DNA of 38,128 nucleotides, taken from the NCBI GenBank assembly GCA_041661585.1, contig JBAZUC010000001.1, forward strand, positions 1 to 38,128. Direction: 5' to 3'. The notes below the pieces were generated by a model, which was not told where the DNA came from, made no database searches, and saw only the letters and a program-made list of their open reading frames with translations. This DNA comes from Parcubacteria group bacterium (lineage in GTDB: Bacteria > Patescibacteriota > Minisyncoccia > Moranbacterales > UBA11712). Made by a program: the position numbers and the translations under genes. Below are positions 1 through 38,128 of this stretch, piece by piece. The number at the start of each line of letters is the position of its first letter. Position 1 is the stretch's first letter.

Positions 1-1
1 G

Positions 2-1189
2 GATTTGGGACTGCGCGGACTGGCCTATGACAAGCTGATAGAACAAATGAAAAACCCGAACGGAATGATCCTCAACACCGGACCGACGGGCAGCGGAAAA
101 ACAACCACCCTCTATGCGGCGATCAATCAACTCAATACCCCCGAAACAAAAATCATCACCGTTGAAGATCCGATCGAATACAAGATCAAAGGAATATCCC
201 AGACGCAAGTCTCAAAATCACGGGGATATACTTTCGCAAACGCCCTGCGCGCCATTGTCCGCCAAGATCCGGATATCATTTTGGTTGGCGAAATTCGGGA
301 TGATGAAACGGCTTCCATTGCCATCCATGCCTCACTCACGGGACACCTGGTGCTTTCCACGATCCACGCAAACAGCTCGATCGAAGCCATTCCCCGAATG
401 GTCGACATGGGGATCAAACCGTCCCTCATCCCGGCCGCCGTGAACGCGATCATTGCCCAGCGCCTAGTGCGAAAGCTTTGCCCGCATTGCAAAGAAAAAT
501 ATGTTCCGGCGCGCGAATCGATCGAGAGCATCAAGAAAATTCTGGCTGTCATTTCCCCGAAAGCCAAACTTGCGATTCCAAAAGTTATAGATTCGTTCTA
601 TCGCGCGAAGGGCTGCTCAAAATGCCACGGACTCGGATACAAAGGGCGAATTGGAATTTTTGAGATTTTCACAATGAACGAAGAGATTTCCCAAAAGATA
701 ATTGAGATGGCACCGGAAGAGGAAACTTTGGCGCTTTCACTCGAGGCCGGAATGATCACCATGCTTCAAGACGGCATTTTGAAATCTCTCGAAGGCAGCA
801 CATCCCTCGAAGAAGTTCAAAGAGTAACCGGGGAGGGAAAATTTTTGGAAGAACTTTATGAGAAAATAATCAGCCAGCTTCTTTTGCGATCCATTGTGAT
901 CACTGCGGAAGATTCAGAAGTCATTTTGGAGGCCAAAAAAGATTTCACAGCTCTCGGAAAATTGATCGCCGGATCATCGATGGAAAATGCTTTGCGATAT
1001 ATCCTCGGAGTGGGCCTTTGGCTCGATGCCGGAGACATTCATATCGAGCCGGAAGAAGCTTCGGTGAAGATCCGCTACCGGATTGACGGGATATTGCAAG
1101 ATTTTGCTTCACTTCCAATGAATGAATATCCGCACTTTTTGGGAAACATCAAAATTTTGAGCGGATTCAAAGCGACGGACGTCGAGTAA
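2..1189 (+). CDS. GspE/PilB-family secretion/type IV pilus ATPase, copy 1 (5' end off-window). It runs without a stop into the N-domain of a second copy and ends at in-frame TAA 1187-1189.
   Basis: The frame is open from the window edge. Motifs: Walker [41 protein letters not shown], tetracysteine CPHC..CSKC. The family-typical C-terminus [11 protein letters not shown] (~nt 800-838) is not followed by a stop. The frame continues into [21 protein letters not shown], an N-domain motif. Confidence 0.85.
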
Positions 1190-1192
1190 GGC

Positions 1193-2188
1193 GTGAAAGA
1201 CAGCCGATTTGGAATTCATCTTGACGAAGGTGCTCTCGAGGAAGTAAAAGACCGCGAAGTGGATGTTCGTGTTTCCATCATCTTGGGCGGGTATGGCGAA
1301 ACGGTCGTGATGCGGCTACTCAACCAGTCGGCCGGAGCTCTTGACCTTGAAAAATTGGGCATCCGAAAACAAAATCTCGACTTGCTTCTTGCGCAGTCAA
1401 AAAAACCAAACGGAGTGATCCTCAACACCGGACCGACCGGCAGCGGAAAAACAACCACCCTCTATTCTCTGCTTGCCATTCTCAATAAGCCGGGTGTGAA
1501 AATTATTACCGTAGAAGATCCGATCGAATATCGCCTCAAGGGCATTTTGCAAACGCAAACAGATGACAAAAAGGGCTATAGCTTCCCGAAAGCTCTCCGC
1601 GCTCTTCTTCGCCAAAATCCCGACATTATGATGATCGGTGAAATCCGCGATGATGAAACGGCCCAGATCGCCGTGCAAGCTTCGCTCACTGGACACCTGG
1701 TGCTTTCCACGCTTCACACAAACAACGCATCGGGGTCTGTCCAGCGCCTCATAAATATGGGTGTTTCTCCGACTGACATCGCATCTTCAGTCAACGCTTT
1801 TATGGCTCAACGTTTAGTACGGACACTTTGCCCAGAATGCAAGAAAAAAATCACTCCCAGCTCTGAAGTGAAAACGCATATCGAAAAAATTCTGCATAGT
1901 ATTTCTCCAAAAGCGGAAATTGAAGTTCCAAAAGAAATTGGAGATATTTTTGAAGCCGTCGGCTGCCTAAGGTGCAACAACATCGGCTACAAGGGCCGGA
2001 CAACCGTGAGCGAAGTTCTTTCAATGACGAAAGAAATGGAAGAACTGATAACAAAACAGCCAACCACTTCAGAAGTCGAAGAGTTGGCTATTTCCCAAGG
2101 TATGATCACTATGCCCCAAGACGGAATTTTAAAAGTCCTTGAAGGCATTACAACAATGGAAGAGGTGGAACGGGTAACGGATGAGTAG
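1193..2188 (+). CDS. GspE/PilB-family ATPase, copy 2 (the part downstream of the in-frame TAA)
   Basis: Same frame as the previous ORF, separated only by TAA plus GGC. The GTG at 1193 is just the ORF-finder start, and no SD precedes it. Motifs: [76 protein letters not shown]. It ends EEVERVTDE-TAG. Confidence 0.8.
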   Translation: MKDSRFGIHLDEGALEEVKDREVDVRVSIILGGYGETVVMRLLNQSAGALDLEKLGIRKQNLDLLLAQSKKPNGVILNTGPTGSGKTTTLYSLLAILNKPGVKIITVEDPIEYRLKGILQTQTDDKKGYSFPKALRALLRQNPDIMMIGEIRDDETAQIAVQASLTGHLVLSTLHTNNASGSVQRLINMGVSPTDIASSVNAFMAQRLVRTLCPECKKKITPSSEVKTHIEKILHSISPKAEIEVPKEIGDIFEAVGCLRCNNIGYKGRTTVSEVLSMTKEMEELITKQPTTSEVEELAISQGMITMPQDGILKVLEGITTMEEVERVTDE

Positions 2189-2200
2189 AAAATAAAAAAA

Positions 2201-2521
2201 CCCTCTGAAATGCAGGCAAATTCCCGCAACTAGGGAATCGCGGGGTAGGAACAGTGCCGAGGAGAAGTTCAGCCGAAACCGAACAATCCGTGTCTGGGCA
2301 AGAAAGTTCCCGGTAGGAAAGTTACGAGCTCCCCTTATTATGCCTGCAAATCGGAAGGTTTTAATGAAAAAAATGCTTTATTCAAGGCAATATGCGGAAT
2401 TTTTTAAGTAGGTTGCCGATTTTCCCTCGAAACAGGCGCGCGTTACTTTCAAAACTCTGAATATTGCCTTGCAAATGCACTATCAACCAGATTTAACAGC
2501 TTATCACAGGCTGTTTTTTTT
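2201..2521 (+). ncRNA. Candidate structured non-coding RNA(s) of unknown family
   Basis: About 330 nt with no ORF in an otherwise tightly packed region. A long-range stem pairs 2201-2218 with 2341-2358 (core tgcaggca/tgcctgca) and encloses hairpin 2220-2238. A second perfect 11-bp long-range stem pairs 2383-2393 with 2461-2471. A weak hairpin plus T8 lies at 2495-2521. Confidence 0.2.
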
Positions 2522-2548
2522 GTCAAGCGGAAAAAAATAGGCTATACT
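2520..2548 (+). promoter_or_regulatory. Sigma70-like promoter of ruvB (TTGTCA-N17-TATACT); the mRNA would be leaderless or nearly so
   Basis: TTGTCA at 2520-2525, a 17-nt spacer, TATACT at 2543-2548. The ruvB ATG at 2556 is only 7 nt after the -10 box, and there is no SD. Confidence 0.5.
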
Positions 2549-2555
2549 AGCAATA

Positions 2556-3563
2556 ATGATTACCTCTTCAAACGAACAAATTGACGATACAAAGCTGGAT
2601 ATCACTCTTCGGCCGCAAAGTTTCGGAGAATATTTCGGGCAAGCCAAAACGAAGAAAAATCTGCGTATTTTGATAGATGCCGCCAAGAAAAGGAAGGAGC
2701 CGATTGAACACGTTTTGCTCTATGGCCCCGCCGGTCTCGGTAAAACGACACTGGCGCACATCATTGCCAACGAAATGGGCGCCAATATTCGAGTCACCTC
2801 CGGCCCGGCTATTGAAAAAGTGGGTGATCTCGGGTCAATTCTCACCAATCTGGGCGACGGCGACATCCTTTTCATCGACGAAATTCACCGCCTCAACAAA
2901 TTGATTGAAGAAGTTCTTTATCCCGCTATGGAAGATTTCAAACTGGATATCATCATCGGGAAAGGCCCATCCGCAAAAACTTTGCAACTCGATCTCCCCC
3001 GCTTCACTTTGATAGGAGCTACTACGCGTTTGGGCGCGATTTCCTCACCTCTTCGCAACCGCTTCGGCGTCATCAACCGGCTGGAGTTCTATGAAAACGA
3101 CGAAATTGAAAGCATTGTGCATCGCTCTTCGAAAATACTTTCCGCTCCGATCGACAGCGCCGGCGCCAAAACCGTTTCGAAGTCGAGTCGCCGCACCCCG
3201 CGAGTCGCCAACCGGCTTCTGAAACGCGTCCGCGATTTCACACAAGTGAATGATAGCGACACGATCACGGAAGAACTCTGCCGCGCCGCTTTTGCCAATC
3301 TCGAGATCGACGAACTGGGGCTTGAGCCGACGGACAGGCAGATTTTGCGAACGATCATCGAAAAATTCAACGGCGGTCCGGTCGGAATTTCAACCATCGC
3401 CGCCGCGACAAGCGAAGAAATTGAAACGATCGAGGATGTCTATGAGCCCTTTCTCCTCCAGATCGGATTTCTGACTCGCACCCCCCGCGGCCGCATGGCA
3501 ACGGAAGCGGCTTACAAACATTTGGGACTCAAGTATAATAAAGAGCAGGATAAACTATTCTAA
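2556..3563 (+). CDS. ruvB: Holliday junction branch migration ATPase RuvB
   Basis: [12 protein letters not shown], Walker [15 protein letters not shown], Walker [35 protein letters not shown]. Confidence 0.97.
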
Positions 3564-3569
3564 AAACAT

Positions 3570-4208
3570 ATGACACTCAAAAAAGGCATTGTCTGGTCGC
3601 AGAAAAAAATGCGGCCGCAAAGCGTGAGACTGGCCGGCGGAAAATACAACCCGATAATGCAAAAAGTGATGAGCAATCAAAAAATTGCCAAAGCGCTTGA
3701 CCAACCGAGGGAGCGAAAGGAATTTTTTGGAATGCTCAAAAGCGTGTCCAAGGACGGAGTCTATCAAAAAGAGCTGCGCAAGCTTTTCGGCGATCTCCGG
3801 TCGGGCAAAGTCAGAAGCCGGACCATCAACGCAAAGGAGCTCCGCACAATCGCCAAAGAGATTTTTCCGGACAGCAAAAGAAGATACATTTTTTCGGGAC
3901 CGGCAGCGACGGAAAAATCAGGGAGCACATATACGCAGGTTGATCCCTCCGCAAAAAATTCCGCTTCGGAAAACACGAACGCCGGACGCCAATCTTCATT
4001 CATCCGGTACAAGCCGAAAAAAGTGTCCGCCCGCGCGACAAGTTCTCCGGCGCAAGGCGTCGCTTCTCTCACACCTGCAAAAATGGCGACAATTATGAAT
4101 AGAATAAGGGAAAATGGAGGAGGAAGTTCGGAAAACGAAGGAAACGACCAGCCAAAAGGAGATTTTTCACGAGCAATGGAAGCCACAAAAAAAAGTAATC
4201 GAGGATAA
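3570..4208 (+). CDS. Hypothetical basic Lys/Arg/Ser-rich protein
   Basis: 212-aa ORF starting 7 nt after the ruvB stop. No recognisable motifs. Low-complexity sequence with overlapping alternative-frame ORFs. Confidence 0.45.
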   Translation: MTLKKGIVWSQKKMRPQSVRLAGGKYNPIMQKVMSNQKIAKALDQPRERKEFFGMLKSVSKDGVYQKELRKLFGDLRSGKVRSRTINAKELRTIAKEIFPDSKRRYIFSGPAATEKSGSTYTQVDPSAKNSASENTNAGRQSSFIRYKPKKVSARATSSPAQGVASLTPAKMATIMNRIRENGGGSSENEGNDQPKGDFSRAMEATKKSNRG

Positions 4209-4237
4209 ATCGCAAAAATAAAAATTAATAAAAAAAT

Positions 4238-5176
4238 ATGTTCGGGAACATCAATATCGCCACTATAGTCCTCACTGTCACCGGCCTTTGCCTTTTCGAA
4301 ATCGTTTCGAGCATCGACAATGCCGTCATCAACGCCGAAGTTCTTTCAACTATGTCCAAAAAATCCCGAAAATGGTTTTTGTTTTGGGGTCTTTTGTTCG
4401 CGGTGATCGTCGTCCGCGGGCTTTTGCCGTGGGTGATCGTTTGGGCGACAAACTCGTCGCTCGGACCAATCGGCGCGCTCACGGCTACTTTCAGTAATGA
4501 TCCTTCAGTCAAAGAGGCTATCGACTCCTCGGCTCCGATCCTTCTCGCCGGTGGCGGAACATTTCTCGTTTTTCTTTTTTTCCACTGGCTTTTCATTGAA
4601 CCAAAAACATATGGCCTGCGCGGAGAACGTTTTTTTCATTCTCAAGGAATTTGGTTTTTCGCGGTAGCCTCAATTTTTCTGGCAATCATTGTTTGGTCGG
4701 CATTGAAAATAAACCCGATGATGGCGTTCGGAGCGGTGATCGGCTCAACCGCCTTTTTCATCACGCACGGATTCAAACAAAACGCCGAGCAGCAAGAAAA
4801 GAAATTGACTTCCGGCAAAAGCAAATTGTCGGATATGAGCAAGATCTTGTATCTCGAAGTCATCGACACGACTTTTTCCATCGACGGAGTGCTGGGAGCC
4901 TTTGCTTTCACGCTTTCTGTTCCCTTGATCTTGATCGGCAACGGAATCGGCGCCCTTGTTTTGCGCCAGCTCACGGTCGGCAACATCGACCGAATCAAAA
5001 AATACGTTTTTCTCAAAAACGGCGCGATGTATTCCATACTTTTCCTGGGCTTGATCATGATTCTCGACAGCTTCGGCTTCCATATCCCCAGCTGGGTTTC
5101 GCCGGTCGCGACATTCGCGATCATCGGATATTTTTTCTTTCTTTCAAAAAGAGAATTGCAAGTTGCCAAGCATTAA
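4238..5176 (+). CDS. TerC/DUF475-like integral membrane protein
   Basis: Multi-pass hydrophobic profile. The N-terminal EIVSSIDNAVINAEVL is the TerC/DUF475 signature as I recall it. Confidence 0.65.
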   Translation: MFGNINIATIVLTVTGLCLFEIVSSIDNAVINAEVLSTMSKKSRKWFLFWGLLFAVIVVRGLLPWVIVWATNSSLGPIGALTATFSNDPSVKEAIDSSAPILLAGGGTFLVFLFFHWLFIEPKTYGLRGERFFHSQGIWFFAVASIFLAIIVWSALKINPMMAFGAVIGSTAFFITHGFKQNAEQQEKKLTSGKSKLSDMSKILYLEVIDTTFSIDGVLGAFAFTLSVPLILIGNGIGALVLRQLTVGNIDRIKKYVFLKNGAMYSILFLGLIMILDSFGFHIPSWVSPVATFAIIGYFFFLSKRELQVAKH

Positions 5177-5191
5177 TATTATAATTGGTAT

Positions 5192-5413
5192 ATGTCCTCC
5201 ATCATCCTCCTTCTCTATTCCGTCCTTGTCATCATTTTCATCGCCTTCGGCGCGGCGATTGTTTTTCATTTGCTCTATTACAAGATCAATCGCCATGTTT
5301 CCGGAGTTATGTCGCTGATGTATGTTGCCGGCGCCGTTTTGTTGATCATTTCAAATTTTATTTTGTTCAGGCAGGTGAATTGGGAACAATTGTTTTCAGG
5401 ACTTAAGTTATAA
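5192..5413 (+). CDS. Small two-TM membrane protein
   Basis: 73-aa ORF with two hydrophobic segments, tightly spaced between its neighbours. Confidence 0.45.
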   Translation: MSSIILLLYSVLVIIFIAFGAAIVFHLLYYKINRHVSGVMSLMYVAGAVLLIISNFILFRQVNWEQLFSGLKL

Positions 5414-5416
5414 TAT

Positions 5417-5983
5417 ATGTTTGGAGAAATAAATTTTCCGGGACAGCACGACGATGAACAGGTGATTCTTTTTCTGCGCCGGCATTGGTTCATATTTTTG
5501 ATGCGTTTGTTTCTCATCATCACCGCCATCATCGGCCTCATTTTGATATACGTTTTTTTCAATCTTTTCACGGACGATTTCTCGAAAAACAGTTATTCCA
5601 GCTTGCTTCTTTTTGGCGAAAGCCTCGGGACAATCTTCATCTGGAATTTGTTTTTCATTCTTTGGATCGACTTTTATCTTGACGCCTGGATCGTCACCAA
5701 CGAACGGATCATCAATATCAGCCAAAAAGGCTTCTTTAATCGCGACATTTCAGAGCTAAAGCTCACCAAAATCCAAGACGTCACTTCAGAGATCGTCGGA
5801 GTTGTCCCGACGCTTCTCAATTATGGAAATATACACGTTCAAACCGCCGCTGAAATCGAACGTTTCACTTTTTATCAAATTCCAAACCCCAACGAGGTGA
5901 AAAACGCGATCGTTCAGCTTCAAGAAAAAGAACGGCATCAGGAAGAAAGAGAGCTGGGTCAAGCTATCCGGGGAAAATTGTAA
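5417..5983 (+). CDS. Membrane protein with a bacterial PH-like (YdbS/YdbT, bPH_2-type) C-terminal domain
   Basis: Two TM helices are followed by WIVTNERIINISQKGFFNRDISELKLTKIQDVTSE..GNIHVQTA, a pattern typical of bPH_2. Confidence 0.55.
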   Translation: MFGEINFPGQHDDEQVILFLRRHWFIFLMRLFLIITAIIGLILIYVFFNLFTDDFSKNSYSSLLLFGESLGTIFIWNLFFILWIDFYLDAWIVTNERIINISQKGFFNRDISELKLTKIQDVTSEIVGVVPTLLNYGNIHVQTAAEIERFTFYQIPNPNEVKNAIVQLQEKERHQEERELGQAIRGKL

Positions 5984-5988
5984 CAGAG

Positions 5989-7194
5989 ATGATTTTCAAA
6001 CACAGACATTTCAAACTGGACACCGCAAGCAAGCGGGTCTTCGACGAAAACAACAAAGAGCTGGCATTAACAGGCAACGCTTATCGTTTGCTTGTTTTTT
6101 TGTGCGACAAGAAAAACGCAACACTGACTGACATAAACGATTTCTTCGACCCGGCGGGAGCCAAAGAATACACCGAAAACCACGTGAGACAATACAGGCA
6201 TAAAATAAATTCCCTCATTGGCTATAATGTAGTCGCATACAAAAACAGCATGTATTCAATAGACAGCCCGATATCGACCGAGACGCTTGAGCGAAAGTGG
6301 AAAAAATTTTCGAGAAAAGAAACAATTGTTATCTCGTCATCGGTAATATTGCTCATAATTTATAGCATACTTACGCTTGGCAACAAAAACAGGGCGGTTG
6401 ATCCGGTTGCCCAGATGAGTTCATCCGAGCAGGCTTCCGCAAGCTCCGCTTCTGCGCCTCAAGATGATATGATTTTGATCCCAGCAGGGGAGTTTCTCAT
6501 GGGCAGCACCCAGCAGCAGATTCTCGAAACCTGGCGCCAAAACGACGGAGGATGGGGGGAAGAGGATTATACTTCAGCGTATCCCCAGCGAAAAACTGCT
6601 CTCGATGATTTTTATATCGACAAAAAAGAAATCTCGAATGGCGATTATAGAATGTTCGTTGAGGCGACCAAGCGCGCCGCTCCCTCGCTATGGGACGACC
6701 ATACGCTCAATTTGCCCAGCCAGCCTGTAGTCGGAGTTGATTGGAACGACGCCGACGCTTATTGCCGCTGGCTTGGAAAGAAACTTCCATCCGAAGCGGA
6801 GTGGGAAAAAGCGGCGCGCGGAACCGACGGCCGAATCTGGCCGTGGGGAAACGCCTGGGATCCGGCAAAAGACAACCACGGAAAAGGCACGGGCACTGGC
6901 CTTGACGAAAGCGACGGCTGGGAATATACGGCGCCTGTCGGCACGGAGCTCGGCGTGAGCCCGTACGGAGCTTTGAATATGGCGGGTAATGTCTATGAAT
7001 GGACGGCTGATGATTTCAAAGCCTATCCGGAAAACGACAAATACATTCAGGACGATTTTGATCAAGGTTTCAAGACATTGCGCGGAGGAGCCTACGACGA
7101 CGGGATAAGCGAACAGCGCGCGTCCACCAGATGCGGCTTCCAGAAAGATTTCAAGGATGCGGATGTCGGTTTCCGCTGCGAACGAGACAAATAA
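5989..7194 (+). CDS. Membrane-tethered one-component regulator: OmpR/CadC-type winged helix + TM + FGE-sulfatase (SUMF1/PvdO-like) domain
   Basis: N-terminus: LALTGNAYRLLVFLCDKKNATLTDINDFF...VRQYRHKINSL (Trans_reg_C-like). TM helix IVISSSVILLIIYSILTL. C-terminus: MILIPAGEFLMGS, VVGVDWNDADAYCRWLGKKLPSEAEWEKAARG, LNMAGNVYEWTAD, LRGGAY, DVGFRCERD. Confidence 0.8.
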   Translation: MIFKHRHFKLDTASKRVFDENNKELALTGNAYRLLVFLCDKKNATLTDINDFFDPAGAKEYTENHVRQYRHKINSLIGYNVVAYKNSMYSIDSPISTETLERKWKKFSRKETIVISSSVILLIIYSILTLGNKNRAVDPVAQMSSSEQASASSASAPQDDMILIPAGEFLMGSTQQQILETWRQNDGGWGEEDYTSAYPQRKTALDDFYIDKKEISNGDYRMFVEATKRAAPSLWDDHTLNLPSQPVVGVDWNDADAYCRWLGKKLPSEAEWEKAARGTDGRIWPWGNAWDPAKDNHGKGTGTGLDESDGWEYTAPVGTELGVSPYGALNMAGNVYEWTADDFKAYPENDKYIQDDFDQGFKTLRGGAYDDGISEQRASTRCGFQKDFKDADVGFRCERDK

Positions 7195-7225
7195 AGGCTT
7201 GTTATTGCCTTATATTTAAACAGCT

Positions 7226-7258
7226 AGACCGTAATACGGATTTATTACGGTCTTTTTT
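7226..7258 (+). terminator. Rho-independent terminator
   Basis: Perfect 10-bp stem agaccgtaat/attacggtct, an 8-nt loop, then T6. Confidence 0.7.
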
Positions 7259-7298
7259 GTTATGATTCGCGTATAATTTATTTTTTAATGAAAAAACC

Positions 7299-9716
7299 AT
7301 GCGCAACAAAAAAATCTCCTCCATCGCAGCCGTTTTTGCGATCGCCATCGCCCTTTTTTCTGCCGCAAATTTCGCTCGGGCAGAGACAAATTCCATAATA
7401 ATAAGCGAAGTCCTCCTAAATGGGCAAGATGGAAAAGAATTTATAGAACTATATAATTCAACTGACACAACCGTTGATATGAGCGGCTGGATTTTGAATT
7501 ACTATTCCAAAGATCGCGATTGGATCAGCCCTTATCGCAAAAAATTCTTTCCCGCTAATTCCGTCCTGGGTCCGAATGAATTTTTCCTCATTTCCATAAA
7601 AACTGGAGACTATTCTGAAGAAGGTGCTTGGAATTTAGGCTATTCCAGCTATCAGTTGAACAACGCTGATGGCGCAATAGGAGTTTTTTCTAACGAAAAT
7701 TTTTCCAAGCAAAATGCCATAGATGTTTTGAGCTGGGGCGATGCAAAAGTTAATTTATTTGAAGGACTTTCAGCTCCTGTGAATAAAAGTTTGGAAAAAA
7801 TTGATTTTTTGGGCGATAATACCAGAGAAAACTGGCAGGAAAGCTGCAAAGAGGACGGCACGCCCGGTGAGGATCCAAAAACATGCGGCGCAGAATTGGA
7901 TTCTTCGCCCGAAGATGATGGAACATCCGATCCCGCCGAAGAAGCCTCCTTGGATAGCGATGACAAAACCGACGCCTCAGAAAAAGTGTACTCAAAAAAC
8001 CTAAAAATCACTGAACTTTTTCCAAATCCTTCATCGGATGAAGATGCCGGCGAATTCACGGAAATATACAATGCCGATTCAAAAGAAATCATTGAGTTGT
8101 CCGGCTGGAAGTTGGAAGACAAAACCGGAAACTCCTATCCGCTTCCCGATGTATCACTGCAACCCGGCAAATATCGCGCTTTTTATCGGAATAGTTCCAA
8201 ATTTTCCCTGAACAATACGGGCAGTGAAGAAATTTTTCTGAAAAATCCGATTGGAGAGGTCGTCGACCACATTTCCTATTCCGGAACCGTGAAAGAAGAT
8301 TCTGCATATGCCTTATCGGATAGTGATTTTCTCTGGACATCCTCTCCCACGCCCGGAGAGAAAAATATCTTTGATGCTCCTTCCATAGAGGCTTCTATAG
8401 AAGCCTCTATGGAAGATTCCTCGGGTAGTGATGGCGGCGCGGCAACTGACGGGAATGTATATCTCAGCGAAATCCTGCCCAATCCCAAGGACGGATCCGA
8501 CGGCGAATATATCGAGATTGCAAACGGCAACATCGAACCAGTCGACCTTTTCGGCTGGCGCATCAAAGACACTTCCAAAAGCAAAGGCTATCAATTCAAG
8601 GAACATACTATCATAGATCCCGGAGAATATCTGGCCGTTTATCGCCCTGATTCCAAAATAGCGCTCAATAATTCGGACGAATCGGTATATTTGTACAATC
8701 CGAAAAACGAAATTGCTTCGAGCGTGTCTTTTGCAAAATCAATCAAAAATTCTTCGTACAATTTCGACAGAGAAGTTTGGAAATGGAGCAAGTATTTGAC
8801 GCCGAGCAAGAAAAACAAATTCGATTCCCAGCCTTCGGTGAAAATCACCAAGCCAAAGCACGCTTACAAAGACCTTTTCACGGAATTCAGCGCCAATGCC
8901 AAGGATAAAGAAACGAAAAAACTGAAGTATTCTTGGGATTTCGGCGACGGGAAGAAAAGCGCTCTCGCGAAAACTTCGCACAAATATCTCGACACCGGAA
9001 AATATACCGTGACGCTTTCTGTCACTGACGATTCGCAAGCGGTCGAAAAAAATTTCACGCTCGAAGTGAAAAAATATCCTCGCCCGAATCTCGAGATCGT
9101 AAAAATCATTCCAAATCCCGCCGGATCTGACACAGAAACGGAGACTATTGATCTGAAAAACAATTCTAACAAGAAAATCAATCTCACGGGCTGGAAAATC
9201 GCCACCGGATCTGGAGAAAAAATATATAATCACCCAATCAGCGAGGAATTTTCGCTCGACGCCAACGAAACAAAAACCATCACCCGTGAATTTTCCAAAT
9301 TTTCTCTCAATAATAAGGCCGGAAAGATTCAACTCATCATGCCCGACGGGAAGGTGGCGGACGTTGTTGAATACGCAAAAGAAAAAATCACTGAAGATGA
9401 AGCTTATGCGAAAATAGACGGCGAGTGGCAGTGGCTCGAGCCGGGCGAAAAAGACGAAAACACGGACGAATCAGATACAACGGAAGATGACACTGCCGTC
9501 GATGATCAATATAAAGACAAAAACGGCGAGGTTCTTGGCGTAAGTGATGAAAATCAATTAGCTTCCTCAAGCTACAACTCCTCATTCAACTCCGAAAGCG
9601 CCTATATTTTTTTAAGCCGGATCAACTTCGTGCCTTTATCCAAGCAAGAAACAAAATATTGTTCTGCAAACAGTCCATCTTCTAACATCGCCTATCTCAT
9701 TGCTTCGCTAATTTGA
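7299..9716 (+). CDS. Secreted multi-domain protein: four lamin-tail domains (LTD) plus one PKD domain
   Basis: Signal peptide ..AANFARA-ET. Four repeats of the LTD pattern (I(S/T)E(V/L/I)(L/F/I)PNP..EFIE(L/I)(Y/A)N..(V/I)(D/E)(L/M)SGW). PKD motif YSWDFGDGKKS..HKYLDTGKYTVTLSVTDD. Confidence 0.85.
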   Translation: MRNKKISSIAAVFAIAIALFSAANFARAETNSIIISEVLLNGQDGKEFIELYNSTDTTVDMSGWILNYYSKDRDWISPYRKKFFPANSVLGPNEFFLISIKTGDYSEEGAWNLGYSSYQLNNADGAIGVFSNENFSKQNAIDVLSWGDAKVNLFEGLSAPVNKSLEKIDFLGDNTRENWQESCKEDGTPGEDPKTCGAELDSSPEDDGTSDPAEEASLDSDDKTDASEKVYSKNLKITELFPNPSSDEDAGEFTEIYNADSKEIIELSGWKLEDKTGNSYPLPDVSLQPGKYRAFYRNSSKFSLNNTGSEEIFLKNPIGEVVDHISYSGTVKEDSAYALSDSDFLWTSSPTPGEKNIFDAPSIEASIEASMEDSSGSDGGAATDGNVYLSEILPNPKDGSDGEYIEIANGNIEPVDLFGWRIKDTSKSKGYQFKEHTIIDPGEYLAVYRPDSKIALNNSDESVYLYNPKNEIASSVSFAKSIKNSSYNFDREVWKWSKYLTPSKKNKFDSQPSVKITKPKHAYKDLFTEFSANAKDKETKKLKYSWDFGDGKKSALAKTSHKYLDTGKYTVTLSVTDDSQAVEKNFTLEVKKYPRPNLEIVKIIPNPAGSDTETETIDLKNNSNKKINLTGWKIATGSGEKIYNHPISEEFSLDANETKTITREFSKFSLNNKAGKIQLIMPDGKVADVVEYAKEKITEDEAYAKIDGEWQWLEPGEKDENTDESDTTEDDTAVDDQYKDKNGEVLGVSDENQLASSSYNSSFNSESAYIFLSRINFVPLSKQETKYCSANSPSSNIAYLIASLI
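8380..8415. repeat. Perfect 36-nt palindrome inside the LTD gene
   Basis: cttccatagaggcttctatagaagcctctatggaag equals its own reverse complement. It encodes the SIEASIEASMED linker. Confidence 0.95.
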
Positions 9717-9721
9717 AAAAC

Positions 9722-9750
9722 TTGAAATAACCCTTCTTACGGGCTAGTAT
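9722..9750 (+). promoter_or_regulatory. Possible promoter of yebC-ruvC (TTGAAA-N17-TAGTAT)
   Basis: Hexamers at 9722-9727 and 9745-9750, about 30 nt upstream of the ATG at 9781. Confidence 0.35.
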
Positions 9751-9780
9751 TAATTAAGCTAACACTTATCGTATTTCAAT

Positions 9781-10497
9781 ATGTCCGGACATTCGCATTG
9801 GGCGGGGATAAAACATAAAAAAGGAGTGGCCGACGCAAAACGCGCCGGGGTTTTCACAAAAGTCGCCCGGATCGTGACATTGGCTGCGAAAGATGGCGGG
9901 GGTAATCCGGATATGAATTTCAAACTGCGCCTCGCGATCAATCAGGCTCGCAGCGTGAATATGCCCAAAGACAACATCGATCGAGCAATCAAGCGCGGCA
10001 CGGGCGAGCTCAAAGACGCGGCGCAAATCGAGGAAATGACCTACGAAGCCATGGCGCCGGGAAACATCGCGATGCTTGTGAAAACTGCCACCGACAACAA
10101 AAACCGTACTGTTTCCGAACTCAAAGCGATTTTCAACAAAACGAATGTCAAAATGGTCCCCGCTGGAAGTTTCAAGCATCTCTTCAAGCAAGTTGGAATT
10201 ATTTATGTCGACACGACAGGGAAAAACGCGGACGAACTCGAGATGGCGGCGATTGATGCAGGCGCGCTCGACACGATTTTCCAAGGCGAACTGCTCCAGA
10301 TATGTACCGACCCAAAAGAACTGATGAAAGTCAGAAATGCTTTGGAAAAAGATGGCGTGGAGATTGACAACGCCAACATCATCTTCCATCCCCTTGATCC
10401 GATCGAAATCGACCCGCATACTAAAATCGACTACGAAAATCTTCTGGAAAAACTCGACGAGCTAGATGATGTTCAGGAGATATATGATAATCTATGA
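9781..10497 (+). CDS. yebC: YebC/PmpR-family transcriptional regulator
   Basis: MSGHSHWAGIKHKKG..DAKRAGVFTK..I..AAK.GGGNPD.N..LR.AI..A...NMPKDNI.RAIKRG; full-length family pattern. Confidence 0.95.
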   Translation: MSGHSHWAGIKHKKGVADAKRAGVFTKVARIVTLAAKDGGGNPDMNFKLRLAINQARSVNMPKDNIDRAIKRGTGELKDAAQIEEMTYEAMAPGNIAMLVKTATDNKNRTVSELKAIFNKTNVKMVPAGSFKHLFKQVGIIYVDTTGKNADELEMAAIDAGALDTIFQGELLQICTDPKELMKVRNALEKDGVEIDNANIIFHPLDPIEIDPHTKIDYENLLEKLDELDDVQEIYDNL

Positions 10498-10988
10498 AAA
10501 TACTCGGAATCGACCCCGGGACAGCCACGACCGGCTGGGCGGTGGTTGAAGAAAAAAATAAAAATTCAAAATTGATCGCTTGCGGGTGCGTGAATACTTC
10601 GAAATTCCATTCCGACGAAGAACGGCTAGTTGAAATTGGGCGCGACATCGCCTTACTCATCAAAAAATACAAACCCGACGAAGCCGCCATTGAAGACCTT
10701 TTCTTTTTCAAAAATCTCAAAACCGCCATCACCGTCGCTCAAGCGCGCGGAGTGATTTTATACGAAATCAAAAAAAATCTGGTTCCCCTGTCTTCCTATA
10801 CTCCGCTTCAAGTAAAGCAGGCGCTCACGGGATATGGGCGAGCGGACAAAAATCAGATGCAAGAAATGGTGAAAAATATCTTGTGCCTGAAGTCTATTCC
10901 TAAACCCGATGACGCGGCTGACGCTGTCGCCATCGCAATTTGCCATTCGAACTCGCGCCATATGAGAAATATCGGCAAAAAACATTGA
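10494..10988 (+). CDS. ruvC: Crossover junction endodeoxyribonuclease RuvC
   Basis: MKILGIDPGTATTGWAVV, AIEDLFFFKN, ARGVILY, YTPLQVKQALTGYGRADKNQ, DAADAVAIAICH. There is a 4-nt overlap with yebC. Confidence 0.95.
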   Translation: MKILGIDPGTATTGWAVVEEKNKNSKLIACGCVNTSKFHSDEERLVEIGRDIALLIKKYKPDEAAIEDLFFFKNLKTAITVAQARGVILYEIKKNLVPLSSYTPLQVKQALTGYGRADKNQMQEMVKNILCLKSIPKPDDAADAVAIAICHSNSRHMRNIGKKH

Positions 10989-10992
10989 CAAA

Positions 10993-11038
10993 CCCCTCAA
11001 AAGCAAGTAAGATAAATCCAGATTGAGGGGCTTTTTTA
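10993..11038 (+). terminator. Probable terminator after ruvC
   Basis: 8-bp stem cccctcaa/ttgagggg with a large loop, followed by cTTTTTTATTTT. Confidence 0.5.
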
Positions 11039-11156
11039 TTTTAAAATATACCATGCCCGATAGTAAAATTTTGACTAATTTTTAGTTAATTTGTTTCCTG
11101 CACGGGCTGTGAATTTGAGATTTTTATTTATTAATTCAGTATTTTAATTCGACTTT

Positions 11157-11828
11157 TTGTCGAGTCAAGATTCTACTACTGGGATGAACCAATTCGTTTC
11201 ACTCGCCCTTTCCAACGGCGTGCCTCTGGATACGCTCGTTTTAGTGCTTATTTTGCCGATTATTGTTACTCTCATCGCTTTTTTTCGCCAGGTGATCGGG
11301 ATCAAGGCTTTCGGAATATACACTCCCGCGATCATCACTTTCGCCTTTTTGGCGACAAACCAGATCAAATACGGGATCATCATTTTTATCACCGTCATCG
11401 CCATCGGGACCTTCGTTCGCTTTCTTTTAAAACAATTTCGCTTGCTCTATCTTCCCCGCGTTGCGATCATGATCACGATTGTCGGATTTGCCATTCTTGC
11501 TCTCCTCATCATCGGCGGGATATACAACCGCACTGGGCTTGCAAGCGTCAGTATCTTTCCAATCCTCATCATGATCACGCTGGTTGAGAAATTCGTGGCT
11601 GTCCAAATCGAAAAAGGCGGTCGCACCGCCGTGATTCTCGCCATCGAAACACTTGTTATTTCCGTCATCGGCTACTACATCGCCAGCTGGCCATCCCTCA
11701 TCGGTTTCATTTTGAACTATCCGTGGATCAGTCTCTTCACTATCCCATTCAACATCTTCCTCGGAAAATGGACGGGACTGCGCATGAGTGAATATTTCCG
11801 ATTTCGTCAAATTATCAAATCCAAATGA
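11157..11828 (+). CDS. 7TM membrane protein of the '7TM usually fused to inactive transglutaminase' type (stand-alone here). The start is TTG 11157 or, more likely, ATG 11184.
   Basis: Polytopic. FFRQVIGIKAFGIYTPAIITFAF resembles the R.v.G.kt.GtF.P.LialaF signature I recall for PF14402. There is a 4-nt overlap with the downstream ATP-grasp gene. Confidence 0.6.
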   Translation: MSSQDSTTGMNQFVSLALSNGVPLDTLVLVLILPIIVTLIAFFRQVIGIKAFGIYTPAIITFAFLATNQIKYGIIIFITVIAIGTFVRFLLKQFRLLYLPRVAIMITIVGFAILALLIIGGIYNRTGLASVSIFPILIMITLVEKFVAVQIEKGGRTAVILAIETLVISVIGYYIASWPSLIGFILNYPWISLFTIPFNIFLGKWTGLRMSEYFRFRQIIKSK

Positions 11829-13231
11829 TAGCGTTCTTCAAGAATAGCCGAAAAATTCTCGGGATGAACGCCCGCAATTTGCAATTCATTCGTCCCAACA
11901 ATCTTCGCCGCGCCAAGCGTCTTGCCGACGACAAGCTTTTGAGCAAGCGCGTTTTGAAAAAAGCGGATCTGCCCGTCCCGGATTTGATCGCGAAGATAAG
12001 AAGCGCGGACGAACTTGAAAATTTTGATTGGAGTACTCTCCCGGAAAGTTTTGTCTTGAAGCCCAATCGCGGATTTGGCGGTGAAGGAATTTTGGTTGTC
12101 TATGGAAGAAAAAAGAATACTGACAACACATGGATCAAGGCTGACGGATCACTCATCACGATTGATGATATCAAAACGCACATCTCAAACATTCTGGATG
12201 GAAGCTATTCCCTTTCCGGAGTGCCGGATATCGCCTTTTTTGAAGAACGGCTGAAACTCTTGAAACTTTTCAAGCCTTATGCTTTCAAGGGGATCCCCGA
12301 CATAAGGATCATCATGTACAACAAGGTGCCTGTCATGGCGATGTTGCGCCTTCCCACGAAAGAGTCGAATGGAAAAGCCAATCTTCAGCAGGGCGGAGTC
12401 GGTGTGGGAATTGATATGGCCTCCGGCGTGACAACGACCGCCGTTTTTCGAAAAAACACGATCATTGAATATCTCCCCGGAACAAGACTGGTTCTTTCGG
12501 GAATAAGAATCCCCTATTGGAAAACAATCTTGGGCTTAGCTGTGCGCGCGCAAGAAGTTTCCGGCCTTGGATTTTTGGGAGCCGACATCGCGATCGATCG
12601 CGATCGCGGACCGGTGTTTTTGGAGCTCAACGCCCGGCCGGGACTCTCGATCCAAATCGCCAACCTCGACGGATTGCTCGGCCGCCTGCAACGCGTTGAG
12701 GGTCTCAAGATCAAAACCAACGAAAAAGGCGTCGCCGTCGGAATGAATCTTTTCGGTGGCGAAATCGAAGAAGAAATCGAGGATATTTCCGGGAAGAAAA
12801 TGCTTGGCACCATTGAAAAGGTGAGGCTCACTGGAAAAAATGAAAAAGAAATTGAAGTTGAAGCGCGAATCGACACTGGAGCTGGTATTTCTTCGATAGA
12901 CAAAGAGCTCGCCCGTGAGTTGGGTTTCGAAGAGGCTGTGAAATATTGGGAAGATTTTCATCTGGACCGGGTTTTGAGCGATGAGGAGATCAAAAAGTTG
13001 AGCGCCGACGAGACATGGAAAAAACTTGAGCAGCACCCAGATATCGTGGGCGTCGCCAAGACCTTTTCTTCACATGGAGCAACTTATCGAATTGAAATAA
13101 GAATCAATTTGATCCTGAATGATACACTCGTTGTTTCGACTATTTCCATTGCCAACCGATCCGGCATGAAGTATCCCATCTTGATCGGACGGCGCGATCT
13201 CAAGAAATTTTTAATTAATCCTGCACAATAA
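11825..13231 (+). CDS. Alpha-L-glutamate-ligase-like ATP-grasp enzyme fused to a C-terminal RimB-type retropepsin-like peptidase domain
   Basis: N-terminus: GMNARNLQFIRPNNLRRAKRLADDKLLSKRVL, the signature of the RimK-related TIGR02291/ATPgrasp_ST type. FVLKPNRGFGGEGI, FLELNARPGLSIQ. C-terminal ~130 aa: IEVEARIDTGAGISSID (D-T-G-A) ...MKYPILIGRRDLKKFLINP (PF05618-like). Confidence 0.8.
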   Translation: MIAFFKNSRKILGMNARNLQFIRPNNLRRAKRLADDKLLSKRVLKKADLPVPDLIAKIRSADELENFDWSTLPESFVLKPNRGFGGEGILVVYGRKKNTDNTWIKADGSLITIDDIKTHISNILDGSYSLSGVPDIAFFEERLKLLKLFKPYAFKGIPDIRIIMYNKVPVMAMLRLPTKESNGKANLQQGGVGVGIDMASGVTTTAVFRKNTIIEYLPGTRLVLSGIRIPYWKTILGLAVRAQEVSGLGFLGADIAIDRDRGPVFLELNARPGLSIQIANLDGLLGRLQRVEGLKIKTNEKGVAVGMNLFGGEIEEEIEDISGKKMLGTIEKVRLTGKNEKEIEVEARIDTGAGISSIDKELARELGFEEAVKYWEDFHLDRVLSDEEIKKLSADETWKKLEQHPDIVGVAKTFSSHGATYRIEIRINLILNDTLVVSTISIANRSGMKYPILIGRRDLKKFLINPAQ

Positions 13232-13233
13232 GT

Positions 13234-14187
13234 ATGATAAAGAATCCACCGATTATAAAAAAGGTTGTTCGCGAAATGGGGGGGCGGATAGAAGAGCTGA
13301 TCCCAAGAAGAGGTTATTTTTACATTTTCTTGAAGGGAAAAAGAATTCTCGTATCAAGAAAATTCAAGATCGCCAGCAATTTAACTACCGGTGAAGAAAC
13401 CACCAAGTTCAAGGATCTCACCTATATTTTGCTCAATGAAAAAGGTATCCCGACGCCGAAAACCATATCTATTCACAAAAAACTTTCCCCCACCGAATTG
13501 CGGACCAGGCTCAAGACCCTGAAACTCCCTATGATCATCAAAGATGCCCAGGGATCACAAAGCCAAGGAATTTTTGCTAATATTGCTGATATAAAAACGG
13601 CCGAAAAGATAATAACCAAAGAAATAAAGAAGTTTCCACGATTGATCGCGCAGGAGATGGTAACAGGAGAAGAATATCGCATCACGGTTCTTGGAAATAA
13701 GTTGCTTGGCGCAGTGAAATTGATTCCGCCGCGAATCACTGGAAATGGAAAAGACAGCATAAGAAAGCTGATTGAAACAAAACAAGAAAATACACGCAGA
13801 AAAACTCCCTTCAATTCTTCTCTTAATGACACACTGTCTGAACAAGGATTTACGCTCCGCAGCAAACCAAAGAAGGGCGTCGTCGTCTATATAAGAAGAA
13901 ATTCCGTTCTCGACGAAGGCGGTGAAACGGAAGATGCAACAGACCAAATTAATGGCAAAATAAAGGCCATGTGCACAGCCGCCGCAATGGCGACCGGGAA
14001 ATATCTGGCCGGCATTGATGTGATGTGCGATGACATCTCAAAAGACCCGCGAAAACAAAATTTCAATATCATTGAGATAAACGGAAAACCCGATATCTAC
14101 CTTCACTACAATCCAACCCGCGGAAAAACCCGAAATGTCGTGAAAGATATCGTAAATTTTATTCTCAAACAAAAAAATATTGTTTAG
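13234..14187 (+). CDS. Stand-alone ATP-grasp ligase resembling the cyanophycin-synthetase ATP-grasp domain
   Basis: TTKFKDLTYILLNEKGIPTPK, PMIIKDAQGSQSQGIF, EEYRITVLGNKLLGAVKLIPPRITGNGKDSIRKLIE, NSVLDEGGETEDATDQI, AGIDVMCDDISKD, IIEINGKPDIYLHYNPTRGKTRNVV. This parallels the CphA pattern as I recall it. No Mur-ligase domain is present. Confidence 0.75.
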   Translation: MIKNPPIIKKVVREMGGRIEELIPRRGYFYIFLKGKRILVSRKFKIASNLTTGEETTKFKDLTYILLNEKGIPTPKTISIHKKLSPTELRTRLKTLKLPMIIKDAQGSQSQGIFANIADIKTAEKIITKEIKKFPRLIAQEMVTGEEYRITVLGNKLLGAVKLIPPRITGNGKDSIRKLIETKQENTRRKTPFNSSLNDTLSEQGFTLRSKPKKGVVVYIRRNSVLDEGGETEDATDQINGKIKAMCTAAAMATGKYLAGIDVMCDDISKDPRKQNFNIIEINGKPDIYLHYNPTRGKTRNVVKDIVNFILKQKNIV

Positions 14188-14205
14188 CTTTGGGTATAAT
14201 ATAAT

Positions 14206-14709
14206 ATGGCTCGCAAACGCATCCAGGTGAGCTCCTTGGCTCATCCGTCACAATCAGAACGGACTGCAATTCTTGATTTTCATAACCAGAATTTTCCAAA
14301 TTCGAAATGGAGCGAGCAGTCTTTTAAAAAATATTTTACCAACACGCCCCACCATCCTGTCTGTATAGCCATACGAAACGGAAAAATATTCACTGGGATC
14401 GCAATAGGAAGATTTTCCACAAATAGTCGATCCAGCCTGAACTTGGCCACCCTACTGGTCTCAAAGCGGTGCCGAGGAAAAGGTTATGGGGATGTTTTGA
14501 TAAAAGAATTTTTCAAGTCTGCTGCGAGCATACTCCCTTTGAAAAAAATTCACCTTCATTTTCGAGATTCCAATGGTCAGATAGAAAATTTCTACAAACG
14601 CTTCGGCTTTGAAAAGCACGGTATCTGCGGAAAATACTCGAACGGGGAAAAAAAGCACTATATGGAAATTGGCATAAAATCGATTCGAGCATATTTAAAA
14701 GATTTTTGA
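14206..14709 (+). CDS. GNAT-family N-acetyltransferase
   Basis: LLVSKRCRGKGYGDVLIKEF (R/Q-x-x-G-x-G/A CoA-binding motif), ..FYKRFGFEK. Confidence 0.75.
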   Translation: MARKRIQVSSLAHPSQSERTAILDFHNQNFPNSKWSEQSFKKYFTNTPHHPVCIAIRNGKIFTGIAIGRFSTNSRSSLNLATLLVSKRCRGKGYGDVLIKEFFKSAASILPLKKIHLHFRDSNGQIENFYKRFGFEKHGICGKYSNGEKKHYMEIGIKSIRAYLKDF

Positions 14710-14712
14710 CCT

Positions 14713-21961: not shown

Positions 21962-22657
21962 TTATAGTTTATCCCTTTTTAAAAACTTATCATATTCGCG
22001 GGATTGCTTTATTTTTTTTGGCTTCTTAACTGTTGGCTGTTTTTTATTAAACTTTATATTGCTACAAAGAGCTCTCAGGTCTTTATACAAAATTTCCTCT
22101 TTTCGACTCAATAATCGACGAATTAGTTCTTCCCATTCCTCACTTGTTCTAATTGTCCTTGATTCTATAGGATTTGAAGTTGGCCTTATATACAGGCCAC
22201 CTTTTTTGAGACGACAACGACGATCCTGTGATTTGAAATCGCAAGTAGAAACCAACGGCATTACTCCCTGTGATTCATAAACCCGCATTACTACAAATTT
22301 TGTATTTCTATCATCTATTAAAAGAGTATCGCCGTATACCTCAAATTTTAATTTTTGATTCGCCTTTTCGTTAAAAAAGCGACCAATATCGTCTTCGTTG
22401 TCAAAAGTATTATATTGTTTCGTCGTTAGCCCTTTTCTCTCAAATTGAATTCCATTTGAACGATCTCGTTTTTGAGAAATGCCGAGGATTATAAATCCGC
22501 CATTTGTCAGATTGGAAAGCGCGAATGTAGCTTTGGCGATTTCAAATTTTTTCTTTTTCTGATTATTACTCCAAGCCATAGGTGGCTTAAATTCCCATCT
22601 TTTTTCTTCCGTTCCATATTGGATATAGTTTTTCATTTCATCAGTTAATGACCTCAT
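21962..22657 (-). CDS. AlbA_2/Schlafen-like nucleic-acid-binding domain protein with a basic C-terminal tail
   Basis: EEKRWEFKPP...EIAKATFALSNLTNGGFIILGIS...KFVVMRVYESQGVMPLVS...GGLYIRPTSNPIESR matches the AlbA_2 pattern (E.K .. i.k.i.AfaNt.GG.l.iGv .. v..i.V..s..P .. yiR.gs.t). The tail is KKQPTVKKPKKIKQ. Confidence 0.65.
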   Translation of the reverse strand: MRSLTDEMKNYIQYGTEEKRWEFKPPMAWSNNQKKKKFEIAKATFALSNLTNGGFIILGISQKRDRSNGIQFERKGLTTKQYNTFDNEDDIGRFFNEKANQKLKFEVYGDTLLIDDRNTKFVVMRVYESQGVMPLVSTCDFKSQDRRCRLKKGGLYIRPTSNPIESRTIRTSEEWEELIRRLLSRKEEILYKDLRALCSNIKFNKKQPTVKKPKKIKQSREYDKFLKRDKL

Positions 22658-22763
22658 AAAATATTTTGGCTTTCAAAAATATATTTTATTTTTACTTCTA
22701 TTTTCTCCATGATTTTCTTTTGATCTCCTAGCGAAGGCAGGGGGAATTTCTATCTTTTTAAGT

Positions 22764-23168
22764 TTAGTGAATTAAAAAACTTTCGATTTTTCTCATGGAA
22801 TTTTCTAAATTTCTTTCAATTTCATGCTCCCATATTCTCAAAACTTTCCAGCCTTCTTTTCTTAATTTCGCCCTATTGATTTTATCTCTTTTTATATTGC
22901 CCTCAATTTTTGTAGTCCAGTATTTTTTTGGCAAGCGCTTTTTATTTTTTGAAAAATTATATCCATGCCAGAAGTCTCCGTCTATAAATATCGCCGTTTT
23001 CTTTCGCGGCAATGCTATATCCGGATTTCCAGCAATCTTATTATAATGCCTTTGAAAGTGGATGCCCCTTTTTCTCAGTTCTCGAAATACAATTTTCTCG
23101 ATAGCTGTATTTTTTGAACGGATTTTTGACATTATCTCGCTCCTCTTTTTCTTTGTAAAAACATCCAT
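22764..23168 (-). CDS. vsr: Very-short-patch repair endonuclease (Vsr) homolog
   Basis: KKRSEIMSKIRSKNTAIEKIVFRELRKRG, GNPDIALPRKKTAIFIDGDFWHG, YWTTKIEGNIKRDK, GWKVLRIWEHEI. Confidence 0.85.
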   Translation of the reverse strand: MDVFTKKKRSEIMSKIRSKNTAIEKIVFRELRKRGIHFQRHYNKIAGNPDIALPRKKTAIFIDGDFWHGYNFSKNKKRLPKKYWTTKIEGNIKRDKINRAKLRKEGWKVLRIWEHEIERNLENSMRKIESFLIH

Positions 23169-23189
23169 GCGGCTGTGGATAACTCTATT

Positions 23190-23218
23190 TTGCTAGTTCG
23201 GTATTTATTCGGTATAAT
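23190..23218 (+). promoter_or_regulatory. Promoter of the LexA-methyltransferase gene (TTGCTA-N17-TATAAT), overlapped by the direct repeat TTCGGTAT-tta-TTCGGTAT
   Basis: TTGCTA at 23190-23195 and TATAAT at 23213-23218. Repeats at 23197-23204 and 23208-23215. Confidence 0.55.
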
Positions 23219-23259
23219 GTAACTAAATTATAATAAAATAAAAAAACAAAGTCAAATAT

Positions 23260-24822
23260 ATGGCAACTCTCACAAAGAGGCAAAAGCAAATATTCGAATT
23301 CATTAAATCATTCATAAGAAGGCATGGAATGTCCCCCACTATACGAGAGATAAAAAAAGCGACCGGGCTTTCCGCTCCATCGACTATCCATCAGCACATA
23401 AACGCGCTTGCTGAAAAAGGATTCATTGAAAAAAACGGGAGTTCATCGAGAGGCATAGAAATCAAAAAGGACAAAGGCGCCGATACGCTGGCTGAAATTT
23501 ATCTACTTGGGACAATAGCAGCCGGCCAGCCGATAGAAGCCGTTGAAGTTTTCACTGAAACAATTGCGATTCCGAGAAGCGACATCGACAGGCACGGAGA
23601 ATTGTATGCGTTGCGAGTACAGGGAGACAGCATGATTGAAGAGGGAATATTCGACGGAGATATTGTTGTTATAAAAAAACAATCAGCGGCAGAAAACGGA
23701 CAGACCGTTGTTGCGATAATCGATGACAACGAGGCGACGCTAAAAAAGCTATACAGGGAAAAGAACCGCCTAAGATTGCAACCCGCAAACCAAGCACTCC
23801 TCCCGCTCTACAGAAAGGAGGTTGAAATAAAGGGCGTCGTAATCAGAATTATAAGAAATTTTGAAAGCACGGAGAATAAGCGCATTAGAACGCTTGATCT
23901 TTTTGCCGGGGTTGGCGGCATACGCTTGGGCTTTGAGAAAGCAGGCTTTGAAACTGTCTTCGCCAATGACTTCGACCGGCAATGCAAAACTACTTATGAC
24001 TTGAATTTCAAGACCTCCAAACTTGTATCGGAAGACATCACTAAAGTTGGAATTGGCGATCTGCCTGACTTTGACTTTCTTCTGGCAGGCTTTCCTTGCC
24101 AGCCATTTTCTATTGCCGGATACAGGCAAGGCTTCAAGGATGAAGGGGGGCGCGGAAATTTATTCTTTACAATTGCGAGCATTATTGAAGCGAGAAATCC
24201 TGCCGGCTTCCTGCTCGAAAATGTCAAGAACTTAAAGGGCCACGACGGGGGCAAAACTTTTAAAATAATTACAGAAACTCTGAAAAGTTTGGGCTACCAT
24301 ATGAAATCCAAGGTATTAAACAGCATGGATTATGGAAATATTCCGCAAAACAGAGAAAGACTGTATATAGCAGGATTTAAAAATGAAAACTGCTTGGATA
24401 AATTTGAATTTCCTGCTCCGCAAAAATTGAAAATAAAAGTTGCAGATTTGCTGGAAAAAAATGTCCCAGAAAAATATTATTATAATGGAAAGCCTCTTTA
24501 TGAAAAACTTAAGAACTTTATAAAAGAAGGAGGAAAAGTTTATCAATGGAGGAGGCAATATGTCAGAGAAAATAAGAAGGGCGTATGCCCTACTTTAACA
24601 GCTAATATGGGAATGGGCGGCCACAATGTTCCAATCATTAAAGACAAAAAAGGAATCAGAAAACTGACTCCTCTTGAATGCTTCAGACTTCAAGGATTCC
24701 CGGAAGATTTCGCGCTTCCAAAAAATTTAGCTGACTCTGCATTATACAAGCAGGCTGGAAATTCAGTAAGCGTGCCTGTTATTGAAGCCGTAGCGAAGCA
24801 AATGATGAAGGCGATATCCTAG
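23260..24822 (+). CDS. Fusion protein: full-length LexA (wHTH + S24 autopeptidase) joined to a complete C5 cytosine DNA methyltransferase
   Basis: LexA part: LTKRQKQIFEFIKSFIRRHGMSPTIREIKKATGLSAPSTIHQHINALAEKGFIEK, cleavage-site GTIAAGQPI (A88-G89), GDSM (S124), EATLKKL (K162), GVVIRIIRNF. MTase part from ~aa 208: DLFAGVGGIRLGF (motif I), GFPCQPFS (IV, Cys280 at nt 24097-24099), LLENVKNL (VI), QNRERLYIAGF (VIII), RKLTPLECFRLQGFP, QAGNSVSVPV (X). Confidence 0.9.
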   Translation: MATLTKRQKQIFEFIKSFIRRHGMSPTIREIKKATGLSAPSTIHQHINALAEKGFIEKNGSSSRGIEIKKDKGADTLAEIYLLGTIAAGQPIEAVEVFTETIAIPRSDIDRHGELYALRVQGDSMIEEGIFDGDIVVIKKQSAAENGQTVVAIIDDNEATLKKLYREKNRLRLQPANQALLPLYRKEVEIKGVVIRIIRNFESTENKRIRTLDLFAGVGGIRLGFEKAGFETVFANDFDRQCKTTYDLNFKTSKLVSEDITKVGIGDLPDFDFLLAGFPCQPFSIAGYRQGFKDEGGRGNLFFTIASIIEARNPAGFLLENVKNLKGHDGGKTFKIITETLKSLGYHMKSKVLNSMDYGNIPQNRERLYIAGFKNENCLDKFEFPAPQKLKIKVADLLEKNVPEKYYYNGKPLYEKLKNFIKEGGKVYQWRRQYVRENKKGVCPTLTANMGMGGHNVPIIKDKKGIRKLTPLECFRLQGFPEDFALPKNLADSALYKQAGNSVSVPVIEAVAKQMMKAIS

Positions 24823-24832
24823 CCTCTGCGCT

Positions 24833-25414
24833 TTATACCTTGCAGTTTTCTTTAATTGGTTTTAATTTATTCCGTTCAATAATCTCCCCCTTAAAGTCAA
24901 TTCTCGGTCTTCTTTTTTGATCTTGCTGGTCCGATAATCTTTCATCCTTATTGACGCTGGATGTATAAATATATTTATCTGAAATTTTATATATATCAAA
25001 GGTTCCGTCCACCTCTCCGTTTCTAAAGAAATCCATCCAGTACAATTCGTCTTCATCCCAAAAAGATCTAGGGCCAAATGACGTAGGTCCGCGACTGCTT
25101 GAAGCTTTAATTTGCTGCCTTTTACTGCTTTTTAAATCAATTGTATCGAATGACCCCTTAGTGCCATGCGCTTTCAAAACTCTTACTGAACCCATCTCAA
25201 GGCAAAACAAGCTTTCGGTCAGCCCTTCGGGTATGTTAATGCCTCTTGCGCCAAAACTTCTTAATAGCTTGCTTAGCTTAATCCAGAGGTGAAATATTAT
25301 CTTCAGTTTGCGCCTATCTGATTTTAATATTTTTAAAATGTCCAATCTAACATCTTTTCCAGCTATTTTAATAATAATCTTCCCTTTTCTCATTTTCTTT
25401 ATTTTTTTAATCAA
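24833..25414 (-). CDS. Putative small type II restriction endonuclease, convergent partner of the methyltransferase
   Basis: The call rests mainly on context: convergent with the MTase, 10 nt apart, with vsr nearby. There is a possible PD-(D/E)xK-like SFDTID...RQQIKAS. I have a vague recollection of similarity to the Bsp6I family but cannot verify it. Confidence 0.4.
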   Translation of the reverse strand: MIKKIKKMRKGKIIIKIAGKDVRLDILKILKSDRRKLKIIFHLWIKLSKLLRSFGARGINIPEGLTESLFCLEMGSVRVLKAHGTKGSFDTIDLKSSKRQQIKASSSRGPTSFGPRSFWDEDELYWMDFFRNGEVDGTFDIYKISDKYIYTSSVNKDERLSDQQDQKRRPRIDFKGEIIERNKLKPIKENCKV

Positions 25415-25420
25415 TTATTT

Positions 25421-25600
25421 CTATTTACTCCTATAATCCCTAATCACCATTCCGCCTTTAATCCTCTTCACAACCACTCGCTGTTTTTCTTTCCATTTCA
25501 ATTCCCGTACGAGTTCAATCGGCAAGGTGAGTCCGATAGATCTCTTGCCGATCTTCGTCAGTTTGCGGATGCCTCTTTCCTCGGCTTTTTTGTTGGCCAT
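25421..25600 (-). CDS. AbrB/MazE/SpoVT-fold small DNA-binding protein (59 aa), 6 nt upstream of the REase-like gene
   Basis: MANKKAEERGIRKLTKIGKRSIGLTLPIELVRELKWKEKQRVVVKRIKGGMVIRD is a looped-hinge-helix pattern. I used the internal ATG at 25600 because the longer 144-aa ORF overlaps tspO. Confidence 0.7.
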   Translation of the reverse strand: MANKKAEERGIRKLTKIGKRSIGLTLPIELVRELKWKEKQRVVVKRIKGGMVIRDYRSK

Positions 25601-25617
25601 ATATTTGTTTTGAATAA

Positions 25618-25636
25618 TTACGTAATTAATTACGTA
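25618..25636. promoter_or_regulatory. Operator-like repeat TTACGTA-N5-TTACGTA directly upstream of the AbrB-like gene
   Basis: TTACGTA at 25618-25624 and 25630-25636 (12-nt period), 18-36 nt upstream of the ATG at 25600. The first copy is part of the palindrome aattacgtaatt. Confidence 0.5.
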
Positions 25637-25649
25637 TTTCCCAAATCCC

Positions 25650-26048
25650 CTATTTCCAATTGAGCCAAGTGATCGTGAGCTGCAAAATTGTCGCGAAGAT
25701 GACCCACAGGAGATATGGGATGTTCGCCAGCGCAATCCAGCGGGCGTGGGGATATATTGCAACCATTGCCCAAATGAGCGTCGCGAGAACGAGCAAGATG
25801 TCGGCGGCGGCCAGCAGATTGTTTTGCAAGCGGAACTGGATCGGCGAAAAGGCAAAGTTTAAAATGAGATTGAGAATGAATGGCAAGAGCACCAAAAAAG
25901 ATATTCGGCCTTTTGCAAACATATAGACGGCGGCGCCAAAGGTTGCGGCTATGATGACATAGAGAACCGTCCAGACGGGCCCAAAAAGCCAGGCCGGCGG
26001 CGCCCAGGAGGGTTTTATCAAGCTTTGATACCAGGTTTGAGTGTTCAT
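25650..26048 (-). CDS. tspO: TspO/MBR-family tryptophan-rich protein lacking TM1. The start is probably ATG 26048; the ORF is open up to GTG 26120.
   Basis: WYQSLIKPSWAPPAWLFGPVWTVLY, followed by four TM helices. Confidence 0.75.
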   Translation of the reverse strand: MNTQTWYQSLIKPSWAPPAWLFGPVWTVLYVIIAATFGAAVYMFAKGRISFLVLLPFILNLILNFAFSPIQFRLQNNLLAAADILLVLATLIWAMVAIYPHARWIALANIPYLLWVIFATILQLTITWLNWK

Positions 26049-26120
26049 ATGTTTGTATATTTCTTCTTCTATCCTATCACGAGATGCGATTTTTTGGGGT
26101 TTATGTATAAGCCCGATCAC

Positions 26121-27269
26121 CTAGCTTCGGATCGGCATTATGATGTGGAAATAGTCGAGCTGGGGTTTGCCGGCCGCGACCTCGCGAAGCATCACCGGCC
26201 CGAAGGCGTCGTTGGCGCCGATATATATATCCTCTGTTGAAATGGAGTTGAGGCCATCGAGGAGAAAGCGGTTGTTGAAAGCGACCTCCAAATCGCTTTT
26301 TGCGTCGGACTGAAAATCAACGCTCCATGACCCTTCTCCGGATTCAACTGACTCGGCAAAGACCGCGATCTTCCCCTTCCCGCCGTCGATCTTGAGCCGC
26401 ACTTCCCGGCTTTTGGAGTCGGAAAAAACACCCGCAAGGCGCGCCGCCTTGAGAAGATCTTCTTTTTTCGCGATCATATTCAAAGAAAATTCTTTGGGAA
26501 CCACCTGCTTGTATTCCGGATATTTTCCGTCAATCAGCCGAGAGACAAAAAGCACATCCGCGGTTTCAAAGAAAATTTGATTTTCCGCCAGATATACTTT
26601 CACATTTTCATCTTCCGCGGAAACCGCGCGGATGACTTCCGACAGCGTGCGGGCCGGCACGATCACCGCGCTGTTTTTGGCCAGATATTTTTTGTAGTCT
26701 TCTGTTATTTTTGTTTTGTCGAGCTTGATCACGGCTTCGGAAAGCCGAAAGCTGTCGGTCGCCGCCAATGTGATTTTTGTTTCTCCAAATTCAAAGTGCG
26801 CGCCCGTGAGCTCTTGCCGCGTATCTGAAGTCGCGGCTGTTGTCAAAACATTTCCCGCTTTTTTTTGCATCTCGCTCGCGCTGATCTCAAAAAGAAATTT
26901 TGATTCCGGCTTGGGGATGATAGGAAAATCCTTCGCGTCCATTCCTTTTATCGCCGCTGAATTTCCATTATATATCATCTTTAGGATGCTATTTTTTTCT
27001 TCGAGTGTGATCTGGCTTCCATCTTCAAGTTGAGACAAAATACCGCCAATGATTCTTCCGGGAATCGCAATTTTTCCCTCCCTTTCGATTTTTGCTCGAA
27101 TTTTCGTGACAAGTCCGATTTCCAAGTTTGTCGCCGATACTTTCAAGCCGCCCTTTTCCGCTTCCAAAAGAATATTTGAAAGAATTGGGAGGGTGAGATT
27201 TTTTCCAATTATTTTTTCCGCTATAAGAATTCCTTTTTTCAAATTTTCAGTAGTGCAAAGTGCTTTCAT
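26121..27269 (-). CDS. dnaN: DNA polymerase III beta sliding clamp
   Basis: 382 aa. The N-terminus is L.K.L......I..K..LPILSNILLEA....L.VSATNLEIGL, there is a three-domain repeat pattern, and the gene lies directly downstream of dnaA. Confidence 0.96.
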   Translation of the reverse strand: MKALCTTENLKKGILIAEKIIGKNLTLPILSNILLEAEKGGLKVSATNLEIGLVTKIRAKIEREGKIAIPGRIIGGILSQLEDGSQITLEEKNSILKMIYNGNSAAIKGMDAKDFPIIPKPESKFLFEISASEMQKKAGNVLTTAATSDTRQELTGAHFEFGETKITLAATDSFRLSEAVIKLDKTKITEDYKKYLAKNSAVIVPARTLSEVIRAVSAEDENVKVYLAENQIFFETADVLFVSRLIDGKYPEYKQVVPKEFSLNMIAKKEDLLKAARLAGVFSDSKSREVRLKIDGGKGKIAVFAESVESGEGSWSVDFQSDAKSDLEVAFNNRFLLDGLNSISTEDIYIGANDAFGPVMLREVAAGKPQLDYFHIIMPIRS

Positions 27270-27529
27270 AGATATATTAATTAATTTGTTATTTATAATT
27301 TGTTGTCTATTATTAAGTTTTTAGTTTCTGGGGATAAGTGCGTTTTGTTTATATAACTATTGGATGATATGGTTGGCGCAAAATGTGGATAACGGGAGAA
27401 AGAAGGGTGAGGATAAGGGGGATAAAAAAATATCTTTTTTGATTTGTTTTTTTGTCCGAATATTATCCACTGAAAAATTAATATTTAGGAGATGGGTTAT
27501 TGATAATTTAAGCCCAGCTTGTCAACAAC
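27270..27529. other. Candidate oriC: AT-rich unwinding region plus a cluster of DnaA boxes between dnaA and dnaN
   Basis: Boxes relative to TTATCCACA: 27329-27337 tggggataa, 27384-27392 tgtggataa (perfect), 27408-27416 tgaggataa, 27417-27425 gggggataa, 27463-27471 ttatccact. A very AT-rich tract lies at 27270-27328. Confidence 0.6.
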
Positions 27530-28912
27530 TTAAGCGCTGTATAATTTGCTTTTAATAATATTTATATCTTGCTCGAGGGTATCGTTTTGCTCGAGCTCCT
27601 TGGAAATTTTTTCATGGGCGTGCATCGCGGTGGTGTGGTCTCTTCCTCCGAGCTGTTCTCCAATTCCCGGATAGGACGCTTGAAGTTCGGCTCGCATCAG
27701 ATACATCGCGATCTGGCGCGGCCTCACGATATCACGGCGCCGGCAGCGATTCACGAGATCTTGAGAAGCAATGTCATAATATTCCGCCACACCCTCAATG
27801 ATTTGTTTGAAGGTGATGCCTCTTTTTTTGCCGGAATGGATAATGTCTCCCAAAATCTTTTTGACGTTTGTGAGATTGGCTTCGGTTTGCCCCAACTCAC
27901 AGGAAGCAATCACGCGGTTCAGGGCGCCCTCGAGTTCGCGGATATTGTGCTGGATGTTGGTTGCAATGTAGCTCAAAACTTCAGGGTCGATTTCTATTTC
28001 CGTTTTTTTGTCCGCCAATTTGTTTTGCAAAATGGCAATCCGGGTTTCGATGTCCGGGCGGGAAACATCAGCGATCATTCCGCCTTCAAATCGGGAGCGT
28101 AAGCGGTCTTCCAGCATCGCAATCGCCTTGGGCGGCCGGTCGCTCGTGAGCACGATTTGCTTGTTGGTTTGGTGGAGCGTATTGAAGACATGAAAAAATT
28201 CTTCCTGGGTTTTTTCTTTTCCTCCAATGAATTGGATATCGTCGATGAGAAGTAAGTCGGCGCTGATGTAGGCGCGCTTGAATTCGTGAGCCTGATTGTT
28301 TTTCACCATATCAACATACTGGTTGGTGAAATATTCAGCCGTGGCATAAAGAATTTTCGTGTTCGGATCGCGCAAAAGAAGAGCGTTTCCAACGGACTGA
28401 AGAAGGTGTGTTTTCCCAAGTCCGACCCCTCCATAGATGAAAAGCGGGTTGTAGGTGTTGCCGGGCGACTTGGCAATCGCTTCGCAGGCGGCGTGGGCCA
28501 ATTCGTTGTTCGCGCCTACGACAAAATTTTCAAAAATATACCGCGGATTGAGATTGGCGCGCAAACTCAAGGATTCATGATTGATTTTTCCCAGATTGGG
28601 AACTTGCGCGGAAGCCGAAACTGCCGAATCAAGCTCTTTTTTTGGAGTTGTTTCGGGACTAGCAACCACGGAGCATGAAATTTCCCGTATATCTTCAATA
28701 AAATTGCGGAGAGCAGTGATAATATAGCGGTTGTATTTGTTTTCCAGCCATTCCTTGGCAAATCCGTTTGGAACACGAATATTCACTCGTCCACCTTCAA
28801 TAGAAAGAATAGAGGTGTTTTTGAACCAGGTGACGAAATTGGCAGGCGAAACAGCCAATTCCACCTCTCCCAAAACAGCCTGCCAGATTTCCTCATTTGT
28901 CATTTTCTCCAT
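27530..28912 (-). CDS. dnaA: Chromosomal replication initiator DnaA
   Basis: Start taken at MEKMTNEEIWQAVL (ATG 28912). Motifs: Walker A GGVGLGKTHLL, LLLIDDIQF, domain IV RPRQIAMYLMRAEL..S..GIG..LGGRDHTTAMHA..KI. Confidence 0.96.
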   Translation of the reverse strand: MEKMTNEEIWQAVLGEVELAVSPANFVTWFKNTSILSIEGGRVNIRVPNGFAKEWLENKYNRYIITALRNFIEDIREISCSVVASPETTPKKELDSAVSASAQVPNLGKINHESLSLRANLNPRYIFENFVVGANNELAHAACEAIAKSPGNTYNPLFIYGGVGLGKTHLLQSVGNALLLRDPNTKILYATAEYFTNQYVDMVKNNQAHEFKRAYISADLLLIDDIQFIGGKEKTQEEFFHVFNTLHQTNKQIVLTSDRPPKAIAMLEDRLRSRFEGGMIADVSRPDIETRIAILQNKLADKKTEIEIDPEVLSYIATNIQHNIRELEGALNRVIASCELGQTEANLTNVKKILGDIIHSGKKRGITFKQIIEGVAEYYDIASQDLVNRCRRRDIVRPRQIAMYLMRAELQASYPGIGEQLGGRDHTTAMHAHEKISKELEQNDTLEQDINIIKSKLYSA

Positions 28913-29028
28913 AGTGGATTTATTATAGCACGGGGCAAAATCACCCGATTTTTTGTCTGTTGATATCCATGGGGATAACCTGTTGACAGCATAAAAGATT
29001 TTGAAAAGAACGGCAAGGGCAGCAGAAA

Positions 29029-29057
29029 TTGACCGTTCAAGCCAAAGCTGATACAAT
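29029..29057 (+). promoter_or_regulatory. Promoter of rpmH-rnpA-yidC-jag (TTGACC-N17-TACAAT)
   Basis: Hexamers at 29029-29034 and 29052-29057. A DnaA-box-like tggggataa at 28970-28978 lies in the same divergent region. Confidence 0.5.
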
Positions 29058-29092
29058 CAAGAAAGTCCAACAACTAAATTATCGCCAAAATT

Positions 29093-29230
29093 ATGCCAAA
29101 AAGAACATATCAGCCTAAGAAAAAAAGAAGAGCGACACGGCACGGGTTCCGCAAAAGAATGCAAACAAAAGACGGACAAAATGTCCTCAAGCGCCGACGC
29201 CTGAAGGGCCGCAAAAAATTGTCGGTATAA
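29093..29230 (+). CDS. rpmH: 50S ribosomal protein L34
   Basis: Translated by hand: [45 protein letters not shown]. It falls below the ORF-track size cutoff. Confidence 0.95.
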
Positions 29231-29239
29231 TCTTTCAAT

Positions 29240-29587
29240 ATGCTTCCCACCCCCCATCGCCTCAAGGGCAAAAAGGTTTTCAATGATATTTTTCGGCTTG
29301 GGAAGACTTTTTCAAACGATGTATTGCTAATGAAGATTGTTTCTGGAGAAAAGGATCAACCAGCCAAATTCGGATTTGCGGCCAGCCTCAAGTTTTCCAA
29401 AAAAGCGGTTGAAAGAAACAAAGCCAAGCGCTGGATGCGGGAAGCCGTACGGGCGAGAATCAAAGAAGTCCAGTTGGGGAAAGAAGTTGTTTTTTTGATA
29501 AACCCGAAATTTCCAAAGGAGAAGCTGAGTCTCAAGCTAATTCAGGAAAGTATAAAAAAATTGCTTAAGCAAGCCAAAATACTATGA
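29240..29587 (+). CDS. rnpA: Ribonuclease P protein component
   Basis: Position after rpmH. Basic 115-aa protein with ..LKGKKVFNDIFR.GK.. and KAVERNKAKRWMREAVR. Confidence 0.88.
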   Translation: MLPTPHRLKGKKVFNDIFRLGKTFSNDVLLMKIVSGEKDQPAKFGFAASLKFSKKAVERNKAKRWMREAVRARIKEVQLGKEVVFLINPKFPKEKLSLKLIQESIKKLLKQAKIL

Positions 29588-30309
29588 CCCAATTATTCCA
29601 TTCGATTATATATCAGCCAATATACAACGCGCTGATCTTTCTCTATAACGTCGTTCCCGGGCACGATCTAGGGGTGGCGATCATACTTCTCACGGTCATA
29701 ATCCGGGTGATCCTCTATCCCCTGGCGAAAAAACAGATCGAATCGCAAAAAAGGATGCAGGAAATTCAGCCGGAGATAAAGAAGCTGCAGGAAAAATATA
29801 AGGGCGACAAAGAAAAGCAAGGCAAAGAGCTTATGAAGTTTTATAAAGAAAAAAAAGTGAACCCGGCTTCTGGGTGCCTGCCCCTTGTCGTGCAAATTAT
29901 TTTCATCATCGCGCTCTATAGGGCGCTCGTGGCTGGGATCAACTTTTCCGAATGCAAAGACCTTTATACATTTGTCGCTTGTCCCGCAACAATCAAAACT
30001 GGATTTTTGGGAATCCTTGATCTTGCCAAGCCGAGCATCGTTTTGGCGATTCTCACGGCGGCAGCCCAATTTGTACAGACAAAAATGATGATGGGAACAA
30101 TCAAAAGCGCGCCAGCAAATGGCAAGGGCGACTTTGCCCAGACGATGAACAAGCAGATGCTCTATCTCGGACCAATTCTCACGCTTTTCATCGGTGCCAG
30201 ATTTCCGGCGGGACTTCCTCTCTATTGGCTGGTGATGACGCTTTTCATGATCGCTCAACAATATTGGGTGATGAAACAGGATACTCAAAAAGAACAAATA
30301 ACCAGTTGA
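29584..30309 (+). CDS. yidC: YidC/Oxa1-family membrane protein insertase (short form)
   Basis: GVAIILLTVIIRVILYPLAKKQ..S..MQEIQPEIKKLQEKYKGD....ELMKFYKEKKVNP..GCLP.  4-nt overlap with rnpA. Confidence 0.92.
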   Translation: MTQLFHSIIYQPIYNALIFLYNVVPGHDLGVAIILLTVIIRVILYPLAKKQIESQKRMQEIQPEIKKLQEKYKGDKEKQGKELMKFYKEKKVNPASGCLPLVVQIIFIIALYRALVAGINFSECKDLYTFVACPATIKTGFLGILDLAKPSIVLAILTAAAQFVQTKMMMGTIKSAPANGKGDFAQTMNKQMLYLGPILTLFIGARFPAGLPLYWLVMTLFMIAQQYWVMKQDTQKEQITS

Positions 30310-30322
30310 ACATATCAACACT

Positions 30323-30826
30323 ATGAACAGCCAAGAAAAAGAGGAATTGCTCAAAAAAATCACTTCAGAGGTTCTCCAAAAAATGACTCTCGATGATTTC
30401 AAAATAGCCATAGAAAGCAAAGGCGACGCGGAAGGAGAAAGCTTTATCGTCAACATAGAAACGTCCGAATCCAATCTTCTGATCGGACAATATGGTGTGA
30501 CACTTTCTGCGTTGCAACATATTTTGCGTCTCATAGTCCGCCGCGAGACGGAAGACAAATTTAAGTTTTTGGCGGACGTGAACCGCTATCTTCAGGCAAA
30601 AACCGAAACACTCGCGGGAATTGCTCGCGATGCGGCCTTGCAGGCCATAAGCGAAAGAAAGCCGGTGGTTTTGCGTCCAATGAGCGCCTATGAGAGGCGT
30701 CTTGTGCACGTGGAGCTCGCCGGAAACGAGAACATTAAAACGGAAAGTATCGGCGAAGGAGAAGACAGAAAAGTGGTTGTGAAGCCTATAGGAGATCTGG
30801 AAAAACTGGAAGATCTAAGCGCATAA
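30323..30826 (+). CDS. jag: Jag/KhpB-like KH + R3H RNA-binding protein
   Basis: LIGQYGVTLSALQHILRLIV (KH-like), PMSAYERRLVHVELAG (R3H). Conserved position after yidC. Confidence 0.85.
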   Translation: MNSQEKEELLKKITSEVLQKMTLDDFKIAIESKGDAEGESFIVNIETSESNLLIGQYGVTLSALQHILRLIVRRETEDKFKFLADVNRYLQAKTETLAGIARDAALQAISERKPVVLRPMSAYERRLVHVELAGNENIKTESIGEGEDRKVVVKPIGDLEKLEDLSA

Positions 30827-30913
30827 TTGGCAATGTGCAATTTCGTTCGTCAAGCTCTCTGTGATTCGGATGCAAAGTCTCCAATGACAAAGTACTAATC
30901 TCCAATTGCGACA

Positions 30914-32362
30914 ATGTCCACTCCTCGAAAAATTGCTTATAATGTCGCATTTTCCGCGGCGGCCAAAATGGCCGGGACGGTGTTGGCGCTTGTTGGAATA
31001 GGATTTATCACACGCTATCTTGGAAAAGACGGTTTTGGCGATTACTCAACTGTGCTCGCCTTTTTCTTTTTCTTTGGGGCGCTCGCGGATTTGGGGCTCT
31101 ATTCGATTTCAACGAGAGAAATTTCCCGTCCGGGAAGCAACGAAAAAGAGATTCTTGGAAATGTTTTTTCCATTCGCCTTGCTTCCTCGCTTTTCATTAT
31201 TGCGATCGCCCTTCTGATCGCTTTTTTTCTCCCCTACTCTTCCGCAGTCAAAACGGGAATAGTCATCTCTGCCCTTGCTTATGTTTTTTCTTCTGGATAC
31301 TCAGTCCTTATCGGTCTTTTTCAAAAAAGACTCGCGATGGACAAGGTGGCTATCGGAGAGCTTGTGGGAAAAATTTTTCAGGTTGCAATCATCATTTTGG
31401 CGGTGAAGCTTGAGTTGGGCTTTTTGGCAATAATTTGGACACTTCTTCTTAATATGGTTGTGAGTTTTTTGATCGTCGTTCTCTGGTCGCGCCGATATAT
31501 CAAGTTCCGGCCATCATCTGATTTTTCGGTCTGGAAAAAATTTCTCAAAGAGTCGTATCCTCTTGGCATTTCGGCAATCATTGTGTTTGCCTACTTCAAA
31601 CTCGATACAATACTCCTTTCGATGCTAAAGACGAGCGCCGACGTAGGGACATACAACGCAGCGTATAAGGTTCTCGAAAATATTTCCTTTTTCCCGGCGA
31701 TGTTTTTGGGCCTTGTGATGCCCATCATGTCGCGGTATATTTTCCATGAACGGGAAAAATTTGAGCTGGTCGCCGATAAAACATTCAAGGTTTTTCTTGT
31801 GCTCACCGTTCCCCTTTTCATTGGGACGGTTTTTTTGGCGGACGGAGTGATCCGGCTTATCGGCGGAGCAGGATTTGCCGATTCAGTTCCAGTGCTTCGA
31901 CTTCTTGCGGCGGCAATGGTTTTTATATTCTTTGGAAATTTTTTCACAAATGTGATCATTGCCGGAAATCTTCAAAAAAAATTGATGGGCATATTGCTTT
32001 TTTGCGCGATTTTCAACGTGTCACTGAACCTCGTTTTGATCCCCCGTTTTTCGTACATCGGCGCGGCGGTCACGTCGAGCCTCACGGAGGGAATCGTGGT
32101 GCTGCTTTCTTGTTATGTCGCTTGGAAAAATCTCAAATATTTTCCATCCTTCGCAAAAATATTTCCAATTCTTGTCTCCGGCGCCGGAATGGCTCTGGTT
32201 TTTTTCTTTTTTCAATCCCTGAACTTTCTTTTGCTCGCCGCGGCCGGTGTTTTCACCTACGCGCTGCTTTTGTGGCTTTTTAGGGCGGTGAGTTTTGAGG
32301 AAGTGAAAAGCCTCATCAGCAAAAAGAGCGGCGAACCGGTGGAATTTGAGCCTATTGCGTAA
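30914..32362 (+). CDS. Wzx-like oligosaccharide/polysaccharide flippase (MOP superfamily)
   Basis: About 12-14 TM segments. N-terminal YNVAFSAAAKMAGTVLALVGIGFITRYLGKDGFGDYS is typical of polysaccharide biosynthesis/flippase proteins. Confidence 0.8.
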   Translation: MSTPRKIAYNVAFSAAAKMAGTVLALVGIGFITRYLGKDGFGDYSTVLAFFFFFGALADLGLYSISTREISRPGSNEKEILGNVFSIRLASSLFIIAIALLIAFFLPYSSAVKTGIVISALAYVFSSGYSVLIGLFQKRLAMDKVAIGELVGKIFQVAIIILAVKLELGFLAIIWTLLLNMVVSFLIVVLWSRRYIKFRPSSDFSVWKKFLKESYPLGISAIIVFAYFKLDTILLSMLKTSADVGTYNAAYKVLENISFFPAMFLGLVMPIMSRYIFHEREKFELVADKTFKVFLVLTVPLFIGTVFLADGVIRLIGGAGFADSVPVLRLLAAAMVFIFFGNFFTNVIIAGNLQKKLMGILLFCAIFNVSLNLVLIPRFSYIGAAVTSSLTEGIVVLLSCYVAWKNLKYFPSFAKIFPILVSGAGMALVFFFFQSLNFLLLAAAGVFTYALLLWLFRAVSFEEVKSLISKKSGEPVEFEPIA

Positions 32363-32367
32363 AATTT

Positions 32368-33177
32368 ATGAAACTTTCAATTCAAATTGTGAATTTCAGA
32401 AGCCGGCACTATCTTGAGAGGTGCCTTTTTTCGATATGTGAAAACCTGTCACCCAAAATTGAGGCGGAGGTTTTGATTATAAATAATGACGAAGATGCGC
32501 TGGATAAAATTGGGCGTGAACTGGTAAATAAAATCAATTTTCAAGTTCTTGATCTCCGGGAAAATATTGGCTTTGGAGGAGCGCATAATGCCGGTTTTGA
32601 ACAATCGCATAGCGAGTATATTCTTTTTCTTAATCCGGATACAAAGATCCTTCCCGGAGCACTGCAGGCGCTCCTGGATGTTTTTGCAAAAGATGAAAAA
32701 ATTGGTATTGCCGGGCCGCTCCTTGTTGATTCGGCGGGCAAGGTTCAGCCGGATTGCTTTGGAGCGCGTCACACGCCCTTTTCGACGATCAAGAGAAAAA
32801 TGTTCAAGCGAAGCAGTCAACAAGCCCGTGCCGGCGAAGAAATTTTTGAAACGGATTGGATAAGTGGCGGGGCAATGCTGGTGCGAAGGGACGTCTTTGA
32901 AAAGACGGGCAGGTTCGACGAAAACTATTTTATGTATTTTGAAGATGTGGACCTATGTCTGCGAGCGAAAAAGCAAGGCGCGAAAATCGTAGTTGCTCCA
33001 GGCGCCCTTGTTTTTCATGAGTCCGGGAAAAGCTTTGTAAATGAGAGAGAAAAGAAAAAACACTACTATGCTTCACAAGATTATTATTTCCGAAAACATT
33101 TTGGTTTAGTGGGTGCCGGTGTGGTAAAGATTTTACGGCTTCCGTATTATGTGAAAAATGTTTATTTAAATCACTAA
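32368..33177 (+). CDS. Family 2 glycosyltransferase
   Basis: IQIVNFRS, NIGFGGAHNAG, ILFLNPDT, GGAMLVRRDVFEKTGRFDE.YFMYFEDVDLCLRA. Confidence 0.85.
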   Translation: MKLSIQIVNFRSRHYLERCLFSICENLSPKIEAEVLIINNDEDALDKIGRELVNKINFQVLDLRENIGFGGAHNAGFEQSHSEYILFLNPDTKILPGALQALLDVFAKDEKIGIAGPLLVDSAGKVQPDCFGARHTPFSTIKRKMFKRSSQQARAGEEIFETDWISGGAMLVRRDVFEKTGRFDENYFMYFEDVDLCLRAKKQGAKIVVAPGALVFHESGKSFVNEREKKKHYYASQDYYFRKHFGLVGAGVVKILRLPYYVKNVYLNH

Positions 33178-33201
33178 AAAACTTAGTTAGCTATTCATCA
33201 A

Positions 33202-34521
33202 ATGCTAAAATATTTTCTTATAATTATAATTTTTCTCCTCCCTCTTCAATTTGCGCTCAACGTCGGCGAGAATATTGATTTGGTGACGACGCGGATTCTG
33301 GTGCCGGCTCTTTTTTTGCTGTGGCTCGCGCGAAGTTTGGCGCGAAAAAAATTGTGGATTCCAAACAAGGCGGAAATGTGGCTGATCGCCAGCTTTCTTT
33401 TTTTAGCTTCCCTCTCGCTGTATCTCGGTCGCGACGCTAGCGCCGGTTTTCGCAAGCTCTTATATTTTTTCACAATCATCCCCGTTTTTTTTGTAGCGGC
33501 GGATATATTCCGTGAGGAAATATGGCGCAGGAGTGCAATTGTGGCAATCATTTTCAGTGGTGCTATTGCGGCGTCAGTTGGTCTTTTCCAATTTCTTTTC
33601 TCATTTTTCATTGGGCTCGATAAATCGGTAAAAATTTGGGAAAGTTTGGCACCCTATTTTTTGGGAAATTCATTTGGAAAGATCGTTGCAGTCAATTCGA
33701 GCTGGCTCGTAAATATTGGCGGAGAGACGCGCCTTCGCGCATTTGGTTTTTTCCCTGATCCGCACAATTTCGCTTTTTTTGTGAATTTATGCCTTTTTGC
33801 GGGACTGGGATATCTTTTTTCCCGAGAGAAAAGCACGTCTAAAATATGGATTGGCGCTGCTGTGACGCTGATGATTTCGGCGATTGGACTTTCTTTCTCA
33901 AGAGGCGCCTATCTCGGATTGTTTGCGGGAGGTCTTTTTTTCGCGGTGATATTTCTCAAGAGATCGGGTGCGCTTGGCAAAGCAATTGTTGCGGCTGTGG
34001 CGATTTTTGTTTTGATATTCATCTTCAATTCGAATATTATCTCGCAAAGACTCGTCTCTTCTTTCAATTTGAAAGAGGGCTCGAATGCCGAGCGGTACAA
34101 AAACTGGGTTCAGGCGGAGGATATGATCCGAGATTATCCGCTGGGGGGCGTAGGGCTTGGAAACTATGCTCGCACAGTTGAGCCACGCCTGGGCGGGGAA
34201 AATCGATCATCGATCTATGCTCACAATCTCTTTCTCGACATTGCGGCCGAGACCGGAATATTGAATGCAATCATATTCTTGTGTTTAATTTTATTTTTAG
34301 TTTGGCGAAACATCAGGAATAGCAGTATGTCCAATCTTGGTTTGGCGGCCGGACTTGTCGCGTTTTTGGTCCACTCAATTTTTGACACAGCGCTCTACTC
34401 CCCGCAGGTGCTGATCATTTTTTTGATAATTGTTGCAGTGGGGCTGTATGATGATAAAATTCCCGCCTTCAACAAGGCTTCGGCGGGCAAGCAAAACTCA
34501 GATGTCAAAACTACAACTTAA
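33202..34521 (+). CDS. O-antigen ligase/polymerase-like (Wzy_C) membrane protein
   Basis: Polytopic, with SFSRGAYLGL.. and a later AHNLFLDIAAETG motif typical of the family. Confidence 0.7.
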   Translation: MLKYFLIIIIFLLPLQFALNVGENIDLVTTRILVPALFLLWLARSLARKKLWIPNKAEMWLIASFLFLASLSLYLGRDASAGFRKLLYFFTIIPVFFVAADIFREEIWRRSAIVAIIFSGAIAASVGLFQFLFSFFIGLDKSVKIWESLAPYFLGNSFGKIVAVNSSWLVNIGGETRLRAFGFFPDPHNFAFFVNLCLFAGLGYLFSREKSTSKIWIGAAVTLMISAIGLSFSRGAYLGLFAGGLFFAVIFLKRSGALGKAIVAAVAIFVLIFIFNSNIISQRLVSSFNLKEGSNAERYKNWVQAEDMIRDYPLGGVGLGNYARTVEPRLGGENRSSIYAHNLFLDIAAETGILNAIIFLCLILFLVWRNIRNSSMSNLGLAAGLVAFLVHSIFDTALYSPQVLIIFLIIVAVGLYDDKIPAFNKASAGKQNSDVKTTT

Positions 34522-35713
34522 AACTCAAAACTTTTTGATTTTAGCGATATTGTTCCTGCTTCCGATTTATTTGATAAAAATAAAATTCGGCTGGCTGGCT
34601 TTTAATGCGCTTGAAATATTAATTGCAATTTTATTTATTCTCTGGATATTTAATAAAAATACAAAATATCCCCCTACGGGGGATCATCCACAGGGTGGCC
34701 AGATACTAAATATTAAATACTTTCTGCCTGCCCTGCTCATTTTTATCGGACTCATGCTATCTGTCATCGCTAATGGTAACTATTATGCTGGCTTAGGCGC
34801 GATCAAGGGCTGGTTTGTTTTTCCGATCATTTTTGCAATTATTTTTTTTGACGTGCTCAAATATGACGAAAGCCTTTTGAAAAAATCTTTGCTCGCTTTG
34901 TTTTTTTCCGGAGTGGCGATTTCGATCGTCGGCGTAGTTTATAAATTTTTTGACGTCGTAACTTTCGACGGCCGTCTCAAGGCTTTCTGGGATTCACCGA
35001 ACCAGCTGGCAATGTTTTTGGCGATTCCGTTTTTGATAGGAGTACATTTTATTTTCCAAGATAGAGATAAAATAAGACTATACACACTGGCCTTAATTTT
35101 AGTTGGCCTTAATTTATTTTTCACATTTTCATACGGCGCTTGGCTGGCTCTGACAATCGCGACTACTATTATATTTTGGCTTAAATATGGCAAAAAAGAG
35201 CAAAAAAAATATCTGACAATTTTAATCTTAATTTTCGCAATTCTTATCAGTTTGGCTAGTGTTTATAAATATAAAAGCATGGCAAATATGGGCGAGCGCT
35301 CATCTCTTGCATCGCGCTTCACGATCTTGAAATCAGCTGGACTTATGGTTGAAAACAATCCCCTTTTTGGGATTGGCCCGGGAAATTTTCAGGAGAAGTA
35401 TCTGGAATATCAAAAATATTTTCCGCCGTACCTCGAATGGTCGGTTCCTCAACCGCACAATATTTTTCTCGCCTTTTGGCTTGAGTCGGGACTGGTCGGC
35501 CTTGCGGGATTTATTATTCTGATCTTTTGTTTTTTTCGCGACAATAAAAAAGCGTTTCAGTTGAATCGCGAATTTGGAATGTTGCTTTTAGCAATAATGA
35601 TCTATATACTCGTTCACGGACTGGTCGACACGACTTACTGGAGAAATGATCTCGCGGTTGTGTTTTGGGTAGTGATTGCGGCGAGTATATATTTAGAAGA
35701 AAAACGAGGCTAG
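34502..35713 (+). CDS. Second O-antigen ligase/polymerase-like membrane protein (start taken at ATG 34502)
   Basis: Polytopic, with FSYGAWLAL and PHNIFLAFWLESG. Paralogous architecture to the upstream gene. Confidence 0.7.
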   Translation: MSKLQLKTQNFLILAILFLLPIYLIKIKFGWLAFNALEILIAILFILWIFNKNTKYPPTGDHPQGGQILNIKYFLPALLIFIGLMLSVIANGNYYAGLGAIKGWFVFPIIFAIIFFDVLKYDESLLKKSLLALFFSGVAISIVGVVYKFFDVVTFDGRLKAFWDSPNQLAMFLAIPFLIGVHFIFQDRDKIRLYTLALILVGLNLFFTFSYGAWLALTIATTIIFWLKYGKKEQKKYLTILILIFAILISLASVYKYKSMANMGERSSLASRFTILKSAGLMVENNPLFGIGPGNFQEKYLEYQKYFPPYLEWSVPQPHNIFLAFWLESGLVGLAGFIILIFCFFRDNKKAFQLNREFGMLLLAIMIYILVHGLVDTTYWRNDLAVVFWVVIAASIYLEEKRG

Positions 35714-36870
35714 ATTTCTAGCTTATACAATTTGTCGTCCGCCTTGTTCACGAAGAATAGGGTTTTTTCATCCTGGGAAAGGAAGGGATTGAGCGCATCG
35801 AAAGATCCATTTATCTTGTCGGTTTCAATGAGGCGGTCTTTTTTCCCGGTGGCGATTTCCAATTTCCAAAAAGTGTCGGCGGTTTTGATATGCCCTGTTT
35901 GCCAGTCATTGGGGAGAATCGCTGATTCGGGAATATTCCCCGGCATCGCGCAGAAAAGAAATTTTGAATCAGCTGACCAAGTGCATTTTTTTGCGAAAGT
36001 TGGAAAATTGAGAGAGCGAAACTGCCCGCCATCGGAGTTCATGACAGCAATATCCGTTTTTTTGCCCCCTCTTTGGTCGGTGTAACTCATGGCGGCATAT
36101 TTTCCGTCCGGAGACCAAAGGAAATCGGCGCCAAAGCGATCTTTCAGGATTTCTTTTTTGTTTTCTCCGCCAAAGCCGATCAAATTGGCCGAAGAAGAAA
36201 CAAACGCGTCGGGAGATGGCCAAAAAGAAATGTCGGAATTGCCGGGGACGGGACTTATTTCAGCACTGAAATAGCTTATGTCCGCGAGTTTGTGCCAATT
36301 GCTTCCGCTTGGATCTGAAGCTTCAATTGAGCGTTTGTTGGTTTTCGAGTCATAATATTTGTAGATTATCTTGTCGCCCAGGCCCGACCAAGCGGCAGAG
36401 TCAACATTGTTTTTGAGCGGGGTGACGGTTTTTTGCATGAGATCGAGAAGGAGAAATTTCGATTTTCCCGGACCGTTTTCTCGTTTGATAATCGCCCGGT
36501 TTTTCAGCTTGTTCCAAGTAACCCGTTCAATGCTCTGAAATTCTTCCGTGGAAACGACTTTTTCCAGTTTGCCGTCAAGATTCACTTGGTTCAGCTGCCC
36601 ATTTTCGCCCGCGAAATAATAGATAAAATTCGTGTCAGGTGCCAGAACAGCGCCAAAAACGCTGCCGTTGGAAATAGCGGTTATCGCTCCGCTCGTTTGC
36701 GCCGCTGTGCTTTGAGTTTTCGCGGGAGTAGCGCTTGTCTTTCCCTCGTCGGTTGTTTTCGGTGCGATGGTTGGTGTTGAGGGCTTTTTGAACGCGAAGT
36801 TGTACACAAAAATAGCTCCGATGAGGAGAACGAGAACAAGCGTTGAGATTGCAAAGATTTTTTTGTTCAT
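35710..36870 (-). CDS. Membrane-anchored TolB-like/PD40 beta-propeller protein
   Basis: N-terminal TM. Repeated W(S/N).D(G/S)K...(Y/F) motifs, for example LWSPDGKYAAMSY, TWSADSKFLF, AWSGLGDKIIY. Confidence 0.7.
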   Translation of the reverse strand: MNKKIFAISTLVLVLLIGAIFVYNFAFKKPSTPTIAPKTTDEGKTSATPAKTQSTAAQTSGAITAISNGSVFGAVLAPDTNFIYYFAGENGQLNQVNLDGKLEKVVSTEEFQSIERVTWNKLKNRAIIKRENGPGKSKFLLLDLMQKTVTPLKNNVDSAAWSGLGDKIIYKYYDSKTNKRSIEASDPSGSNWHKLADISYFSAEISPVPGNSDISFWPSPDAFVSSSANLIGFGGENKKEILKDRFGADFLWSPDGKYAAMSYTDQRGGKKTDIAVMNSDGGQFRSLNFPTFAKKCTWSADSKFLFCAMPGNIPESAILPNDWQTGHIKTADTFWKLEIATGKKDRLIETDKINGSFDALNPFLSQDEKTLFFVNKADDKLYKLEI

Positions 36871-36889
36871 CTTGTATAAAGTCCAGGTA

Positions 36890-37399
36890 TTAATTTGTCG
36901 GCAGGGGTTTTCCGTTTGGGCAAAAACTCAATCCATAATTTTTTCCGGCGGCAGCTTTATTCACTTCAGGAGCTACTCCAAGCGAAACTGTGAGTTTGCA
37001 TGCATCCGTCTTGCTCACGCCGAGTGAATCCAAAAAAGCCTGCTCGGCTTGACTTCGTGAGTCTGCCAAGTTGCTGCCGGAAAGCGAAATAACAAAGCTT
37101 TTTGAGGTTGCTAGATACACGATCTCATAGTTGGGGGTTTTTTGTACGTCGGCATTTCCGCTTACTACGGTCGTGGCATTTTTGTATGGATTGTTTATAA
37201 CAACCCCCCCATCTTTAACGGCGATGCTTGTTTTGCCTTGTTTTGCCAATTCGGATTCTGAAGGCAAGTTTGGAATCTGGATCGCGGTTGTTGCTGGTTG
37301 GGAAACTTGTGGTGCTGCTGTCTTATTTTTGTAAAATATTATCAAAATAATACTGATTACAATGAGCACTCCGGCGATTATGTAAAGTATTTTTTTCAT
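36890..37399 (-). CDS. Hypothetical membrane-anchored secreted protein
   Basis: N-terminal TM helix ILYIIAGVLIVISIILIIF. No recognised domain. Same strand and tight spacing with its neighbours. Confidence 0.5.
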   Translation of the reverse strand: MKKILYIIAGVLIVISIILIIFYKNKTAAPQVSQPATTAIQIPNLPSESELAKQGKTSIAVKDGGVVINNPYKNATTVVSGNADVQKTPNYEIVYLATSKSFVISLSGSNLADSRSQAEQAFLDSLGVSKTDACKLTVSLGVAPEVNKAAAGKNYGLSFCPNGKPLPTN

Positions 37400-37417
37400 T
37401 TTTATAAAAATAAATTG

Positions 37418-38128
37418 TTATAAACCGCAGTTTGCCACGGTATTCTTCCAGTCGCCGAAATTTCCTCTGCTTGCATAAAGCTTGCAGGCATAGCTGGTGT
37501 TGAAGCTGGGATCCTGAGCCTTTGCCACACATTGATCATACAAGCTCTGGTTCACAATAGTAGCACTATAATTTTTTCCTGAAAAAGCAGAAGTGCATCC
37601 CATTCCCAAGTCATGCACGGTTAGGTTGATCTGGAACAGTCCGACCGAAAAAGATTTGCCGTCCCTAGTTTTGTCTGTTCCGCTTAAACGCAGAGGGTTT
37701 CCTCCGGCACTTTCATAGCCGCATATTTGCGAAGCAGCATTGGCTCCAGATCCAAAACAGGCAAGGTTGGATGTTTGACAGGCGCCTTGGTTGGGATCGC
37801 ATGACCCGTTCCCTGTTGAGCCTGCGTATGACTGACCGTTGTTATTCTGTGGATTTCCTGTTTGGGCTGTTTGTCCTCCGCCAGTTATCTGCGTAATCCC
37901 CCGCATATTCACCAAATCAGGGTTGATCTTATTGAGAATGATCCAAGCGGTGAGGCCGAGGGCGAGCCCGAGGAGCGCCGAGGTGATTGTATCTTTCGCA
38001 TCTTCAGCTTTTCCGGACCCGGCCGCCATCAGATATTGATAAGCACCGATGATGAGCATAAAGAGAGCCAAAATTCCAATGATGGCGAAACCGAAATTGA
38101 TGATGCTTTGCAGATATGGAATAAATTG
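37418..38128 (-). CDS. TrbC/VirB2-like (T4SS-pilin-like) two-TM module fused to a lytic-transglycosylase/lysozyme-like domain; N-terminus off-window
   Basis: The frame stays open to the window edge (..QFIPYLQSIINFGFAIIGILALFMLIIGAYQYLMAAGSGKAEDAK..ALLGLALGLTAWIIL). Then comes a Gly/Asn/Gln linker. C-terminus: ICGYESAGGNP...SVGLFQINL is an SLT-like E-S ... GLxQI motif. Cys-rich. Confidence 0.6.
   Translation of the reverse strand, partial: QFIPYLQSIINFGFAIIGILALFMLIIGAYQYLMAAGSGKAEDAKDTITSALLGLALGLTAWIILNKINPDLVNMRGITQITGGGQTAQTGNPQNNNGQSYAGSTGNGSCDPNQGACQTSNLACFGSGANAASQICGYESAGGNPLRLSGTDKTRDGKSFSVGLFQINLTVHDLGMGCTSAFSGKNYSATIVNQSLYDQCVAKAQDPSFNTSYACKLYASRGNFGDWKNTVANCGL

Follow-up and report, generated by a model that had tools for sequence, protein, structure and literature searches.

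In a restriction-modification (R-M) system methylation must outpace restriction, and it is an open problem how those of Type II manage this when DNA is damaged and resynthesised during repair. The closest described designs, found in Ecl18kI, SsoII and EcoRII, are methyltransferases (MTases) with a fused repressor domain through which they regulate the promoter that drives them. C proteins (PvuII type) are, by comparison, small separate HTH activators or repressors of the restriction endonuclease (REase), and Type I restriction alleviation after DNA damage proceeds by ClpXP proteolysis of HsdR (PMC12707154).

Herein we describe a gene in a 38,128-nt stretch of Parcubacteria group DNA (the whole stretch analysed, hereafter the window) that encodes a LexA repressor continuous with a C5 cytosine MTase. 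It resembles SsoII, Ecl18kI and EcoRII in being a C5 MTase whose N-terminal DNA-binding domain would act at the module's own promoter, in its flexible linker, and in that expression would be tied to the amount of MTase protein. The DNA-binding parts belong to different fold families, however: where those enzymes carry a 70-aa HTH region, this one carries a complete LexA of 200 aa, comprising the winged HTH (wHTH) and an S24 domain with an intact cleavage site. Unlike its counterparts, the fusion is predicted to come apart upon DNA damage, and its putative operator is a direct repeat of 11-bp period inside the -35/-10 spacer. SsoII and Ecl18kI control overlapping, divergent M and R promoters, whereas here the REase gene is convergent and no operator was found near the REase or controller promoter, in the window or in related loci. 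Compared with canonical LexA (TIGR00498; 1jhh/3jso, 3k2z), the LexA part aligns over its full length and shares the wHTH, the Ala-Gly site, the Ser/Lys dyad and a putative operator at its own promoter; it differs in bearing a 320-aa enzyme at its C-terminus, in lying inside an R-M module, and in that no regulon past its own promoter was detected in the sampled DNA. The coding features are as follows.

23260 to 24822, plus strand: LexA-C5 MTase fusion gene, one unbroken frame of 520 aa
23260 to 23454, plus strand: LexA winged-HTH DNA-binding domain, aa 1-65 (PF01726, 2.6e-21)
23377 to 23415, plus strand: recognition helix, aa 40-52 (helix H40-52 in the AlphaFold2 model)
23503 to 23844, plus strand: Peptidase S24 domain, aa 82-195 (PF00717, 1.7e-29)
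23521 to 23526, plus strand: predicted autocleavage site Ala88-Gly89, GCC GGC (aligned with VAAGEP of E. coli LexA)
23629 to 23631, plus strand: Ser124 (AGC) of the S24 domain
23743 to 23745, plus strand: Lys162 (AAA) of the S24 domain
23860 to 23895, plus strand: variable linker between the S24 and MTase domains, aa 201-212
23884 to 24807, plus strand: C5 cytosine DNA methyltransferase domain, aa 209-516 (PF00145, 3.9e-91), with motif I at aa 213-220, ENV at 320-322, QNRER at 363-367 and motif X at 500-507
24097 to 24099, plus strand: catalytic Cys280 (TGC) in MTase motif IV (PCQ)
24385 to 24669, plus strand: target-recognition region (TRD), aa about 376-470, between motifs VIII and IX

The three Pfam domains listed were found in a search with the 520-aa protein, LexA_DNA_bind and Peptidase_S24 being followed by a DNA_methylase match that spans positions 1-323 of the 324 in its model. 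The NCBIfam lexA equivalog TIGR00498 covers aa 1-201 (model positions 1-202 of 203) with 197.7 bits against a cutoff of 110.95, and TIGR00675 (dcm) covers aa 212-515; the MTase domain also matches PADLOC MTase_II (6.3e-124). Structural comparison agrees. Residues 1-201 align end to end with E. coli LexA 1-199 (1jhh/3jso), placing the cleavage site, Ser and Lys in register with A84-G85, S119 and K156; the N-terminal domain aligns with that of 1lea/1jhh, and T. maritima LexA (3k2z) aligns with the LexA part at E = 4e-33. The C5 MTase motifs I (FxGxG), IV (PCQ), VI (ENV), VIII (QxRxR) and X (GNS) and a TRD are all present. The AlphaFold2 model comprises three folded domains separated by linkers of low confidence, with pLDDT below 50 at linker residues 201-206, and confidence is also low at 72-74 and 94-97, on both sides of Ala88-Gly89.

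A preliminary description, made by reading the DNA, had proposed a genuine fusion of two complete proteins. The single frame, the equivalog match and the near full-length coverage of both models bear this out, and the positions that it gave for Ala88-Gly89, Ser124, Lys162 and the catalytic Cys are correct when read directly from the sequence. Its estimate of about 8 linker residues holds if one counts to where the Pfam MTase domain begins, but 11 residues (202-212) lie between the last LexA residue and motif I. No internal start codon was noticed within the linker (aa 201-212). An intrinsic-terminator-like hairpin followed by a T-run at the LexA/MTase junction (23877-23896) was considered as the source of a LexA-only transcript and rejected; across 81 genes the hairpin is unconserved (mean z = +0.55), and the run of T residues consists of DLFAG codons.

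The fusion is encoded in at least 530 GTDB species genomes, all of them CPR where named, and its sequences form more than 120 clusters at 90% identity drawn from NCBI, JGI, ENA and Logan assemblies. Each of the 120 clusters listed has the same three domains, covered to 98-100%, and the contigs, which reach up to 428 kb, are independent of one another. Since the same domains recur on independent contigs in every listed cluster, the fusion is not an artefact. An assembly or frameshift error joining two adjacent genes, which the preliminary description had listed as a refutation, now has a negligible probability: the identical in-frame junction is present in 120/120 listed clusters and 80/80 genome loci, and the linker varies in length while the frame is always kept. 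The sole point on the other side is that the database holds some truncated fragment entries from short contigs. A phage origin was also considered and set aside; one scan of viral contigs returned only MTase relatives without LexA.

Residue conservation was assessed in an alignment of 81 sequences and in a second of 56, alongside the set of 80 genome loci. Ala88, Ser124 and Lys162 are each conserved in 81/81 sequences and Gly89 in 80/81, as are the MTase catalytic motif residues (81/81); Ala88, Gly89, Ser124 and Lys162 are all invariant in the second alignment. The preliminary description's view that the LexA part retains the residues for cleavage is therefore confirmed across the family. By comparison, the hinge around the cleavage site is merely 44-47% identical, and the linker, of varying length, is the least conserved segment (35% identity). 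Unfused LexA relatives likewise retain the cleavage residues. The autocleavage and MTase catalytic residues are under strict conservation.

Upstream of the fusion lie the following promoter elements.

23174 to 23183, plus strand: perfect DnaA-box sequence, TGTGGATAAC, whose reverse complement is TTATCCACA; it lies 7 nt upstream of the -35 element
23190 to 23218, plus strand: promoter of the fusion gene, with -35 TTGCTA (23190-23195), a 17-nt spacer and -10 TATAAT (23213-23218)
23197 to 23213, plus strand: putative LexA operator, direct repeat TTCGGT-ATTTA-TTCGGT of 11-bp period
23227 to 23255, minus strand: promoter-like element TTGACT-N17-TATAAT in the 5' leader of the fusion gene (11/12 consensus matches)

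The fusion promoter has 10/12 matches in a consensus scan, and its TTGnnn-N17-TATAAT layout recurs across related loci. The putative operator occupies the -35/-10 spacer and overlaps the -10 element. A palindromic SOS box of the Gram-positive type (CGAAC-N4-GTTCG) was looked for upstream of the gene by eye and none was seen, the conserved element being the direct repeat. A LexA operator of this kind has a precedent in the Caulobacter SOS box, GTTC-N7-GTTC, likewise a direct repeat of 11-bp period (PMC9578287). The site in the window, written in the same register as GTTC-GGTATTT-ATTC, shares the two repeats and their period with those of alphaproteobacterial LexA (PMC9578287), but it belongs to another phylum, has a different extended half-site (TTCGGT) and is putative.

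TTCGGT-N5-TTCGGT lies inside the promoter spacer in 72/80 loci. Seven loci instead carry TTTCTA-N5-TTTCTA, in which both half-sites are altered, and L081 carries an ATCGGG variant. Residues 43, 45 and 46 of the recognition helix co-vary with the type of operator, the TTTCTA-type loci showing the changes I/V43A, E/Q45Y/H and H46Y. Between the two operator groups the wHTH has diverged selectively (0.47, where S24 has 0.69 and the MTase 0.77). The unfused relative P0345 shows the operator/helix pairing again, independently. This covariation comes from few independent events, perhaps 2 or 3 TTTCTA-type lineages together with the ATCGGG variant. The exact motif occurs once in the 38-kb window, at the fusion promoter, and the loci, 1.16 Mb in all, contain 68 copies at the genes' own promoters and two elsewhere (1.15 expected by chance). 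Exact and PWM searches of 1.43 Mb of related DNA found no further operator except at lexA-clade promoters. Since the operator co-varies with the recognition helix and is confined to own and lexA-clade promoters, the evidence points to a LexA part that would autoregulate its own promoter. The same confinement, in the window and 1.4 Mb of related DNA, gives no support to the earlier suggestion of an MTase tethered by LexA to SOS boxes.

The DnaA box is a recurrent part of these promoters. The exact 9-mer is present in 44/80 related promoters, and in 55/80 with at most one mismatch, 18-23 nt (mostly 20-22) upstream of the operator; this amounts to an approximately 170-fold enrichment over the rest of the loci. 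The window has one other exact copy, which belongs to the intergenic cluster between dnaA and dnaN. In L089, L049 and L077, where the operator is of the other type, the DnaA box is unaltered. The minus-strand element at 23227-23255 is a candidate vsr promoter, whose transcript would traverse the operator.

The fusion is flanked by genes of an R-M module.

22764 to 23168, minus strand: vsr, encoding a very-short-patch T:G mismatch endonuclease and divergent from the fusion (PF03852, 3.7e-24; TIGR00632, 1.9e-31)
24833 to 25414, minus strand: Bsp6I-like Type II restriction endonuclease, convergent with the fusion (PF09504, 4.4e-12; PADLOC REase_II, 2.1e-19)
25421 to 25600, minus strand: small ORF (59 aa) of AbrB/MazE fold, directly upstream of the REase gene (PF04014, 3.6e-06, 27.3 bits against a cutoff of 24.7)
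25619 to 25636, no strand assigned: 18-bp perfect palindrome TACGTAATTAATTACGTA, read from the sequence, 18 nt upstream of the AbrB-like ORF

Both neighbours are thus where the preliminary description had placed them, vsr divergent and the REase convergent. About 11/80 related loci have a vsr homologue that is likewise divergent and lies 91-113 nt upstream, and a homologue of the Bsp6I-like REase occupies the equivalent position in 29/80. The true start of the REase is likely the ATG at 25393, because homologues align from query residue 21-26 onward. A convergent gene follows the fusion in 77 of the 78 loci that reach far enough downstream, beginning 10-82 nt past the fusion stop where measured. 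These genes fall into at least eight unrelated clusters (c1, c3, c4, c7, c8, c9, c11 and c12), five of which have nuclease or REase signatures: c1 is Bsp6I-like, c3 PD-(D/E)XK and c8 NgoFVII-like, and c9 and c11 match PADLOC REase_II. From its domains and its neighbours, the fusion is the modifying partner in a Type II R-M module on a Patescibacteria chromosome, in agreement with the earlier proposal.

Control of the REase would lie with a separate gene. In 21 other loci an HTH_3 C-protein-like gene is immediately upstream of the REase; the window lacks one and has the AbrB/MazE-fold ORF there instead, which makes this ORF a candidate controller of the REase and TACGTAATTAATTACGTA a candidate operator for it. 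AbrB-like homologues also occur upstream of the REase in L001 (directly, beside a different REase family) and in L003 (beyond a C protein).

The MTase target is probably GCNGC. Bsp6I recognises GCNGC and NgoFVII recognises GCSGC; the REase of the window matches the Bsp6I family, and an NgoFVII-like REase adjoins the same MTase in another 7 loci. The TRD is approximately 81% identical (0.80-0.81) whether REase families are the same or different, which excludes a TRD that varies with REase family to give different specificities. GCNGC is in addition the most depleted of 16 XYNY'X' palindromes in host DNA (O/E 0.60), and the depletion holds in every REase class. The target assignment is drawn from these REase specificities, the constant TRD and the GCNGC depletion. 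The source names of the closest LexA-less MTase relatives gave no clue to specificity.

The LexA cassette is not confined to C5 MTases, and the phenomenon extends further than the preliminary description had seen. It is fused to three other MTase classes (D12, Eco57I-type and N6_N4), it precedes unfused MTase or REase genes, and some unfused LexA relatives have no recognisable MTase alongside; one relative adjoins a CBASS-like SMODS/SLATT operon, with the operator lying between. The window is collinear with a Moranbacteria genome that has an unfused lexA with the same promoter cassette between dciA and dnaN, and LexA divergence between the two is 61%, similar to that of DnaN, DnaA and RnpA (59-65%). 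As judged from gene context, the fusion exemplifies a more general CPR arrangement, in which lexA and a promoter cassette (DnaA box, operator, -10) carry cargo. The cargo (MTase, REase or other defence genes) would be attached either as a downstream cistron or as an in-frame fusion.

We hold it somewhat better than even that the fusion is an autorepressed, damage-derepressible MTase of a Type II R-M module, forming a damage-responsive safety loop. The MTase would be produced solely as an extension, at the C-terminus, of a complete LexA repressor whose winged helix is predicted to bind TTCGGT-N5-TTCGGT in its own promoter spacer; by binding there the protein would repress its own synthesis, holding the MTase at a set point. 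Given an Ala-Gly site and a Ser/Lys dyad that are (nearly) invariant, self-cleavage on RecA-ssDNA filaments would be expected. To our knowledge RecA is nearly universal, and the RecA trigger rests on this. Cleavage would split off the DNA-binding domain, leave a dimeric S24-MTase remnant and derepress the promoter, raising methylation capacity. Damage would leave repair tracts unmethylated, and a break that the module's own REase makes would count as damage too; in either case the loop may respond by supplying more MTase. On entry of the module into a naive cell, the MTase would be expressed first, with the REase gated separately by its own small controller. Such a loop would be the Type II counterpart of restriction alleviation. 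Like C-protein R-M systems and Type I alleviation, it concerns how R-M genes are timed and kept safe, and how self-restriction is reduced in response to damage. The proposed route differs from that of Type I alleviation, being more MTase via cleavage of a fused repressor.

Two points count against this scheme. The S24-MTase remnant might be degraded, as E. coli LexA fragments are, in which case cleavage could lower methylation instead of raising it. With no operator at the REase or controller promoter, autorepression leaves coordination with the REase unexplained. We also entertain, as possible but short of probable, a broader proposal in which the Patescibacteria LexA clade is a master switch of R-M and other defence cargo, fused or as first cistron, in a closed safety loop: damage, REase breaks in under-methylated DNA included, would act through RecA to cleave LexA and raise methylation, a transcriptional form of restriction alleviation, and the DnaA box would tie MTase supply to replication initiation.

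The fusion could instead be the cell's general SOS repressor, acting over a genome-wide repair regulon, with the MTase tail as a passenger or targeted to SOS boxes. The equivalog-level lexA match would suit this, as would the unfused lexA with the same cassette and slot in the collinear Moranbacteria genome, the 61% LexA divergence, which is akin to that of DnaN, DnaA and RnpA and expected of a resident, vertically inherited gene, and the unfused relatives that lack a recognisable MTase neighbour. We nevertheless consider it unlikely. The window and the 1.43 Mb searched, more than one CPR genome equivalent, contain no operator for such a regulon except at lexA-clade promoters, and a nuclease gene is nearly always attached. 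The upstream flanks of the 80 fusion loci are unrelated and large serine recombinases lie nearby in 10, as would befit a mobile module; in 2 of the 80, a further lexA-like gene that is more divergent and lacks the TTCGGT operator lies within 10 kb. This alternative overlaps the damage-derepressible MTase and is not strictly exclusive of it.

The two remaining alternatives concern cleavage and its consequence. LexA homologues that do not cleave, e.g. that of Synechocystis, have also lost the cleavage residues. Retention of Ala88, Ser124, Lys162 and (in all but one sequence) Gly89 within a hinge of just 44-47% identity, and in the unfused relatives too, accordingly weighs against a LexA part that is a dimerising DNA-binding module alone, a larger SsoII/Ecl18kI-type repressor with neither cleavage in vivo nor a link to damage. 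Repressor-MTase fusions that work free of cleavage are known, and a crude Walker-motif regex search matched no recA in the window or loci, both of which favour such a module, but we judge it improbable. Slightly more doubtful still is a suicide or abortive-infection logic, in which cleavage upon damage or phage attack would lead to proteolysis of the remnant, a drop in methylation and killing of the cell by the stable REase. In E. coli, ClpXP and Lon degrade the LexA fragments that cleavage produces, R-M modules are known to cause post-segregational killing, and the LexA relative beside the CBASS-like operon is in keeping with a defence role of this kind. Cleavage would also derepress the promoter, however, which should restore full-length protein, and vsr together with C-protein-type controllers suggests a module tuned for host safety. 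The damage-derepressible, autorepressed MTase is the reading that we retain.

The preliminary description had known of no LexA-Dcm fusion, and none was found in the literature searched, a scope that leaves out Sanchez-Osuna et al. 2017 on the Patescibacteria SOS network; that study may already describe the operator or fusions, and papers that cite it add no detail. A 2025 R-M review presents no comparable Type II mechanism and does not mention LexA. The fused repressor-MTase design is already known; control of this kind by a fused LexA did not appear in the literature searched. One outcome that the preliminary description had set against its own claim is partly borne out: the architecture is common in Patescibacteria and automatically annotated already, albeit under the names 'transcriptional repressor LexA' or 'DNA (cytosine-5)-methyltransferase 1', which conceal the fusion. 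The former name hides an enzyme, and CPR SOS-regulon reconstructions may consequently count R-M genes.

If the proposal is true, a cleavable SOS repressor-MTase would be a direct molecular link from the DNA-damage response to epigenetic self-protection, in which hundreds of CPR species invest despite tiny genomes and an epibiotic lifestyle. The design is testable through its operator/recognition-helix code, its probable GCNGC target and its natural variants (four MTase classes, fused and unfused). Two additional leads are the non-orthologous replacement of REases, next to an MTase that stays constant, and the DnaA box of the fusion promoter.

The fusion gene, ORF 23260–24822 (+), encodes 520 amino acids in a single frame without a break, and family profiles divide the product as follows.

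Residues 1–65: LexA_DNA_bind (Pfam)
Residues 82–195: Peptidase_S24 (Pfam)
Residues 209–516: DNA_methylase (Pfam), nearly the whole model covered
Residues 1–201: lexA equivalog (NCBIfam), score far over the cutoff
Residues 212–515: dcm (NCBIfam)

All residues named in the preliminary description were recovered at the nucleotides it assigned to them. Against the crystal-structure sequences of E. coli and Thermotoga LexA, the LexA part aligns end to end, and its Ala-Gly bond, Ser and Lys all fall in register. All 81 aligned sequences have Ala88, Ser124 and Lys162, and 80 have Gly89; the catalytic positions of MTase motif I, the PCQ cysteine, ENV, QNRER and GNSV are conserved in 81/81, and a second alignment agrees on the conserved cleavage and MTase residues. 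Modelled with AlphaFold2 on an alignment of 56 sequences (mean pLDDT 79), the protein shows three folded domains linked by low-confidence segments at residues 72–74 and 94–97 (hinge and cleavage region) and 201–206 (S24–MTase linker), with the recognition helix at residues 40–52. The junction, residues 201–212, is the least conserved segment of the alignment and varies in length; no internal start codon was noticed within it, so the MTase appears to be made solely as a fusion. A terminator-like hairpin and T-run (window 23877–23896) lying exactly at the LexA/MTase junction was rejected as a chance match, since it is unconserved in the 81 genes and the T-run arises from the DLFAG codons.

All data derive from MAGs or metagenomes with automatic gene calls, and joining of two genes during assembly had been raised as a possible explanation. 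The same three domains, however, are present in all 120 listed 90%-identity clusters from a 5.8-billion-protein collection (coverage 98–100%, identity 68–93%), drawn from NCBI, JGI, ENA and Logan assemblies on independent contigs up to 428 kb in length; the fusion is thus genuine, and the probability of an assembly artefact is negligible. Nor is the architecture rare: with each GTDB species represented by one genome, a scan showed at least 530 genomes that encode it. The 80 fetched loci belong to CPR/Patescibacteria (Parcu-, Moran-, Uhr-, Magasanik-, Falkow-, Nomura- and Giovannonibacteria, among others) and include a complete 742-kb chromosome. Source annotations name only one half, as ‘transcriptional repressor LexA’ or as ‘DNA (cytosine-5)-methyltransferase 1’. 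Clustering at 50% leaves a single full-length representative, so the family is tight, consistent with a single origin. Many ‘binchicken’ MAGs carrying the fusion (L003, L005, L010 and others) are titled Saccharibacteria, Bdellovibrionales or Gammaproteobacteria; the gene and its flanks resemble those of other CPR lineages, and the record-title taxonomy seems unreliable.

The divergent vsr and convergent restriction endonuclease (REase) gene reported beside the fusion are borne out by family matches.

22764–23168: vsr, divergent from the fusion gene
24833–25414: Bsp6I-family REase, convergent with the fusion gene

ORFs were called in the 80 loci and clustered. Of the 78 loci with enough downstream sequence, 77 have a convergent-strand gene after the fusion, and these first convergent genes form at least eight clusters that are unrelated to each other.

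Clusters of the first convergent gene downstream of the fusion
c1: Bsp6I-like, 29 loci, includes the window type
c3: 150-aa PD-(D/E)XK protein (PDDEXK_5), 10 loci
c8: NgoFVII-like, 7 loci
c9: PADLOC REase_II match, 6 loci
c11: PADLOC REase_II match, 5 loci
c4, c7 and c12: without any family match, 9, 8 and 3 loci, respectively

The target-recognition region of the MTase is ~81% identical whether the adjacent nuclease family is the same or different, which indicates one specificity common to MTases beside different nucleases. As read from these loci, the pattern is one of repeated non-orthologous REase replacement next to an MTase with a constant target-recognition region. Bsp6I recognises GCNGC (PMC2790894) and NgoFVII recognises GCSGC (PMC4081073). 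Across the loci and window, GCNGC is the most strongly depleted of the 16 XYNY'X' palindromes (1525 observed vs 2540 expected, O/E 0.60), a depletion found with every nuclease class; together with the REase-family sites and the constant target-recognition region, this makes GCNGC the probable MTase target. The vsr gene is present in ~11/80 loci, divergent in every case. Otherwise the upstream flanks show no relationship to one another, and 10 loci have large serine recombinases in the vicinity, as a mobile module would. An IMG/VR viral contig (L083, 8001–8927) encodes a LexA-less MTase with 64% identity to residues 210–520; phages may bear this specificity to counter restriction.

Directly upstream of the nuclease gene, 21 loci have a C-protein-like HTH_3 gene. 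The window has a different gene at this position.

25421–25600 (−): AbrB/MazE-fold ORF, 59 aa, directly upstream of the REase gene

This ORF is preceded by TACGTAATTAATTACGTA, a perfect palindrome of 18 bp (window 25421–25636 (−) region), and homologues of the ORF lie upstream of REase genes in two other fusion loci (L001, L003). The ORF and palindrome may represent a non-canonical R-M controller and its operator.

A single layout is common to the 130 nt upstream of the 80 fusion genes, in the window comprising the following elements.

23174–23183: TGTGGATAAC, perfect DnaA-box sequence
23190–23195: −35 element, TTGCTA
23197–23213: TTCGGT-ATTTA-TTCGGT direct repeat, making up the 17-nt spacer
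23213–23218: −10 element, TATAAT

The repeat, a putative LexA operator, is of the TTCGG type in 72/80 loci, and in seven others TTTCTA-N5-TTTCTA stands at the same position with both half-sites altered. The recognition helix of those seven proteins reads S-T-A-H-[YH]-Y, versus S-T-[IV]-H-[EQ]-H elsewhere, and identity between the groups is 0.47 in the wHTH against 0.69 in S24 and 0.77 in the MTase, so that the wHTH has selectively diverged. An unfused relative, P0345, combines the helix STAHFH with a TTTCTA-N5-TTTCTA operator, an independent repetition of the pairing. This covariation, although comprising few independent events, together with P0345 ties the LexA wHTH to the direct repeat at the level of sequence. 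The Caulobacter box GTTC-N7-GTTC offers a precedent for a direct-repeat LexA operator of 11-bp period (PMC9578287).

The exact operator motif occurs once in the 38-kb window; the 1.16 Mb of loci contain 68 copies at fusion promoters and two at other places (1.15 expected by chance). Strong extra PWM matches in 1.43 Mb are confined to sites in front of further genes belonging to this LexA clade, and no wider operator regulon emerged from the DNA covered by these scans. This confinement, with the covariation, supports autoregulation as the operator's function. The fusion gene's leader also contains a strong minus-strand promoter-like element (TTGACT-N17-TATAAT, window 23227–23255); since a vsr transcript from it would traverse the LexA operator, vsr might be co-repressed.

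The sequence TGTGGATAA is the reverse complement of the DnaA-box consensus TTATCCACA. The box is exact in 44/80 promoters and conserved in ~55/80, 18–23 nt (mostly 20–22) upstream of the operator, at a density ~170-fold over the rest of the loci, and was also noted at L081, L082, L089 and L100, further loci with relatives. It stays constant where the operator type switches (L089, L049, L077), and its reader is therefore presumably a factor other than the wHTH. The element suggests a DnaA input into the lexA/MTase promoter; one idea is that MTase supply is linked to replication initiation through it. The window's sole other exact DnaA box lies between dnaA and dnaN, in a cluster with three one-mismatch boxes (27329–27471) that is likely oriC; the R-M module ends ~1.3 kb from dnaN.

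The LexA module (53–67% identity) is also fused to three other MTase classes, namely a D12-class N6-adenine MTase (P0266), an Eco57I-type MTase (P0243, with a Dcm MTase and an Alw26I-family REase downstream), and N6_N4 MTases (several entries), while P0252 joins it to a C5 MTase plus a partial Eco57I-type domain. Both promoters examined for other-class fusions contain the cassette, with TTCGGT repeats at L082, an ATCGGG variant at L081 and a DnaA box in each. Nine unfused relatives (196–242 aa) were sampled. Two have an MTase gene immediately downstream: in one case an N6_N4 MTase with a HinfI REase, in the other an N6_Mtase/Eco57I gene that overlaps lexA. Two more diverge from REase and Dcm pairs (NgoPII, HinP1I), one belongs to a defence island, uncharacterised ORFs come after two, and two are at contig ends. 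Of the seven contexts with readable flanks, six (all but P0391) had their promoters read, and each of these has the operator in the lexA promoter region.

Further arrangements were seen in related loci. The dciA–dnaN slot of a Moranbacteria genome that is collinear with the window (L099–L102, 5001–6745) contains an unfused lexA extended by a C-terminal tail of 25 aa; a 344-aa ORF with only weak Card1-like nuclease similarity overlaps it. Here the promoter cassette is the same but the cargo differs. At L096–L098 (~4840–5000) an unfused lexA of this clade is divergent from a CBASS-like SMODS and SLATT operon with the operator inverted between them, and LexA may gate this system as well. Locus L017 encodes, near its LexA–MTase fusion, another S24 fusion (3051–5147 (−)), a 698-aa protein with a long N-terminal part that by eye is P-loop NTPase-like and a C-terminal S24 peptidase domain with the Ser/Lys region intact.

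The architecture, conserved catalytic and cleavage residues, R-M context, and operator position and covariation are established as sequence features. Alongside them, we infer that the dimeric fusion would repress its own promoter and that RecA-ssDNA filaments would set off cleavage at Ala88-Gly89, freeing the wHTH, opening the promoter and raising MTase levels, both full-length and S24–MTase. Speculatively, this would protect unmethylated repair tracts and correct self-restriction, making it a Type II counterpart of restriction alleviation. When the module reaches a new cell, the MTase could likewise be expressed first, with the REase gated by its own small controller.

P0289, from a Moranbacteria MAG, occupies the chromosomal slot of the window gene (PBP1, DciA, lexA, dnaN, dnaA, rnpA, yidC), and its LexA is 61% identical to that of the window, similar to DnaN, DnaA and RnpA (59–65%); lexA may therefore be a resident gene of this lineage with exchanged downstream cargo, and the fusion could then serve as the cell's LexA too. 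Two loci (L008, 7432–8076 (−); L059, 3287–3994 (−)) speak against this: less than 10 kb from the fusion, each carries another stand-alone lexA-like gene of greater divergence, one with Cys-Gly at the cleavage position and both lacking an upstream TTCGG operator. Among rival readings, a general SOS repressor with a passenger MTase seems unlikely. A LexA part serving as a non-cleaving dimerisation scaffold, to be set beside the near-invariant cleavage residues, is decidedly improbable, and a suicide logic, in which the same cleavage would lead to loss of the MTase fragment, is very improbable.

Closest to the proposed autoregulated, cleavable fusion are the repressor–MTases of Ecl18kI, SsoII and EcoRII, in which the fused design is known (PMC12707154). 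Unlike these, the window fusion has a complete, apparently cleavable LexA and a putative operator in the promoter spacer, and would not act at the REase promoter. LexA goes unmentioned in the same 2025 review, which covers R-M biology, and the literature searched contains no description of LexA–MTase fusions or LexA-headed R-M operons, although the one paper on the Patescibacteria SOS network may mention them. Being widespread, internally consistent and directly testable, the system should interest R-M and SOS specialists.

Between dciA and the R-M module lies a low-GC island (window 19000–23000, GC 0.33–0.35 vs ~0.45).

19347–19937: NYN-domain gene
20394–21134 and 21226–21957: two ORFs without family match
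21962–22657: Schlafen/AlbA_2 protein

Two ORFs from the island that were tested gave no PADLOC match; the region may be a defence island.
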